From IMG/VR virus record IMGVR_UViG_3300048838_000781, positions 1 to 61,225 of that record: a stretch of DNA of 61,225 bases. One strand, given 5' to 3'. This stretch comes from a virus. Its lineage: Duplodnaviria > Caudoviricetes. This document shows positions 1 through 61,225 of the stretch, in pieces. How positions within the stretch are numbered: position 1 is the first letter of the stretch; each line of letters begins with the position of its first letter. Under the pieces are notes generated by a model. It saw only the letters and a program-made list of their open reading frames with translations, ran no database searches and was not told the origin of the DNA. The position numbers were made by a program, and so were the translations under genes.

Positions 1-127
1 TCGAGGCGACGCCACCCCCGGCCGACCCGATCCCGCGCAGCGGCCAACCCGACCTCGGCGAGGTGCGCGGGCAGGAGGGTGCGCGGCGAGCGCTCGAGAT
101 CGCCGCCGCCGGCGGCCACAATCTCCT
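1..127 (+). pseudogene. comM: 5' part of host ComM/YifB Mg-chelatase-like AAA+ ATPase, interrupted by the prophage
   Basis: Frame from nt 3 reads PDLGEVRGQEGARRALEIAAAGGHNLL, the conserved ComM segment just before Walker A; then runs into phage sequence and stops at TGA 177-179. Confidence 0.93.
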
Positions 128-145
128 CGGGTTGTGTTCTGGACC
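110..145. other. attL, CT core at 126-127
   Basis: Joining CACAATCTC-CT to the right end CT-TCTGGTCGGC restores GHNLLLVGPPG in frame. Confidence 0.8.
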
Positions 146-179
146 TGGCGAAGATATCGACCCCGCCAAGACCCTTTGA

Positions 180-575
180 TTACAGCGCCTTGAGAAAGTC
201 CGACGCAGATCGCAAGGCAGCCTGGGCCCGCATGAGGGCGTCTACGAGTCGAGCGCCAGAGTCTCGGTGCTCAAGCGTCCGCGGCCGAAACCGAACGTGA
301 TCCAACCGCGGCAGAACGCGAGTAATCCATCGCTGAACCTGCTCGATCTCGTCGTCCTTGGCCTGCCCATCCGCCAGCGCACTCGCTCGTCTCAGGAGCC
401 GATCGAGGTCGCTCTCAAGCGCTCCGACGACCGTCCGATAACTGCGTACGTCTCTCAGGAACGAATCGATGTCGGACCTCTTGACTCCAGTCGGCTCTAG
501 GGGCACGCATTCGATCTGGACGAGAACCCACGGTTCGATCGAGTCCAACAGGGAGACCTGTTTCATTGAGGCCAT
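180..575 (-). CDS. Hypothetical helical protein (cargo next to attL)
   Basis: ORF, start taken at ATG 575 (MASMKQ); no recognisable motif. Confidence 0.5.
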   Translation of the reverse strand: MASMKQVSLLDSIEPWVLVQIECVPLEPTGVKRSDIDSFLRDVRSYRTVVGALESDLDRLLRRASALADGQAKDDEIEQVQRWITRVLPRLDHVRFRPRTLEHRDSGARLVDALMRAQAALRSASDFLKAL

Positions 576-754
576 TGTACGCCTGCCACCTGGTAGGGTG
601 ATCCTGCCCCGAGCTGGCAAGGTGACGGGAACGCCGCGTCGCTCGGGCTCCTACGCGGTCGCCGCACGACCGGCGGAAGCCGCGCCAAATCGCAACGAAA
701 CGTAGTCCAATTGGAGGTCGCCAACCCAACCGAGACGCGATAGCCTCAAGATGC

Positions 755-2644
755 ATGAACAAGCTGAAGTTGAAGATTTCTGGCTGGCTAGTGGCAGCTG
801 GAGGCGCCCTCATCGGTGGCCACAGGTTCTCGAGTCTTTCAGAGACGATCCGGGTGATCCTCGTGATCACCGGTGCTTGCCTGGTGCTGATCGCCCTCGC
901 CGTAGCCGTTTCAGCGGGGAGGTCACGACTTTCGGACTTGGCAGCCTGGCTTCGCATTGCGTCACGCAGAGGATCCAGGGTCAGGACCAGACTCTTCAAG
1001 GTCCTTGCAGATGTTGTTTTCGTCGGCGTGAGCCTCATCCTAGCTCTCGCTCTCGTCTCGCCGAACCTGCTCGGGCTCGGTTGGGTAGGCGTGGGCATCA
1101 TCTTCGTTTGGTGGCTTTCCTACAGGCGTCACCGCCGGAGGGAGCACAACCGAGAGGCGGCGACGATCCGAGTCCTGCCTAAGCTGTTTCAACTTGTCGA
1201 TCGAGCTGACCGATTCAGCGCCAGCGGATCCGATGAGCTGAAGGCGTTTATTAGGCAACTCGTTGACGAGCTTCGGCTCATTCTCGACGCAATGCACGAG
1301 CCAGATCATGGGGGTGTCGTGATCTGGGTCTACGCCCCCAGCCGAACCGAGGGCGTTCTCAACTGTTGGGCTGTGAGCCACTCGGTCGCGCACAGCGTCC
1401 CCGCAGAGGCTTTCGACTGCAGCCTCCACGCGCTACTCAGCAGCGGTAAGGATCGCATCAAGATCACATGGGGAAGTATTGCCGGATACTCCCTCGCTCG
1501 AACCGCCACATGGAAAGACCCGTATCCAGAACCCCAGCTGCTTGACACCGCGACCGACTGCCGAGCGTGCGACTACAGCTACTTGGAGCAGCTTCAGCAG
1601 GATGACCAGAAGAAGTTCATGGCCGGTTCGGTCCTGGTCACAAATCTCCGGGCTATCGACGACGACGCCAGCTGGGCCTTCGCGGGCGGGTGGCTCCTCC
1701 CGATCATCGCGATTCACCCGAAGCCTCTTTGGTTCACCGGTCTCGATCGTTTGACCTTCTGGCACGCGACTGAGGCGCTGTCGCGACTGATCCGTCGGAA
1801 CCGATCGGTACTTCCACCAGAGTGGCGATTGGCCCGAGGAGAGCGGTCGGTCTTGATCGCAGCGCTCCGGGACGATGTTGAAGAACTCGACGACGCCAGC
1901 ATCGGTGCCGCTCAGGCTACGTTTGGTCTGAGCGACCGGGAGGCGAGGTTTTCAGTCGAATCACCAACCATCCAGGCGGGGCGCAAACGGGCCAAGGACT
2001 TCGAGGAGGCTCCACTGGTCCGAGTAGACGTGTTGGACAAGTCTGGACTCGCCCATGCGTCAGGTTCTCGATGGGCCAAGGATCAGCTCGACTACCTATC
2101 CCACGGCGGTCATCCGAGCTTCGATCTTCTTGGAGATCTGTACCTCTCACGCCAACTTGCGCTGCTTGAGGATTCGGGGAGGACCAACGGCCAGCAGACA
2201 CCGGCCATCGTGGACGGTACGCTGTGCAATCACATCCTCGATGGTGTGGATCGCGACGCGAGAAGATCGGAGGTAGTCGACGAGTTGCTTCGCACGGTGG
2301 CCGAACGCCGTCCCGGAAGCATCTACGTTCTCCCCCGGCGACCTGTGGCATCCAGAGACGCACTCAAGAGGGCGGTATCTCACCTCACGCGACTCGGTTG
2401 GAAGCCCTGTCTTGACGCCACTACAAGCGAGGCCGGCGCCAAGCTGGCCGAGGAAGTCGGCGCGACATGGATTCGAATACCGAGAGACTACGTCGCCACC
2501 AGAGCTGGTGATCCTGCCCAGGTCGCCGGCTTTGAGACTTTGATCAAGGCGGCCACAACGAGGAACCTCGGTGTGATCGCATGCGGAAACCCGAGCACCG
2601 CGAGATTTCAAGTCGACGGCGTATACTGGGAAGTTGCGCGCTGA
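755..2644 (+). CDS. Membrane protein: 4 N-terminal TM helices, central sensor-like region, C-terminal degenerate EAL-like domain
   Basis: Four hydrophobic segments in aa 8-122; C-terminus EEAPLVR...GWKPCLD...WIRIPRDYV...LIKAATTRNLGVIACG follows EAL spacing without catalytic residues. Confidence 0.65.
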   Translation: MNKLKLKISGWLVAAGGALIGGHRFSSLSETIRVILVITGACLVLIALAVAVSAGRSRLSDLAAWLRIASRRGSRVRTRLFKVLADVVFVGVSLILALALVSPNLLGLGWVGVGIIFVWWLSYRRHRRREHNREAATIRVLPKLFQLVDRADRFSASGSDELKAFIRQLVDELRLILDAMHEPDHGGVVIWVYAPSRTEGVLNCWAVSHSVAHSVPAEAFDCSLHALLSSGKDRIKITWGSIAGYSLARTATWKDPYPEPQLLDTATDCRACDYSYLEQLQQDDQKKFMAGSVLVTNLRAIDDDASWAFAGGWLLPIIAIHPKPLWFTGLDRLTFWHATEALSRLIRRNRSVLPPEWRLARGERSVLIAALRDDVEELDDASIGAAQATFGLSDREARFSVESPTIQAGRKRAKDFEEAPLVRVDVLDKSGLAHASGSRWAKDQLDYLSHGGHPSFDLLGDLYLSRQLALLEDSGRTNGQQTPAIVDGTLCNHILDGVDRDARRSEVVDELLRTVAERRPGSIYVLPRRPVASRDALKRAVSHLTRLGWKPCLDATTSEAGAKLAEEVGATWIRIPRDYVATRAGDPAQVAGFETLIKAATTRNLGVIACGNPSTARFQVDGVYWEVAR

Positions 2645-2701
2645 GCACGACGACGTATAGATTCTGATTCTGTAGCATGAAGACCAACGAAGGAAGACGC
2701 C

Positions 2702-2902
2702 ATGGCAGCAACTGAGCCACTCAAGACCGAACCGGAGACAGGCGCGGCAAGGTTCTCAGAACCATTCCTCACCGATGTGAGGAGGTTCCTGCAGGTTCTC
2801 TCGCCGAGGTCGCACGAGCGACGGGTGTTCGAGCTCCTCTCAAAGTACAAGGACCGCGAGAAACCAGTTTCTGGTCCTGGTGGTAGGCGGGCAACCGCCT
2901 AG
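2702..2902 (+). CDS. Small hypothetical protein
   Basis: 66-aa ORF with purine-rich RBS, co-oriented with 755-2644. Confidence 0.45.
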   Translation: MAATEPLKTEPETGAARFSEPFLTDVRRFLQVLSPRSHERRVFELLSKYKDREKPVSGPGGRRATA

Positions 2903-4419
2903 CCTGGTAGCTGGTCGGACGCAGGCCGAGCTATCGGAGTCATTGTCACCCCAGTCACTGCCCACGGAGACGACCCGCGAACCGTGCGGCCGAGCTCATC
3001 CCGCTGCAGCGGAACTCGCTCGAGCTCGACGTCGACCCACTCGACGACCGAAGCGATCAGCCGGCGCTTCTGTGCGTCGGTGAGCCGATGCGGCGACCCG
3101 ACCACGGCTCGCACGGCGGCGGCTGCCCGGCGCAGATCGGTGCCGTCGAGCGAGGCGACGCGCACGAGAGCGACGCGGTGGCGTTCTTCGGCGGCGGCGA
3201 TCGCGGCACGGTACTCCTCGGCCCGCTCGGCGAACTCTGCTGGCGAGATCTCGCCGTCAGCGCGTAGGTCGATCAGCACGGACTGCCGGCGGCGCAGCTT
3301 CTCGATCTCGGCCGCCGCTGCGTCGGCTTCGGCCTGGACCGATCCGAGCTGCTCGGGAGCCTGTGACGCGCGGACGATCTCGTCGAGCATTTCGCCCTCG
3401 ACGAGGCGCACAAACTCAGTCCACACTGCGGCGTTGACGAGTGCCACCGAGACCCAGGGACCGCCCGGCAGCGCGTAGGAGTTCCGTCCCTTCGAACCGT
3501 CGATTGTGGGTAGCCGCCCACCGATCCGGAGCATGCCGGTGAGCATTCCGATCCGGCCGCCGCCGGTCGCACGCTCCCGCAGGGCTCGCTGAGACGCCTC
3601 CCAGGTCTCGCGATCGACGATCGCTTCGTGGGCATCGGGTACGACGATCGCTCTCGACATGTCTGGTGCGTGGTAGCGCTTGCCGGGAACCTGCTTCCAC
3701 GCACCGCTGAATGCGACGCCCAGGTAGGCGGGGTTCTTGAGGATGCTGACGACGGAGGACTTGCACCATCGGGAGCCGCGTCGCGTCCGCGAGCCGTCGG
3801 TGTTGAGCCTTCGGGCGATCTCCTTCGCCGACACCCCGGAGGCCGACCAGGCGAACATCCGCCGCACCACGGCGGCCTCGGCCGGCACGATCTGGAGCGT
3901 TCCGCGCTGCGGGTGTCCCTTGGGCGGATTCTGGTAGCCGAAGGGGCTGATCGATCCCGCGCGCTTGCCTTGCTTCGCCTTCTCACGACGCCCTCGAGTC
4001 GTCCGCTCGCGGATGCGCTCGTACTCTGCACGGTCGACCAGAGACTGGATCCCGAGCATGAAGCGATCATCGATCGAGCCAAGGTCTCGGATCGCACCCT
4101 GGACGATCACCCGCATCTGCCGCTCTCGAAGCTCACGCAGCAGGAGCGCCACCTCGAGTTCGTCGCCGCGGGTCAGCCGGCTCTGCTCGTGCACGTAGAT
4201 CGCGTCGGCTCTGAGATCGCGCACCGCGGCGAGGACCTGCTGGAGCACCGCGCGGTCCTGGACAGCGAGGGCCCCCGACTCGACGCCGCGGAACTCAGCG
4301 ATCGTGGTCCATCCGCTGCGGGTGGCTAGCTCGCGGTAGATCCGCTGCTGCGAGTCGAGGGAGGAGCCTTCGGCGGACTGGACCTCCGTCGAGACGCGGA
4401 AGAGAGCGATCACCCGCAT
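2899..4419 (-). CDS. Large serine recombinase (prophage integrase)
   Basis: RVSTEVQ...SLDSQ catalytic motif, SRLTR, PFGY, ILKNPAYLG, HEAIVDRETWE, C-terminal coiled coil. Confidence 0.95.
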   Translation of the reverse strand: MRVIALFRVSTEVQSAEGSSLDSQQRIYRELATRSGWTTIAEFRGVESGALAVQDRAVLQQVLAAVRDLRADAIYVHEQSRLTRGDELEVALLLRELRERQMRVIVQGAIRDLGSIDDRFMLGIQSLVDRAEYERIRERTTRGRREKAKQGKRAGSISPFGYQNPPKGHPQRGTLQIVPAEAAVVRRMFAWSASGVSAKEIARRLNTDGSRTRRGSRWCKSSVVSILKNPAYLGVAFSGAWKQVPGKRYHAPDMSRAIVVPDAHEAIVDRETWEASQRALRERATGGGRIGMLTGMLRIGGRLPTIDGSKGRNSYALPGGPWVSVALVNAAVWTEFVRLVEGEMLDEIVRASQAPEQLGSVQAEADAAAAEIEKLRRRQSVLIDLRADGEISPAEFAERAEEYRAAIAAAEERHRVALVRVASLDGTDLRRAAAAVRAVVGSPHRLTDAQKRRLIASVVEWVDVELERVPLQRDELGRTVRGSSPWAVTGVTMTPIARPASDQLPG

Positions 4420-4703
4420 CGGTCAGGTGCTCTTACGTACGCCTCGAATGGCTGCGGAGGGCGGCGCGGAAGCGAGAACTCGACCCAGCCATCGCACTGC
4501 CGCGAGAGGTGCCCCACGGGCGCGTTCAGGTCGCGGATTTCCCGGCGGCAGCCAGCGTAGAAGTTGTCGACCTCGGAGAAGTGGACGTGGTTCAGCTCCA
4601 GCTCTGCCGGGTAGCAGTCCTTGGTCTGCCAGTCCTGCATCGGCTGGCCGCACCTCGGGCACGGGATCTCGGGCACGCCGTCGACGTAGTTGAACAGTCC
4701 CAT
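4410..4703 (-). CDS. Small Zn-finger protein (possible recombination directionality factor)
   Basis: CPRCG...WQTKD...C...C; overlaps integrase start; RDF role is inference. Confidence 0.6.
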   Translation of the reverse strand: MGLFNYVDGVPEIPCPRCGQPMQDWQTKDCYPAELELNHVHFSEVDNFYAGCRREIRDLNAPVGHLSRQCDGWVEFSLPRRPPQPFEAYVRAPDRCG

Positions 4704-4711
4704 CAGTCCGC

Positions 4712-5143
4712 CTACCGTTTAGGCTCTGTATCGTCCAGCGACACCCACGAGTCGGCTTCGATCCGTGGCGGAAGCCAGCCTTCGACTCTCCCGGCTGCGT
4801 TGACTCTAAGGATGATGTAGTCGCCGAAGCCTTCCGCGTCGTCGCCATGGCACAGGAACTCGTCGGGAACGTAGTGTCCAGCCCACTTTGCGATCCTGCG
4901 GCCTTCGCTTGCCAGCCAGTAATCCCCATCGTCGCAGACTTTGTAGTGCACGTCCGCCGTGGTTCCGACGGGCCAACCCTCTACTAGCCCATCGGCGAGT
5001 CGGATCTTTGGGCACCACGAGTCGGAAACACGAAACGGGATAAGGCTGCCGTCAGTGTCTTCGCGGCCGTCCACGGTGGCGTCTTCCCAGTAACGTACCC
5101 TGGCATCTACCTCGATGTGCGTGGCCTGTTCGAGCGCGGTCAC
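4712..5143 (-). CDS. Conserved phage hypothetical protein
   Basis: VRYWEDATVDG...HYKVCDDGDY pattern; RBS and start/stop overlap with upstream gene. Confidence 0.75.
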   Translation of the reverse strand: MTALEQATHIEVDARVRYWEDATVDGREDTDGSLIPFRVSDSWCPKIRLADGLVEGWPVGTTADVHYKVCDDGDYWLASEGRRIAKWAGHYVPDEFLCHGDDAEGFGDYIILRVNAAGRVEGWLPPRIEADSWVSLDDTEPKR

Positions 5144-5820
5144 TTCCCACCTCCCTGCGCCCGCAGGCGCTCGGCACCCATGAACTTGATTCCCAGCCTC
5201 ACGAAGTAGTCGTCGTCTGGGTCAGACGACTCGACTGAGATCCTGTCCGCGTTGCCGAGATCAGCACGAACAGCACCGCCAAACACCTCCTCAAGCCATC
5301 CGGTGCCGTAGCCAGCTACCCACCCGAGATCGACCTCAACCGGCCCATTCTTGAGTGCTGGCAGCAAGACTTCCTCGCGGAACGCTTCGCCGCTGAACGG
5401 CCCTTGTTTGCGGTATCGACCGCCCGGGGCTTCGGTCCAATCCCGAACACAGATGGTAGTCTTCCCCTCCAACACCGCAAGAACCGCTCTCGCCAAGTTG
5501 TCGGTGGCGTGCTCGTGGTCCACCGAGTCCGCAATCAGGTGCGTGAGCGCAGGCTCTTCCACAATCCCGCGGATGCGCAAGAGTTTGGACTCAAGGTTGT
5601 CGATTCGCGCGACTGCCCGTCTCGCAGCATCGTCGACGTTACAGGGGCCCTCGGCACCCACTGCCGCTACAAGCGTCTGACAAGCAGATCGACACCTGGC
5701 CCTCAGCCCATGAACGGTGAGCTCCTGGTCGAACCTCTCGCGGGTCGCTGCCTCTTCCAGGCCTCGTTGCAAATTGGCAATCGTCCGCTTTAGTTGATCT
5801 AGGCGACGACGAATGCTCAC
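5140..5820 (-). CDS. Coiled-coil protein with C-terminal STAS-like (DUF4325-type) domain
   Basis: PGGRYRKQGPFSGEAFREEVLLPAL...VDLGWVAGYGTGWLEEVFGG; GTG start at 5820. Confidence 0.7.
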   Translation of the reverse strand: MSIRRRLDQLKRTIANLQRGLEEAATRERFDQELTVHGLRARCRSACQTLVAAVGAEGPCNVDDAARRAVARIDNLESKLLRIRGIVEEPALTHLIADSVDHEHATDNLARAVLAVLEGKTTICVRDWTEAPGGRYRKQGPFSGEAFREEVLLPALKNGPVEVDLGWVAGYGTGWLEEVFGGAVRADLGNADRISVESSDPDDDYFVRLGIKFMGAERLRAQGGGK

Positions 5821-6035
5821 GCAGCACGCTCCGGCTGCTGCTCCGCGAGCACCTCGACCGCCGGCGCCGACTTCCACCGCCGCATCAGGTACAGAGCCCG
5901 AGCCTTGTCTCCCGACTCGAGGGCGAGGGTGATCTCGCGCTTGAGGCGCTCCTCGGCCTCGTCGATCTCGCGCGCGATCTCGACGGCCACGGGTCCGATC
6001 TTGCTGAGTGTCTTCATGGGTCCTCCCGGCTTCAT
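5817..6035 (-). CDS. Small hypothetical protein
   Basis: ATGA-type overlap chain within the early operon. Confidence 0.55.
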   Translation of the reverse strand: MKPGGPMKTLSKIGPVAVEIAREIDEAEERLKREITLALESGDKARALYLMRRWKSAPAVEVLAEQQPERAA

Positions 6036-6607
6036 GCCGAAGCCTCCATCTCGAGGTCGGGAACGTGGGTCCATGTGCGCCGACGGACGATGTCGTGCAC
6101 GGTGCTCGGATTCATTCCGAATGCGGCGGCGATCTTGGCGAGCGACTGCCCTTCGGATCGACGACGACGGATCTCGACTACCCGGAGAGCATTCAGCTTG
6201 GCGTTTGGATGCCGGTCACCAACTTCGAACCGGTTGAAGTGTGCACGGCCGCGGTCTCGCATGTCTGCGAGGTTGTCGGCCTGCGTTCCCACAACGAGAT
6301 GGTCGGGGCGGACGCAAGCGACGTTGTCGCAACGGTGCCGAACAACCAGACCGTAAGGGATCGGGCCGTTGACGGCAGTGAAAGCGAATCGGTGGGCCAG
6401 GTAGCGCCGCTTCCCGATGCAGAAGATCCCATACGACAGGGAACCATTGGGGCGCTTCGTTCGGTATCCCTGCCAAGTCCAGCAGTCATCGCCGGTGGGT
6501 GAGACTACTATCAGGCCGCAGAAACGCTCGATGTGATGAGCCTCGATACCCACCGACGCTCCACCCCCGCCGGCGAAGAGGTCGACGATAATCCCGCGCT
6601 CAGCCAT
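6032..6607 (-). CDS. HNH endonuclease with C-terminal HTH and an N-terminal C5-methyltransferase motif-I remnant
   Basis: IIVDLFAGGGGASVGIE, then CWTWQG...AHRFAF...VVRHRCDNVACVRPDHL...NAKL...HTH. Confidence 0.85.
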   Translation of the reverse strand: MAERGIIVDLFAGGGGASVGIEAHHIERFCGLIVVSPTGDDCWTWQGYRTKRPNGSLSYGIFCIGKRRYLAHRFAFTAVNGPIPYGLVVRHRCDNVACVRPDHLVVGTQADNLADMRDRGRAHFNRFEVGDRHPNAKLNALRVVEIRRRRSEGQSLAKIAAAFGMNPSTVHDIVRRRTWTHVPDLEMEASA

Positions 6608-7046
6608 TGCAGAGACCCCTCCAGCGCTTGACGGCATCGCGCGCTGCGGCCTCTGAGTCATCCAGAGGCATCGCCTCCATCCAATGCCGGGAGACCTCCA
6701 TTCCCACACGCCTACCGACCAGGCGAGCCAGCTGGGCCAGCTCCAGGGCGATCTCTTCTGTCGAAATGTCACCGACCGCCAGTAGCGGAACGATCTCGAG
6801 ATCGCCAGAGGGGGACAGAACGAAGCTTCGCCAGTGCAGGCTCCGAGCAGCCTCAACACCGCAGCCCGGCGGGATAGAGGCCAGCCAGACCATTCGCGCC
6901 TTCAGGTACTCAGCATCAGCGATAGTCGCAGCGGTTCTTGCGGCATCGAGGCGACGGTTTGCCGAAGTGCTCTTCGCGCACGCTGCCGCATACCGCCGAT
7001 ACTCGGGTGTGTCTTGCCTCATCGCGAGCACGGTCGGATCAGCCAT
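6600..7046 (-). CDS. Hypothetical protein
   Basis: ORF with GGAGG-like RBS, overlapping neighbours. Confidence 0.55.
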   Translation of the reverse strand: MADPTVLAMRQDTPEYRRYAAACAKSTSANRRLDAARTAATIADAEYLKARMVWLASIPPGCGVEAARSLHWRSFVLSPSGDLEIVPLLAVGDISTEEIALELAQLARLVGRRVGMEVSRHWMEAMPLDDSEAAARDAVKRWRGLCNG

Positions 7047-7332
7047 TCCCCACCTCGCTCCCGGCTCGCCGCGGGTCTTTCTCCGTGATCTCCACCGCAG
7101 CTGCGAAGTACAGATTCAGCGAGACCGAATCGACGCCACCTTCGGCGGCGAGGAAGCGGGTGATCTCGTTCGCCGCTTTGACGGCGCGCCATCCCTCCCT
7201 CGCCATGGCGATTCGGAGGTGAGTCTCGGCCTCCGAGACGCGCTCCGCGTATCGCTCGCCGAGAAGCGATCGGACCTGGTCCCGGCGCTCGACCAGCATT
7301 GCTGCGAGCTCGATCGACTTGGAGAGGCTCAC
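7039..7332 (-). CDS. Hypothetical protein
   Basis: GTG start overlapping ASCH stop, GGAGG RBS. Confidence 0.6.
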   Translation of the reverse strand: MSLSKSIELAAMLVERRDQVRSLLGERYAERVSEAETHLRIAMAREGWRAVKAANEITRFLAAEGGVDSVSLNLYFAAAVEITEKDPRRAGSEVGNG

Positions 7333-7787
7333 GACGCCACCTCCGAACCCGCGGCGGCCAGCTCGGGCGGCACCTCGACCTCGAACAGGCCCTGAGCGCC
7401 GCGGACCGCGAACGGCTCGAAGTCGAGGCAGATCGGCTCTGTGCACCAGCAGAAGCGGCCGAGCGAGTAGTCGCCGAGCATCCTCTCGGCGCCGGCGACG
7501 AGCGAAAGACCGAGCAGCCGATCGGTCCTGACGCAGCCGGTCAGGCGCACGAGAGCGACAGCGAGCCCAGGACGAACCACCCGATCCCACGCGATGCCGA
7601 AGTTCTCCTCCAGGTCGATGGCGATGTCCTCAGTTGCCGTTCGCTCCTCTCGCGTCCACCGCTTCGAAGCGCAGATCAGCAGCGGACCGCGATAGCCGGT
7701 GTACCAGCAGCGCGTCTCGATCCGCTTGAGCCCGGCTCGCATCAGCGAGGCCCAGGGCTCCCACAAAGACAGTGCCTTGACGATCAC
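7329..7787 (-). CDS. ASCH domain protein
   Basis: KALSLWEPWASLMRAGLKRIETRCWYTGYRGPLLICAS...VRGAQGLF. Confidence 0.88.
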   Translation of the reverse strand: MIVKALSLWEPWASLMRAGLKRIETRCWYTGYRGPLLICASKRWTREERTATEDIAIDLEENFGIAWDRVVRPGLAVALVRLTGCVRTDRLLGLSLVAGAERMLGDYSLGRFCWCTEPICLDFEPFAVRGAQGLFEVEVPPELAAAGSEVAS

Positions 7788-8131
7788 GTGCACCTCCCCG
7801 ACTCATAGGCGATCCACTCGCCGAAGGTCATACCCGTGTCGGCAACCAGGAACCGCTGGTAGCGCTCCTGCGACCGCGTGAGCTTCGGCGGCTTCGGGCT
7901 GTGATCGCGAACGAACTGCCGCCCGGCATCTGTGACCCAGTAGACGTTGTCACCACCAACCCATTCCTGCGCCACCGCGACGTCCATCAAGCCCGCGGCT
8001 ACCAGCTCCTCGCACAGCGGAAAGCTCACCGTGCGAGGCCCCGTCACGAAGCGGTTGCGGTACTCGCGCCCCCGGCCATACTCATCGAGCCCCAGCGCAT
8101 GCTGGAGGATGTGCAGCTTGGGGTCACGCAT
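7784..8131 (-). CDS. Conserved phage hypothetical protein
   Basis: LHILQHALGLDEYGRG..YRNRFVTG...VTDAG pattern. Confidence 0.7.
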   Translation of the reverse strand: MRDPKLHILQHALGLDEYGRGREYRNRFVTGPRTVSFPLCEELVAAGLMDVAVAQEWVGGDNVYWVTDAGRQFVRDHSPKPPKLTRSQERYQRFLVADTGMTFGEWIAYESGRCT

Positions 8132-8339
8132 GGTCCGCCTCCAGCTTCCTGGTCGTGTAGCTCACGCTGACCACGCGCGAGCAGAGGAACTCCCGCTCGC
8201 ACTCGCTGCATTCCGTCTCCTCCGTGGCCTCGCCACCCCCAGCCCACTCCCACGAGTCCCGGTGCTCATAGCCGCAGTAGGGACAGGTGATTTGGTCAGC
8301 TAGGAACACCTCGTCCTTGAAGAATCTCTCCGCGCTCAA
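8124..8339 (-). CDS. Small zinc-ribbon protein
   Basis: CPYCG...CSECE; probable TTG start. Confidence 0.65.
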   Translation of the reverse strand: MSAERFFKDEVFLADQITCPYCGYEHRDSWEWAGGGEATEETECSECEREFLCSRVVSVSYTTRKLEADHA

Positions 8340-8944
8340 GACGCCACCCCCATAGCTCCAGGGATCACGAACCGGTCCGCCGGATCGATCCAGTCCAGGC
8401 CGAGCACGCGGAAAACGTCGGCCTCCTCCGGCGTCGGTACGGCACGCCCGCGCGAGTCGTGAAGGACTCCCTCGTGCGAGTAGCCGCCCTGCGTGATCCG
8501 CTTCCACCGCGCGAGCGCCCCGCGACCGAAGTCAGCCGGGCCGGTTCGATAGAACAGGATCAGACCCCACCGCTCCGGCGTTGTGACGAACAGGTCGACC
8601 TGGACGTGCTGGACGTTGTGGATCAGCTGCCAGTAGCGGCCGTCGTCGCGGATCTCGCGTTGCCGACCGCCGGCGAGGTCACCAGGTCGCAAGGATCGAT
8701 GCGACCGAGCAGCCTCGGCGAGGAGGTTCACGCGATCGACGGACGGGGGTCCGAAGAGCGAGATGGGTCCGGGAGAGGGCCGCTCCTCCCACCTGGGAAT
8801 CGCCACGATCTCGATGTCTCCGATGGCCTGACGGCTCCGGCGGATGGATCCGGCGACCTCGATCCGCTCGCAGTACGGCCGCAGAGACTCGACGATCCCG
8901 ACCGCGATCTCCTTCGCTCGGGCTAGGGGTAGCAGGGTCTTCAC
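8336..8944 (-). CDS. Minimal X-family DNA polymerase (palm and thumb only)
   Basis: EVAGSIRR..IGDIEIV, VQVDLF, FYRTGPADF, TPEEADVFRVLGLDWIDPADR; about 202 aa from GTG 8944. Confidence 0.88.
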   Translation of the reverse strand: MKTLLPLARAKEIAVGIVESLRPYCERIEVAGSIRRSRQAIGDIEIVAIPRWEERPSPGPISLFGPPSVDRVNLLAEAARSHRSLRPGDLAGGRQREIRDDGRYWQLIHNVQHVQVDLFVTTPERWGLILFYRTGPADFGRGALARWKRITQGGYSHEGVLHDSRGRAVPTPEEADVFRVLGLDWIDPADRFVIPGAMGVAS

Positions 8945-9261
8945 GACTGCACCTCCCCCGGCAGCTGGTCGAGGGTTCCGAGCTCGAGCGAGTAGCCCAT
9001 GTACCGTGCGACCTTCATCCGCTTCGCTTGCAGGCGGTCGAGCTTCTCTTGCTCGGAGCCGAGGCGGACCAAGCCGAGGTCGCCCGCGATGTCGAGTACG
9101 GCGAGGAGGTCCCACACCTCTTCGGAGAGTCGCTGAACGTTGTCGAGGCTCTGACCCGCCATCACCTCATCCGGGCCGAAGCGAGCGGCCTTCGAGCATC
9201 GCTGGGCCACCTCGGCGCACTCCTCGGCGACGAGCCAGAGCACGTATTCCGCGAGCTTCAT
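8941..9261 (-). CDS. MazG-like nucleotide pyrophosphohydrolase
   Basis: AEECAEVAQRCSKAARFG...EEVWDL acidic motifs. Confidence 0.8.
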   Translation of the reverse strand: MKLAEYVLWLVAEECAEVAQRCSKAARFGPDEVMAGQSLDNVQRLSEEVWDLLAVLDIAGDLGLVRLGSEQEKLDRLQAKRMKVARYMGYSLELGTLDQLPGEVQS

Positions 9262-10778
9262 GCCGCCACCTCGCCGTCCTTCACCTCTTCCGAGCCGGCC
9301 GCTCCGCCCACCCACACCAGCTCGTTGCGCGCTCGCGTGATCGCGACGTAGCGGATGTTGCGCTCCTCCCGCCTCCCCTCGCGGAAAGTGTCGGAGAGCA
9401 CGAAGACTCGATCCCACTCGAGACCCTTTGCCTTGTGGACCGAGGAGAACACCACTGCTCTCCCCTCGGCGATGTTCGAGAAGATCTCCTCGACTCGGAC
9501 TTCGAGCTCGCGGACACTCGACGCACCGTCAGCGACCGCCCGCAGAGCGCTCGCCCGGTCCTGGATCTGGTCGATCTTGCTCGCGATCCACTCGACGCTC
9601 CCAGAGAGCTTCGAGGCGCGTGCGATCTCACGCTCCTCCCAGCGCACGAGGCGCTCGAGGAACGCTGGGACGCTGTGGCGCGCCTTGCCGGTCGACAGCG
9701 TCCGGATGAGCTCGCGCAGCTGTGCGGCGATGTCGCGGCCCTCGACTCGCGCCGGGATGCCACGCTTGAGCGCCTTGAGGCAGTACGCGATCAGCGGCGA
9801 GTTGACGCGAGAGAGGACCGCGTCGCCCACCTTGATCGAATCGAGAAGGCGGTGCTCGGGCAGGTGCGTCACGTTGCCGTCATGAGCCTGCTCCGCGGCC
9901 GAGTAGTCCGGCACGATCGCCTTCGCCATCTCGACGATCGACCGGCCGCACCGGTAGGTGGTCGTGAGGCCCAGCTCGATCGCGTTCAGCTCTTCCTTGA
10001 GTCGGTCCAGGCTGCCGGAGTCGGCGCCCCGGAAGCCGTAGATGGCCTGCCGGTCGTCGCCCACGACACAGATGCGCCGGCGGGCGATGCGCTTGGCGAT
10101 CTCGATCTGCGCAGCGTTCATGTCCTGCGCCTCGTCGATCACCACCAGGTCGTATTGCGGGCGAACCCAGTTGTTGGCGACTGGGAGGAACAGCATGTCC
10201 GAGTAGTCGATCCCGGTTGCTGGGCGCTGCTTGGCGAGTTCGACCGCACGGAAGGCGGCAGCCGCTACCGCTTCGACTGTCCAGCCGTAGTCCTTCCACT
10301 CCTCGTCGGGGACACACTCGTACTCCCAGGCGAGCGGGACGAGGTCGGCCGGGTTGGTGACGAGCGGATGGACCTCGCGCGCCAGCGAGTGAAGCTTCGA
10401 GATCAGGCGCAAGATCGTGTCGGGAGTGTCCTCTCCGGCAGCTCGGAGCGAGAGGTCTCGGGAACGCTCCCCACGCTGACGCTCGAGGGAGACGTTCCAG
10501 AAGTTGCGGACGATCCGATACCCGACCGAGTGAAGAGTCTGCGCGATCGCGTCCGGATGGTCGAGGCGCTCCTGGAGCTCCTCGGCGATTCGCTTGTTGA
10601 AGGCGGCGAGGAGGATCTTCTCGCCCCGCGGTGCGTGCCGAATTCCCTCGACGATCGTCGACGTCTTGCCGGGGCCCGCGCGGGCCCGGACGACGAGATT
10701 CGCTGCCACCGCTGGATCCTGCGAGGCAGGCTGAGAGAACCACGCGAAGATCGCGAGCTGCTGTTCGCTCCAGTTCAC
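9258..10778 (-). CDS. UvrD/Rep-like superfamily 1 helicase
   Basis: ARAGPGKT, IDEAQD, VGDDRQAIYGFRGA, TYRC, SSVHKAKGLEW, YVAITRA. Confidence 0.93.
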   Translation of the reverse strand: MNWSEQQLAIFAWFSQPASQDPAVAANLVVRARAGPGKTSTIVEGIRHAPRGEKILLAAFNKRIAEELQERLDHPDAIAQTLHSVGYRIVRNFWNVSLERQRGERSRDLSLRAAGEDTPDTILRLISKLHSLAREVHPLVTNPADLVPLAWEYECVPDEEWKDYGWTVEAVAAAAFRAVELAKQRPATGIDYSDMLFLPVANNWVRPQYDLVVIDEAQDMNAAQIEIAKRIARRRICVVGDDRQAIYGFRGADSGSLDRLKEELNAIELGLTTTYRCGRSIVEMAKAIVPDYSAAEQAHDGNVTHLPEHRLLDSIKVGDAVLSRVNSPLIAYCLKALKRGIPARVEGRDIAAQLRELIRTLSTGKARHSVPAFLERLVRWEEREIARASKLSGSVEWIASKIDQIQDRASALRAVADGASSVRELEVRVEEIFSNIAEGRAVVFSSVHKAKGLEWDRVFVLSDTFREGRREERNIRYVAITRARNELVWVGGAAGSEEVKDGEVAA

Positions 10779-11068
10779 AGGGCACCTCGATTCTCTGGCT
10801 TCGAGAGCGGGTCAGGGTTCTTGCTGGCCGAAGCAATCAGCTGCCCGTGAGCGACCTTGATCCGGATCCTGCGGCCGTCACGGCTCCAGATGCACTTCGA
10901 CCCGTCCTCGAACACACCGGCGCCTGCTTTTCTGTCGATCCGGTCGACCCCAAGCACGACGGCCTGAATACCGGTGAACGATCGCTGGATGGTCGCAATG
11001 TTGGCCTCAGTCAGGGCTTCAAAGCGCACCGGAACCGGCAGGTCTTCGATCTCTGGCTTCTCGTTCAC
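10775..11068 (-). CDS. Hypothetical protein
   Basis: ORF with GGAGG RBS and overlaps on both sides. Confidence 0.55.
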   Translation of the reverse strand: MNEKPEIEDLPVPVRFEALTEANIATIQRSFTGIQAVVLGVDRIDRKAGAGVFEDGSKCIWSRDGRRIRIKVAHGQLIASASKNPDPLSKPENRGAL

Positions 11069-11508
11069 CAGACACCTCCGTCGTCGTCATCGTCGATCGC
11101 CAGCTCAGCGACGGGAGCCTCAGAGCGGTTGAGATTGACCTTCTGGGTGACGTACAGCACCTGGAAGGGGCCGAGCATCTTGGCCTGGACCCACTCGCGC
11201 ACCTTGGCGGGAGACAGCTCGTGCGGCGAGTGGATGAGGTCCACGCGCACGTCGCTTTCCCAATCCCTACCTGGGTGCTTGATGACGACGGCGTAGGTGT
11301 ACGCCGCGTCGACGATCAGTCCTGTCGGCTCCTCCTGGATGACTTCTCCATCGTGGAGGAGTTCAGCCGACTCCGGTTCTTCGGTGCCATCCCACTCGTC
11401 GCCCCAGTGCGCTTTTCCGAAGGCCTTCCAAAGCTCGATGGCGTGTCCGAACGAGCGAGCCTCGACGATCCAATCTTGGGCGTCGAAGCGAACCCTGTAG
11501 ACCTTCAC
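11065..11508 (-). CDS. Hypothetical protein
   Basis: GTG start (MKVYRVRF) overlapping upstream stop, GGAGG RBS. Confidence 0.6.
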   Translation of the reverse strand: MKVYRVRFDAQDWIVEARSFGHAIELWKAFGKAHWGDEWDGTEEPESAELLHDGEVIQEEPTGLIVDAAYTYAVVIKHPGRDWESDVRVDLIHSPHELSPAKVREWVQAKMLGPFQVLYVTQKVNLNRSEAPVAELAIDDDDDGGVW

Positions 11509-12056
11509 TGGACACCTCCAGCCACCGGCCACCAGGTGATCGCCTTCTTGCCGCTCTCCGAGCACTCGCGGATGTCGCCGCGCTTCGCCACGCCGCGCGC
11601 CTCGAGCACACTCATCCGCTTGGCGACCATGTAGCGGTCCTCGTTGATCGCGGCGGCGAGCTCGCGGCTGGTCAGGCCGGGACGGCGCGACAGGCCGGCG
11701 GCGATGCGTTCGAGCTCGCCTTGGAGCTGGCCGGTGGCGACAACGTCGACCGCGGCTGCGTGCGAGGTCTCGGGATCGACGCGACGGGAAAGGTGCGATC
11801 CGGTGACGGGGTCGTAGGGGATTCCGAGCTGAGTCATGCGAGTCTCCAGGTGTTGGGCAACATCGGCATAGCCGGGCGTGGTTCGCAGGGTCGAAGCAAC
11901 GGCGCGGAGCCATCGAGGAGTCGGTCCTCGCGAGACTCCACCGCGCCGCTCCTTCCACGCCGCGAGGCGGCAGCGATCGGAGCAGTACAGGCGTTCCGGC
12001 CGGCCTTCTGTGATTGGCGCGCCGCAGTGAGCGCACGATCGCGTGAGCGCAGACAT
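11505..12056 (-). CDS. Zn-finger plus winged-HTH protein
   Basis: CAHCG...YCSDRCR; DPETSHAAA...GLTSRELA...KRMSVLE. Confidence 0.7.
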   Translation of the reverse strand: MSALTRSCAHCGAPITEGRPERLYCSDRCRLAAWKERRGGVSRGPTPRWLRAVASTLRTTPGYADVAQHLETRMTQLGIPYDPVTGSHLSRRVDPETSHAAAVDVVATGQLQGELERIAAGLSRRPGLTSRELAAAINEDRYMVAKRMSVLEARGVAKRGDIRECSESGKKAITWWPVAGGVQ

Positions 12057-12281
12057 GGACTCACCACGATCCCGCCGATGGAACGGATCGGAACGGATCG
12101 AAACCCAGGCGCAGGCCGGAAGCGACTGGACCGCCGAAGGTCTCGGTGTAGAGCGAGCCTCCGACTCGATGTGTTGGGACGGACTGGGCCTCCTGTGCGC
12201 TGTGGTTGCTGTGACGCACGCCACCACCGAGAGCGTCAGCGCTCACCGACTCGGTCCGGCCTTGGTGGGTGCGGAGAGACA

Positions 12282-13028
12282 TCAGGCGAAGACCTCGACC
12301 GGAAGCTCGAGGCTCTTGATCTGTTCGCGCAGCCACGTGGCGACGCGATCGCGGGCCTGGATCTTCCAGGCGCCGCCGTCGGCCTCGAACAGCGCGACTT
12401 GGATCTCCTCCTCGTCGCCGCGGATCCGGAGCACGAAGGGCGAGAGCGGCTGCTCGATCTCGGCGAAGGTGCGGTAGGGCGCGAGGTAGTACACGCGCTT
12501 TACCAGGTCACGCGCCTTGGTCGCGGCTCCGCGCTGGACCGAGACCTCCTGCTGGACGCCATCGTCGCCGACTGTGCGCGTCGTGCCCGAGGTCACGGTC
12601 GAGACCAGCTTGACCGCGTCGTGCTGATCGTTTCCGTCGGGATCCGGGCCCGTGCTCGGAACGAACCGGGACATGAGCATGATCTGCATGTCCTCGCGCT
12701 CGACATACCGATCGAGCACAACGGTGGGGATTTCTGCCGACGCGGTGAGCACGCACTCGCGCTGGCGGTGGCGGCCGACGAGCGGCCCGATCACGCGAAC
12801 CGAGGTCGGGCTCTCGACGAGGACGGCGACCTTGCCCAGTTCGAGGCCGTCGCGATTGGCCTGGAGGTAGTCGACCAACGAGGTCAGCGTCTTGACCTCG
12901 ATCGGCTTGGCGGTCGGCTCTGCCGGGGGAAGGTAGACGGTCTGGGTGAACAGGCCGTCGCTTGTCACGTCGACGATCTCCTCGGCGTGGGCGGTCTTGC
13001 GGATGTACTCGAGCGCTTCCTTGAGCAC
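12282..13028 (-). CDS. Conserved phage protein, partner of the upstream small protein
   Basis: TLTSLVDYL...DDGVQQEV...LAPYRTFAEIEQP.SPFVLR...LFEADGGAW. Confidence 0.8.
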   Translation of the reverse strand: MLKEALEYIRKTAHAEEIVDVTSDGLFTQTVYLPPAEPTAKPIEVKTLTSLVDYLQANRDGLELGKVAVLVESPTSVRVIGPLVGRHRQRECVLTASAEIPTVVLDRYVEREDMQIMLMSRFVPSTGPDPDGNDQHDAVKLVSTVTSGTTRTVGDDGVQQEVSVQRGAATKARDLVKRVYYLAPYRTFAEIEQPLSPFVLRIRGDEEEIQVALFEADGGAWKIQARDRVATWLREQIKSLELPVEVFA

Positions 13029-13030
13029 GA

Positions 13031-13396
13031 TCAGGCTCCTTTCCGGTCGGTGATCGAGACCGGCTTCGTGGCTTCCAGACGCGGCTCGTCGTCGAGGCGC
13101 ATCTGCTTGGGGTTGTACTCACCGACCCGGAACGAGTCGGGACCGCGGCGCTCGACGAACAGGACGGTCTGGACCTCCTCCCGGTGGCGAGGCTTGGTGT
13201 CGACCGTGAACCCGACGCCGATCTGCGTCCGGTCCTTGCTGGGCTCGAGCACGACTACCACCTGGATCTTCCGAGGCTTGTGGTCGGTGTTCGGGTCGTC
13301 GATGTTGGTGAGGATCTCTTGGAGCGCCTGGCAGAAGCGCTCTCGAAGCGCTCCTCCAGCCAGCTCGTCGAGGCTCACGTCGTTCACGTTCTGCAT
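13031..13396 (-). CDS. Conserved phage protein (replication-terminator-like family)
   Basis: LAGGALRERF...NIDDPNT..KPRKI motif. Confidence 0.75.
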   Translation of the reverse strand: MQNVNDVSLDELAGGALRERFCQALQEILTNIDDPNTDHKPRKIQVVVVLEPSKDRTQIGVGFTVDTKPRHREEVQTVLFVERRGPDSFRVGEYNPKQMRLDDEPRLEATKPVSITDRKGA

Positions 13397-13627
13397 GGTT
13401 CCTCCGTGGTGGTTTGGCTTGCCTCATCAGCGCGGCGGGAGCCACCCGGTCGCGAACCGCCTCGATCGACTTCTCCGAGAGCGGTTTCGGCACTCGATGC
13501 GCGGCGATCGTCCGTTCTGCTCGCCGCGCCGGTGTCGAGGTTGTTGGGCCGTTCCAGGTTTCGAACGGGAGCGGAATTGCCTCGTGTCGCTAGAAGACGG
13601 AAACTCCAGGACGGCCCAAACTCATAG

Positions 13628-14191
13628 CTAGAACGGAATGTCCCCGTCATCGTGCGGAGGAGCCGATCCGCCACCGCCGCCCTGGGGGCCGCGAGACGGG
13701 GCCGGGGCCTGGTCGCCCTGCGGCGCGAGGTTGAACGCGGGATCGGTCAGGCGGCGATCGAACAGAGCGTTCAGCCGGCGAGCCTTGTCGCCGTCGGCGT
13801 CGAGAGGAACGTTGGAGCGAGGCGGGAGCATCAGGTCCCAGTCCTCCCGCGCCTCACCGGTATCTCGGTTGGGGGTGTGCTTGCACTGGACCTTGACGTA
13901 CGCGCCGATCATGTCGGGCTCGAGAGTGGCGAAGTCCGTGCCGTTCCAGCCGGCGTAGCGGAGCTTCTTGAGGATGAAGTCGAGGCTGCGATCGTCGTTG
14001 ACGACCAGGTTGATGAACCGGGTCGGGGTCTGGTCCGTCGCGTAGAAGTCCGCAGCGGAACCCCACGGGTCGGCAAGCTCGCCAAGGATCCGGACCTTGA
14101 GAGTGATCATGTCCTTGCCGCTCTGCGACTCGCGGAATCCGAGTTCTTCGACTTCGGCGGAGTAGTATCCGGCGGAAAGTTGGGGTCGCAT
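13628..14191 (-). CDS. Putative ssDNA-binding protein
   Basis: Gly/Pro linker and DDGDIPF tail; follows Sak4. Confidence 0.7.
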   Translation of the reverse strand: MRPQLSAGYYSAEVEELGFRESQSGKDMITLKVRILGELADPWGSAADFYATDQTPTRFINLVVNDDRSLDFILKKLRYAGWNGTDFATLEPDMIGAYVKVQCKHTPNRDTGEAREDWDLMLPPRSNVPLDADGDKARRLNALFDRRLTDPAFNLAPQGDQAPAPSRGPQGGGGGSAPPHDDGDIPF

Positions 14192-14244
14192 CGTTTCATT
14201 TCCTTCCTGTGTTTCGTGTCGTGTGTCGGTCTGCTGGTGTCAGA

Positions 14245-15129
14245 TCAAGCTGCGGTCTCGGTGTCGGTCGTCTCCTCCTTCGGCCCTTCGGCGGGACGGT
14301 TGGCAGCCCGAGCGGACTTGATGGCACCCGAGAGGTTGGCCCAGGCCTCCGCCCCGCTCGAACCCATCGGAACGGTGGCAGGAAGACCCACGCGGTTCTT
14401 CGCGTCGTATGCGGCATGGCGCTCGGTGTAGAGGACTCGATCGCGGCCCCCCTTACCCTTGACCTTGTTGGCGCCCGGTTCCTTGCTGACGGCTGTCACG
14501 TAGTTGGCGAACAGGCACATGTCCGACCAGCGGAGAGTCAGACCCCAGATTTCCTTGCTCATGTCGGCCTCGAACCGGTCGTAGTCCGAGCCTTCCGGGT
14601 TGTTGAACGTCCGAATCTTGGTGTGGGTCAAACCGATGATCGCCATGCGACGACGCGACCGAATCTCGTCGAGTAGGGTGATGAGTTCGCGCCACTCGTT
14701 TGCCGCCACGGCTTGGCCCTTGCCGTAGCTCATGAACTTCTCGTGGTCGTCTTCGAAGAAGACCCGCCGGGTGTGCTCGATGCAGAGCTTCTCCAGCCCG
14801 TTCAGGGTGTCGATCGCGAGCGTTCTGAAACTGTGTTCATTGTTGAGGAGCGCCTCGAGCATGCCCTTGGCATCGAGCCAGGTCTTGGCTTCGGGAAAGT
14901 GCGGTGTGTCGCTCAACCGACCGGCGTCGATCAGTGTCTCGAGCCCGGTCTCTCCGCGGCTCTGCAAGAAAACCACTCCCGGCGCGTTCGCGGCGAGACT
15001 GGTCTTGCCCACTCCCTCTGTGCCATGCACGATGACCCGGCTCGGCAGGCCGGAGCCGGTCGATCGAATCGAGGCGAGGAAGTCCATCGAGACAGCGCTT
15101 GGGCCGCGGCGGTTTGGGTTCAGATTCAT
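14245..15129 (-). CDS. Sak4-like ssDNA-annealing ATPase (AAA_24)
   Basis: HGTEGVGKT, TLAIDT, YGKG, FNNPEGSDYDRF, AYDAKNR. Confidence 0.88.
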   Translation of the reverse strand: MNLNPNRRGPSAVSMDFLASIRSTGSGLPSRVIVHGTEGVGKTSLAANAPGVVFLQSRGETGLETLIDAGRLSDTPHFPEAKTWLDAKGMLEALLNNEHSFRTLAIDTLNGLEKLCIEHTRRVFFEDDHEKFMSYGKGQAVAANEWRELITLLDEIRSRRRMAIIGLTHTKIRTFNNPEGSDYDRFEADMSKEIWGLTLRWSDMCLFANYVTAVSKEPGANKVKGKGGRDRVLYTERHAAYDAKNRVGLPATVPMGSSGAEAWANLSGAIKSARAANRPAEGPKEETTDTETAA

Positions 15130-15156
15130 CGTCTTGTTCCTCCGTTGTGGTTCAGG

Positions 15157-16329
15157 TCAGGCGGCTTCGTCTTGGTGCTGCTGAGAGATGGCAAGGGACT
15201 CGTGCGCGTACCAGGCTTCGAGGGCCTTGTGCATCACGTGTCCGAAGAACAGGTTCTCGTCGCGGTCGTCGCGGCGCTGGATGCCCAGCTCGTAGCGGTA
15301 GAAGTGCTGGCGGCGGCAGGTCAACCACGTCTTGAGCCGGCTGTTCGTCAGCACGTCGCGGCCACCGCTCGCGCTCGACAGGCCTTCGAGCTCGGGATGC
15401 ACGTCCGCGCGCTTCTGCCACTTATCGCTGTCCGGCGTGTCGTACCCCGAGCAGATCCCGAGGTAGGCGCAGGGCCGGCCGTACTTCATGCACGCGTCGG
15501 GATTGCGCAGGTGGCGGCCATGGTGCCGCGCCTCGCGCATCTCGGTCGCCGCGTCCCACAGCTCGCGGGCGTACTCGACGAGGTCGTGATCCGGCCGCGG
15601 CACTTCGCGACGCTGGAAGTAGGAGCCGAGGTTCTCCCGAATGTCGGCCGAGAGGCGGTAGCCGTACAGCTCGGGACACTCGACGAGCTGGGTCCCGCGC
15701 AAGACTCGATCGAAGGTCTGAGCCGAGACGACCGCGCCGAAGTACCGGCCTGACCCGACGATCTCGAGCCCTTCCTTCTTGCTCAGCTTCCGCGGCTTGA
15801 TCGAGGGCTTGCGGATCACGTCGTAGACGCAGCCGTCGAGCTTGCAGCCGAGCTGCCAGGCCAGGAGCAGGTACTTCGACACCTGCGAGGAGAGCTGCGC
15901 CTGCTGCCAGTAGGGCGCGTCCGCAGCCTCGATCGAGTCGCCAGTCGATTTGTGCTCAACCAGCATCTTCCGTCCGGTTTCGCTGTGCACGACGATCGCG
16001 TCGAGCTTGCCGGCGGACGAAAACGTCCTGCTCGGCTTGCCGGTTTCGGGGTTCACGAGCTGCACGTGGGCCAACTGCTCCACCGCCAGGGTGCGCCACG
16101 GCTCCTTTCCCCACCGAAGCTCGTATCCGGTCATGAGCGCCCTGACCTTGACCGCGATCAGCGCGTCTTCCGGAGTCGTAGCAGGGCATGCCTCGGCGAT
16201 TGCCTGGGATGCCGCGAAAAGGCGCCCGATGCGCGGATTCCCGAAGGCGGGCCGCTCGGCTGCCGGGGAGACAGCCGAGGCGGGGTCTTGGGTCTTTACG
16301 CTGTGTGCGAGCGATGAGGTGGGCATCAC
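15157..16329 (-). CDS. Cas4/AddB-like PD-(D/E)xK exonuclease, apparently circularly permuted
   Basis: GKLDAI...VEHKST, QVSKY, CMKYGRPCAYLGIC; LTNSRLKTWLTC...FGHVMHKALE lies at the C-terminus. Confidence 0.85.
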   Translation of the reverse strand: MMPTSSLAHSVKTQDPASAVSPAAERPAFGNPRIGRLFAASQAIAEACPATTPEDALIAVKVRALMTGYELRWGKEPWRTLAVEQLAHVQLVNPETGKPSRTFSSAGKLDAIVVHSETGRKMLVEHKSTGDSIEAADAPYWQQAQLSSQVSKYLLLAWQLGCKLDGCVYDVIRKPSIKPRKLSKKEGLEIVGSGRYFGAVVSAQTFDRVLRGTQLVECPELYGYRLSADIRENLGSYFQRREVPRPDHDLVEYARELWDAATEMREARHHGRHLRNPDACMKYGRPCAYLGICSGYDTPDSDKWQKRADVHPELEGLSSASGGRDVLTNSRLKTWLTCRRQHFYRYELGIQRRDDRDENLFFGHVMHKALEAWYAHESLAISQQHQDEAA

Positions 16330-16351
16330 GGTGGGGCTCTCAGTGGTGGTC

Positions 16352-16597
16352 TCAGCTATGAAGTCGCTGAGCAGACCGGCGGGATCCGATCGAGACGAGC
16401 GAAGGCGGCTCGACCGGGGTCTTGATCACGAGCTGGTTCGGGTGGCTGAGGAAGAAGGCGAGCTGATCCAGGCACGGCTGGCACATGTCGCGAGCCGGTT
16501 CGGAGCCGCGGCCGTGGACGGTGAGCACCAGGCGCCGAAGCTCGACGTCGGACTCGGCGCCGCAGCGATCGCAGACGTGGACGGTGCGAGTGCTCAT
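16352..16597 (-). CDS. Small zinc-ribbon protein
   Basis: CDRCG...DMCQPC. Confidence 0.65.
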   Translation of the reverse strand: MSTRTVHVCDRCGAESDVELRRLVLTVHGRGSEPARDMCQPCLDQLAFFLSHPNQLVIKTPVEPPSLVSIGSRRSAQRLHS

Positions 16598-16842
16598 CGA
16601 GTCGCCTCGCAGTTCCAGCGAATGACGACGGCTTCACCTTGTGCGAGGGCGCCAGCGAACGAGCAGATGTAGCTGTCCTCAACGGGAGGCCCGACGAGTT
16701 GGGTTACGGTGGTGGCTGGCAAGCCGTCAGCGGCTGTGCGGCGGTGGGATTCAGCCTTGACGGCAGCGAACCCGAGCACGAGCATCACGGCCAGCCAAAC
16801 GACGACAGCGACGTCTCGCGACAGCGAGGTATCGGCGGACAT
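16594..16842 (-). CDS. Small membrane protein
   Basis: One TM segment VAVVVWLAVMLVLGFAAV; overlapping start/stop. Confidence 0.55.
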   Translation of the reverse strand: MSADTSLSRDVAVVVWLAVMLVLGFAAVKAESHRRTAADGLPATTVTQLVGPPVEDSYICSFAGALAQGEAVVIRWNCEATR

Positions 16843-17540
16843 CACGCAGCCTCCGAGGCCTGGAAGGTGGCGGTGATCGGGGCGGCCGAGTACCAGAATC
16901 CGTGGAGCTGACCGGCGGGATGGATCTTCGCCAGGCCATGCGACTCCATCGCGGCCTCGACCCCGTTCGCGACGCACTCGAAGGCGAGCATCGCGACGGC
17001 GCGGCGGGTGTCCATCTCGTCACGGCTCTCGATCGCACTGCCGGCGATCGCGCACGAACCGTCGCTGCGGAACGTGGTCGACAGATCGCCGCGTCCGCCG
17101 CAGACCTCGACGATCGCGGGGTTCATCCGCTCGCCGTCCGCACTCAGGTAGCCCTTGCGGTAGCCGACGATGAAGAACCGCAGGCCTGCGACCAGGCGGA
17201 ACATGAACGTCGTCTGCTGCCAGAGGCTCACCGTCGCGTTGGCGTTGACGATCTCGACTGCGGTACGTCGAGCCGCTTCGTTCGCGTCGATCTCGAGGTC
17301 GGCCTTGACCTTCGCGAGCAGCTCGTCGGCCATCTCGCGGGCGAGGTCCGAGCGCCGCCACATCGACTCGTTGCCGAGCGGGCCGGCCGCGTCGCAGGCG
17401 AGGTTGCCCGAGAGGGTGATCAGCGCGGCGGCGACGAGCTGGGGATGCGCCCCGTGGTCGAGACCGGCGGCGGCGAGAGCTTCGCGGGTGATGTCTTCCC
17501 GGAGGGCTTCGAGGTCGGTGTTCGGCGTGGTCGTCGGCAT
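16842..17540 (-). CDS. First gene of the leftward early operon, hypothetical
   Basis: AGGAG RBS, directly downstream of the PL-like promoter. Confidence 0.7.
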   Translation of the reverse strand: MPTTTPNTDLEALREDITREALAAAGLDHGAHPQLVAAALITLSGNLACDAAGPLGNESMWRRSDLAREMADELLAKVKADLEIDANEAARRTAVEIVNANATVSLWQQTTFMFRLVAGLRFFIVGYRKGYLSADGERMNPAIVEVCGGRGDLSTTFRSDGSCAIAGSAIESRDEMDTRRAVAMLAFECVANGVEAAMESHGLAKIHPAGQLHGFWYSAAPITATFQASEAA

Positions 17541-17568
17541 CGTCTGGGCTCCTGTTTTGACTGCTGGT

Positions 17569-17645
17569 GTTCCGTTACGGAACTAATCCTAGCGCAACTT
17601 TTCCGTGGCGTCAACAATGGATGCCGCTCATGTTCCGTATCGGAA
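17569..17645. promoter_or_regulatory. OL-like operators
   Basis: GTTCCGTTACGGAAC (17569-17583), TTCCGTGGCGTCA (17601-17613), TTCCGTATCGGAA (17633-17645); 32-bp spacing between the last two. Confidence 0.75.
17586..17614 (-). promoter_or_regulatory. PL-like sigma70 promoter
   Basis: Minus strand TTGACG-17bp-TAGGAT. Confidence 0.8.
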
Positions 17646-17693
17646 ATCTTCACGGGGTACGATTGGCTTCAGCCATTGCCAAAGGAGCCCCGC

Positions 17694-18695
17694 ATGAAGC
17701 GCTTTCTCCCAGTCTTTTTCGTTGTGGCCTTGGGGTCGTTCGGGCTGTCGTCAGCGTTTGGCCAAACTATCGAGGCGTGTAGCGGGCCAGGAAGCGTCCG
17801 TTACGACGACGGGACGTTTGAGGCCGCCTACTACGAATGGGGGTTCACGTTTCCAGAGCCTCCACCATTCCGGACCTACGTGATGGCAATCGATTCACCG
17901 GATCCGGGCAGCCTGTTGACCAAGATCTGCATCGCATGGAACCACTTCCTGTCCGGAGTTGGACCCGCGGATGACTTTTCTTTTGACATCAACATCTGGG
18001 ATTCGAATGGCCCGGGTGGTGGTCCGGGCACACTCTTGGCAAGGCTCAGAAACGTGAATGACGCGCCGTTTCCGCCGCGTCCGTCATGGCGCCAATATGA
18101 CGTTTCATCGCTTGGGATTCGCCCAGCCGGGAGGGTCTTTGTCGGGCCTGTTTGGGCCCCAACCGAGACCGGTCGGGTTCAAATAGCCGCTGACGAGAAC
18201 GGTCCAACTTTCCAGCCCGGATATGGCGGCCGAGTCGAAACGGCAGCATCGACTCCAGATCGAGCGCTGGGAGAGATCGGTGCCTTCCCGAGCTATCGGA
18301 CCCTTGGGATTCGGTCACTCTTTGAGGATACGCAGTCTCAGCAATGCGTCCCGAACGCGAGCACACTCTGCCTCGTCAATGGACGATTCAAGGTCGAGAT
18401 CGCATGGGAGACCAACACCGACTCGGGCGTCGGTCAGGCACGCACGATTCCGGGCGTCGATTTCTCGGGCCTCTTCTGGTTCTTCAACTCGGACAACCTT
18501 GAGATGCTCGTGAAAGTCCTCGACGCCTGCGCGCTCAACCAGAAGTTCTGGGTCTTCTATGCGGCCACGACCAACGTCGGGTTCGACATGACAGTCACCG
18601 ATACCACTACCGGCGTCGAGAAGATCTACCGGAACAATCGCGGCACCGCCGCGCCGCCAGTCCAGGACACCGAAGCGTTCTCCTGCAACCCGTGA
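17694..18695 (+). CDS. Secreted host-like protein (moron) with a Cys-containing C-terminal beta domain
   Basis: AAGGAG RBS, signal peptide MKRFLPVFFVVALG...AFG; C-terminal CVPNASTLCLVNGRFKVE...FWFFNSDNLEMLVKVLDAC...FWVFYAATTNV. Confidence 0.85.
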   Translation: MKRFLPVFFVVALGSFGLSSAFGQTIEACSGPGSVRYDDGTFEAAYYEWGFTFPEPPPFRTYVMAIDSPDPGSLLTKICIAWNHFLSGVGPADDFSFDINIWDSNGPGGGPGTLLARLRNVNDAPFPPRPSWRQYDVSSLGIRPAGRVFVGPVWAPTETGRVQIAADENGPTFQPGYGGRVETAASTPDRALGEIGAFPSYRTLGIRSLFEDTQSQQCVPNASTLCLVNGRFKVEIAWETNTDSGVGQARTIPGVDFSGLFWFFNSDNLEMLVKVLDACALNQKFWVFYAATTNVGFDMTVTDTTTGVEKIYRNNRGTAAPPVQDTEAFSCNP

Positions 18696-18700
18696 GTACC

Positions 18701-19015
18701 ATGAAGACTGCCACCGTCGACGGCAGGCCGGTCTACGAGAGCGCCTACCACGGTCGCCACGATCTCGACTTCATGATCCGTTGTTGCGTCGCAGAACTTG
18801 AGGCTGCAGCGAATCCTTCGAACGCTGGACTGGTCCCGGCTCCGTACTGTTTCCGCCGGGTGATGGTCCTCTCGAGGAAGGCGAAGAACCCGACCCTCGG
18901 CGAGGACTTCCGTCGCCGCTACGTCGAAGCGCTCGAGCAAGCGCTGAGGCATTACCCCGAGAGTGACGTTGCACGAGCGCTCTACCATGAGTTCGCTGGG
19001 GCAGAAGCCACGTGA
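18701..19015 (+). CDS. Hypothetical helical protein
   Basis: ORF with MIRCCVAEL...PAPYCFRRV..LSRKAK. Confidence 0.6.
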   Translation: MKTATVDGRPVYESAYHGRHDLDFMIRCCVAELEAAANPSNAGLVPAPYCFRRVMVLSRKAKNPTLGEDFRRRYVEALEQALRHYPESDVARALYHEFAGAEAT

Positions 19016-19118
19016 GCGACAGATCGCGGCCGGGCGGCAGGCCGAGATCGTGAAGTTCGAGTGCGACTACGACGCGTTGCCGTGAGAGCTGACCCGCAAA
19101 GAGCCCAGGAGACCAGCC

Positions 19119-19663
19119 ATGCACCAAGCCGTCATTCCGCCACCCAAACACGTTGCGGTTTCGTTCTCATCTGAAGTCATCCCGCCAACCATCGAGATCT
19201 TGCTGAAGACCTGCGCGCATCTAGCCAACAGTGGAGTTCAGCACTTGCACCTTCTGATCTCGACTCCAGGCGGCAGCGTGATGCACGGCTTGACCGCGTA
19301 TAACTTCCTGCGCGCACTGCCGCTGAAGTTGACCACGCACAACATCGGCAACGTCGATTCGATCGGAAACGTGATCTTTCTCGCTGGCGAACGCCGCTAT
19401 GCCTGCCCTCACGCGACGTTCATGTTCGCTGGGTCGAGAGAGATCTCAAGGAGAAGGTAGAGTCACTCGTCGCCGACCAGAAGCGGATTGCCAGCGTAAT
19501 GGTCGAGCGCTCCAAGCTCCAGCTTGCTGAGATCGAAGAGATGTTCCTGGAGGGTAGGACCAAAGATCCCCAGTTTGCCCTCGAAAAGGGGATTATCGAA
19601 GAGATCCGAGACGTCCAGCTCCCTCCGGGCACGCCCATAGAGCAGCTCGTATTCCAGCGTTAG
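19119..19663 (+). pseudogene. ClpP-like (S14) peptidase, frameshifted by an internal deletion
   Basis: ISTPGGSV..GLTAYNFL...NVDSIG..IFLAGERR...FMF, break at about 19427, then another frame VERDLKEK...DQKRIA...FALEKGIIEEI to TAG 19661-19663. Confidence 0.8.
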
Positions 19664-19748
19664 AGATTCGTTCGGCGGGAAGAGCGCCGTCAATTCCATG
19701 GTCATCTCCCCCTTCGTTGAATCTAGGATCATACACCTCGATACCGAA

Positions 19749-19937
19749 TCAGCGTTGGCGCTGACGCTGGAGGATCTCAAGCGCGGAGACTTGGCGCTGG
19801 GACAGCTGAATCAGGAGATCCAGTTGCGCGCTGATGCGATCCAAAGCCGCGACGGCTGAAGTCTCACGGCTGACCTGTTCTGCAAGCTCTTGCAGCGGTT
19901 TCGCGTCGATGACAAAGGGCAGCTCGAACGTCGCCAT
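19749..19937 (-). CDS. Small coiled-coil hypothetical protein
   Basis: 62-aa ORF, heptad-like. Confidence 0.4.
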   Translation of the reverse strand: MATFELPFVIDAKPLQELAEQVSRETSAVAALDRISAQLDLLIQLSQRQVSALEILQRQRQR

Positions 19938-20185
19938 GGCTCGGAACGTAGCACGCGGCCGATAGCCGCGTCAAAGCTTCACTCGTCGCCGTCGAGCTTC
20001 TGCTGCACGAGGATCACCTTGCCGATGATCACATCGCGTAGTTGCCGGCCTGAGAGCGGCACCGTGATCGATAGGCATCGGCCGATCGGCTGACCTTGTC
20101 CCGGTTTGACCTCCGTCTGACCCCCATCCAGTAGAGGCCTCGCACGCATGCCGCGTCGCGAAGGACCTCGCTGGAGGACCAGACC

Positions 20186-20386
20186 ATGGTCAACTCTCGT
20201 CGCGTCGTCGCTTCCACGCTCGCCCTCGTCACCGCCCTGACCCTCGCACCCGTCGCTTCCGCGGCCGGCATCGATCAGGGTGGCTGGTGGAGCGCGTTCG
20301 AGCGACTCGCCACCCGCATCGCTCTCCTCGTCGGGATCTCCCCCGACAAGGACGACGGCCGGGCCGACATGGACGGCAACGGTTGA
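20186..20386 (+). CDS. Secreted pre-peptide (candidate signalling peptide)
   Basis: GGAGG RBS; signal peptide ending ASA-A; amphipathic WWSAFERLATRIALLVG; C-terminal DKDDGRADMDGNG. Confidence 0.75.
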   Translation: MVNSRRVVASTLALVTALTLAPVASAAGIDQGGWWSAFERLATRIALLVGISPDKDDGRADMDGNG

Positions 20387-20445
20387 GTACACGTCGGGGC
20401 GGGAAACGTTGCACCCGTTCCCGCTCCGACCTATCATCCCCGGCA

Positions 20446-21552
20446 ATGTCTTCGGACTACGCTAGCCCCTTCCAGCGCGCCTTGACGGATGCGGCTCGAA
20501 CCGCCGCGGAGAGGTCCGCCGACCGCCGCCGGCGAGGTCCCGCGTACCTGATGGCTCGGGCTGAGATCCAGCACGAGGCGAAGAAGGATCCGCGCGTCGG
20601 CTCCCAGCTCGTCGACGAGCTGCTCGACCACTGGTGGAGCCGTCGCTTCGATCCGCCGTTGATCGCCCTCGACGGAGCGAACCAGGCCCTCGAACTGGTC
20701 GAATCGATCGCCGACGTGTGGGACAGCTACGAGGCCGATCGTTTGCGCTCCCGCTGCCGGCTGATTCGAGGAAATGCACTCCGGCAGCTCGGGCGCCACG
20801 ACGAGGCGATGCACGAGCTGCTCGAGGCGGAGGACCTCGCCGACCGCCAGACGCCGGAGGAGGCTCGGTCCCGCGACGTGCGGCTCACCCTACTGCTTGA
20901 TCTCGGTCGCTGGGATGACGCCCTCTGGCTCTCGAGTCGCGTGATCGCCTCATGGAGGCTGCTGCGCGATCCCTCCCGCGTCGAGAACGCACGGCTCCAG
21001 CGAGCTCGGGCCCGACGCCACACCGGCGACGTCTCGGGCGCGCTGATGGACTACTCGAAGCTCTTGCGCACCGCAACGGATCCTCTGATCGTCCTCCTCG
21101 CGTCGCACAACGTCGCCGACATCCTCACGAGCCTGGAGCGCTGGGGAGGAGCCCTCGAAGTCATCGAACTCGCCGAGGAGTATTACCGCGACCACGGCAA
21201 GCCGGTGATTCTCCTTCGCCGCCAATGGCTACTGGGCCGGATTCACGCCGGCCTCGGTGATCCCGATCGCGGCGAGCAGATGCTGATGAAGGTCTACCAG
21301 CAGCAGATCGCCGAGGGCCGACTCGTGGACGCTGCGGAGTGTGCGCTCGACCTCTGCCGGATCTATCGCGACCAGGGCCGCTGGCCGGTGCTGATGCGCA
21401 CCGCGCGAGCCGCCGCCGACCAGCTGGAGCGCGCGGGCGTGAGCCCCGATGCGGTCAAGGCGGTTCAGCTGGTTCGCGACGGCGCCCGTCAGGCCTCGGT
21501 GACGTTTGAGCTGATTCGGCGAGCGCAGGGCCTGATACGGAAGCTCCCATGA
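20446..21552 (+). CDS. TPR-repeat protein (candidate peptide receptor)
   Basis: Repeated helices RGNALRQLGRHDEA, LLLDLGRWDDAL, LLGRIHAGLGDPDRGE, LCRIYRDQGRW; 368 aa from ATG 20446. Confidence 0.85.
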   Translation: MSSDYASPFQRALTDAARTAAERSADRRRRGPAYLMARAEIQHEAKKDPRVGSQLVDELLDHWWSRRFDPPLIALDGANQALELVESIADVWDSYEADRLRSRCRLIRGNALRQLGRHDEAMHELLEAEDLADRQTPEEARSRDVRLTLLLDLGRWDDALWLSSRVIASWRLLRDPSRVENARLQRARARRHTGDVSGALMDYSKLLRTATDPLIVLLASHNVADILTSLERWGGALEVIELAEEYYRDHGKPVILLRRQWLLGRIHAGLGDPDRGEQMLMKVYQQQIAEGRLVDAAECALDLCRIYRDQGRWPVLMRTARAAADQLERAGVSPDAVKAVQLVRDGARQASVTFELIRRAQGLIRKLP

Positions 21553-21737
21553 CGATGGATGCGGGCCGTCCGGATCGCGAGACGGCTCGCAGGCTGATCG
21601 CGGAGATTGCCGAAGAAACTGCCCGAGGCCTGGCTCGCGAGCAGGGCGAACTCAGGACTGCGAGCGGCGGCGACCCGCGGCCGGTCCGGTCCTCGGGGCC
21701 AACTCGCTTGCCAACGCTTCCGCCTTTTTCGGCGTAG
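21549..21737 (+). CDS. Small ORF coupled to the TPR gene, overlapping cI 3' end antisense
   Basis: ATGA overlap with TPR stop; 86-bp convergent overlap with cI. Confidence 0.45.
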   Translation: MTMDAGRPDRETARRLIAEIAEETARGLAREQGELRTASGGDPRPVRSSGPTRLPTLPPFSA

Positions 21738-22119
21738 TGTGCCTCACCGGATCGAAATCCGTAGACTTGGACGACTCTGGACTCCCAAGAAGCTTCAGCA
21801 GGCTCCTCGCTTCTTCTTCGACCGATTGAGACTGAGCACTAAGCTCAGCCGCTCGCGTCACTAGAGCGTCAAGCCGTTCCGAGACTTGCTTCAAGTCCAC
21901 GCTCGACTCGGCCGGGCCCAATGGTTTGAGCCCGATCAAAACATCGGCGCTCAATCGGAGGATTCGGCTCATGGACGCAATAGCGTTTGCATTGGGCTGG
22001 TTGATTCCGCTGATCCACCTGTTAACCGCGGCAGGCGTCACCCCAAGGGCCAGAGCCAGATCGGTCTGGGTCACGCCCCGGTAATCTAGCGCGCGCTGAA
22101 TTGGCCTCGGCTGTTCCAT
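21652..22119 (-). CDS. CI-like XRE repressor without S24 autoprotease domain
   Basis: TQTDLALALGVTPAAVNRWISGINQP HTH, then coiled coil; divergent from cro. Confidence 0.88.
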   Translation of the reverse strand: MEQPRPIQRALDYRGVTQTDLALALGVTPAAVNRWISGINQPNANAIASMSRILRLSADVLIGLKPLGPAESSVDLKQVSERLDALVTRAAELSAQSQSVEEEARSLLKLLGSPESSKSTDFDPVRHTTPKKAEALASELAPRTGPAAGRRRSQS

Positions 22120-22191
22120 GGCGTCACAACTATAGCCGTCGCCTATTGACTTTGCGGAACAGCTCGCGCTACGCTCTATTCCGTTATGGAA
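22114..22191. promoter_or_regulatory. OR/PR/PRM-like switch region
   Basis: TTGACT(22146)-18bp-TACGCT; minus-strand TATAGT 9 nt before the cI ATG; operator-like TTCCATGGCGTCA, TGACTTTGCGGAA, TTCCGTTATGGAA. Confidence 0.7.
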
Positions 22192-22443
22192 TACCGTCGA
22201 CTCAGCGCAGTTCTTGCCTCTCACGGCCTCTCCCAGAGTGACCTTGCCGCAGAGTTGGGGGTGAGGCCTGCCGCCGTGTCTCGAAAGATCGGGGGGTCCC
22301 GTCCTTGGCGCGACGCCGAGATGAGGATTGTCGTTTCCTGGCTGTCCGGGAAGGGGGTGTTCGAGTCCCTCGACTCCCTCTTCGGAGCCGAGGCAGGCCA
22401 GGCGGACGTCGTTTCCACTCCCGCCGAGAACAAGGCGGCCTGA
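22186..22443 (+). CDS. Cro-like XRE regulator
   Basis: LSQSDLAAELGVRPAAVSRKIGG HTH; ends in KAA. Confidence 0.85.
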   Translation: MEYRRLSAVLASHGLSQSDLAAELGVRPAAVSRKIGGSRPWRDAEMRIVVSWLSGKGVFESLDSLFGAEAGQADVVSTPAENKAA

Positions 22444-22459
22444 CGTGGGGGCTTTGCCG

Positions 22460-22666
22460 ATGTCAGCCTCAGCGCGCATCGTCGGGGCCGCTTTCTCGAT
22501 TGCGCTTGGCCTGGCTCTCGACCAGTCGCTGAGCCCACGCTGCTACGTCCACCTCGAATCGAACCGAAGCACCGGCCGCGGGAATGCCCTCGCCGCCGTC
22601 TTGCCCGCGCGGATCGCCGCTCCCGTCGAATCCCTCGACCGGTTGCCGGCGCCGCCTGCCAAATAG
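22460..22666 (+). CDS. Small hypothetical protein
   Basis: ORF between cro and the CII-like gene. Confidence 0.35.
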   Translation: MSASARIVGAAFSIALGLALDQSLSPRCYVHLESNRSTGRGNALAAVLPARIAAPVESLDRLPAPPAK

Positions 22667-22679
22667 GAGCAGATCGCCC

Positions 22680-23264
22680 ATGCCGAGACCCAGGCTCCCA
22701 GTGTACGCCTCAGACGTCAATGCACTTCGAGACCGCGACTCGCAGGAGCGGGAGGAGATGCTGCAAGCGCTCTCCACTTGTGCACAGCGCCAGCGGCCGA
22801 TCAACGGCCAGGCGTCGCCGACTGCCGTGCGGTCGATCGCCAATCGCCTCCACGTCGTCGAGGAGGCCGTCTACCACCAGTGCGACGGGCAGACCGTTGG
22901 CAACCCGCTCGTCGAGCTGTGCGCCTGGATCGACGGAGCTCGCGCCGCGGGCAAGCCGGACGAGCACGCGCTGGCGCCCCTCGCCTGGCTCATCCGGCGC
23001 TACCAGCCGCAGACCACCACCGCCGCCTCTCCTGCCGAGCTGACCAGCTCGTGCACCTCGGCTCTGTCGAGCGCGGCCGCCGTCGTGCAGTCGGCTCTCG
23101 AGTCGATCGCCGAGGATGGTCCCGGAGGCGCTTCGGCGACGCCGGCCGAGCTGAAGGCATACCGGCAAGGTCGCCTCTCCCTCGATCGCCGGCTAGCCGC
23201 ACTCGATCAACAGATGGAAGAGCGTGCGAAGGCGCATCGTCCGCGTGGGGAGCAGGTGCAGTGA
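22680..23264 (+). CDS. CII-like regulatory protein (putative)
   Basis: Position after cro; AGGAG RBS; helical with HTH-like VRSIANRLHVVEEAVY. Confidence 0.55.
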   Translation: MPRPRLPVYASDVNALRDRDSQEREEMLQALSTCAQRQRPINGQASPTAVRSIANRLHVVEEAVYHQCDGQTVGNPLVELCAWIDGARAAGKPDEHALAPLAWLIRRYQPQTTTAASPAELTSSCTSALSSAAAVVQSALESIAEDGPGGASATPAELKAYRQGRLSLDRRLAALDQQMEERAKAHRPRGEQVQ

Positions 23265-23539
23265 GCGTCCCGGCGTACTTCAAGCTGGTCACGTGCCTGA
23301 TGCGGCACTTCGACGGCGAGACGGTCCCGAAACAGCTCGCCGTCAAGGTGGACGGGGATCGGCTGTACTACCACGCGGACGAGCTGGTCCGAGAGTCGGA
23401 CGAGACGATCGACTGTGCGCGCTTGATGGACCTGTACTCGGCGCTGTTCTGGTGCCGATTGAACGGTCCTGCGACGGTCTACCGCATCGCCGGCTGCGAT
23501 TGGTCCCTGGTCATTCCCAACGCGGAGCTGGCTCGATGA
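23261..23539 (+). CDS. Hypothetical protein
   Basis: GTGA/ATGA overlaps on both sides. Confidence 0.55.
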   Translation: MSVPAYFKLVTCLMRHFDGETVPKQLAVKVDGDRLYYHADELVRESDETIDCARLMDLYSALFWCRLNGPATVYRIAGCDWSLVIPNAELAR

Positions 23540-25245
23540 CCGCCGCAGCCGTCCTGCTGCCGATGGACGCAGAGCCCGAAGCGCCCCAGTCGGCACCGAC
23601 CGCCTACGACGACATCGAGGCCATGGTCTCAGCGCGCAACGCAGCGATCGAGCACTGGCGCGCGTTCTTCGTCGCCCTGGAGGGCGCCCACGAGCACCGG
23701 CGGCTCGCCCAGGACACGATGATGCAGGCCTGCCAGGGGTTCGGCTTCTCCTCGCACGTTGGAGACGACAGCATCTCGGCGTTCGCCAAGGCGACCGAGC
23801 TGCCGAGCATCGGTCGGCTCTTCTCGACCGCGGTGCAGCTTGTCGACATTCGGATGTGGTCCGCTGTCCTCGATCGCTCCGGCCTCGAGTACCTGATGGA
23901 CAAGCAGGCCAAGCAGGAGTGGTCGAAGCAACTCGCCTTCATCGCTGGTCCCGAGATCGATCCGCGAACGCCAGACGACGCGCTGGAGCCGATCGGCGGC
24001 GTCCCCGGAAAGCTCCCGCCGTTCACCGCCGAGAACGTCCGCGCCAGTATCCGCCAGTGGCGTGAGGAGTCGATCGAGACGTTCGCCCGAGGAGTCGCGA
24101 ACGTGTTCAGCGCGCTCGACTCCCGCTTCAAGTCGCACGACGGATTCAAGGTCGGCTCGCGCGTGATCCTCGGCAGGATGTTCTCCGAGTGGGGATCCTC
24201 GCGGTACGAGACCATCGATTCCTTCGTCGACGTCGAGCGTGCCTTCATGGTCCTGGACGGCGTCCCGCGGCCCGAGATCGATCCTTGGCGAGGAGTCACC
24301 GACGAGGACCTCGCCAAGATGCACCCGAAGCTCCGTGCCTGCTACCACCAGGTGGAAGGGGAAACCGCGTGGCACTTCGGCCTGTCAGGGATCCTGCGGC
24401 GCCGTCGGTCCACTCCGCACCAGTCCGAGCACGAGTCTCCCTACATGAAGGTGCGCGTGTTCAAGAACGGCAACGCGCACCTGTGGTTCAAGCGCCCGGA
24501 CCTCGTGGCTTCGATCAACGCCCTGCTCGCCGACTACTACGGCGGAGCGCTGGGCTACGGCCGTGAGAGCTACGACGAGGACGGGCAGGTCGTCGAGCCC
24601 GCCAAGACCTCGTTGCTCGACTCCGCGGTCGATCGGCCGGCAGCGAAGAACCTCGGCTTCTACCAGACCCCGCCCGAGCTCGCCGCGCGAGTGATCGAGC
24701 TTGCAGGGATCGCAGGCGGCCATCGGGTCTTGGAGCCATCGGCTGGCACCGGAGCGCTCATCTCCGCGGCCCTCAAGAGTCTGGCCCGGACCGGCAAGGG
24801 GATCGGTCCGCTGCTCGCCAGGGCGTTCGATCTCGAGGAAGTCGGCGGCCCCGTTCAGATCGTTGCAGTCGAGCTCGATCCCAAGCGGGCGGCCGGGCTG
24901 ATGGGAAGCCATCCTTGGATCCGCGTCGTACCGGGTGACTTCCTCTCGATCGAGCCTGAGCAGCTCGGCGAGTTCGACCGGATCGTGATGAACCCGCCGT
25001 TCGACCGTGGGCGAGACCTCGACCACGTCGCTCACGCTCTCCGGTTCCTCAAGCCCGGCGGCACCCTGGTTTCGATCACGTCGGCGTCTGCTCGGTATTC
25101 GTCGACGTCTCGCGGCTCGGAGTTCCGCAAGCGCCTCGAGTCCCTGCCGCACCGATGGGCGGACCTGCCGCCAGGCTCGTTCAAAGACGCCGGAACGATG
25201 GTCAACACCTGCCTGCTTCGAGTGGGGACCAACTCATGGTTCTGA
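23536..25245 (+). CDS. DUF4942-like domain fused to an amino (N6A/N4C) DNA methyltransferase
   Basis: FKSHDGFKVGSRVIL, VRVFKNGNAHLWF, FYQTP, VLEPSAGTG, IVMNPPF, FKDAGTMVNT. Confidence 0.88.
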   Translation: MTAAAVLLPMDAEPEAPQSAPTAYDDIEAMVSARNAAIEHWRAFFVALEGAHEHRRLAQDTMMQACQGFGFSSHVGDDSISAFAKATELPSIGRLFSTAVQLVDIRMWSAVLDRSGLEYLMDKQAKQEWSKQLAFIAGPEIDPRTPDDALEPIGGVPGKLPPFTAENVRASIRQWREESIETFARGVANVFSALDSRFKSHDGFKVGSRVILGRMFSEWGSSRYETIDSFVDVERAFMVLDGVPRPEIDPWRGVTDEDLAKMHPKLRACYHQVEGETAWHFGLSGILRRRRSTPHQSEHESPYMKVRVFKNGNAHLWFKRPDLVASINALLADYYGGALGYGRESYDEDGQVVEPAKTSLLDSAVDRPAAKNLGFYQTPPELAARVIELAGIAGGHRVLEPSAGTGALISAALKSLARTGKGIGPLLARAFDLEEVGGPVQIVAVELDPKRAAGLMGSHPWIRVVPGDFLSIEPEQLGEFDRIVMNPPFDRGRDLDHVAHALRFLKPGGTLVSITSASARYSSTSRGSEFRKRLESLPHRWADLPPGSFKDAGTMVNTCLLRVGTNSWF

Positions 25246-25595
25246 AGTCCCCGACGCCCCCGATCCAATTCCCGCAGGAGCCCACTCCTACGCTGACCAA
25301 GGATGCCTCCAGCGTAAGCGCCATCGAGGCGGGCTCTGGTGTTCGGCGCTGCGGCGGCTGTAATGGCGCAGAGGCACCCGGCGAATCCCGGACTCCCGAT
25401 CGTGTGGGGGAGGTCGATCCCGACCTCTCGTCGGCTGCGATCGGGAGTTCGGGAGTAGTCGTCAACTTCGACGCGATCACCTGCCCTGCATTCCGCTCGA
25501 GGCCTTGCCGCTGCCTCGATCACCGCGCTGCCAGGCACGTGATTCGCCCCGATCTCCCACTCTTCGACACCGATCCAGACGGAGACGCAGCATGA
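25236..25595 (+). CDS. Cys-containing hypothetical protein
   Basis: CGGC and CPAF..PCRC; fills the operon gap. Confidence 0.4.
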   Translation: MVLKSPTPPIQFPQEPTPTLTKDASSVSAIEAGSGVRRCGGCNGAEAPGESRTPDRVGEVDPDLSSAAIGSSGVVVNFDAITCPAFRSRPCRCLDHRAARHVIRPDLPLFDTDPDGDAA

Positions 25596-25798
25596 GCAAG
25601 AGACGGACCCTCGACTTGGTCCGCGGATCCGTTCTGATCCGTTTCCCCTACGCCGACGACGAGGGCGAATCCATTCGCTCCCTATGCCGCAGGCACGGCG
25701 CTCGGTGGTCGCCCGAGCAGAAGGCCTGGGTGATCCCAGAATCGAAGTCCGACGCCCTCGTCACTGCTCTGCGACGGCTCGAGTTCGAGGTGGTGTGA
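25592..25798 (+). CDS. Small HARP/DUF5710-like protein
   Basis: FPY...GARWSPEQKAWVIP. Confidence 0.6.
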   Translation: MSKRRTLDLVRGSVLIRFPYADDEGESIRSLCRRHGARWSPEQKAWVIPESKSDALVTALRRLEFEVV

Positions 25799-26871
25799 TG
25801 GTCGCTCGCGACAATCGCCGCTACTCGAAGGTCTCTCGCCGAGTTTGGAACGACGCGCGGTTTCGATCTCTGAGTGCTCCGCCACCGAACGGCCAAACGC
25901 TCTGGCTGCGACTCCTCACCGGCCCCGAGCTCACGGTGATCCCCGGCGTGATTCCCGCCGGCGAGGCCGGCCTGGCCGAAGCCATCGGATGGGACCTAGA
26001 AGGCTTCCGGGAAGCCTTCCGGGAAGTCTTCCGGGAAGGGTTGGCGGAAGCCGACTGGAAAGCCCGCCTCATCTGGGTGCCGAAGGCTATCGAGCACAAC
26101 GATCCGGAGAGCCCGAACGTCGTCAAGTCCTGGGCTATCGCATGGGACGAAGTACCCGAGTGCGACCTCAAAATCGTCATCTGGCAGGCCCTCCACGACC
26201 ACATGCAAACCAAAGGGGGATCGTGGTTTACGGCATTCAACGAGGCATGCCCGAAGCCTTTCGGTAAGGCTTCCCGGAAGCCTTCGGCGAAGGCATGGGC
26301 TAATCAGGAGCAGGAGCAGGAGCAGGAACAGGAGCAGGAAGAAGATACCTCCTCACTTCGTTCGGAGGTTTGCGCGGAGTCGGCCATGCCGACATCCACG
26401 CCGCACCAGCCGTCCGCGGCTGTGGTCGATGACCCGGTGGTGATGACTTTCCCCGTGGACGGGGACAAGGACCGGCCGGATTGGGGGCTTCGCTCCTCCA
26501 AGCTCGCTGAGTGGCGAGAGAGCTACCCGAGCCTCGACGTGCCGGCCCAGCTGCGTCTTGCCCGGCAGTGGATCCTCGACAACCCGAGCCGGCGCAAGAC
26601 CGCAAGCGGGATGCCGCGCTTCCTCGGCTCGTGGCTCTCCCGAGCGCAGAACCAAGGACCTCCTCAGCCTCACCGCTCCGGGCTCGGCCCCCCACGTCCA
26701 GCTCCAGTCGGCGTTCACGTCCTGCCGGCCACCGATGCCGACCGCAAGGACGGCGTTGACCGGTTCAACCAGCAAACCAACACGCTGGAGCGCTGGAACG
26801 CAGCGAAGCGCCAGTGGGTGCCGCTACCGCCGATTCCTCAGGCCAGCACTGCAACCGGAGGTGTCCAGTGA
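25798..26871 (+). CDS. Phage replication initiator protein
   Basis: YSKVSRRVWNDARFRSLS...LWLRLLT, NQEQEQEQE linker, RRKTASGMPRFLGSWLSR; upstream of DnaC. Confidence 0.85.
   Translation: MVARDNRRYSKVSRRVWNDARFRSLSAPPPNGQTLWLRLLTGPELTVIPGVIPAGEAGLAEAIGWDLEGFREAFREVFREGLAEADWKARLIWVPKAIEHNDPESPNVVKSWAIAWDEVPECDLKIVIWQALHDHMQTKGGSWFTAFNEACPKPFGKASRKPSAKAWANQEQEQEQEQEQEEDTSSLRSEVCAESAMPTSTPHQPSAAVVDDPVVMTFPVDGDKDRPDWGLRSSKLAEWRESYPSLDVPAQLRLARQWILDNPSRRKTASGMPRFLGSWLSRAQNQGPPQPHRSGLGPPRPAPVGVHVLPATDADRKDGVDRFNQQTNTLERWNAAKRQWVPLPPIPQASTATGGVQ
26004..26340. repeat. 12-bp iteron-like repeats and CAGGAG tract (probable origin)
   Basis: 3x CTTCCGGGAAGN (26004-26039); AAGSCTT-type 12-bp units 26254-26296; CAGGAR hexamers 26305-26340. 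Confidence 0.6.
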
Positions 26872-27620
26872 AGCCCATCGGGAACATCTCGCCGAGCGTT
26901 CCTTCGCGTCCAGCGAGACCTGAGCTCAGCGATTCCCAGGCTGCTGCAGCTCGAGCCGCCGAGACGGATGCCGCACTCGATCGCGTGCATCGTTTCCGCC
27001 GCGAGGTCGAGGACCGCAGGGCATCGGCAATGGCAGAGAGGGCGGCGGATCCTCGTCCCTGGATCGGCCTCGAGTGTGGTGTCCCGCCGAGAATCTGCGC
27101 TGACATCGATCCAGGCTACGGGCCATGCGTGCACTCCGTCGCCCAGTCCTGGAAAGGCGACCCGTGGCTACTCGCGATCATCGGGACGCGAGGCACTGGC
27201 AAGACCTACCTGGCGGTGTCGGTCCTGGCGCGGCTCGCCGCCGAGCACCCTCCGGAGTACCGCAACTCCTGGAAGGGGTTGTGGGTCGACTGCGTCGAAG
27301 CCCTCGACTCGATCCGAGCCGAGATCGGCACTGATCGCGACGGCAAAACGATCAACGCGCTGATGCGGGCCAACGTCCTGGTCCTCGACGACGTTGGCAG
27401 CGACCGGATCACCCGTGACAGCTCGGCGTTCCGCTCTGAGCGTCTGGCTCTCGTCCTGCGGCACCGGTACAACCACCTGCTCCCGACCATCATCACGGCG
27501 AACGTCCAACACCTCGACGACATCGCTCCGGGCGACGAGCGGTTGCAGCGTCGTATTGCCGACTGCGAAAAGATCCATCTCGAAGGCGAGATCCTGCAGC
27601 CGAAGCGGAGGTCGCCATGA
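26868..27620 (+). CDS. DnaC/IstB-like helicase loader ATPase
   Basis: GTRGTGKTYLA, VLVLDDVG, HRYNHLLPTIITAN. Confidence 0.9.
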   Translation: MKPIGNISPSVPSRPARPELSDSQAAAARAAETDAALDRVHRFRREVEDRRASAMAERAADPRPWIGLECGVPPRICADIDPGYGPCVHSVAQSWKGDPWLLAIIGTRGTGKTYLAVSVLARLAAEHPPEYRNSWKGLWVDCVEALDSIRAEIGTDRDGKTINALMRANVLVLDDVGSDRITRDSSAFRSERLALVLRHRYNHLLPTIITANVQHLDDIAPGDERLQRRIADCEKIHLEGEILQPKRRSP

Positions 27621-27940
27621 ACGATCTCGCCCTGCTGGCTGCCACGCCGTCCCGCTCCTGCTCGTGCGTCCTCCCGGACGACACCGGCAGCAGCTCCGGC
27701 TGGCACACCCGCGAGCTCGGCGACCAGGGCTGTTTCGAGGTCGGCTCAGGTTCTGAGGAGCGCTCACCCGATGGCAGTGTGGAGTACACCTGCAACCGCG
27801 GCACGGGTCGCCACTGCTGCATCAACTCGGGCGAACGCTGCATCTACTCCGGCACGGTCGCAGCGGTCGAGCCGTGCCCTCGCTACCGCGCCGCCTGCGC
27901 CGTCGATGCGATCCGAAAGGCGGAAGACCGTGCAGCCTGA
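27617..27940 (+). CDS. Cys-rich hypothetical protein
   Basis: GGAGG RBS, many Cys. Confidence 0.5.
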   Translation: MNDLALLAATPSRSCSCVLPDDTGSSSGWHTRELGDQGCFEVGSGSEERSPDGSVEYTCNRGTGRHCCINSGERCIYSGTVAAVEPCPRYRAACAVDAIRKAEDRAA

Positions 27941-28244
27941 CCAGCAGCTCTTCGCCGCTCTCGATCGAAGCTCGAAGCCGCTGCGCGTCTGGTCGACCGT
28001 CCTCAACTGCCGCGTGCTCTTCGCTGGCGACCGCACGCGCATCCACCCGCTCAACCCCTACCCGGTCTACCGCTCCACCGACCTGCGCGCGATCCTGCGC
28101 CTGAAGCCCGACGCCCAAGCGCTGCGCATCCTCCACGAGGTCAAGCGACAGCTCGGCCGAGACGCCCGAATCGTCGGTATCGAGCCCGACCGTCTCAAGC
28201 CCTCCCCTCAACCGCAGCAGCAAGCTGCACTTTTCGATCAATGA
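27930..28244 (+). CDS. Hypothetical protein
   Basis: GTG start; VWSTVLN...LHEVKRQLG. Confidence 0.55.
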   Translation: MQPDQQLFAALDRSSKPLRVWSTVLNCRVLFAGDRTRIHPLNPYPVYRSTDLRAILRLKPDAQALRILHEVKRQLGRDARIVGIEPDRLKPSPQPQQQAALFDQ

Positions 28245-28288
28245 CGCCTGTGTGGGGGCCTGATACCCACAACGGAAAGGACTGAACC

Positions 28289-29143
28289 ATGACCTACGCC
28301 TCCGAACCGCCGCGACTGCGGCAACGCCACCAGCGCCGATCCTCTGGCCGCGACTCCGAGACCAGCTTCATCTCGTGGGTGGTCCTCGCCATCCTGGTTC
28401 TCGCCGCACTCTTCGTGAGCGTGGACGCAGCACGGGCTGCGACCTACACGCCGCCCCCCCAGCACTTCTGCGTCGCGATCGGGGAACCCCCAGGCGTGTT
28501 CGACCTCTCGGTGCTCCCCAAGTCGCCAACCGACCGGGACTGGGTCGAGCTCAGATACCTGACCCACGATGGACAGAGGAACCCCGGCGCCTGGCGAGGG
28601 ACTTCCGACAATCACACTCCCGAGTGGGCCGTTGATCTCGCAGAGCTCGGCTACGACGTCGACGTCGTTGCGACCAGAGACGCCTACTGCGCCCAGGACA
28701 CGGAAATCCAGCAGCGGGCCCGAGCGGTTCGGATCGCCGGCGACATGTCGACCCCCTTCGAGCCTGGATTCTGGGCATGGGGACGAAAGTCGTGGGACGT
28801 GGTCGCCTGGGAGACCTTCCTGCAGTACAACCGGCGGGCTCTGCAGATCAACCTCGGACCTTCCGACGCTGGACTCTTCGAAGCCGTCGTGAGGCGCCAG
28901 CTCGCCCTCGCCATCGAGGCCTGCGACAAGGGCACCGGCATTGCCACGACCAACGCCGCCGGTAACTGGCAACGCAACAAGGGCGGATCCTGCAGGCCGA
29001 CAGCTTGGACCAGAGCCGGCAAGCCCGATCTCGGTTGGGCGAGACCGATCCGAATCGAGATGCCAGACCGCGAGCTCGGACCCGTCTTCGAGCCGGGCCG
29101 CCTCTCCACCGGATTCCTCTCGACGGACACGATTCGCCGGTGA
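28289..29143 (+). CDS. Membrane-anchored or secreted hypothetical protein
   Basis: AAGGA RBS; hydrophobic FISWVVLAILVLAALFVSV followed by ARA. Confidence 0.65.
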   Translation: MTYASEPPRLRQRHQRRSSGRDSETSFISWVVLAILVLAALFVSVDAARAATYTPPPQHFCVAIGEPPGVFDLSVLPKSPTDRDWVELRYLTHDGQRNPGAWRGTSDNHTPEWAVDLAELGYDVDVVATRDAYCAQDTEIQQRARAVRIAGDMSTPFEPGFWAWGRKSWDVVAWETFLQYNRRALQINLGPSDAGLFEAVVRRQLALAIEACDKGTGIATTNAAGNWQRNKGGSCRPTAWTRAGKPDLGWARPIRIEMPDRELGPVFEPGRLSTGFLSTDTIRR

Positions 29144-29715
29144 AGCGGGCCCATCTCCTCCCGCACGAGTACCAGGCCGCGGCGATGGTCCTGGATTGCG
29201 ATGTCCACGCGATCCAGGCCTTCGCCGAGGTCGAGGCCGGACCCTACGGGCCGTGGATGCCCGACGGCGACCACCCCGTGGTCCTCTTCGAGCGCCACGT
29301 CTTTTGCCGCCTGACCCACGGCGTCTACGACGACGTCGAGCCCGGCCTCTCGAATCCCAAGCCGGGAGGCTACGGCGCCCACGCCGACCAGCCCGCCCGC
29401 CTCGCTCGGGCCCGCGAGCTTGACGACGAGGCCGCCGTCAAGGCCACCTCATGGGGGCTCTTCCAGGTGATGGGCTTCAACCACCGCCTCGCCGGGTACG
29501 CGGTCCTCGCGGACTTCGAAGCATCGATGCGCGAGGAGGTTTGCTGGCACCTCGGAGCATTCGCCTGCTTCGTCGGCTCGCAGCCGAAGCTCGCCGCCGC
29601 CATTCGGCGACACGACTGGTGGACTGCAGCCCGGCTCTACAACGGCAAGGACCACGCCAAGCACGACTACGCCGGCAGGCTCACCCGTGCCTACCAGCGA
29701 CACGCTTCGGTCTGA
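29140..29715 (+). CDS. N-acetylmuramidase (DUF3380 family) endolysin
   Basis: AFAEVEA, PVVLFERHVF, TSWGLFQVMGFNH, ARLYNG. Confidence 0.9.
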   Translation: MKRAHLLPHEYQAAAMVLDCDVHAIQAFAEVEAGPYGPWMPDGDHPVVLFERHVFCRLTHGVYDDVEPGLSNPKPGGYGAHADQPARLARARELDDEAAVKATSWGLFQVMGFNHRLAGYAVLADFEASMREEVCWHLGAFACFVGSQPKLAAAIRRHDWWTAARLYNGKDHAKHDYAGRLTRAYQRHASV

Positions 29716-29729
29716 GGAGAACGAAAGCG

Positions 29730-30854
29730 ATGGCAGACAAGGACCGAAGCTCCAATCCCGAGGTGATTCTCATCAACGAGATCGCCGCCAAGATTCTCGA
29801 AGGCCGCTACGTCGGGACCTACCACCGCGAATTCAAGCACCTCCTCCCCGTCAAGGATCCAAGCGGTGGGCACAACTGGCAGGTGCTCGACGAGGCCGCT
29901 CGGCTCGCCTGCGGGTTCGACGTGTCCGGGTCGCAGAGTCGGTTTCGTGAAGCCTACGACGCAGCTACGATCTCTCCGATACCCGGCATCTCGACCGGAT
30001 GGATGGGCACCGAGCAGCAATCGCGGATCTATGGCGAGTATCACTACCTCGGGTGGATGATCGCCTGGCGCAACGGCGTCTCGGCGGCTCGCAAGTGGCT
30101 GGAGATGTTCCACCTGCTCCTCGAGGCGAGCGCTGCCCCGGATGGGCGCGTGATGTGGGTCGGACAGCGCTCAGCCGTCCCCGGATCTGGCGGTCCACGA
30201 TGGCTGGACGCTTGCCTCGCGGTCGCGCGAGGCGGCAGCATCGAGAGGTGGCGCAAGGGCTGGGGGTGGCCGCCGACCTGGCAGTTGCTCCGGCACTTCG
30301 CGCCGCAGGTCCGCGAGATCCATCAGGGGATCAGCGAACAGCTCAAAATCGGCGGATCTGACGCGATGGCGCGCGGCTTCAAGTTCAGGACCCCGCAATG
30401 GTGGCTCTATTCACCCAGCGGCGACCTGATGGCGACGTGGACCGACCGCACGGTCAACGGACAGACGCCGCCGATGCTCGCCGCCGTGCGCGTTGGTGAC
30501 GAGATCCGCTGGTTCCCACGCAATGGTGGGGACACCCGCGAGCGGGCAGGAAGCGGGAAACCAGGCGACCGCGCGAATCTCGATGCCACGATCGAGAACG
30601 GAATGCTACGGCTACGGTACGAGGCTACCCGCTCGCGGCCGAGCCCCGATGAAGTCGAGGTAGCGATCCCTGAAGGATCGCGACTAGTGACACTGCACGA
30701 GGACGGCACCGTCACCGAGTCCGTGATCGGCGCAGTGGACGCGCCACAGCCAGCCGAACCGCCGCGGCCTCCGACCGCAACCAGCGCGCTGAGAGTCACG
30801 CTCGAGATTCGCGACGGCGTGACCAGCGTCATCTCCACGGAGCCGATCCTGTGA
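29730..30854 (+). CDS. Hypothetical protein (374 aa, Trp/Gly rich)
   Basis: GAGGAG RBS; long ORF in operon. Confidence 0.65.
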   Translation: MADKDRSSNPEVILINEIAAKILEGRYVGTYHREFKHLLPVKDPSGGHNWQVLDEAARLACGFDVSGSQSRFREAYDAATISPIPGISTGWMGTEQQSRIYGEYHYLGWMIAWRNGVSAARKWLEMFHLLLEASAAPDGRVMWVGQRSAVPGSGGPRWLDACLAVARGGSIERWRKGWGWPPTWQLLRHFAPQVREIHQGISEQLKIGGSDAMARGFKFRTPQWWLYSPSGDLMATWTDRTVNGQTPPMLAAVRVGDEIRWFPRNGGDTRERAGSGKPGDRANLDATIENGMLRLRYEATRSRPSPDEVEVAIPEGSRLVTLHEDGTVTESVIGAVDAPQPAEPPRPPTATSALRVTLEIRDGVTSVISTEPIL

Positions 30855-31045
30855 GCCGCCACGTCGTTCTCAAGTTCTACTCTGCCGAGGCTGTCGTCGC
30901 CGACATGGCCGAGGAGATCCGTCGCGCCATGCGAGATGAAAAGGCGTGGCTCGGACGTACACGGCTGACTCTCCGGCTGAACCGAGAGATCGTCGAGCGC
31001 TTCATCTCGAGGCAGCCTGACATGTTCTCCCCGGAGCGCGAGTGA
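30851..31045 (+). CDS. Small hypothetical protein
   Basis: Shares its first 21 nt with the next gene. Confidence 0.5.
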   Translation: MSRHVVLKFYSAEAVVADMAEEIRRAMRDEKAWLGRTRLTLRLNREIVERFISRQPDMFSPERE

Positions 31046-31539
31046 GCCGCCACGTCGTTCTCGGCACGGCGCGGCCGGAGATCGTCGAGCTTGGACCGGC
31101 CGATGACAAGCCGATCTTCGCCTTCTCTGTTCGTGGGATTCCGAAGGGTCAACCTCGGGGACGAGCGACTATTCGCGGCCGTCACGCCGGCATCTACGAT
31201 CCCGGCACCGCAGACGGATGGAAGGCGCTCGTCGTCAACTCGGGCGCCCGCTTCCGGCCTGCGTCGCCGATCCGATATCCCGTCCGTGTGGTGATCAGCT
31301 TCGCCATGCCTCGACCGAAGAGGCTCATGCGCAAGTCCGACCCGGACGGGCCGATCTGGTGCACCGCGAAGCCCGACGTGGACAACCTCACGAAGGCGGT
31401 GCTCGACGCGCTCACAAACGATGGATGGTGGCTCGACGATTCGATTGTCGTTCAGTGTGACGCCACGAAGCGCTACCACTCGAAGACCGGCAACCCCGGA
31501 GCTGTCATCGCGATCATGGAGGCCCCATGCTCCGCGTGA
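31042..31539 (+). CDS. rusA: RusA-like Holliday junction resolvase
   Basis: PKGQPRGR, KPDVDNLTKAVLDAL...WLDDSIVV. Confidence 0.9.
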   Translation: MSRHVVLGTARPEIVELGPADDKPIFAFSVRGIPKGQPRGRATIRGRHAGIYDPGTADGWKALVVNSGARFRPASPIRYPVRVVISFAMPRPKRLMRKSDPDGPIWCTAKPDVDNLTKAVLDALTNDGWWLDDSIVVQCDATKRYHSKTGNPGAVIAIMEAPCSA

Positions 31540-31850
31540 GCCTCGAAACCTCCGACCGAGGTCTCGCCCTCGACGCCGTTCGATCCTTCGTCGCTCGCGG
31601 CTACGTTCGCGATCGCCGCCTCTCCCGACCTCTCCAGTGGCGGGTCAGCGTCACCGCCGGCCGGTGGCACTTCGAGTGGATCGAGGAGGACGACCTGGAA
31701 TCCCGGTCCCCGCTATCGAGCACGGACATCGAACGCATCCGTCGGCTTCGCGGTCAGGGCTGGAAGCTCCTCGAGCTCGCGACGGAGTTCGGCGTCACGG
31801 TCTCTGCCATCTCGCGCATCACGGCCGGTGTCCGGAGGACGGCGGCGTGA
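31527..31850 (+). CDS. Protein with C-terminal HTH
   Basis: IRRLRGQGWKLLELATEFGVTVSAISRI. Confidence 0.7.
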   Translation: MLRVSLETSDRGLALDAVRSFVARGYVRDRRLSRPLQWRVSVTAGRWHFEWIEEDDLESRSPLSSTDIERIRRLRGQGWKLLELATEFGVTVSAISRITAGVRRTAA

Positions 31851-32308
31851 CCAGCAGGACCCGCAAGAAGATGGGCAGGCCGTCGGCCTACACGCCCGAG
31901 CTTGCCGAGGAGATCTGCATCCGAATCGCGGGCGGGGAGAGCCTCCGCAAGATCTGCAAGTCCGAGGGAATGCCCGCGTTTCAGACCGTTCTTCGGTGGG
32001 CGTTTCACGCCGACCAGGAAGAGGTCGGAAACTTCCACGAGCAGTACGCACGCGCGCGAGAGCTGCAGGCCGAGCTTCGAGCCGACGAGATCGTCGAGAT
32101 CTCGGACAACACGAAGGATGCGGCAAGGGCTCGGGTCCGGATCGACGCTCGCAAGTGGGTGGCCTCGAAGCTCCTGCCCAAGCGGTACGGCAACCGCGTT
32201 GCACTCGACCACACCGGCTTCAACCCCGTCCTCAACGTCATCCTCGAAGGGGACCCGGTTCAGCACGTGTTCGACGAGGAATCGGAACAGGGAGACGGCG
32301 CAGAGTGA
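31847..32308 (+). CDS. Terminase small subunit
   Basis: GRPSAYTPELAEEIC.RIAGGESLRKIC..EGMP...IDARKWVASKLLPKRYG. Confidence 0.9.
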   Translation: MTSRTRKKMGRPSAYTPELAEEICIRIAGGESLRKICKSEGMPAFQTVLRWAFHADQEEVGNFHEQYARARELQAELRADEIVEISDNTKDAARARVRIDARKWVASKLLPKRYGNRVALDHTGFNPVLNVILEGDPVQHVFDEESEQGDGAE

Positions 32309-33744
32309 GCACGGCCGCGGCAGTCGCCAATCCTCTCGCGATCAACCTTCGCCTGCAGCCAAAGCAGCAGGTCGCGTTCACGTCGCCAGCTACCGAGATT
32401 CTCTACGGAGGCGCTGCCGGCGGCGGTAAGTCGCACCTGATGCGTGTCGCGGCGATCTACTGGGCGGCTCAGTTTCCGGGTATCCAGATCTACCTGTTTC
32501 GCCGCACCTGGCCGGACCTTTTCAAGAACCACATGACGGGACCGACCAGCTTTCCGGCTCTGCTGGCACCATGGGTGAACGCTGGCCACGCGGATATCAA
32601 GGAGTCGAAGGGCTACATCGAGATCGGCGGGAAGAGCCGCATTCACCTCTGCCACTGCGAACTCGAGAAGGACGTCTACAAGTACCAGGGCGCTGACATT
32701 CACGTACTGCTCATCGACGAGCTGACGCACTTCACGGCGACTCAGTATCGGTTTCTCAGGTCTCGTGTCCGCGCCGTTGGACTGAACATCCCCGAGCAGT
32801 ACCGACGGCAGTTCCCAAGGATCTTGTCTGGATCCAACCCCGGCAACGTCGGCCACAACTGGGTCAAGGCCATGCTGGTCGACCCGAAGCCCCCCGGCGT
32901 CATCTGGAGAGCCCCGGCCGACGACGGCGGCATGCTCCGGCAGTACATCCAGGCTCGGCTAGCGGACAACCCGGCGCTCCTCGCAGACAACCCCGACTAC
33001 ATCAACCAGCTCAAGGGTCTCGGGAACCCTGCTCTGGTTCGCGCGATGCTCGAGGGCGACTGGAACATCGTGGCCGGCGGAGCCTTCGACGACCTGTGGA
33101 ATCCAGACCGTCACGTGATTCGGCCCTTCCAAATCCCGGAAACCTGGACCCTGTTCCGCTCCTTCGACTGGGGCTCGACGAAGCCGCACGCTACTGTCTG
33201 GCTCGCTGAGTGCAACGGGGAGTATCTCGAAGACACCCCCAGGATCCCCAAGTCCAGCCTCGTGACCTTTGCCGAGCTTTACGGGTGGAACGGCACGCCG
33301 AACACCGGAACGAAGGAACTCGCGATCGAAGTTGGCCGGAAGGTCGTCGCCCTGGACAGGTCGCTGCCGATCCGTCAACGCGTCATTCCTGGTCCGGCCG
33401 ATCCGGCCATCTACGCCGTCGAGAACGGCTCCTCGATCGCCGCCGATATGGAGCGAGCCGGGTGCGCGTGGGTTCCGGCTGAAGCTGGACCGGGCAGCAG
33501 GAAGGCCGGCCTCGAGGCATTGCGCAAGCGCCTCAAGGCTGCGCTCGAGGGGGACGAGCCGGGCCTGTTCTTCTTCGATACCTGCCGGCAGGTGATCCGC
33601 ACGTTGCCTGTGTTGCCGCGCTCTCAGCGGGACCCAGACGACGTCGATACGGCGGCGGAAGACCACCTCTATGACGCCCTTCGCTACGGCGTCTCCAACC
33701 CATTCGGAAAACCCAACTGGCGCGGCGGCCGTCGCGCAGCCTGA
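32305..33744 (+). CDS. Terminase large subunit
   Basis: YGGAAGGGKS, LLIDELTHF, SNPGNVGH, FDWG, EDHLYDALRY. Confidence 0.95.
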   Translation: MSTAAAVANPLAINLRLQPKQQVAFTSPATEILYGGAAGGGKSHLMRVAAIYWAAQFPGIQIYLFRRTWPDLFKNHMTGPTSFPALLAPWVNAGHADIKESKGYIEIGGKSRIHLCHCELEKDVYKYQGADIHVLLIDELTHFTATQYRFLRSRVRAVGLNIPEQYRRQFPRILSGSNPGNVGHNWVKAMLVDPKPPGVIWRAPADDGGMLRQYIQARLADNPALLADNPDYINQLKGLGNPALVRAMLEGDWNIVAGGAFDDLWNPDRHVIRPFQIPETWTLFRSFDWGSTKPHATVWLAECNGEYLEDTPRIPKSSLVTFAELYGWNGTPNTGTKELAIEVGRKVVALDRSLPIRQRVIPGPADPAIYAVENGSSIAADMERAGCAWVPAEAGPGSRKAGLEALRKRLKAALEGDEPGLFFFDTCRQVIRTLPVLPRSQRDPDDVDTAAEDHLYDALRYGVSNPFGKPNWRGGRRAA

Positions 33745-33758
33745 CCGGAGAGACCACC

Positions 33759-35258
33759 ATGGGAATCGGAACCAACCATCCCGACTACAAGGCCATGCTT
33801 CCGCGCTGGAGCAAGATCCGCGACGTCCTCGAAGGCGAGGAGGCCGTCAAGGCTGCCGGCGAAGCGTACCTGCCCAAGCTCCCCGGCCAGAACGAGAAGG
33901 ACTACTCCTTCTACGTCGAGGGCGCCTACTTCTTCGAGGGCTCGAGCCGCGCGATCGAGGCGTTCGTCGGGATGCTCACGCGCAAGGATCCCGTCGTCGA
34001 GATCCCGGAATCCGCTGAAGCCTGGCGAGACGACATCGCGGGGAGCGGCACGAGCCTCGACGAGCTGTTCGTGGGAACCGTGGTCGACGTCGTGACCACC
34101 GGCCGCGTCGGGGCCCTGGTCGACTGGCCCGGATCGACGGAGGGCCTCACGCGCGCCGAGGCAGAGCGTATCGGGTCGGCGCCAACGATCAAGCTCTACC
34201 CGGCCGAGGCGATCGTCAACTGGCAGGACGACGATCGCGGCCGTCCGCTCTGGATCGTGCTCGAGGAGCAGGCGCGCAAGCCCGACGCTGACCGCTACAG
34301 CCACGAGACGGTGAGGCAACGGCGCGAGCTGTTCCTCGACGAGGTGGGGATCTACCGCCAGCGGATCTTCCAGCTTGCCGACGAGACCGCCAAAGAAGAA
34401 GAGTGGGTTCAGGTCGGCGAGGAGATCACGCCGATGCGATCGGGTCAGCCGTGGATGGAGATCCCGTGGGTGTGGTTCGGTTCGAGCGAGAACACCTCGA
34501 CTCCGAATCACCCGCCGCCGCGGCAAATCGTGAACGCGGCGCTGGCCATGTATCGCAACAGCGCGGCCTTCGAGAAGGCGCTGATCTACGGCGGCAACCC
34601 GCAGCCGTATGTCGTACTCGGCGGCTACCGAATGGCGAGCGCGACCCCCGGTGGCGTCGACGATGGCCCGAAGCGCGAGTACGTCATCGGTGGCTCCGAG
34701 GTGTGGGAGCTTCCCGAGAACTCCCAGGCCGGGGTGCTCAACTTCGCCGGCGGCGCGGAGATGCCGCTCGAGCGAGCGATCGATGCCAAAAAGCGTGACA
34801 TGGCCGTCCTCGGCGCGAGGCTGCTGGAGGGTCAGAAGAAGGGCGCCGAGGCAGCCGAGACGGAGGAGATCCGGCGCAGCGGCGAGAACAGCGCGATCGG
34901 CCGGATCGCGGACAACCTCACTCTCGGCTGGACGCGAGTGCTCCAACTCGTCGCCGAGTGGGCGGGCTGGGAAGGCGACGTGGGCGTCACGTTCTCCAAG
35001 GACTTCCTGTCTCGCCCGGTGACGGCGCAGGAGGTGACTGCGGCGATGGATCTCTACCTCCGCGGCGCCTGGGCGTTGCCCGACCTGCACGGCTTCCTGA
35101 TCGCCGGCGAGTGGCAGCCCGAGACGCGCACAACGGAGGCGATCGAAGCGGACCTCGAAGCGGCGAGGCCGAGCGCGGCACCGGCTGGCGGTCCGCGGCC
35201 GGTCGGAGGGCTACCGGGCGGGGTTCCGATGCCTGGCGACGAAGGGAGGTTCGCGTGA
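33759..35258 (+). CDS. Portal protein (DUF4055 type)
   Basis: HPDY...W..IRD...G...VKAAGEAYLP; LYPAEAIVNW; MAVLGARLL; follows TerL. Confidence 0.9.
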   Translation: MGIGTNHPDYKAMLPRWSKIRDVLEGEEAVKAAGEAYLPKLPGQNEKDYSFYVEGAYFFEGSSRAIEAFVGMLTRKDPVVEIPESAEAWRDDIAGSGTSLDELFVGTVVDVVTTGRVGALVDWPGSTEGLTRAEAERIGSAPTIKLYPAEAIVNWQDDDRGRPLWIVLEEQARKPDADRYSHETVRQRRELFLDEVGIYRQRIFQLADETAKEEEWVQVGEEITPMRSGQPWMEIPWVWFGSSENTSTPNHPPPRQIVNAALAMYRNSAAFEKALIYGGNPQPYVVLGGYRMASATPGGVDDGPKREYVIGGSEVWELPENSQAGVLNFAGGAEMPLERAIDAKKRDMAVLGARLLEGQKKGAEAAETEEIRRSGENSAIGRIADNLTLGWTRVLQLVAEWAGWEGDVGVTFSKDFLSRPVTAQEVTAAMDLYLRGAWALPDLHGFLIAGEWQPETRTTEAIEADLEAARPSAAPAGGPRPVGGLPGGVPMPGDEGRFA

Positions 35259-35638
35259 GCCTCATGGATCTGCTCGGACTTGCCCTTCTCGGCCTCATGG
35301 CTTTGGGCTGCTACTGCGTCTGCCTCTACACGCTGGCGCAGTTGCGCGACGTGAAACGCGGCCAATACGTGGCGATCGGCGGCCCTTATTCCACCACCGC
35401 CGAGGTGCTCAGCGCTCTGCGGTCAGGAGCCGATCTCGGGAAACTGGTATCCCTGACGAAATCGTACGGCGAGTGTGCGGTCGAGTACGACATTGACGTG
35501 CTCGTTCGCCTGGGCATGGCGGTTCGCTCAGACCTTGGCGATGGCGTGCCTCGCTGGTGGCAGACGCCCGAAGGCGCCGAGGTCGATCGTGAGCTCGAAG
35601 AGTGGCGGCAAAGGTTTGAAGCCAATGGAGACAAGTGA
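35255..35638 (+). CDS. Membrane-anchored hypothetical protein
   Basis: N-terminal TM segment; GTGA overlap. Confidence 0.55.
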   Translation: MSLMDLLGLALLGLMALGCYCVCLYTLAQLRDVKRGQYVAIGGPYSTTAEVLSALRSGADLGKLVSLTKSYGECAVEYDIDVLVRLGMAVRSDLGDGVPRWWQTPEGAEVDRELEEWRQRFEANGDK

Positions 35639-35973
35639 TGAGAGAAGGCTTTCGTGAGTATCCGATTCTGAACGCCGTGGACCTCGGATGCGGCGTCTAC
35701 GCCATCCCTGGTCGTCGGATCGACCCCGGCTCGATTCGCGTGTTCGAGGAAGTTCAAGGCGGCGGCATCGAGGTGCCCTGCGGGTCATGGTCCTGCACCG
35801 GCAACCCGTTCGATGGCCGCGCCGGTTTCGGGACGTTCTACGTGTATCCGAGCAACTTCGGCTCGTTTGTGGTGCTCGGCGCGATGGCACCGCTATCGAT
35901 CTGGATCGAGCTGGCGGCCCCTGAACAGCGGCCGGCCGGAGTCCCGGCGCTGCCGGTTGTGGGGGGCGCGTGA
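35635..35973 (+). CDS. Hypothetical protein
   Basis: Coupled ORF. Confidence 0.5.
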   Translation: MMREGFREYPILNAVDLGCGVYAIPGRRIDPGSIRVFEEVQGGGIEVPCGSWSCTGNPFDGRAGFGTFYVYPSNFGSFVVLGAMAPLSIWIELAAPEQRPAGVPALPVVGGA

Positions 35974-36581
35974 CCACGATCGCAGCGGCAAACCTGTACG
36001 GTCGCTACGCCATCGCGGCCGACTCGCGCCTGACGATCAGCCACAGCACGATCGTGTCCGACACCTTCGACAAGATCCGCCGGATCTCGTCCGTCAACGG
36101 CGGTCCGGCGTACTTCACATCTGCCGGTGACGCTCGACTCCTGAACCTTGCCGACAAATGCGGCTTCCAGGATGCCCCAAGCGTGGAGCTGTTCGTGAAG
36201 CAGATCCAGAGTTGGTTCACGACAGAGCAGTGGGCTCCAGCGGAAGGGATTGGGGCTCCAGGATGGGGATTCTGCGGCGTCTACATGGACCACAGCGGCG
36301 TCTGGTCCATCGACGGAACGTTCCACTTCCGGAGGCTCGCGCACGGCGAGGTGTGCGCGTTCGGATCCGGTGCGGACTTCGCTCTCGGAGCGATGGACTG
36401 GGAGCGGCAGATCAGCCCAAGCACCGATGCGGGACAGCTCGCCGAGATCGGCGTTCGTGCCGGGATTCGGCGCGACTCTGGGAGTGGCGGCGAGGTTCGA
36501 GTGATCGTCATGGACGAGAAGGGCGTCGTCGTGCACGACTGGGAAAAGGCGCGATATGCCGGATCGGAGGCAGCAGCGTGA
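35970..36581 (+). CDS. Ntn-hydrolase, proteasome-beta/HslV-like peptidase
   Basis: MTTIAA...AADSR...DKI...GSGADFALGAM...DSGSGG. Confidence 0.8.
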   Translation: MTTIAAANLYGRYAIAADSRLTISHSTIVSDTFDKIRRISSVNGGPAYFTSAGDARLLNLADKCGFQDAPSVELFVKQIQSWFTTEQWAPAEGIGAPGWGFCGVYMDHSGVWSIDGTFHFRRLAHGEVCAFGSGADFALGAMDWERQISPSTDAGQLAEIGVRAGIRRDSGSGGEVRVIVMDEKGVVVHDWEKARYAGSEAAA

Positions 36582-36805
36582 TCGTCTTCGAGAACCGCGG
36601 CCAGGCGTGGAAGCTCGACGCTGATCCTGAGACCGAGCGCCGTGTCGCCCGCGCGATGGGTTCGCCTCGTGATCGAGGGATGGTTCCGGCCGCTCCCGTA
36701 CGGTCAGCCCGGATTCTTCCTTCGTTCGCGATGATGGCCGCGCTGGCTATGGTCACACCCGCGATGGTCTTCCCAGTTGGGCCACGCTCCAAGCGGAGGC
36801 GCTGA
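36578..36805 (+). CDS. Small hypothetical protein
   Basis: GGAGG RBS, coupled ORF. Confidence 0.45.
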   Translation: MIVFENRGQAWKLDADPETERRVARAMGSPRDRGMVPAAPVRSARILPSFAMMAALAMVTPAMVFPVGPRSKRRR

Positions 36806-37257
36806 TGCCGACCGTCGTCAATCGCCACCACTACCGGGGCAAGAAGCTGCCCCAGCCGTGGATGTACATCGGGCGTGGCACACCGCTCGGCAACCCGTTC
36901 CGCTACCCGGAGCATCCGGACGCGCTCGAGCGCTACCGGTCCTGGCTCTGGTGGCGGATTCGCGAGCGCGACGACGGCGTCTTGCGGATGCTCGCCCAGA
37001 TCCGGCCAGAGACGCACCTGGTGTGCTCGTGCGCACCGCGGCCGTGCCATGGCGACATCGTCGTTCGGGCGTGGGAGTGGTGGCACCGCGCGAGGCCAGA
37101 TTCCCTCGCTGCCGAGCCGCCCTATCCGGGATGCTCGACTGTTCTCGTCACCTTGAGCGATCCCGAGCTCACGGCACACACGGTCGCCACAGAGTGCTCA
37201 CGGGAAGAGCCGCACCCAACTTCGGAGTGCGGGCTTTGGTCGGAGCCGACGCCGTGA
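36805..37257 (+). CDS. DUF4326 domain protein
   Basis: YIGRGTPLGNPF...LVCSCAPRPCHGDIV. Confidence 0.85.
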   Translation: MPTVVNRHHYRGKKLPQPWMYIGRGTPLGNPFRYPEHPDALERYRSWLWWRIRERDDGVLRMLAQIRPETHLVCSCAPRPCHGDIVVRAWEWWHRARPDSLAAEPPYPGCSTVLVTLSDPELTAHTVATECSREEPHPTSECGLWSEPTP

Positions 37258-39029
37258 CCACCGTCAACCGCCGGATCCGCGACGAGGCTCTCCGCAACGC
37301 GATCTCCCGAGAGCGCTACTCCGATGACCTCGCGCGCGAGATCCTGCTGATCCTTCGCCGCTCAGAGGTAGACCTCGAACAGCAGCTCGCAGCGCGCATC
37401 GCCAAGCTCGGTCCGGTCGACGCCCAGAACCGGGGACGAGCCACGACCGAGCGCCTGGCCGACTTCCTGGCCGCCACTCGCGAGATCAACGACAACGGGT
37501 ATCGCGACCTCGCCGCCCGTCTCGAGTCTGAGCTATTCGGCCGCGCGCGCTTCGAGGCCGTGGACGCCAAGCGCGAGATCTCCGGCGCCCTGGCCGCGGT
37601 CGATGTGCAGCTCGACCTTCGCACGCCCCCGCTCCCGGTACTCGAGGCCCTCGTCACGAGCAAACCCTTCGACGGCCGGCTGCTCTCCGAGTGGGTCGAG
37701 CGCACCCGAGACAACCGCTGGGCCGGAATCCGCGACGCGGTCGAGCGTACCGTAGGAGTAGGGCTCGCACAGGGCGAGACGGTCGACCAGATGGCTCGGC
37801 GGCTCCAGGGCGCGTTCGAGCTGTCGCGACGGGAGGCCACCTCGCTCGTGCGGACCTCGGTGGCGCACGTCGCCGCGGAATCTCGCGAGGCGATGTACCT
37901 CGCGAACGCCGACATCGTGAAGGCGATCGCGTGGGTATCGACCCTCGACACCAGGACCACGGGAGCGTGCAAGCTCAGGGACGGCAAGCTCTATGACCTC
38001 GAGACCAAGGAACCGATTGGACACGACCTGCCGTGGAACGGCGGGCCTGGCCGCCTGCACTGGCAGTGCCGCTCGACCTCCGTCCCGGTCCTCGGCACCT
38101 GGGAGGACCTCGGCCTCGACGGCAGCAAGATCGGGCCCGGAGCACGCGCTGCGATGGACGGCGAGGCCGCCGGCAACGAGGACTACGAGGCCTGGCTGCG
38201 TCGACAGCCGCTTGGGGTCAAGAAGGCAGCGCTCGGCGATGCTCGGGGACTGGCCTTCGATCGCGGCGTCTCGCTTGCTGACGCAACGAGCCTGCCGATC
38301 GCGCGGCTCCTCGCCGGCATTGGTGCGGCCGTGGAGCCTGCCTCGCTCGCCTCCATCCTGGCGGGTGGCGTGGAGGTGCCCCGGTTCTCCAAGGTTGCCG
38401 AGGCTCAGGAGTGGCTCGAAACGCGGCGGTACGCTGACAGCGTGGACATGGGGCGGATCTCGCTCCAGGTCATGCAGGACATCGCCGATGGGATCGCAGC
38501 TGTGATGTCCGCATTCGGCACTAGCGTGACCGAGATCGGCAAGATCTCCGGGACGAGGTATCGCGACAGCATGGGGGTCTACCTCTACAACCCCTACAGC
38601 CGTGAGCGGGGCAAGATCTTCCTGCGGCAGCGGCTTGACCTTGCTCGAAACAAACGAGCGGACGAGTGGATGATCAAGCAGGCGTCCAAACAGCTCGGCG
38701 ACATCGTCCCAAAGCGAGCCTTCGCGATGAGCGACTCGCGGCGCCCGGTCTTCTCCCTCGCCGCCCACGAAGCCGGACACGCGATCTACTACCAGAGCTT
38801 CGCGCATACGCTTTGGGAAGCGCGAATCAGGAAAGCGATCGACGCGGGATCCATAACGCTTCGAGATCGCGTCGCCGTGAGTCTCTACGCCAGAACGAAT
38901 CTCTCGGAGCTGTGGGCCGAGGTCACCGCCCTTGTGGCTGATGGTCGATCCAGCGAGGTTCCGGAGTCGATCCTAGGCATCTATCGCGGCGTGGTCGAGG
39001 CGGTCATGGAACAGAGGAGAATGAATTGA
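37254..39029 (+). CDS. MuF/SPP1 gp7 head morphogenesis protein with C-terminal zincin-like extension
   Basis: LVRTSVAH, WVSTLDTRTTGAC..RDG, LHWQCRST, YEAWLRRQP; C-terminal HEAGH...SLYA...ELWAE. Confidence 0.9.
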   Translation: MTTVNRRIRDEALRNAISRERYSDDLAREILLILRRSEVDLEQQLAARIAKLGPVDAQNRGRATTERLADFLAATREINDNGYRDLAARLESELFGRARFEAVDAKREISGALAAVDVQLDLRTPPLPVLEALVTSKPFDGRLLSEWVERTRDNRWAGIRDAVERTVGVGLAQGETVDQMARRLQGAFELSRREATSLVRTSVAHVAAESREAMYLANADIVKAIAWVSTLDTRTTGACKLRDGKLYDLETKEPIGHDLPWNGGPGRLHWQCRSTSVPVLGTWEDLGLDGSKIGPGARAAMDGEAAGNEDYEAWLRRQPLGVKKAALGDARGLAFDRGVSLADATSLPIARLLAGIGAAVEPASLASILAGGVEVPRFSKVAEAQEWLETRRYADSVDMGRISLQVMQDIADGIAAVMSAFGTSVTEIGKISGTRYRDSMGVYLYNPYSRERGKIFLRQRLDLARNKRADEWMIKQASKQLGDIVPKRAFAMSDSRRPVFSLAAHEAGHAIYYQSFAHTLWEARIRKAIDAGSITLRDRVAVSLYARTNLSELWAEVTALVADGRSSEVPESILGIYRGVVEAVMEQRRMN

Positions 39030-39238
39030 GCCAGTCGTACCAGTGCCTACTTTGCAAGCACTTCAACTTCGCAGGCGAGGGATGCGCCGCGTTCCCGGCC
39101 GGGATTCCAGAAGAGATCCTCTCCGGCCAATTCGACCACCGAAAGGCGTACGATGGCGACGGCGGGATTCGCTGGGAGCCTGCCGACGCGGAAGCGGCGA
39201 AATTCGCCGAAGAGCTGGACGAGGAAGGCGAGGGATGA
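39026..39238 (+). CDS. Small Cys-rich protein downstream of MuF
   Basis: CLLCKH...CAAFPAGIPEEIL.G.FDH...GDGGIRWEP. Confidence 0.75.
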   Translation: MSQSYQCLLCKHFNFAGEGCAAFPAGIPEEILSGQFDHRKAYDGDGGIRWEPADAEAAKFAEELDEEGEG

Positions 39239-39612
39239 GCGGTTTCGAGCTTGGAGCGAGTACGGACCTGATCGAACAGGCGTGGTCCGATGGGCATTGC
39301 CCCAAGCACGGCGCGTTCAGGTCATTCCCGGCCACGCAGGAATGCCACTGGTGCCGGTGCGAAGCTCAAGCAAGACTGCTCAGCAGCGCTCCGACTCCCA
39401 AGCGCCTGCGGATGTTCCAGGAGGTCACCGAGCTGTATCGGCAGCGCGATCTACTGCGGCCGTTCATGACGGCAGAGCAGTTCACCATGATCGGACACAT
39501 CCTCGCTGCAGCTCGACGTAGACATCCGGCCCCAGGATCCGACCGGACTAAGCGCCTGCGAAAGAAGCGCGCGAAGAGCCAGTGCGGCGCGGTAACGGAG
39601 ATCCCACGATGA
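39235..39612 (+). CDS. Hypothetical Zn-binding protein
   Basis: CPKHG...CHWC. Confidence 0.5.
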   Translation: MSGFELGASTDLIEQAWSDGHCPKHGAFRSFPATQECHWCRCEAQARLLSSAPTPKRLRMFQEVTELYRQRDLLRPFMTAEQFTMIGHILAAARRRHPAPGSDRTKRLRKKRAKSQCGAVTEIPR

Positions 39613-40052
39613 ACATCGCCCAGACCCGCGAGACGATCGAGCGCCTCCACGCGATGCTCGAAGGCGCGCCTCCCGAGGTGCGAGACAAGCTCGTCGCCTC
39701 CCTCAATCAGCTCGGCGACGTGCTCAAGGCCGTCGAGGTGATCAACCGCGCGAAGCCGGCGGCCGGGGCCCAAGCAGCAGCGCAGGCGGCAATGCTCGCT
39801 CCACCCGACCTCGAGTGGAAGGTGCGCGCGATCGCTCACGTCGCCTCAGAGGCGCTCAAGCTGAGCGGCGAGCTCGACCGCGTGATCCTCGAAGTGATCG
39901 CCCGCCGGCCGCGAGGGCAGCGTCAGATGCAGCGCGACATCGACGCCCTGCGCTCCGCCTGGGAGGAGAACTTCGGCAAGCGTCGGGCGTGCATCGAGGT
40001 GCTCGACGGGATCGTCAAGGCGCGGACGCCCGCGGATATTCGGGGGATCTAG
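39609..40052 (+). CDS. Hypothetical helical protein
   Basis: Coupled ORF, GGAG RBS. Confidence 0.6.
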   Translation: MNIAQTRETIERLHAMLEGAPPEVRDKLVASLNQLGDVLKAVEVINRAKPAAGAQAAAQAAMLAPPDLEWKVRAIAHVASEALKLSGELDRVILEVIARRPRGQRQMQRDIDALRSAWEENFGKRRACIEVLDGIVKARTPADIRGI

Positions 40053-40270
40053 TCGGCTATCAAGACTAGATCGTTAGCCGCCTGGGGGAAACATCTCTTC
40101 CACCAGTCCATCACGAATACAGTTCGATGGCCTTCGATCGGAGAGAATTCGTCCCCTTCGAGGAGGGCGTCGAGTTCTTTTGGCACTAGGTCGGGCCGAT
40201 CCTCGTGGAAGGCCACCAGAGTGTTCCATCCCGCTTCAGCGTTGTCCATCTTCATCGTCAGTTTAGGCAT
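40049..40270 (-). CDS. Small opposite-strand hypothetical protein (moron-like)
   Basis: AAGGAG RBS, AT-richer context. Confidence 0.55.
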   Translation of the reverse strand: MPKLTMKMDNAEAGWNTLVAFHEDRPDLVPKELDALLEGDEFSPIEGHRTVFVMDWWKRCFPQAANDLVLIAD

Positions 40271-40460
40271 GATTCGCTCCTTTGTTGTGCCGAAAGGAAT
40301 CGTACCACCCTTCGCGCAAACGCCTGAATTTGCTATCTATCGACTACCATCGGCGTTCCCCAACTTACCGACCCCTTCCCCCGCTGACCTTGCCCCGCTA
40401 CCGTCCGCCGCATGGCGGTCGTAGTGCCCCACCTCGGTAGCAGCTACCCAGTCCAGAGAG

Positions 40461-40532
40461 GGCGGGATGCCCTCGGCGTCGGCGGGATGCCGGCGGGTTC
40501 CAATCTGTGTGTCCACCGTGCGGCGGGATGCC
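40461..40532 (+). repeat. 3x GGCGGGATGCC in the scaffold gene leader
   Basis: Copies at 40461, 40481, 40522. Confidence 0.85.
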
Positions 40533-40551
40533 AATCGGAAGGGAGATCCAC

Positions 40552-41292
40552 GTGAAGAAGCTCCGTCATTCCTACGATTCCAAGGACGCGATCCCGGTCG
40601 AGGTCCTCGACTTCTACGTCGAGAAGAACGGCAAGTGGTTGCTGCAGTCCGAGGATTCCGACGCTGCCCTCGGCACCCTCGAGAAAGAGCGCGAACGCCG
40701 CACTCAGATCGAAAAGGAACTCGCCGAGCTGCGCAAGAAGGCCGATGCCCTCAAGGACATCGACCCCGAGCGCTACCAGAAGCTCGTCGAACTCGAAGAG
40801 CGACTCGACCGCGAGAAGGCCGAGTCCAAGGGCAACTACGAAAAGCTCCTCGAGATCGAGCGTGGCAAGTGGGAAAAGGAAAAGGCGAAGCTGCTGGAAG
40901 ATCTCAAGGGGTCCGACAGCTACATCGAGAAGCTTCTCGTGGATCAAGCCATCGGCAGCAAACTTGCCAAGGTCAAGCCCGCCTTCCGCGACGCGGCGAT
41001 CGCTCTCCTTCGGGAGCAGTACAAGCCGACCGTCGTGAAGGACGGCAACGATCGCAAGCCAATTGCCACGGTGGACGGAGCACAGGTCGAACTCGCAACA
41101 GCGCTGGACGGATGGTTGTCCGGGGACATCGCAAAGGAGTTTCTCCTTGCCGAGTCCAACGCTGGCGGTGGCAACACCCCCGGCCGTCCCGGTATCCCGG
41201 CCCCCGCGGCCGGGAAGCTCTCGCCGGAGCAGGCCGCAAGTCTGTCGCCCGCCGACTACGCCAAGGCTCGCAAGGAGGGACGCATCGGATAA
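40552..41292 (+). CDS. Capsid scaffolding protein
   Basis: Charged coiled coil, KDIDPERY, GGG near C-terminus; upstream of capsid. Confidence 0.85.
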   Translation: MKKLRHSYDSKDAIPVEVLDFYVEKNGKWLLQSEDSDAALGTLEKERERRTQIEKELAELRKKADALKDIDPERYQKLVELEERLDREKAESKGNYEKLLEIERGKWEKEKAKLLEDLKGSDSYIEKLLVDQAIGSKLAKVKPAFRDAAIALLREQYKPTVVKDGNDRKPIATVDGAQVELATALDGWLSGDIAKEFLLAESNAGGGNTPGRPGIPAPAAGKLSPEQAASLSPADYAKARKEGRIG

Positions 41293-41329
41293 CCCGATTC
41301 CGGCGCGGTAGGCCGCGCGGGAGGTCCCA

Positions 41330-42451
41330 ATGGCAAACACTTTCCTGACTCCCTCGATCATCGGCCGAGAAGCGCTGATGATCCTCGAGAACAACCTCGT
41401 CGCGGCCAACCTCGTTCACCGTGATCACCAGTCCGAGTTCACCGGCGCCAAGGTCGGCGACACCATCACCGTTCGTGGCCCGGCGACCTTTGTAGCCAAG
41501 GAATTCACCTCGACCGTCGACGTTCAGAACGCCACCGAGTCGAGCGTCTCGCTCACCCTCGAGAAGCACTTCGACGTGACCGTCGCCGTGACCTCCAAGG
41601 ACTGGACTCTCGAGCTTCAGGACTTTTCCCGGCAAATCGTCGCTCCGGCGATGAGTGCCATCGCGGAGGGCGTGGACGGGTATCTGCTCAGCAAGTACCT
41701 CCAGGTCCACCAGTTCAGCGGCACCGCTGGTGATCCGCCGGACACCGTCGGCGATCTGGCGGCTGTGGAGAAGGTGCTCAACGACGCCCGCGTTCCAATG
41801 TCTGGCCGGTTCGCGCTGGTCAACCCGACGGCCAAGGCCGACATGATGTCGATCGAGGCGGTGCATCGCGCCGATGCTCGCGGCGACGACGGGACCGCCC
41901 TGCGCGACGCCTCGATGGGTCGCATCATGGGCATCGACTGGTACATGGCGCAGGGAATCAAGTCCCACACCACCGGCACCCTCGGGGGCACCCCCAACGT
42001 CAACGGAGCCGTCGCCGAAGGCGCCACCACGATGAACATCGAAGCTGGCGTTGGCACTGGCACGATCGTCGAAGGCGACATTTTCACGGTGGCGGGCGCT
42101 CCTGGTCAGTACCGGTTCACTGCAACCGCCGCCGCCACCGATGGCGCGATCACCGGAGCGACCTTCTATCCTCCGGCTCCGGCCGGTGGCTTCGAGAACG
42201 ACGCCGACATCACCATCATCGCCTCGCACACCGCCAACCTGGCGGGGCACCGCAACGGCCTGACCCTCGCTGTCGTGCCGCTCGAAGTGCCGATGGGGGC
42301 GGCCCGCTCCGAGTACGTCAACTACAACGGCCTCGGCATCCGGGTCGTCTACGACTACTCGGCGACGAACAAGACCGACACGATCAGCTTCGACGTGCTC
42401 TGCGGCGCGAAGGTCCAGGACCCTCGCCTCCTCTGCCGCATCCTCGGTTGA
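41330..42451 (+). CDS. Major capsid protein (P22 coat-like)
   Basis: MANTFLTPSIIGREALMILENNL...GDTITVR...SFDVLCG. Confidence 0.92.
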   Translation: MANTFLTPSIIGREALMILENNLVAANLVHRDHQSEFTGAKVGDTITVRGPATFVAKEFTSTVDVQNATESSVSLTLEKHFDVTVAVTSKDWTLELQDFSRQIVAPAMSAIAEGVDGYLLSKYLQVHQFSGTAGDPPDTVGDLAAVEKVLNDARVPMSGRFALVNPTAKADMMSIEAVHRADARGDDGTALRDASMGRIMGIDWYMAQGIKSHTTGTLGGTPNVNGAVAEGATTMNIEAGVGTGTIVEGDIFTVAGAPGQYRFTATAAATDGAITGATFYPPAPAGGFENDADITIIASHTANLAGHRNGLTLAVVPLEVPMGAARSEYVNYNGLGIRVVYDYSATNKTDTISFDVLCGAKVQDPRLLCRILG

Positions 42452-42460
42452 GCCTTCTTC

Positions 42461-42504
42461 GCCTCCGGGGTCGAACGTAGAGCGTCTGCGACGACCCCGG
42501 AGGC
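42461..42504 (+). terminator. Stem-loop after the capsid gene
   Basis: 13-bp inverted repeat GCCTCCGGGGTCG/CGACCCCGGAGGC; weak U-tail. Confidence 0.5.
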
Positions 42505-42528
42505 TTACACCTGCCCAAAGGGGACATC

Positions 42529-42792
42529 ATGAAGCGGAGCATTTGGCTGTACAACGCCGACGGAGAGCGATGCCTCGTCGACGTTGGCACAGAGCGCGAA
42601 ACCGTGCGGCGAGCCATGGGCTACCTGCCGCTCGAAGAGCGAGAAGCCCTCGACGCCCAGGAGAATTTGGGCGAAAACGAAGACGATGACGCGGGCGCCG
42701 GGGCGGGTTCGACTCCCTCGCCCGCAACCACCCCCAAGAAGAAGCCGGGCCCGAAGCCGAAGGCCAAGCCGGCGGCCGAGGGAGGTGCGTGA
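42529..42792 (+). CDS. Small head-region protein
   Basis: RBS; Lys/Pro-rich tail. Confidence 0.6.
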   Translation: MKRSIWLYNADGERCLVDVGTERETVRRAMGYLPLEEREALDAQENLGENEDDDAGAGAGSTPSPATTPKKKPGPKPKAKPAAEGGA

Positions 42793-43085
42793 TGCCTTGG
42801 GTCACCGACTCCCGCCGGCCCGCCCTGGGCGTGCACCAGATCCCCGACTGCGACTTCGACCCGCGGCGCCACACTCGGGCGAAGCCACCCAAGGGCCGCG
42901 AGAAGGAGGCCGCTCCGGTGGCAGGCACCGGTGCGCCCGAGATCTCGATCCAGGAGCACGAGGAAGCCGCCGCTCAGGCCGAGGCTGCCCCGAAGCCCAA
43001 GCGCAAGGCGAAGGGCAAGAAGCCCGCCGTCGCTCCGGCGGATCCGGAATCCACCGACGCGGAGGCACCGGCTACCGCCGAGTGA
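42792..43085 (+). CDS. Small head-region protein
   Basis: DFDPRRH motif; low-complexity tail. Confidence 0.55.
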   Translation: MPWVTDSRRPALGVHQIPDCDFDPRRHTRAKPPKGREKEAAPVAGTGAPEISIQEHEEAAAQAEAAPKPKRKAKGKKPAVAPADPESTDAEAPATAE

Positions 43086-43093
43086 CCTGATCC

Positions 43094-43627
43094 GTGGCGA
43101 CTCCCGACCTCATCGTGCAGTCCGGCTCGTCCGTCGTGGCGGGCGCGGACTCGTACGTCTCGATCGCCGAGGCGGCCGAGTTCCTCGAGTCCATCGGGGG
43201 CGGTCGCCTCGCGTCGTGGGAGGCCGACGACGCCGATACGGAGAAGCGGAAAGCCGCGCTCCGCGAAGCGACGCAGTGGGCGGACAACCGGTACGACTGG
43301 GTCGGCGAGATCTCGACGCTCGAGGAGGGCCGGCTGCGCTGGCCCCGCCTTGGCGTCTACAGCCGCGACGGTGTCCTCGTCACGGGTACTCCGATCGGCC
43401 TTCGTCGATTCGTCACCCTCGTGGCGCTCGAGATCCGCACCGCGGGGATCGAGACTGAGGCCGCGGCTCAGACCCTCGTCGTCAAGCGAGAAAGGGTCGG
43501 GCCGCTCGAAACCGAGTACTGGGAGCCTTCGCGGGAGACGCAGGCTCGCGTCTATCAGCTCGCCGGCCGCTACCTCGCGGGCCTGGTCGAGCCTCAGCGG
43601 ATGAGCCGACGGATGGTGCCCCGATGA
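43094..43627 (+). CDS. Head-tail adaptor (DnaT-like family)
   Basis: GADSYVSIAEA...ALREAT...LRWPR...RERVGPLETEY. Confidence 0.85.
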   Translation: MATPDLIVQSGSSVVAGADSYVSIAEAAEFLESIGGGRLASWEADDADTEKRKAALREATQWADNRYDWVGEISTLEEGRLRWPRLGVYSRDGVLVTGTPIGLRRFVTLVALEIRTAGIETEAAAQTLVVKRERVGPLETEYWEPSRETQARVYQLAGRYLAGLVEPQRMSRRMVPR

Positions 43628-44034
43628 GCACCGCAGCCGTACTCGCCAAAGCGGATCGAGCTGCCGCTCAGATCCAGGCCAACGGGTCGCCGATCCTCCT
43701 GCGGCACGACGGCCGCACAGTCAACCCGGCCACCGGGGCGCTCTCCGGCGCGAGCTCGCCCACGGACTACCAGGTCCGCGGGCTGGTCCAGGCACTCACG
43801 GTGCGATCCGGTGGGGCAGTGCAGGCCGGGGACGTGCTGATCACTGTCGGAGCGCGGGACCTGCCGAGCCGGCCGGTGCCTGGCGCGTGGGTCGTTTTCG
43901 TCGGCGGCTCTGACCCCGAGGCCTGGCCGGTTCCCGGCGCTGCAGGCGTCGAGCAGCTCGCAATCGTTGACTCCTCGGACGCGATCCAGCAGCTCGGGGT
44001 CTCGTTCCTCTACTCGCTGCACTGCCGGAGGTGA
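43624..44034 (+). CDS. Head closure protein
   Basis: Position; NPATG...VQAGDVLI. Confidence 0.7.
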   Translation: MSTAAVLAKADRAAAQIQANGSPILLRHDGRTVNPATGALSGASSPTDYQVRGLVQALTVRSGGAVQAGDVLITVGARDLPSRPVPGAWVVFVGGSDPEAWPVPGAAGVEQLAIVDSSDAIQQLGVSFLYSLHCRR

Positions 44035-44570
44035 CGGTGGCTCAAGCACTGCCATTCAGCGAGTGGAAGCGACAGGTCGAGCGAGTCGCAGCCAAGGTTC
44101 CGATGGAGCGGGTGACACAGCTGCAGCGTCAGCTTGTGTTCCTCGCCCTGGGCGCGGCGATCGTCATGCCGAACGGTGGGCTCGCCCGCGTCACCGGCGT
44201 GATCGCGCGCACTCCGGTCGACACCGGCCGCGCACGCGCCTCCTGGATCGTGACCGTTGGCGGCAGATCGCCGCACAACCGCAGCGTGCCGGCCGAGGGT
44301 AGCTACGCCGAGCTCAAAAGCCACAACGGCGCCGTCGCGCATGGCACCGCGGCGGCCGGACAAGCGCTCGCGGGCCTCCAGCCAGGCCAGACGGTGTGGA
44401 TCTCGAGCGCTCTGCCCTACATCCTCGTGCTGGAGTTCGGCGGGTATCCGAACCCTCCCAAGGGCGGCGCCGGCAAGTCCGTCGGCGGATTCTCGCGGCA
44501 GGCACCCCGAGGCATGGTCCGGGTCACCTTCGAGGAGCTGACGCGGATCCTCCAGGAGGCCTTGCCATGA
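44031..44570 (+). CDS. HK97 gp10-like neck protein
   Basis: TPVDTGRARASW...LPYILVLEFG...SRQAPRGMVRVT. Confidence 0.9.
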   Translation: MTVAQALPFSEWKRQVERVAAKVPMERVTQLQRQLVFLALGAAIVMPNGGLARVTGVIARTPVDTGRARASWIVTVGGRSPHNRSVPAEGSYAELKSHNGAVAHGTAAAGQALAGLQPGQTVWISSALPYILVLEFGGYPNPPKGGAGKSVGGFSRQAPRGMVRVTFEELTRILQEALP

Positions 44571-44956
44571 GCTGGGCTTCGACTGTCGCCGCGATCCGTG
44601 GCCACTTCGTGAGCACGTTCACCGCACTTCCCGTGATCGCCGAGAACGGCTCCTCCACGCCGCCGGCGTCCGGGTTCGTGATCCTGTCGCCGCTTTCGGC
44701 AGAGCGCCAGCAAATGACTCTCGGCCGCGACACGGCGCACTACCTGACGCCCGTCCTGCTCGAGGTCGAGGTCTACGTGCCGATCGGCACCGGTACGGCA
44801 CTCGTCGACTCCGTGGGCGATGCGGTCGAGATCGCTTGGAGCACGGCCAACGTCACCGGACTCAAGGTTTACGAGACCCAGCGCCCTGTCTACCTCGGCG
44901 AGCAGGGCGGCTGGTATCGCGCCAACGTGACCACGCGCGCAGCGGTGGAGGACTGA
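44567..44956 (+). CDS. Tail terminator-like protein
   Basis: AENG...VYVPIGTGT...GWYRANV; position. Confidence 0.75.
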   Translation: MSWASTVAAIRGHFVSTFTALPVIAENGSSTPPASGFVILSPLSAERQQMTLGRDTAHYLTPVLLEVEVYVPIGTGTALVDSVGDAVEIAWSTANVTGLKVYETQRPVYLGEQGGWYRANVTTRAAVED

Positions 44957-44958
44957 CC

Positions 44959-45309
44959 ATGGCCGAGAACGATCAAGTCACCCTCGCCGAGATCCGCATC
45001 GGCTTGCGAGCGATCGAGGCGCAGCTCTCGAAGCTCGAGGCAAAGCTCGATGACGATCTCGAGCCCATCGTTCGGGCCCGTGCCGCGGACCGCCTCGAAG
45101 TCGACGGGATCAAGCGCGACGTCGCGGCATCGCACGACAAGCACCGCTCGCACCACGAGAGCTTCCAGCAGGTCAACAAGCGGATCGACCGCGTCGAGCA
45201 GCGCCACCGGTCGATCGCCTGGGCCCTCTTCGGAGCGCTCTTCGCAGCCGAGGCCCTACTCCGCGGGTTGCCCAACGGCTACCTGCTCAAGCTGTTTGGA
45301 GGTCCCTGA
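44959..45309 (+). CDS. Coiled-coil protein with C-terminal TM (holin/antiholin-like)
   Basis: Heptads followed by IAWALFGALFAAEALL. Confidence 0.55.
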   Translation: MAENDQVTLAEIRIGLRAIEAQLSKLEAKLDDDLEPIVRARAADRLEVDGIKRDVAASHDKHRSHHESFQQVNKRIDRVEQRHRSIAWALFGALFAAEALLRGLPNGYLLKLFGGP

Positions 45310-45545
45310 TGCTCATTCGAAAACTCTCGTCTCTGCGCAGCGGGCGGATCAGCAAGACCAAGGCCGCGGCGGTCGTCACCGCGGCTACCGGGTTTGCGAT
45401 CGCCATGGGCTGGATCGACATCGGCGAGGAGCAGCGCACCGCGCTCGAGCTTCTCGTGGTGGCCGTGATCGCGCTCTTCCTGCGCGACGGCATCGACGAA
45501 CGACACAACGACTCGGCCGCCTCCGACGCGGCGAAAGGGGGCTGA
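45309..45545 (+). CDS. Small 2-TM protein (putative holin)
   Basis: Two hydrophobic helices and FLRDGI. Confidence 0.55.
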   Translation: MLIRKLSSLRSGRISKTKAAAVVTAATGFAIAMGWIDIGEEQRTALELLVVAVIALFLRDGIDERHNDSAASDAAKGG

Positions 45546-45546
45546 C

Positions 45547-46713
45547 ATGCCACTCGGCGCACTCGACTACTCCGCACTCCAGATGGCCTACGCCATCGAG
45601 AGCACCTTCGGCACCGCTCCCGGCGGCAACTACAAGGTGCTGAACCTCTCCGACGAGAACATCAAGGGCAACCCGACCAAGCAGCGCAGCGGCACGGCCA
45701 AGAGCAATCGCCTCAAGGGCAAGCGCAAGCGCCTGGCCGTCGACGGCGGCGGGCCGATCAACTTCAACATGCTCTTCGGCACCCAGTTCGAGGACATGCT
45801 GGGGCTCGCCCTCTGCTCCACCTGGTCGACCCCGCTCGCGATCTCGTCGACCGCGATCAGCTTCGTTGCCTCGGACAACTCGATCAACGGCACCGGCCTT
45901 TTCGGATCCGTCACCGTCGGCCAGGTGATCAAGATCGGCGGGGCCGCGACCGGTGGGAACAACGGGTTCGCCCTGGTCGTGTCTGCCACCGCGGACAAGG
46001 TGGTGGTGGCCTGGCTCACGATCACTGACGAGGCCGCCGGAGCGACCGTCACCGTCACCGGGTCGGTGATCTCCAAGGGCGCGACCAAGCGCTCGGCCAC
46101 CTTCCAGCGCCGTCACACCGACGCCTCGACCAAGCCCTACCAGATCATCACCGGCAACCGCCTCAACACCCTCGGCCTCCGGTTCAACTTCCGCGAGTTC
46201 ATCACGGCAACGGCCGAGTTCATGGGGCTGATGCCCGGTCCCCGCACGGCCACCCCGGCGGCCTCGGGCTACACCACCGAGGACCTCGGCGAGGACCTCG
46301 ACGTCTCGAACAACATGAAGCTGTTCCGCTACGACGGCGCGATCAGCGGCAACGTCCGTGGTGTCGAGCTGAACTGGGCGAACAACATGGAGTACGTCCC
46401 GGTCGCACAGACCCCGAGCCCGGATGACATCAGCCTCGGCGACATCGACCTCACCGGCCGGTTCAGCGCCTACGTCCTCGACGGCGCGGCCTTCCTCGAC
46501 GACGCGTACGACGACACCGAGGTCGCTCTCACCTGGTCGGTCCAGCCCGCAACCGGCGGCGCCTACTTCTTCCACATCCCCGTCCTGACCTTCAACGAGG
46601 TCGGCGATCAGGGCAAGAGCGCGGCGCGCGGCCCGTGCATGGTCGACCTCAACTGGGAGGCGGAGGAGGACAGCGCCGGCCAGATCCTCTACGTCTCCAA
46701 GCACGCTGCGTGA
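45547..46713 (+). CDS. Major tail tube protein
   Basis: AIESTFGTAP...GGPINF...ITGNR..TL...; upstream of tail chaperones. Confidence 0.85.
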   Translation: MPLGALDYSALQMAYAIESTFGTAPGGNYKVLNLSDENIKGNPTKQRSGTAKSNRLKGKRKRLAVDGGGPINFNMLFGTQFEDMLGLALCSTWSTPLAISSTAISFVASDNSINGTGLFGSVTVGQVIKIGGAATGGNNGFALVVSATADKVVVAWLTITDEAAGATVTVTGSVISKGATKRSATFQRRHTDASTKPYQIITGNRLNTLGLRFNFREFITATAEFMGLMPGPRTATPAASGYTTEDLGEDLDVSNNMKLFRYDGAISGNVRGVELNWANNMEYVPVAQTPSPDDISLGDIDLTGRFSAYVLDGAAFLDDAYDDTEVALTWSVQPATGGAYFFHIPVLTFNEVGDQGKSAARGPCMVDLNWEAEEDSAGQILYVSKHAA

Positions 46714-46718
46714 TCTCT

Positions 46719-46757
46719 CGGGCCGGGCTCTCTCGCCTCCGAGCTGAGCCCGGCCCG
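46719..46757 (+). terminator. Stem-loop after the tail tube gene
   Basis: 12-bp inverted repeat CGGGCCGGGCTC/GAGCCCGGCCCG; no U-tail. Confidence 0.4.
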
Positions 46758-46825
46758 TCGCGATACCCGGCCCGGCGATGGTCGCAGGGCTGGAACGGAT
46801 CGGAACGGCTACAGGAAAGGAAATC

Positions 46826-47272
46826 GTGAGCACCAACACCACGCAAAGCACCTTCGACCTCATCACGGGCAACTACGGCGCTGAGAACGCCAACGCCGAC
46901 ACCGGCGTTTGGCTGCAGGAGCCGAGCCTCGGCGAGAACGTGGAGGTGCTGATCGCTCGTATCGGCAACCCGGACTTCGAGCGGATGATGGACTCGATCA
47001 CTACGCCCTACGACCGCAAGCGCAAGCCCGTGCCCCGCAAAGTCCTGCGCGAGGCGATGCCGAAGGTCTACGCGGCGACGATCTGGCGAGGCATCCGCGG
47101 CTTGCCCGAGGGCATGGCTGAGCCGAACCAGGCCGAGCGCGAGCTTGCCCTGCGCAAGAGCCCGCGCTGGTTCGATCGCGTCCACGATCTGGCCGACGAG
47201 CTGAACGACGGCGTGACAGAGGAGAAGGAGGCCGCGCTGGGAAACTCCTCGACGTCCTCCGCTGGGGCGTAG
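46826..47272 (+). CDS. Tail assembly chaperone (gpG-like)
   Basis: GVW...IARIGNPDF...LGNS; AGGAAAGG RBS. Confidence 0.8.
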   Translation: MSTNTTQSTFDLITGNYGAENANADTGVWLQEPSLGENVEVLIARIGNPDFERMMDSITTPYDRKRKPVPRKVLREAMPKVYAATIWRGIRGLPEGMAEPNQAERELALRKSPRWFDRVHDLADELNDGVTEEKEAALGNSSTSSAGA

Positions 47273-47646
47273 AGCACGACGAAGAGGCGATCGCCTTCTT
47301 TGACTCGATCACGGATGAGAACCCCGACACCCCGACACCGCTGGACGATCGGCCCGAGCTCTGGACCTCGAATCAGGCTCATTGGTCGGCGTTCGTCTAC
47401 GTGTCGGGGTTCAGCGGCGGGATGGGCGGAGGCGCCTCATACGAAGCGCTCGAGGGCTGGCTGCGCAACCACGAGCAACGCATCGATCACGCGACACGAC
47501 TGGAGATCCTGGAATGGGTTCCCGTGTTGCTGAGAGAAGCGGCGCAGCTGTCTCGAGCCAAGGCCGAGGCGGAGGTGGAGCGCAAGAGGGCGTCGACCAG
47601 GTCCGCGCCGAGCTCCAGGAGACCGCAGTCGCGCTCGCGCGAGTGA
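47239..47646 (+). CDS. -1 frameshift extension of the chaperone (gpGT-like)
   Basis: Slippery G GGA AAC at 47239-47245; -1 frame open to 47646 (...RPELW...AHWSAF). Confidence 0.75.
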   Translation, partial: GKLLDVLRWGVEHDEEAIAFFDSITDENPDTPTPLDDRPELWTSNQAHWSAFVYVSGFSGGMGGGASYEALEGWLRNHEQRIDHATRLEILEWVPVLLREAAQLSRAKAEAEVERKRASTRSAPSSRRPQSRSRE

Positions 47647-47984
47647 TCGACGATCCGGCGGTCATCGCGCAGAAGCTCGGGGAAGAGGTCGCGCGACGAT
47701 GGCCTGACCGGGTCCGGTCTGCCTGGTGGATCACGGTGACCGGTGACCCTCGACGCGACAAGGGCATCGAGATCGAGATCCTCCGGCGGCCGGTCGGTCG
47801 GTTCGAGTCGCTGCGCTTGTCCGCGGTCGTGGGCAGGGAGACGTACGGGGCTGGCTTGTTCGCCGACGTGTGGGAGGGCGAGGCGGCCGGTCGATACGTG
47901 ACGGCCAGCGTCGGCATCGGCGGCGCGAAACCCTATGCCGGGGGACGCTGGGAGGCGTTTGTCGGCGTCAGCGTGAGGTTCTGA
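47643..47984 (+). CDS. Beta-rich hypothetical protein ending in VGVSVRF (start uncertain)
   Basis: Alternating hydrophobic pattern, terminal Phe. Confidence 0.5.
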   Translation: MIDDPAVIAQKLGEEVARRWPDRVRSAWWITVTGDPRRDKGIEIEILRRPVGRFESLRLSAVVGRETYGAGLFADVWEGEAAGRYVTASVGIGGAKPYAGGRWEAFVGVSVRF

Positions 47985-47985
47985 C

Positions 47986-50900
47986 GTGGCCGCTGGGGGG
48001 TTCCTTGCACTCCTCGGCCTCGGGATCGACGCGAGCCCCGCCACCAAGGGGGCGCGGGAGTTCGAGGACGCCGCGGGCCGCGCCACGCGCGCCGGCGAGA
48101 AGGCCACCGACGCGGCCGAGAGGCAGACGCGGGCATACGAGCGTCAGGAGCGCGGCGCCAAGGCTCTCGCGACGGCCTTGCGAAACACCGCCGTTGCTGC
48201 CATTGCCCTGTATTCGGCAACGGTTGGAGCCGCTCTAGCTCAAAGCACGCGGTTCGAGTCAGCTCTCACTGGCGTGGGCAAGACGGCGAACTTGCAGGGC
48301 CGAGAGCTTGCCGCCCTTGGGGAGCAGATCGACCGGCTTTCGCGTACCAAGCTGCCCAACACCGCGACCGATTTGCTCGCGATCGCACAGAGCGCCGGCC
48401 AACTCGGCGTCACCGGTGCCGAGAACATCCTCGCGTTCACCGAGACGATCGCCATGCTGGGCACCGCGAGCGATCTCGTCGGCGAGGAAGGCGCAACGGC
48501 ACTCGCGCGGATCCTCAACGTCACGGGGGAATCCGCTTCAACCGTGAAGACGCTGGCCTCGGTCATCGTCGAACTCGGAAACAACTTCGCTGCCGGCGAG
48601 AGCCAAATCGCCCGCCATACCGGTGAGGTCGCCAGAGCGACGGCCGTCTATGAGATCGGGAGCGCACGGGCTGCTGCGATTGCCACCACTTTGGCCGCGT
48701 TCGGCGTTCAAGCTGAGCTTTCCGGCTCGGCCGTGGGACGCGCGTTTCGGACGATCGAGAGCGCGGTCAAGAACGGCGGCGATGAGCTGTCCGCGCTCGC
48801 CTCTGTGAGCAGGGCAAGCGCCGACGAGGTAAGGTCTGCCTGGGAGAAGGGCCCCATCGAAGCCTTCAAGCTCTTCCTCTCAGGCGTCCGGGAGACCATC
48901 CGCGAAGGCGGCAACGTTGCGGCGGCGCTCGACCAGGTCGGTCTGAGCGGTGAGGAGGTACTGAAGGTCCTGCCAGTGATGGGCAAGGAGCTCGACACCC
49001 TGAATCGCGCCCTCGGGCTGGCGGCGGAACAGACAGCGAACGCGACGGCCCTCGATCGCGAGTTCGCCGCTCAGATGGGCGACGCGAAGAACCAAGTGGC
49101 CCTTCTTCGCAACGAAGCCAATTCGTTCGTGAGAGCGATCGGCGATCAGATGCTCCCAGCGTTCGTTGAAGTGATCCAGGGGACTCGGGAGTGGTTCTCG
49201 GAGAACCGCGGGCTCGCCGAGTCTCTTGGAAACATTGGTAGCGCGCTACTTGAGGTCGTGGGTAGCCTGGGGCCGTCAATCGGAAGTCTCGCCGCAAACC
49301 TCGACGTGCTTGCGGGCGCCGCCGCGGCGATCGCGCTGACGAAACTGCCCGCCTGGTTGGCCGCGGTCAACGTTCAGCTTGCGGCGATGTCCTTCAATCC
49401 CGTGATCGTCGGGGTCACCGCCGCGGCAGCTGCCATCTTGCTCCTGCGCAGCACGATGGATGGCTACGTGGAGTCGTCCGATCGCCAGATCGCCGCGATG
49501 GTTGACCAGACCAGCGCCGTTTCTGATCTGCGCAATGCGGTATCCCAAGCCGCAGCAGCCGGCGACGTTCAAGGCATCGACGCGAAGGCGGCAGAAGCTC
49601 GTGCGTTGGCGGAAGAGGCGAGGCAGCGGGTTCAGGATCTTGAGACCGCGAGGGCAAGAATCGTCGAAGCCATCGAAAAGGCCCGAAGCAGAGGCGAGGC
49701 AAACACGGTCATTTTCCTCGAGAACGGCGCCCTGAAGAACGTCATCCTCGATCTCAATCGGGCGACCGTGGAGTGGGGGTTGTTCTCGCAGGCTGCTCGT
49801 GACGCAAATGAGGAGTCTGAGAGGGCCCAACGATCAAACGCCGAAGCTGCCGCAGCGGCGAAACTGGCCGCAGAGGAGCGCAAGCGTCAGCTCGCTCAAG
49901 AGGAGGCTCAGCGACGCGCTCAACAGCAGGCCGAGCAGATCAGGAGCGCGGTCTCCTCCCTGAAAGAGCAAATCCTTCAGACCGAGCTTCTCGCTGCAGC
50001 TCAGGGCAGAGGCGCCGCCGCTGAAGCGGCCGCGGCACGCGAAATCGCGGTCCGCAACGCCGCGCTGCAGGCCGGGATCAAGCCCACCAAGGATGCCTCG
50101 TCTGCCGTCGAGCAGCTCGCCGCGAAGCTCTTCGACCTCCAGCAGAAGATGAAGGAAGAGGAGGCGCTAGAAAAGGCTCGTGCGGATGCTGCAAAGCTGG
50201 TCGATCGGGCTCTGAAAAGCCTCTCCGATGAGCAAGCCCGGCAAGTCACCCTGACGGGCAAGAAGATCGCCGCACAGCTTGCGGCCGTCAATGCCGCACA
50301 ACTCGAAGCCGAGCACGAAGAGATGCTCGTCCAGAAGCGCAATGAGGGTGCGGCAGCCCTTCGCGACTACCTGATCGAGTACGAGACCATGCGGCGTGCG
50401 GCCGCAGCTGGTCTCACCGGCGCAAACGACGCCGAGATCGCCCGGATCAACGAGATTCGGGATGCCGTAACCAGCATCTTCAACTCTCGCGAACAGCAGG
50501 CAGCGATCGACGCGTGGCAGGCGAAGCTCGATGGTGTTGCCGATGGCATCGGCAGAGCCTTCGGCGACGCGTTCGCCGAGATGGCCTACACCCAAGAGTT
50601 CGAGTTCGGGCGAATGCTCGAAAACATGCTCGCCCAGTTCGTCGAGTTCTTGGCCGACCAGCTCGCGCTGTGGGTCGCAAACCAGATCAAGATGGCTGCG
50701 GCCTCCTACGCCACCGGCGGCGGTGGTGGCGGCGGGATCAACGCGGGTCAGGTGGCCGGGTCTATCGGCGGCGGGGGCGGCACCAGCATGACCGCAGCCA
50801 GCGCTGGGACTCTTGCGGTCGTGGGCATCTTCGCCGCAGCGGCCTACGCCTGGTACAACGATCGCCAGCACGACTACACCCGCATCGAGTCCGCGATCAG

Positions 50901-53844
50901 GGACATCGAGGACGTGTTTGGCGCCCTGTCGGACACCCTTGGTCAGTACCTCCCCGTCCTCGCCGGTCAGGTCGAAGTACGCAAGGACGGCGATCGATAC
51001 CGGTCCCGCGTGGGATTCGACGACGGGTCGGCGGGCTACGCCTACTTCGACGAGTACGGCGACGCGATCGCCGCGGCGACCCTTTCCGGTCTCCGCGAGG
51101 CCCTCGGGCAGGCCGATCGGTTCTACGCGGGGCCCCTCGCACACCTGGGCGAGTCGGCGAAGGCAGTCATCGCCGGGATCACCGACGAGATCATCGCGAT
51201 GGGTCAGGGCGGGGTCGCCTGGCTCCAGGAGGGGCTCGAGCTTGCCCGCCGTCTCGACGAGCTGGGGATGTCGGACATGGAGCGCCAGCTCGCGGAGTTG
51301 CGTCGCGAGTATGACGAGAACATCCGCAAGGCCGGCGAGTACGGCCTCAGCTTGCAGAAGGTCGGCGACCTCTACCAGAGCCAGCTCTCCAGCTTGAGCG
51401 ATTCGCTCCGGGCCCGCATCGCCCAGTACCTGCCCGGCTACGACCCTGTGGGCGATGAGTTCGACCAGATCCGGCGAGACAACGACGCGATCCGGGCTGC
51501 CTATGAGCGTCAACGCGAGGAACTCCAGGCGCACATCGAGCAGGTCATGAAGACCATCGAGCGTCTGTCGAGCGGCATCGGTGGTGGTGGCGGCTCGGCT
51601 GGTGGAGGACTCGCTGGCGCCTTCAACCAGATCGACGTCTACATGCAGCAAATGATGATGATGATGAGCGCTGGAGGACCAGGATTCTCCAGCGTCGGCG
51701 AGCAGATCGCCATCATCGGCGACATGTTCGACGCGCTCGGCACGATCGCCAACAGCGGCGGTTTGCAGCCGGATGCCGTTGCCAGAATCGAAGAGCAGCG
51801 CAAGCTCCTTGCCGACCTCATGCGGCAGCTGGGCGAGTTCAACAACGGCGGCCTGACCGACGAGGAGATCAACGCGGCCGAACGCGAGGCACGCCGCCGG
51901 CAGAACCGCGGCAACCGTGCCGCCGAACGGTCGGCCTACGAGGACCAGCTGCGAGCCATCGCCGACTCGGCGCTCCCCGACCTCGTCTCCCAGCTCAAGG
52001 CAACCCAGGACCAGATCGCCGAGGTTGCGGCCGAGGCTGCTCGTCTGGGGGTCAACGGCGACCTCAGCGCGGCGGCTCTCGCTGCTCTGAATCAGCAGCT
52101 AAGCGAGCAGGCCCAGGACGCCTATCTCTCCCTCGCTGAGCGAATGGCTCAAGCCATTGGAGATGAGCAGACGCTCGCCGAACTTGCGGAACTGCGTTGG
52201 GACCTGGAGCGGGCTCAGATGCTCATCCAGATCAACATGCTGGAGGAGATGGGCTTCCTCCAAGCCGATCAGATCGAGCGGCTCCGGGCCCTGTACAACA
52301 ACCTTCCCGACGACCTGCCAGCGGCAAACGATCCAGGCGCCGATGACGGCCCGACTGGCCAGGGATTCGGCATTGACCTCGATGGTCTTCTCGCCCAATA
52401 CGAAGCCATCCAGCGCGTGGGTTCAGCGGTCGACGCTCTGACCAACGGGTCCAAGGTTCTCGACATTGAGTTGGGGGCCCTCGTCAAGAAGATCAAGGAG
52501 ATGGACGATGCGACCCGACAGTTTGTCGGGAACCAGCTATTCCTCCAGTTCGGAGACCAGCTGCTCGCATTCATCGAACGGTACTACGGCAACACGAAGG
52601 AAGGCGATCAGCTTCGAATTGCGCTCGAGCAAGTCCGCTTCCATCTGGAGCTTGCCAACCTCAACATGCAGTTCCAGCTCCTCAAGTCGCTTGGGATCCT
52701 CACGCAGGAACAGATCGATCTCGTCGAAGGCGCGCTCGGGATCATCAACGACCCCGCCAACTGGCCCGACTTCACGGTTCCCGCAACTCCTCCAGTCTCG
52801 TACGATCCGGGCCCCGGCCTCGACGACCGAGCAGCCGAGCTGGAACGCTTCTTCGAGGCTCTCGCGCGGTGGGAGCAGCTTGGACTCTCCGACGCTCGCC
52901 GCGAGCTGATGGACCTGCGCGAGGAGTTCGACGAGCTGCGCGCAACCGCCATCCGGCTGGGACAGTCCGTCTCGCGCGTCGACGCGGCCTACCAGACCGC
53001 GATGGCAGACTTCTGGGACCGGACCCTCGCCCCGTACGAGGATCGCGCCGAGACGGCGAGCGATCGCCTGCAGGCTATCCGCGATCACTTCGCCGAGCTG
53101 ATCGATCTCGCCGGCGAGTACGGCGGGGACCTCGAGCGCATCCTGGCTGCCCAGCAGCAGGCCGTCGCCGACCTGTGGGACGAGATCCTCGGACCCCTGC
53201 GGGACTACCAGAGCCAGCTGATCGGCTCGGCTCTCTCTGGAGCCACGCCCGAGGAACGCCTGCTCGCCGCGCAGGCCGACTTCCAGCGCCTGGCCGACGC
53301 CGCGTTGAGTGGCGACGTCAACGCGATCCAGCAGCTGCCGGCGGCGATTCAGGCATTGCTCCAGGAGGCGCAGAGCTACTACGGCACCGGTGCCGCGTAC
53401 CAGGCGCTCTACTCGTCGATCCAGTCGATCATCGACCAGATCCTGGGGCTCGGCGGGATCGCCGGCGCTGGCGGCGTGATCCCTGGCGATCGCGGACCGG
53501 TCTTCGATCGGCCGGGTGGCGTCGACATCGGCGGACTGGTGCCGCGGATCCCCCAGCAGCCGCTCCTGCCGCAGGTGGCCCAGGCATCGGACTCTGAGAC
53601 GGTGCGCCTGCTGCGCTCGCAGCTCGAGGAGTCGAAGAAGCAGATCGAGGAGCAGCGCCGGATCAATCGCGAGCAGGCTCGTCTGCTGACCGAGATGGTG
53701 GTCGAGATGCGCCGCACACGCGAGGAGACGGTCGAGATGAAGCGTGAGTTGTTCGCGCTCTCGCAGGTCCAGCGTCGCACCAATACCGCGATTGAGGATC
53801 AGGCCCGGACCAAGGCCACCAAGCGGAGCGCGGACGCGGCATGA
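47986..53844 (+). CDS. Tape measure protein (TP901-like N-terminal core)
   Basis: 1952 aa, Ala-rich helical; FESALTGVGKT...AGQLGV...LGNNFAAGESQI. Confidence 0.93.
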   Translation: MAAGGFLALLGLGIDASPATKGAREFEDAAGRATRAGEKATDAAERQTRAYERQERGAKALATALRNTAVAAIALYSATVGAALAQSTRFESALTGVGKTANLQGRELAALGEQIDRLSRTKLPNTATDLLAIAQSAGQLGVTGAENILAFTETIAMLGTASDLVGEEGATALARILNVTGESASTVKTLASVIVELGNNFAAGESQIARHTGEVARATAVYEIGSARAAAIATTLAAFGVQAELSGSAVGRAFRTIESAVKNGGDELSALASVSRASADEVRSAWEKGPIEAFKLFLSGVRETIREGGNVAAALDQVGLSGEEVLKVLPVMGKELDTLNRALGLAAEQTANATALDREFAAQMGDAKNQVALLRNEANSFVRAIGDQMLPAFVEVIQGTREWFSENRGLAESLGNIGSALLEVVGSLGPSIGSLAANLDVLAGAAAAIALTKLPAWLAAVNVQLAAMSFNPVIVGVTAAAAAILLLRSTMDGYVESSDRQIAAMVDQTSAVSDLRNAVSQAAAAGDVQGIDAKAAEARALAEEARQRVQDLETARARIVEAIEKARSRGEANTVIFLENGALKNVILDLNRATVEWGLFSQAARDANEESERAQRSNAEAAAAAKLAAEERKRQLAQEEAQRRAQQQAEQIRSAVSSLKEQILQTELLAAAQGRGAAAEAAAAREIAVRNAALQAGIKPTKDASSAVEQLAAKLFDLQQKMKEEEALEKARADAAKLVDRALKSLSDEQARQVTLTGKKIAAQLAAVNAAQLEAEHEEMLVQKRNEGAAALRDYLIEYETMRRAAAAGLTGANDAEIARINEIRDAVTSIFNSREQQAAIDAWQAKLDGVADGIGRAFGDAFAEMAYTQEFEFGRMLENMLAQFVEFLADQLALWVANQIKMAAASYATGGGGGGGINAGQVAGSIGGGGGTSMTAASAGTLAVVGIFAAAAYAWYNDRQHDYTRIESAIRDIEDVFGALSDTLGQYLPVLAGQVEVRKDGDRYRSRVGFDDGSAGYAYFDEYGDAIAAATLSGLREALGQADRFYAGPLAHLGESAKAVIAGITDEIIAMGQGGVAWLQEGLELARRLDELGMSDMERQLAELRREYDENIRKAGEYGLSLQKVGDLYQSQLSSLSDSLRARIAQYLPGYDPVGDEFDQIRRDNDAIRAAYERQREELQAHIEQVMKTIERLSSGIGGGGGSAGGGLAGAFNQIDVYMQQMMMMMSAGGPGFSSVGEQIAIIGDMFDALGTIANSGGLQPDAVARIEEQRKLLADLMRQLGEFNNGGLTDEEINAAEREARRRQNRGNRAAERSAYEDQLRAIADSALPDLVSQLKATQDQIAEVAAEAARLGVNGDLSAAALAALNQQLSEQAQDAYLSLAERMAQAIGDEQTLAELAELRWDLERAQMLIQINMLEEMGFLQADQIERLRALYNNLPDDLPAANDPGADDGPTGQGFGIDLDGLLAQYEAIQRVGSAVDALTNGSKVLDIELGALVKKIKEMDDATRQFVGNQLFLQFGDQLLAFIERYYGNTKEGDQLRIALEQVRFHLELANLNMQFQLLKSLGILTQEQIDLVEGALGIINDPANWPDFTVPATPPVSYDPGPGLDDRAAELERFFEALARWEQLGLSDARRELMDLREEFDELRATAIRLGQSVSRVDAAYQTAMADFWDRTLAPYEDRAETASDRLQAIRDHFAELIDLAGEYGGDLERILAAQQQAVADLWDEILGPLRDYQSQLIGSALSGATPEERLLAAQADFQRLADAALSGDVNAIQQLPAAIQALLQEAQSYYGTGAAYQALYSSIQSIIDQILGLGGIAGAGGVIPGDRGPVFDRPGGVDIGGLVPRIPQQPLLPQVAQASDSETVRLLRSQLEESKKQIEEQRRINREQARLLTEMVVEMRRTREETVEMKRELFALSQVQRRTNTAIEDQARTKATKRSADAA

Positions 53845-56105
53845 TCCCTGGCGTCACTCCCGGAGCGACCTATCCGCTCTCGACCCTCCCGGCCGAGTAC
53901 GACGAGAGCGTCCCGAATCCCCTGCGGGAGCTGCTCGCTCTCTCGCAGGTCGATCGGCAGTACCTCCTCATCGCTCGGCCCAAGGATCCGGCCACCGGCA
54001 ACGAGGTGACGGTGCGGATCTCGTCGGCCGGCTACGCGTCGATGCCGGGCGACGTGGACGGCGTGGTCCACTTCCCGGTCGGCCTCGTCTCGCCGTACAA
54101 CGTGCGCGTCTCCCTCGTCTCTGGCGGCAGGTTCACCGGATCAGTGGCGATCCCTGCCTTCGGCGACATCACGATCGCGAATCCCAAGGATGCGTCCGGA
54201 TCGGGCCGCTTCGACTCGATCCTCGGCTACTCGTGGGAGGGCGCCCCGATCGAGATCTACCTCGGCCGCAAGAGGTACATGGGCCCCGAGTTCTCGACGT
54301 TCGGGCGCATCTTCCGTGGTCGAGCGGCTTCGATCTCCCACGACTTCGACGCGATATCGATCTCGATTCGAGACCTCGCCAAGGCGTTCGATCGCAAGGT
54401 CACGACCAGGACCTACCGTGGCTTCACGGCGGCCGTGCGGTTCGACTCGACTGACTCGATCTCGCTGGGTTCGCCAGCGAGCCTCAACAGTCTGAACTCG
54501 CTTACCTTCGAGTTCTGGATTCGACTTGCTGCCCTTCCGCCGGCCAACCGATTCATCTGCGGGTGGGTGGGGTCGGCGCCGTACCCATATCGTTTCCTGG
54601 TGACCCCAACTGGCGCGCTGCAAATGCATCGGAACGGCGGCTCCTTCACGGCGGGAGAAACGACCACGACACTGTCGGCCGGGAAGCTCTACCACGTGGC
54701 CTACTCGTTCAACGATACGGCGCTCAGCGTCCACATCTACGACGACGCGACTGGCGAGACAACCACCGAATCGTTCACTCTTACTTCATTCTCCGGCCCC
54801 ACGTCCGCAGCGACCCTCACCTTCGGCGGCGGCACTGGGCCTGTGAACGCCGACTTCTGGGAGTACCGGTTCTGGAGCTCGGCCCTCACCGCCGACCAGA
54901 TCGCCGCCCGTCGAGATCGCCGCCTCGAAGGCACCGAGGCCGGTCTCTTGGCCTACTACCCGGCGGACACCGGCACGGGCTCCACTCTGTTCGATGAAGG
55001 ACCCAGTGGAATCAACGGCACGATCAGCGGCACGACGTGGGTCGGATCGCTCGAGGGCGGGCCGGAGCTTGCCGGCCGCAGTCGGCCACGGGTGTGGGGG
55101 ATGCGTCGCCAGCTCCCGGCCCACCTCGTGGACGCTCAGCGACTGGTCTACCAGGTCAACGACGGTCCGACGGAATCGATCGAGCCCTTCGAGCAGGGTC
55201 TCTCCGGCGTCTGGACGTACGACGGAGACTCAGCCGACATCTACGGCACGACTCCGGCGGCAGGGCACTACAGCACCGACCTCTCGCGCGGGCTGTTCCG
55301 CCTTGGCTCTTCAAGCGGCAAGACGATCACGGCGGACGTCGAAGGGGACAATGTCGGCGGTTACGTCGAGACGACCGCCGACATCATCGAGCGGATCGTG
55401 ACGACCGAGGGCGCTCTGACCGGCGACGACTACGATCTCGGGAGCTTCTCGGCTCTCAACACGGCCAACGCGTCGGTCGCCGGAGCCTACTCCGGCCTCG
55501 AGGCTGCCAAGCTGAGCGACCTGCTCACCGAGTTGATGGCCGGAGTCGGTGGATGGTGGGCGTTCTCCCGCGAGGGCGTGCTCGAGCTAGGCATCCGCTC
55601 TCTGCCATCCGTCGCCGATGTCCGACTCACCCGTCGGGAGATCCGCGAGGGTTCACTGCGGCGGAGCACCAGCGTCGCGCCGGTGACCAGGGTCACGATG
55701 TCCTACCGGCCCTACGCGGTCACGCAGCGGCCCGACAATCTCAACACGTCCCTCACCGATGCCCAGAAGGCGGACCTCGGTAAGGCGGTACGCCTCGTCC
55801 AGACGCACCTGGTGCCGTCCGATTCGCCTGACTCGGAGCCAGTCGAGCGCGAAACGCAGTTCGACGACGAGAAGGCGGCGCAGATCGAGGCCGACCGCCA
55901 GTTCGCGATGGACGTGCAGCGGCAGGAAGTCTGGGAGGTCCACCTCACTGAGGGACTGTTCCAGTACTGGATCGGAACGCCCGTTGAGGTCATCGCCGAT
56001 CGCTTCGACCTGTCGGATCCGGATGCCCCGGTGTGGCTCGTGGTCGGGCTCACAGAGGACGCGGCCACCGATCAGATCTCGATCACGCTTTGGGGAGTCA
56101 AGTAG
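53841..56105 (+). CDS. Tail tip/hub protein with inserted LamG-like domain
   Basis: FGDITIANP..GRFD, LEGGPELAGR.RPRVWG; insert TFEFWIR...YRFWSSALTADQI...LLAYY. Confidence 0.8.
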   Translation: MIPGVTPGATYPLSTLPAEYDESVPNPLRELLALSQVDRQYLLIARPKDPATGNEVTVRISSAGYASMPGDVDGVVHFPVGLVSPYNVRVSLVSGGRFTGSVAIPAFGDITIANPKDASGSGRFDSILGYSWEGAPIEIYLGRKRYMGPEFSTFGRIFRGRAASISHDFDAISISIRDLAKAFDRKVTTRTYRGFTAAVRFDSTDSISLGSPASLNSLNSLTFEFWIRLAALPPANRFICGWVGSAPYPYRFLVTPTGALQMHRNGGSFTAGETTTTLSAGKLYHVAYSFNDTALSVHIYDDATGETTTESFTLTSFSGPTSAATLTFGGGTGPVNADFWEYRFWSSALTADQIAARRDRRLEGTEAGLLAYYPADTGTGSTLFDEGPSGINGTISGTTWVGSLEGGPELAGRSRPRVWGMRRQLPAHLVDAQRLVYQVNDGPTESIEPFEQGLSGVWTYDGDSADIYGTTPAAGHYSTDLSRGLFRLGSSSGKTITADVEGDNVGGYVETTADIIERIVTTEGALTGDDYDLGSFSALNTANASVAGAYSGLEAAKLSDLLTELMAGVGGWWAFSREGVLELGIRSLPSVADVRLTRREIREGSLRRSTSVAPVTRVTMSYRPYAVTQRPDNLNTSLTDAQKADLGKAVRLVQTHLVPSDSPDSEPVERETQFDDEKAAQIEADRQFAMDVQRQEVWEVHLTEGLFQYWIGTPVEVIADRFDLSDPDAPVWLVVGLTEDAATDQISITLWGVK

Positions 56106-56927
56106 ATGGCGAACACCAAGAAGCTCATCCTCGCCACCCCGCGGCTCAGCGACTCCGCGAACCTCACCGCGTCCGACGCCGTCGGCTCGATGCCGGTGAG
56201 CAACTTGCAGCGCTTCCAGCCGACGGATTGGTGGCAGACCTCCTCGCTCGGATCCGGAGGCCAGTACATCGACATCGAGATCACCGAGGTCAACGGCCTG
56301 GGACTCGCCAACTGGAACCTGATCTCGCTGCTCTACACGAACGCGACCGCCTCGACGGAGTGGCGAATCCGTGGAGGTACGTCAAAGGGGACCGTCACCA
56401 GCTCGCCGACCCTCGACACCGGCTGGTTCTCCCACTGGCCCGTGACCAACCTCTCAGACTGGGAGTGGACTCACTCGCTGTTCTGGGCGCCAAACGGCCA
56501 GACGGAACCGTTCCTTCGGATCGACGTCCGGGACGCGAACCTCGACTTCTACCGCGCAGGTCGGCTCTACATCTCGAACGCCTGGCAGCCGACCCATCAC
56601 GTCAAGTACGGCTGGAGCACCGGCCACCAGGAAAACCAGCGCCGGCAGTACGCCGAGGGCGGGCCGGTCTTCCCGCGGATCCAGCCACGGCGCCGGGTCC
56701 TCTCGGGCCGTCTCAACTTCCTCGACGAGGACGAGATGTTCAACAACGCATGGGAGCTCGATCGTGCTCGAGGCGTGTCCGAGGATGTTCTCGCGATCCT
56801 CGATCCCGAGCATCCCACCCATCTGCACCGCTGGATGGTCTACGGGCTGATGAAGGACTTGCCGCCCATCATCAACGAGGCCTTCGAGGTTTTCGAGAAA
56901 CCCTTCGAGATTGAGGAGGCCCTCTGA
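56106..56927 (+). CDS. Minor tail protein
   Basis: PVSNLQ...YRAGRLYI..AWQP...YGW; position. Confidence 0.75.
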   Translation: MANTKKLILATPRLSDSANLTASDAVGSMPVSNLQRFQPTDWWQTSSLGSGGQYIDIEITEVNGLGLANWNLISLLYTNATASTEWRIRGGTSKGTVTSSPTLDTGWFSHWPVTNLSDWEWTHSLFWAPNGQTEPFLRIDVRDANLDFYRAGRLYISNAWQPTHHVKYGWSTGHQENQRRQYAEGGPVFPRIQPRRRVLSGRLNFLDEDEMFNNAWELDRARGVSEDVLAILDPEHPTHLHRWMVYGLMKDLPPIINEAFEVFEKPFEIEEAL

Positions 56928-57895
56928 TGGCCCTGGTACTGCGCGATCGCGTCAAGGAAACGACCACCACGACCGGCACGGGGACCTACAACCTCGCGGG
57001 CACAGCGACGGGATTCAGGACCTTCGCCGCTGCGGTGGGGAATGCGAACAGTACATACTACGTAGTTGAGGACGGGACGGACTGGGAAGTCGGCATCGGC
57101 ACAGTCACTACGGGTTCACCTGACACCCTGAGTCGGGACACCATCCTCGCGAGCAGCAACAGCAACGCTCCGGTCAACTGGGGCGCCGGCACTCGCAACG
57201 TGTTTGCCTCGCTGGCCGCAGCCGCGGTGCTGCTCGCCGGCAACAACCTGAGCGAGCTTGCCTCCGCGTCGACCGCGCGGACCAACCTCGGCCTCGGCAG
57301 CGCGGCCGTGCTCAACGCCGGCACGAGTGCCAACAACGTCGTCCAGCTCAACGGCTCGGCTCAGATCCCGGCCGTGAGCGGAGCACTGGTCACCAACCTG
57401 AACGCGAGCAACCTCGCGTCCGGGACGGTGCCGATGGCTCGAATCTCCCAGGGGCCTGGCTCGACACTCGACGCGGACCTGCTCGACAGCCAACAGGGGA
57501 CCTACTACAAGGACATCCCGGCCGGTACGAAAATGCTCTTCTACCAGGCGAGTGCGCCCACCGGCTGGACGCAGGACACGAGCCAGAACGACAAGGTGAT
57601 CCGCGTCGTGTCGGGCTCGGGCGGTGGCACCGGAGGCTCGTGGACCGTCTCGGGCCTCACCACCGACTTCCAGGCATCCAACCTGCCGGCACACACGCAT
57701 TCGATCGGAACCGACTTCGTGACGGTGCAAGCCGGCACCGGGGCGTCCTTCAACGTGCCCAACAACACCCTCTCCGGCTCGCTGTACTCGACCTCGAGCT
57801 CGGGAGCCGGCGGAACCCACAACCACACAATCAGCTCGTCGGGTGCATGGCGCCCGGCCTACATCGACGTGATCATCGCCACGCGCAACGCGTGA
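56927..57895 (+). CDS. Tail fibre protein
   Basis: LRDRVKETTTTTGTG...WEVGIGT, ARTNLGLG, IPAGTKMLFYQASAPTGWT, LPAHTH. Confidence 0.88.
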   Translation: MALVLRDRVKETTTTTGTGTYNLAGTATGFRTFAAAVGNANSTYYVVEDGTDWEVGIGTVTTGSPDTLSRDTILASSNSNAPVNWGAGTRNVFASLAAAAVLLAGNNLSELASASTARTNLGLGSAAVLNAGTSANNVVQLNGSAQIPAVSGALVTNLNASNLASGTVPMARISQGPGSTLDADLLDSQQGTYYKDIPAGTKMLFYQASAPTGWTQDTSQNDKVIRVVSGSGGGTGGSWTVSGLTTDFQASNLPAHTHSIGTDFVTVQAGTGASFNVPNNTLSGSLYSTSSSGAGGTHNHTISSSGAWRPAYIDVIIATRNA

Positions 57896-57917
57896 GGCGA
57901 GTACAAAGGAACACCCC

Positions 57918-58343
57918 ATGAAGAAGCAATTCCGCAAGATCATCAACGGCCGCTCGATCGGCGACATCTTTCCCGCAGGAATCAACCTCCTCCCCCGTCT
58001 CATCCTGATCGCGGTCCTCACCCTGATCGCTGTGGCGCCCCTTCTCGCTCATCCGATCTCGTGGCAAGGTCAAGGGCTCGTCGAGTCCGTCGCGATCGTC
58101 ACCGGGCCCGAGAAGAGCCGCTGTGAGCTTCCCGGCGGTACGGTGCTGACCGGCCTGCAGCGCGTCGAGATCGACCTGCGCGACCCGATCGACGCGCCTC
58201 CGGCCACCCGGATCGTTTGCCTCGTGGAAACCGCCTGCTCCTGTGCCGCACTGACCATCGGGGGGACGCCGTTCGGCCACCTCACCGTGTCCGGACAGGT
58301 GATCGGTGGCGACCTCATCGTCCAGGAGATCGTCTCTCCGTGA
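57918..58343 (+). CDS. Membrane-anchored hypothetical protein
   Basis: Hydrophobic LILIAVLTLIAVAPLLA; AAGGA RBS. Confidence 0.55.
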   Translation: MKKQFRKIINGRSIGDIFPAGINLLPRLILIAVLTLIAVAPLLAHPISWQGQGLVESVAIVTGPEKSRCELPGGTVLTGLQRVEIDLRDPIDAPPATRIVCLVETACSCAALTIGGTPFGHLTVSGQVIGGDLIVQEIVSP

Positions 58344-58657
58344 GCCACTGCGAGCACTGCCCGCAGCGAGGGACCGGCCAAGGCTGCCCGGCCTGGGTCG
58401 GTCCCGAGTCGGGCACCATCCTGCTCGAGACCAACACGGCCACCGGGGAGGAGCGCCCGATTCGCGGGTGCTTCTACCAGGTGATGCCGCGGCTGATGGT
58501 CGAGGTGATCAAGGCCTCGAACCGACCTGCCGCCGCGATCGAGTCGACGCGCAACGAGATCGCCGTGGGGCTTGCGCGGCTGGCTGGGGTGATGCCGCGG
58601 CTCGTCAGCGGGCCCGAGGCGGTGGCGCTCGAAGCTGGCGATCGGGGCACCTCGTGA
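58340..58657 (+). CDS. Conserved small protein of tail-fibre regions
   Basis: CEHCP..CPAW...TGEE...C...AAAIESTRNE. Confidence 0.7.
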   Translation: MSHCEHCPQRGTGQGCPAWVGPESGTILLETNTATGEERPIRGCFYQVMPRLMVEVIKASNRPAAAIESTRNEIAVGLARLAGVMPRLVSGPEAVALEAGDRGTS

Positions 58658-59511
58658 TCGGCAAGCTCGACTCGGTACGGGTGCTCGCCTTCGAAGGCGG
58701 CGGCATGCTCGGGCTCAGCTACCTGCGCCCGATCGAGATGCTCGAGGACGCGGGCGTGCTGGAGCGCTGCCACACCTTCGCGGGCGGTAGCGTGGGGGCG
58801 ATCGTCGCCGCGTCGCTCGCAGTCTGCCCCGAGGTCGATCCGCTGGAGCGGCTGCTGCTCGACACCGACTTCGAAGAGGTGCTCGACGGCGGCAATTCGT
58901 GGTGGCGACTGATCCGACAGGGTGGCGGGCGCACTCTCGATCGCCCCGCGGCATGGCTTCGGAAGCACTTCGGCAAGCTGTGCGATCCGGACATGCCGCT
59001 CTCCGCGGTGCCGCAGGTGTTCGGTCGAGAGCTTCGGGTGAGCGTCACCGACGAGACGCGAGAGGAAGATCTTGTGCTTGGCGCCGATTCGAGCATCACC
59101 CTGATCGATGCGGTTCTCGCCTCGATGGCCGTGCCGGTGCACTTCCTGCCGCTGGAGATGGACGACGGCCGGCAATTCAGCGACGGCGGGCTCGCTGCGA
59201 ATCTGCCACTGACCGGCATCACCTGTCCACCGGAGGAGCTGCTCGCGTTCCGGTTGGAGTCGAGTCGCGGGTCGAATCCGGTACGTGGCTCTGGATTGCT
59301 CGCACGCGCCAAGCGGCTGGTGCGCGTCGCAAGGCGGGCGGCGAATCGTGGTCACATCCCGAGTCGGTACTGGGACGCCGGCCGCATCGTGACGATCGAC
59401 TGCGGCGAGCTGGAGTTCGACGACTGGTCCATCGCTCGACGGCAAAGGGATCGGGCGCGCCTGCTCCTGGCTGGAGAACAGGCGCTCGATCGCTGGTTGG
59501 CGGCGGCGTAG
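58654..59511 (+). CDS. Patatin-like phospholipase
   Basis: LAFEGGGMLG, GGSVG, ASMAVP..F, DGGLAANLP. Confidence 0.92.
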   Translation: MIGKLDSVRVLAFEGGGMLGLSYLRPIEMLEDAGVLERCHTFAGGSVGAIVAASLAVCPEVDPLERLLLDTDFEEVLDGGNSWWRLIRQGGGRTLDRPAAWLRKHFGKLCDPDMPLSAVPQVFGRELRVSVTDETREEDLVLGADSSITLIDAVLASMAVPVHFLPLEMDDGRQFSDGGLAANLPLTGITCPPEELLAFRLESSRGSNPVRGSGLLARAKRLVRVARRAANRGHIPSRYWDAGRIVTIDCGELEFDDWSIARRQRDRARLLLAGEQALDRWLAAA

Positions 59512-59513
59512 TC

Positions 59514-59702
59514 CTACTCGCCTCGAAGCGCTTGGATGAGTCGCACAGTGCCCTCGTCCTGCGCGGCGCGAGGGCTCTCGCGAGACTCGATCTCGAGCGC
59601 CTCGGCGAGGTTGAGGCACAGCCGACGGAACGGCTCGCGTCCCTGCCGGTAGCGCTTCGTCACGATCTGGAGTACCTGCAGTGCCTCGACATCGACGCTC
59701 AC
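59514..59702 (-). CDS. Small hypothetical protein
   Basis: GGAGG RBS, GTGA overlap. Confidence 0.5.
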   Translation of the reverse strand: MSVDVEALQVLQIVTKRYRQGREPFRRLCLNLAEALEIESRESPRAAQDEGTVRLIQALRGE

Positions 59703-60115
59703 GAACCAGCCTCCTCGGCCTGAGTTCTTCGCCAAAACTCCTCGACCATCTCGACCACGGCGACGAGTTGCCCGTGCGTGGCCTTGCCGAGCCGTTCCGC
59801 CAGCTTGCGGCCGTCCACCATCCACTTCTCGCCAAGTCCGTTGAGCCTCACGGCGTCGTCGATCTCGGCGGGGACGAAAGCGATCGAGCCGGAATCGTGG
59901 AGCCACACGCCGTTCAGGGCGTCGCAGATCAGGTTACGCTCGGCTTCGGTGAGCTGCAGCGATTGGAGGTCGCGTTTCGTGATGTCGCGGTAGCGCTCGA
60001 TGATTCCTTCCAGCACGGCGCTGCGGCTGCTCCACCGGATCGAGTCGTCGACGCGCGAGTCGAGCCAGGCGATCATAGGCGGCGAGAGGGTGAAAGACTT
60101 CGGTTGCTTCGCCAT
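59699..60115 (-). CDS. Ribbon-helix-helix-like regulator
   Basis: KSFTLSPPMIAWLD...SRSAVLEGIIERY; LICDALNG. Confidence 0.6.
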   Translation of the reverse strand: MAKQPKSFTLSPPMIAWLDSRVDDSIRWSSRSAVLEGIIERYRDITKRDLQSLQLTEAERNLICDALNGVWLHDSGSIAFVPAEIDDAVRLNGLGEKWMVDGRKLAERLGKATHGQLVAVVEMVEEFWRRTQAEEAGS

Positions 60116-60357
60116 CACGCCACCGCCTTCACGTACTCGGCGACCGGCACCAGATAGAACGACCGCGCGCCTTCCGGAGCAAGCTCGACGCATTCGCCAT
60201 CGGCCGAGCCCCATCCCCCCGCTCTGGCTTTCCCGTGCTCCACCAACGCTTCGCCGGTCCACGCGTCGATCAGGCTCGATCCAATTCGATCGGCGACCAG
60301 CGTTGCACGGCGGCACAATCCGTCGATGTCTCGGACAAGGCAAGGAATCTCGATCAT
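60115..60357 (-). CDS. Small hypothetical protein
   Basis: GAGGGAG RBS. Confidence 0.55.
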   Translation of the reverse strand: MIEIPCLVRDIDGLCRRATLVADRIGSSLIDAWTGEALVEHGKARAGGWGSADGECVELAPEGARSFYLVPVAEYVKAVA

Positions 60358-60413
60358 GGTTTGCTCCCTCGACGCCACCGGGCTTAATTGCCGCGGCCCC
60401 CGTCCTCCGGGGC

Positions 60414-60440
60414 GAACCTGTAAGGATCGCTTACAGGTTC
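60414..60440. repeat. Perfect 11-bp inverted repeat in intergenic space
   Basis: GAACCTGTAAG-gatcg-CTTACAGGTTC. Confidence 0.7.
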
Positions 60441-60457
60441 CGCACGGGTGAGGGCGC

Positions 60458-60913
60458 TCAGCCTTCCGCCATCTCTGCGGCGGCGGTGTCCAGGATGTCG
60501 CGGACAATCTCACGCGCGGCGTAGTCGGGATGGTCGCCGATGCGGCCGTCGCCGTAGATGGCGCGCTGGCAAGTCTCGACCAACTCCGTGTCGCCAGCCT
60601 CGCCGGCAGAAACCTGCAACGCCTCGATCTCCTCGTTATCGAGATCGACGTCGAGCACGGCGGTGCAACGATCGTAGTTGGAGCGGAGGTTGCGAATCGG
60701 AGTTCCGACCGTGTCGAGCGCGGTCCAACAGAGATCCGGGCCACCGCCGCTCTTCAAAACGCGCTCCACGAAGCGATGCGAGACTTCGAGGGTCACGTAC
60801 TCAGCTTCCGTGTCTCCGCTGGCGTTGCGCGCATCGGCAATCGCTGCCTCGGGGGAGTTGCCAACGCCGTGAACCAGGTTGAGATCGGAGTCGGTCGCGA
60901 TGTAGTGGGCCAT
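60458..60913 (-). CDS. Acidic hypothetical protein, first gene of the right-end operon
   Basis: GAGGAG RBS; IEALQVSAGEAGDTELVETCQRA. Confidence 0.7.
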   Translation of the reverse strand: MAHYIATDSDLNLVHGVGNSPEAAIADARNASGDTEAEYVTLEVSHRFVERVLKSGGGPDLCWTALDTVGTPIRNLRSNYDRCTAVLDVDLDNEEIEALQVSAGEAGDTELVETCQRAIYGDGRIGDHPDYAAREIVRDILDTAAAEMAEG

Positions 60914-60964
60914 GGTGCTGCTCCTCAGGGTCTGGCTTCGGGTTCACCCCTTGCCAATGTGAGA

Positions 60965-60993
60965 ATCATACGACAATCATGCGATGGTGTCAA
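60965..60993 (-). promoter_or_regulatory. Near-consensus sigma70 promoter
   Basis: Minus strand TTGACA-17bp-TATGAT. Confidence 0.85.
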
Positions 60994-61083
60994 GGCTATC
61001 GGATTGTCGCCAGGTGCGGCCACTCGGCGACCAGTGCTCCTGCGAGGGAGTGAACAATCCGAGCGGCAGACCTGCGCCCGGTA

Positions 61084-61115
61084 TCCGGACAAACCGCGCT
61101 TCTGGTCGGCCCCCC
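61084..61115. other. attR, CT core at 61099-61100
   Basis: Phage arm TCCGGACAAACCGCG is an imperfect inverted repeat of the left arm CGGGTTGTGTTCTGG. Confidence 0.8.
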
Positions 61116-61225
61116 AGGTGGCGGCAAGACCATGCTCGCGCGGCGGCTGCCGGGGATCCTGCCGCCGCTGTCGCGCAGTGAGTCGATCGCGGTGACGCGC
61201 ATCCACAGTATCGGCGGGCTGCCAC
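61099..61225 (+). pseudogene. comM: 3' part of host comM
   Basis: [41 protein letters not shown] (Walker A region). Confidence 0.93.

Follow-up and report, generated by a model that had tools for sequence, protein, structure and literature searches.

A candidate secreted peptide and TPR receptor pair beside the cI-like repressor of a temperate phage is related to a chromosomal gene family of Acidobacteriota

In a temperate phage whose DNA was analysed as a single stretch of 61,225 nucleotides (the window), a small ORF, termed pep66, and the gene of an all-TPR protein lie side by side next to a gene encoding a cI-like repressor. The two products are interpreted here as a cognate signal/receptor pair that would have been captured as a unit from a chromosomal family of Thermoanaerobaculia/Holophagales (Acidobacteriota, diderm) and that may tune the phage switch, an explanation that is quite possible and that we hold tentatively. 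The best reading of the pair is that of a captured host-lineage signalling pair which is analogous to the RRNPP systems and is not a sequence member of them. The family of such pairs in Acidobacteria is large and undescribed, and looks like a form of peptide cell-to-cell signalling hitherto known only from Gram-positive bacteria. A literature search confined to one library revealed no paper mentioning RRNPP together with Acidobacteria, while a search on the DPNG-type motif returned only unrelated papers and no description of such a system. In the arbitrium system of Bacillus phages, a secreted pro-peptide (AimP), a TPR receptor (AimR) and a small effector (AimX) set lysis versus lysogeny, and RRNPP systems are essentially known from Firmicutes. 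If the present interpretation is correct, peptide quorum sensing reaches a mostly uncultured diderm phylum of soil and sediment, the zf-HC2 domain represents a new type of receptor output that accompanies a new signal motif, and peptide-guided lysogeny control gains its first candidate among the phages of diderm hosts. Synthetic peptides and recombinant receptor would suffice for a direct test, for which the host need not be cultured.

Organisation of the locus

Coordinates of the relevant features are presented in Table 1. A first-pass annotation of this DNA had described three co-oriented ORFs at 20186-21737, all of which are present there. The stop codon of pep66 is separated from the start of the TPR gene by a 59 nt gap, and the cI-like gene converges on the TPR operon and is divergent from the Cro-like gene. 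The phage carries genes for a serine integrase, a large terminase and a portal, and is therefore considered temperate. No promoters or terminators were identified in a consensus scan of positions 19600-22700, cI/cro intergenic region included, and no operator repeat common to this intergenic region and the region upstream of pep66 was found. A likely accessory gene located 1.5 kb upstream encodes a protein that is secreted and has a host-like domain at its C-terminus.

Table 1. Features of the peptide/TPR locus and its phage setting (positions within the window).
Feature	Coordinates	Strand	Basis
Serine integrase	2899..4419		
Shine-Dalgarno-like GGAGG, 8 nt 5' of pep66 ATG	20173..20177	+	Read from sequence
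pep66, 66-aa candidate secreted pro-peptide	20186..20386	+	ORF and translation
pep66 signal-peptide-like N-terminus, residues 1-26	20186..20263		Hydropathy and AxA rule only
pep66 Trp-rich amphipathic helix, approximately residues 33-50	20282..20335		
pep66 C-terminal unit KDDGRADMDGNG, residues 55-66	20348..20383		
TPR protein, 368 aa, cytoplasmic, candidate peptide receptor	20446..21552	+	Pfam TPR_12, AF2 model
orf62, 62 aa, doubtful gene	21549..21737	+	ATG overlaps TPR stop (ATGA)
cI-like XRE-family HTH repressor, 155 aa (Met at 22119)	21652..22119	-	HTH_3, PHROG
cI-like/cro-like divergent intergenic region, 66 bp, presumed switch region	22120..22185	.	Coordinates
Cro-like small HTH protein, 85 aa	22186..22443	+	PHROG repressor families

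pep66 and its relatives

The 66-residue ORF with a strong ribosome-binding site reported in the first-pass annotation is borne out by the GGAGG element preceding its ATG and by codon-position GC values of 0.69/0.55/0.84, which are typical of coding sequence in a window with 65.5% GC. A Sec-type signal peptide, a helix and a polar tail had also been ascribed to pep66. Hydropathy analysis with our own script locates RR at residues 5-6 of the n-region, a hydrophobic core at residues 7-21 and A-S-A at residues 24-26, so that the N-terminus is signal-peptide-like by simple rules; the Trp helix and the tail, which reads SPDKDDGRADMDGNG before the stop codon and ends in DMDGNG, are both present. pep66 contains all three parts of the family build described below: the signal-peptide-like N-terminus is followed by the Trp helix and, at the C-terminus, by a D-x-G-x-x-[IM]-D-[PG]-N-G unit. 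Among 681 ORFs of at least 25 aa scanned in the window, pep66 alone combines the motif with a good coding signal. One low-GC3 ORF of the same set ends in DPDGDAA.

A peptide found on short Logan contigs only (P0158) displays 87% identity to pep66, its ORF running 47 residues beyond MDGNG. In a small database, tblastn matched pep66 to the peptides of two chromosomal loci, L016 (E 0.003) and L051 (E 0.037), and the chromosomal peptide of L027 ends in QIDGNG where pep66 ends in DMDGNG, the DGNG ending being common to both. The ESM Atlas clusters nearest to pep66, at 0.86-0.87, are unnamed small Acidobacteriota proteins, which constitutes a lead only. PADLOC, searched with a defence-system reading in mind, revealed no family matching pep66 or the TPR protein, and neither the peptides nor the phage TPR protein have a curated family in NCBIfam. 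The D-x-D-G-N-G tail presumably resembles the start of an EF-hand loop, and a Ca-binding loop had been suggested earlier. This suggestion was rejected, being at odds with the family consensus DPNG (39/56 motifs, with DPDG in 11/56), which displays a Pro where an EF-hand loop would not.

Structure of the TPR protein

The phage TPR protein matches Pfam TPR_12 with 34.9 bits (cut-off 30.1), and a Pfam scan at E ≤ 0.1 revealed generic TPR families only and no other domain, neither HTH nor enzyme, in agreement with the earlier description of a 368-aa all-TPR protein. The start selected by the gene caller is an internal Met that would yield 333 aa. The start at 20446 is preferred because the first 35 residues of the 368-aa form adopt a helical fold and have conserved counterparts in the relatives P0007 and P0010. 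The AF2 model is all-helical (pLDDT 95.5, pTM 0.89). No hydrophobic segment was observed in the phage protein, which reaches a maximum 19-residue KD value of 1.18, and the receptors of the family have neither a signal peptide nor a transmembrane segment. A transmembrane anti-sigma reading was discarded, as the 19-residue windows above 1.6 detected in 21/153 representatives belong to conserved TPR helices and no window of the phage protein reaches this value.

Structural similarity searches revealed LGN as the best fold match of the modelled TPR protein (4wng; Z 24.6, rmsd 3.8 over 292 aligned residues), with Pins at Z 23.7. The best bacterial match is NprR-NprX (4gpk; Z 20.9, rmsd 4.4 over 287 aligned residues), and the Rap structures include RapH (Z 20.2), RapI (19.8) and the pLS20 Rap (19.7), with RapJ-PhrC and the Rap of phage phi3T also present in the Foldseek list. 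Levels of identity to Rap/NprR structures are 10-13%. PlcR (Z 15.5) and TPR chaperones of secreted proteins (3wxx, Z 14.7) are weaker matches. By this model, TPR superhelices that bind peptides are the closest of the solved structures. The fold does not single out RRNPP proteins, since APC/C subunits (Z 19.8-20.0) score approximately as NprR and Rap do and LGN scores higher.

A chromosomal family of peptide/TPR pairs

The first-pass annotation mentioned similar peptide/TPR genes in Thermoanaerobaculia chromosomes, and such a family was indeed found in Acidobacteriota. Relatives of the TPR protein were matched by tblastn in 75 loci of the genome collection, 75/75 belonging to Acidobacteriota, and phmmer with the phage protein recovered 100 representatives at E ≤ 1e-10, aligned across the full repeat region, with N110, R113 and W261 nearly invariant in the family. 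At E ≤ 1e-20 the family is present in 179/301 sampled genomes of the host-lineage class (Acidobacteriota), many with at least 5 copies; this count takes in 5 genomes flagged as unpublished, without which it becomes 174/296.

The collection of homologous pairs, one of the checks proposed with the first-pass annotation, revealed that TPR genes are linked to such peptides in 35/73 loci, where by our own filters the TPR gene adjoins a small ORF displaying a signal peptide, a Trp helix and the motif D-x-G-x-x-[IM]-D-P-[ND]-G, in 1-3 copies that are often located at the protein end. A stricter filter, requiring a hydrophobic N-terminus and DP[ND]G near the C-terminus, was passed by 32 of the 4899 small ORFs in the 75 loci; all 32 adjoin a TPR homologue, 27 as immediate upstream neighbours in the same orientation and the remaining 5 adjacent too. 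The pairing of peptide and TPR genes is far beyond chance. The final motif copy forms the protein end in 13/36 peptides and lies at most 3 residues from it in 23/36, and 14-29 residues follow it in 9/36. In 16/36 peptides Cys residues flank the motif, an arrangement suggestive of periplasmic disulfide loops and equally compatible with an exported protein that is structured and with a linear signal that is imported.

Most chromosomal receptors possess an N-terminal zf-HC2 domain (Pfam PF13490; P0008, P0009 and L003, for example), with the H-x(2-6)-C-x2-C motif identified in 79/153 representatives, while some (L026, L031) have an N-terminal XRE-HTH. Receptors lacking an N-terminal domain comprise the phage protein, P0007, P0010 and L064. 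The phage protein aligns from just after the zf-HC2 domain of its relatives, its N-terminus matching the linker. The stand-alone relatives P0007 (44% identity to the phage protein), P0010 and P0053 are known from short Logan contigs only, and L064 is a chromosomal stand-alone receptor accompanied by a peptide of its own and by an HTH gene in convergent orientation. The phage TPR protein itself is present on three further contigs. XRE-HTH genes flank 27/73 loci; in 19 of these the HTH gene is convergent with the TPR gene and abuts or overlaps its 3' end, the topology also of the cI-like gene in the phage. ECF sigma genes adjoin 4/73 loci, and no secretion-system genes recur in the family neighbourhoods. 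One chromosomal relative presents a weak, sub-threshold NCBIfam match to the NsdA family (24 bits, cut-off 75).

These pairs make a captured host-lineage module the right description of the phage locus. The "independently assembled" switch that had been considered is unlikely, because both genes apparently came together from a chromosomal family that already existed. No relative of the module in other phages was detected in two viral-contig scans and one metagenome scan. Regarding related prophages, a portal search of 401 genomes of the host-lineage class gave 1 distant match (32% identity), and another search gave 0/3. A search of sequencing runs listed no RNA run with this DNA, and two DNA runs contained 5-9% of the words sampled.

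Predicted peptide-receptor interface

Co-folding of the TPR protein with the peptide C-terminus had been proposed as a check of the first-pass annotation, and the models obtained with pep66 are consistent with binding: the last 12 residues are placed in the TPR groove with a median score of 0.73 (runs of 0.06, 0.77 and 0.73) versus 0.00 for the best of 3 controls. The corresponding mark is reached by 58/80 solved complexes and 2/110 mismatched pairs, counts that are rough because our own alignment was used. Runs agree in at least 22% of contacts with a partner pLDDT of at least 45, the pLDDT of the peptide itself being low (46-60). The confident contacts involve peptide residues 55-66, with 61-66 the most tightly held. 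Predicted contacts in the receptor include the family-conserved polar residues N110, H221, N222, R258 and W261; at 2.8 bits or more, conserved polar residues account for 5/10 positions at the predicted interface versus 40/308 elsewhere (Fisher one-sided p = 0.007, post hoc). Taken as a whole, the predicted interface shows no excess of conservation over the remainder of the TPR protein (permutation p 0.76-0.80).

Comparison with known signalling systems

The RRNPP_detector description defines such systems by a TPR receptor of 250-500 aa and an adjacent secreted propeptide of 10-100 aa, and reports a large survey that covered Firmicutes genomes and NCBI viruses only (PMC10075063). The phage receptor has 368 aa, a TPR_12 match above cut-off, a TPR superhelix and no hydrophobic segment, and is adjacent to a 66-aa ORF for which secretion was judged by simple rules, the same build being observed in 35 chromosomal peptides. 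With pep66 as a putative secreted propeptide, the earlier designation of the module as RRNPP-like is sustained at the level of that operational definition, whereas membership of RRNPP or AimR families was not found at the sequence level. Searches of Pfam (E ≤ 0.1), PHROG, NCBIfam and PADLOC revealed no similarity to the Rap, Rgg, NprR, PlcR, PrgX or AimR families.

Similar to Rap-Phr systems, the phage pair combines a cytoplasmic all-TPR receptor of similar fold, without HTH and presumed to act on partner proteins, with an adjacent gene for a putative pro-peptide whose N-terminus is signal-peptide-like and whose C-terminal part is the predicted signal. Copies on mobile elements occur in both, Rap proteins being encoded by Bacillus chromosomes and plasmids and by phages, phi3T among them. 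In contrast with Rap-Phr, no relationship was detected at the sequence level, as generic TPR Pfam families only are matched; the host belongs to Acidobacteriota (diderm) and not to Bacillota; the receptor gene is preceded by the peptide gene, whose product displays a helix rich in Trp and the 10-residue unit D-x-G-x-x-I-D-P-N-G, which is repeated; and zf-HC2 or XRE-HTH domains are found at the N-termini of chromosomal relatives.

The likeness to arbitrium consists of a phage-encoded pair of a (here putatively) secreted pro-peptide and a TPR receptor at the lysogeny control region, with the mature signal expected from the pro-peptide C-terminus. However, AimR binds DNA and possesses an HTH at its N-terminus, a domain absent from the phage TPR protein, the two genes stand in the opposite order to aimR-aimP, the AimX analogue (orf62) is unsupported, and the module derives from a host chromosomal family that is not phage-specific and for which no sequence relationship to arbitrium was found. 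Among NprR-NprX and PlcR-PapR, NprR is the best bacterial fold match of the phage protein, and the XRE-HTH plus TPR build of these regulators recurs in the chromosomal paralogues L026 and L031; in contrast, the phage copy lacks an HTH, no sequence-level relationship was found and the phylum is different. The zf-HC2 domain that begins most chromosomal relatives recalls the zf-HC2/ZAS anti-sigma factors RsrA and ChrR, although the phage protein lacks the N-terminal H-x3-C-x2-C zinc finger and the family has ECF sigma neighbours far less often than XRE-HTH neighbours (4/73 versus 27/73 loci). To our knowledge, no ZAS protein combines a TPR sensor at its C-terminus with a secreted peptide partner. 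LGN/Pins proteins present an eight-repeat TPR superhelix that binds extended peptides in its inner groove, the mode predicted here, but they are eukaryotic, display 14-17% identity and have an unrelated function, such that the match reflects fold type only.

The cI-like and Cro-like regulators and orf62

The cI-like protein matches HTH_3 (38.8 bits) and PHROG transcriptional regulator and repressor families, and it lacks an S24 peptidase domain. No close relative was identified in the protein collection, and only a generic HTH is common to this protein and the regulators flanking the chromosomal loci. The Cro-like protein matches phrog_2328 at 2.1e-07, its HTH_3 score of 21 bits being below cut-off.

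For orf62, the coordinates, the coupling to the TPR gene (ATGA here) and the 86-bp cI overlap given by the first-pass annotation are all correct, its last 86 nt overlapping the cI-like 3' end in antisense orientation, whereas its status as a gene is doubtful. Its codon-position GC (0.70/0.65/0.71) displays no third-position excess, no Pfam, PHROG, NCBIfam or PADLOC family was matched, and ORFs of its size are common, positions 17000-25000 containing 79 ORFs of at least 40 aa. With a weak coding signal, no relatives and a common size, orf62 is unverified as a gene, and the AimX-like role envisaged for it found no support. The orf62 stretch may matter instead as a region of antisense read-through transcription into cI.

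Proposed mechanism and alternative explanations

In the preferred explanation, pep66 would be exported via its signal peptide and trimmed to release the C-terminal unit, approximately KDDGRADMDGNG, which would enter the cytoplasm of the same or neighbouring cells by an oligopeptide importer. OppA-type binding proteins (PF00496), a generic component, were found in 3/3 host-lineage genomes checked, implying that importers exist and no more. Co-folding predicts that the unit binds the concave groove of the TPR superhelix. The phage receptor, because it has no DNA-binding or zinc-finger output domain, would probably act by protein-protein contact, like Rap proteins. Gene position, which is what connects the pair to cI, suggests the adjacent convergent cI-like repressor or a host XRE regulator as the most likely target, and the lysis/lysogeny switch or superinfection behaviour would then depend on peptide concentration. 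A broader reading, which we regard as doubtful, is that Thermoanaerobaculia/Holophagales run a large unrecognised peptide quorum-sensing superfamily, which would parallel RRNPP while having evolved in a diderm phylum and in which exported D-x-G-x-x-I-D-P-N-G signals would be perceived by cytoplasmic TPR receptors with zf-HC2, XRE-HTH or stand-alone outputs beside XRE repressors, and that the phage has wired one pair to a non-cleavable cI-type repressor, giving an arbitrium-like, density-dependent decision outside Bacillota.

Alternatively, though this seems unlikely, the pair could be a signalling pair that serves the phage against its host by jamming or eavesdropping on host signalling, and not in phage-phage counting. 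The link to cI would then be incidental, since accessory genes often adjoin immunity regions. In one version, the output-less receptor would sequester DPNG-type peptides made by the host or pair with the host's receptors in a dominant-negative manner; in another, the phage peptide would mimic the host signal. The alignment of the phage protein from just after zf-HC2, like a receptor module minus its output, is in line with this possibility, as are the many paralogous pairs in host-lineage genomes (at least 5 per genome in many), the same DGNG ending in a chromosomal peptide and the second likely accessory gene 1.5 kb upstream. However, stand-alone forms without zf-HC2 or HTH recur (P0007, P0010, L064), such that the short receptor appears to be a working architecture and not just a truncation, and the phage retains a peptide gene of its own, preceded by a good ribosome-binding site, although a pure sink would have no need of one.

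The peptides display ordinary signal-peptide-like N-termini, which usually imply rapid export without a dedicated chaperone, and this argues against an improbable second alternative, whereby the precursor, before its export, is bound at its C-terminal motif by the TPR protein in the cytoplasm, as happens with TPR class II secretion chaperones, and the regulatory activity of the TPR protein reports export or synthesis of the small protein, neither an extracellular signal nor re-import being involved. The predicted binding is silent on where peptide and receptor meet, a secretion-chaperone TPR protein is among the weaker fold matches, and the Cys-flanked motifs suggest a folded periplasmic exported form, all of which would fit such a partner switch. 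Conversely, the conserved unit is repeated and often forms the extreme C-terminus (exactly so in the 13/36 peptides mentioned above), as in pro-peptides cut into signals, and the neighbourhoods contain no recurring secretion-system genes.

Finally, it is very improbable that the two proteins do not bind directly, the small ORF encoding a periplasmic or surface protein (metal-binding or structural, for example), the TPR protein being its regulator or co-regulated with it and the phage copy a passenger, for although the tail is reminiscent of an EF-hand loop start, adjacent genes are often co-regulated without mutual binding and one co-fold run scored 0.06, the Pro of DPNG is foreign to EF-hands, the protein stops where the loop would continue, 2/3 co-fold runs reached 0.73-0.77 versus 0.00 for controls, and conserved polar groove residues line the predicted contact.

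Organization of the phage immunity region

The window (65.5% GC over 61,225 bp) is assigned to a temperate phage, as it encodes a serine integrase, functions in recombination and replication, a portal and a large terminase. Five ORFs lie between positions 20186 and 22443 (see table): a small candidate pro-peptide gene, pep66, the gene of a TPR protein, a further small ORF, orf62, and two HTH genes, the presumed lysogeny switch. The first-pass annotation had proposed the first three as a candidate peptide-signalling module beside the repressor; its description of the ORFs holds for pep66 and the TPR protein, while the third gene, orf62, is unverified, its codon-position GC of 0.70/0.65/0.71 displaying no third-position excess. 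In pep66, GGAGG is located 8 nt before the ATG, and codon-position GC of 0.69/0.55/0.84 presents the third-position excess of a real gene. In its product, an n-region with RR precedes the hydrophobic core of residues 7-21 and the A-S-A of residues 24-26; a Trp-rich helix, GGWWSAFERLATRIALLVG, and the tail SPDKDDGRADMDGNG follow.

With Met at 22119 as the start of the cI-like protein, the divergent intergenic region measures 66 bp. The public gene call for this protein (P0159) has 190 aa (window 21652-22224, minus strand), a start that would overlap that of the cro-like gene. No S24 peptidase domain was identified in it by Pfam.

Features of the immunity region and other phage genes discussed in the text
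Feature	Positions	Strand	Remarks
Serine integrase	2899-4419	-	
342-aa ORF	17667-18695	+	Signal-peptide-like start; no Pfam family
Clp-protease-like fragment	19119-19663	+	113 aa against positions 39-111 of the 182-position PF00574 model
pep66	20186-20386	+	
368-aa TPR protein	20446-21552	+	
orf62	21549-21737	+	
cI-like HTH_3 protein	21652-22119	-	Met at 22119 used as start, 155 aa
Cro-like HTH protein	22186-22443	+	
DUF4942 fused to N6-adenine-methyltransferase-like domain	23536-25245	+	DUF4942 at 139.9 bits; just 3' of the immunity region

The TPR protein family and its neighbouring regulators

A word-indexed search returned only four relatives of the TPR protein, including two Thermoanaerobaculia proteins that combine zf-HC2 and TPR. 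When 1.84 billion representatives were scanned in full with HMMER, 1252 scored E<=0.001 and 100 reached E<=1e-10. Pattern scanning of one genome per prokaryotic species located 75 TPR loci, all in Thermoanaerobaculia, Holophagales or unclassified Acidobacteriota. Of 301 genomes sampled from the Thermoanaerobaculia-containing class, 179 carry the family by profile search (E<=1e-20), often in at least five copies; this count takes in five genomes flagged unpublished, G007, G107, G138, G178 and G182. Judged by these sequence relationships, the phage protein is a member of a large Acidobacteriota family.

Most family members start with a zf-HC2-type motif, detected by regular expression in 79 of 153 representatives, and Pfam confirmed PF13490 (zf-HC2) for the relatives P0008 and P0009 and for locus L003. 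Some tandem paralogues start with an XRE-HTH instead (Pfam-confirmed in L026 and L031, assigned by eye in L045, L052, L063 and L070). The phage protein belongs to a minority, with P0007, P0010 and L064, that has neither domain; its alignment to zf-HC2 relatives begins just past their zinc finger, at the linker helix. No signal peptide or membrane segment was identified in any family member checked. Two or three family genes stand in tandem in L026, L031, L045, L052, L058, L063 and L070, often a zf-HC2-type or unclassified gene followed by an XRE-HTH-type one. As read from these arrangements, local duplication and N-terminal domain swapping diversify the family.

Clustering of 399 ORFs beside TPR genes produced two largest clusters, both of XRE-type HTH proteins. 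The first (24 loci) is convergent in 19, abutting or overlapping the TPR 3' end (-94 to +43 nt), and the second (13 loci) is transcribed divergently from 600-790 nt upstream, the peptide gene lying between it and the TPR gene. The XRE-HTH genes of the two clusters flank 27 of 73 loci in all; ECF sigma genes are neighbours in only 4. The phage order, peptide then TPR gene converging on cI, is the commonest chromosomal topology. Only a generic HTH is common to cI and the chromosomal regulators, which does not establish the third component as an orthologue. In L003, L007, L014 and L017 the final 91-94 nt of the TPR gene lie antisense to the convergent XRE-HTH gene, a conserved overlap that could cause mutual transcriptional interference, comparable to the orf62/cI overlap of the phage.

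A peptide family encoded beside the TPR genes

Searching with pep66 by tblastn identified small ORFs directly upstream of the TPR genes in L016 and L051. The 75 loci contain 4899 small ORFs of 30-140 aa when all frames are counted. A hydrophobic N-terminus together with DP[ND]G within the final 60 residues occurs in 32 of them; 27 of the 32 lie directly upstream of a TPR homologue on the same strand, and the remaining 5 also adjoin one. A slightly wider motif places a peptide beside the TPR gene in 35 of 73 loci, as the first-pass annotation had suggested for Thermoanaerobaculia chromosomes. The exported-type small protein and the cytoplasmic TPR protein thus form a conserved adjacent pair.

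Three parts recur in the peptides: an N-terminus that resembles a signal peptide and ends in AxA, a helix rich in Trp (W-x-W-L...) and a ten-residue unit, D-x-G-x-x-[I/M]-D-P-[N/D]-G, present in one to three copies. Over 56 motifs the core is DPNG in 39, DPDG in 11 and DGNG in 2, preceded by I (32) or M (8) at -1, G (47) at -4 and D (35) at -6. The last unit forms the C-terminus of 13 of the 36 peptides, and in 23 no more than three residues follow it; that of L027, ending ...QIDGNG, resembles pep66. In the phage, pep66 is the only motif-bearing ORF with a good coding signal among 681 window ORFs of at least 25 aa. The peptides matched no Pfam, NCBIfam, PHROG or PADLOC family.

Three observations count against the signal reading: Cys residues flank the unit in 16 of 36 peptides, 14-29 residues follow the last unit in 9 of 36, and P0158, a relative 87% identical to pep66, extends 47 residues past MDGNG. 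One clade (L002, L004, L010, L016, L043, L051) displays repeats of K-C-D-x-G-x-x-I-D-P-N-G-C-P-K. This cysteine framing suggests disulfide-closed loops, which may belong to a cyclic peptide signal or to a structured exported protein.

Predicted structure and binding

The AlphaFold2 model of the TPR protein (127-row alignment; pLDDT 95.5, pTM 0.89) is an all-helical superhelix. Foldseek ranked LGN/Pins first, then RapJ-PhrC, RapF, RapH, pLS20 Rap and phage phi3T Rap; an independent search gave LGN (Z 24.6), Pins (23.7), NprR-NprX (20.9) and RapH (20.2), with APC/C subunits also at ~20. The modelled fold is that of a peptide-binding TPR superhelix whose nearest bacterial structures are RRNPP receptors, kinship being thereby unproven.

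Co-folding of the TPR protein with pep66 residues 28-66 gave 0.73 (median of 0.06, 0.77 and 0.73) against 0.00 in 3/3 controls. Among solved complexes 58 of 80 attain that mark, and among mismatched pairs 2 of 110, a rough calibration as our own alignment was used. Runs agreed in at least 22% of contacts, with partner pLDDT of at least 45. Confident contacts involve peptide residues 55-66, D61-G66 being tightest, and TPR residues 67-68, 110, 144-151, 181-188, 214-225, 258, 261, 295 and 298. Conservation over the whole predicted interface does not exceed that of the remaining protein (p 0.76-0.80). A post hoc test showed enrichment there of strongly conserved polar residues (N110, H221, N222, R258, W261; 5/10 versus 40/308 other positions, p=0.007), as would be expected if constant residues held the DPNG core and variable ones read the variable positions.

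We propose that the small protein is exported, trimmed and re-imported, OppA-type proteins being encoded in 3/3 host-lineage genomes, and that its C-terminal unit would bind the TPR groove. Since the phage receptor has no output domain, it would act through contact with another protein, either cI or an XRE regulator of the host; with cI lacking an S24 domain, an anti-repressor-type input would be a sensible control. The pair may otherwise jam, or eavesdrop on, host signalling, homologous pairs being chromosomal, or may form a partner switch inside the cell that acts on precursor not yet exported, a reading that the signal-peptide-like start speaks against. Mere co-regulation of the two genes, without binding, is opposed by the co-fold contacts.

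Relationship to known peptide-signalling systems

The pair would work like Rap-Phr and resembles arbitrium in position. It failed the homology tests for both families and, in contrast to AimR, the phage receptor has no HTH of its own; it is consequently not to be filed with either. In the portions of the literature searched, descriptions of RRNPP systems concern Bacillota and mobile elements of that phylum, the RRNPP_detector survey, as far as its available text goes, covers Firmicutes genomes and NCBI viruses (PMC10075063), and the accessible part of a 2025 review gives arbitrium as the only phage peptide system (PMC11945551). The same literature yielded no paper joining RRNPP with Acidobacteria and no mention of the peptide motif.

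Accessory genes near the immunity region

The Clp-like fragment, ~500-1100 nt upstream of pep66, ends early and is followed by a 54-aa ORF in another frame, so that either the gene is broken or sequencing introduced a frameshift; a putative intact form could be a candidate for processing the peptide. Among 401 genomes of the Thermoanaerobaculia-containing class, 20 have chromosomal DNA that matches the last ~115 codons of the 342-aa ORF (18345-18692), several times per genome, at 69-83% nucleotide identity. This part looks like a host-lineage domain on a phage accessory gene, and the match supports the host assignment of the phage.
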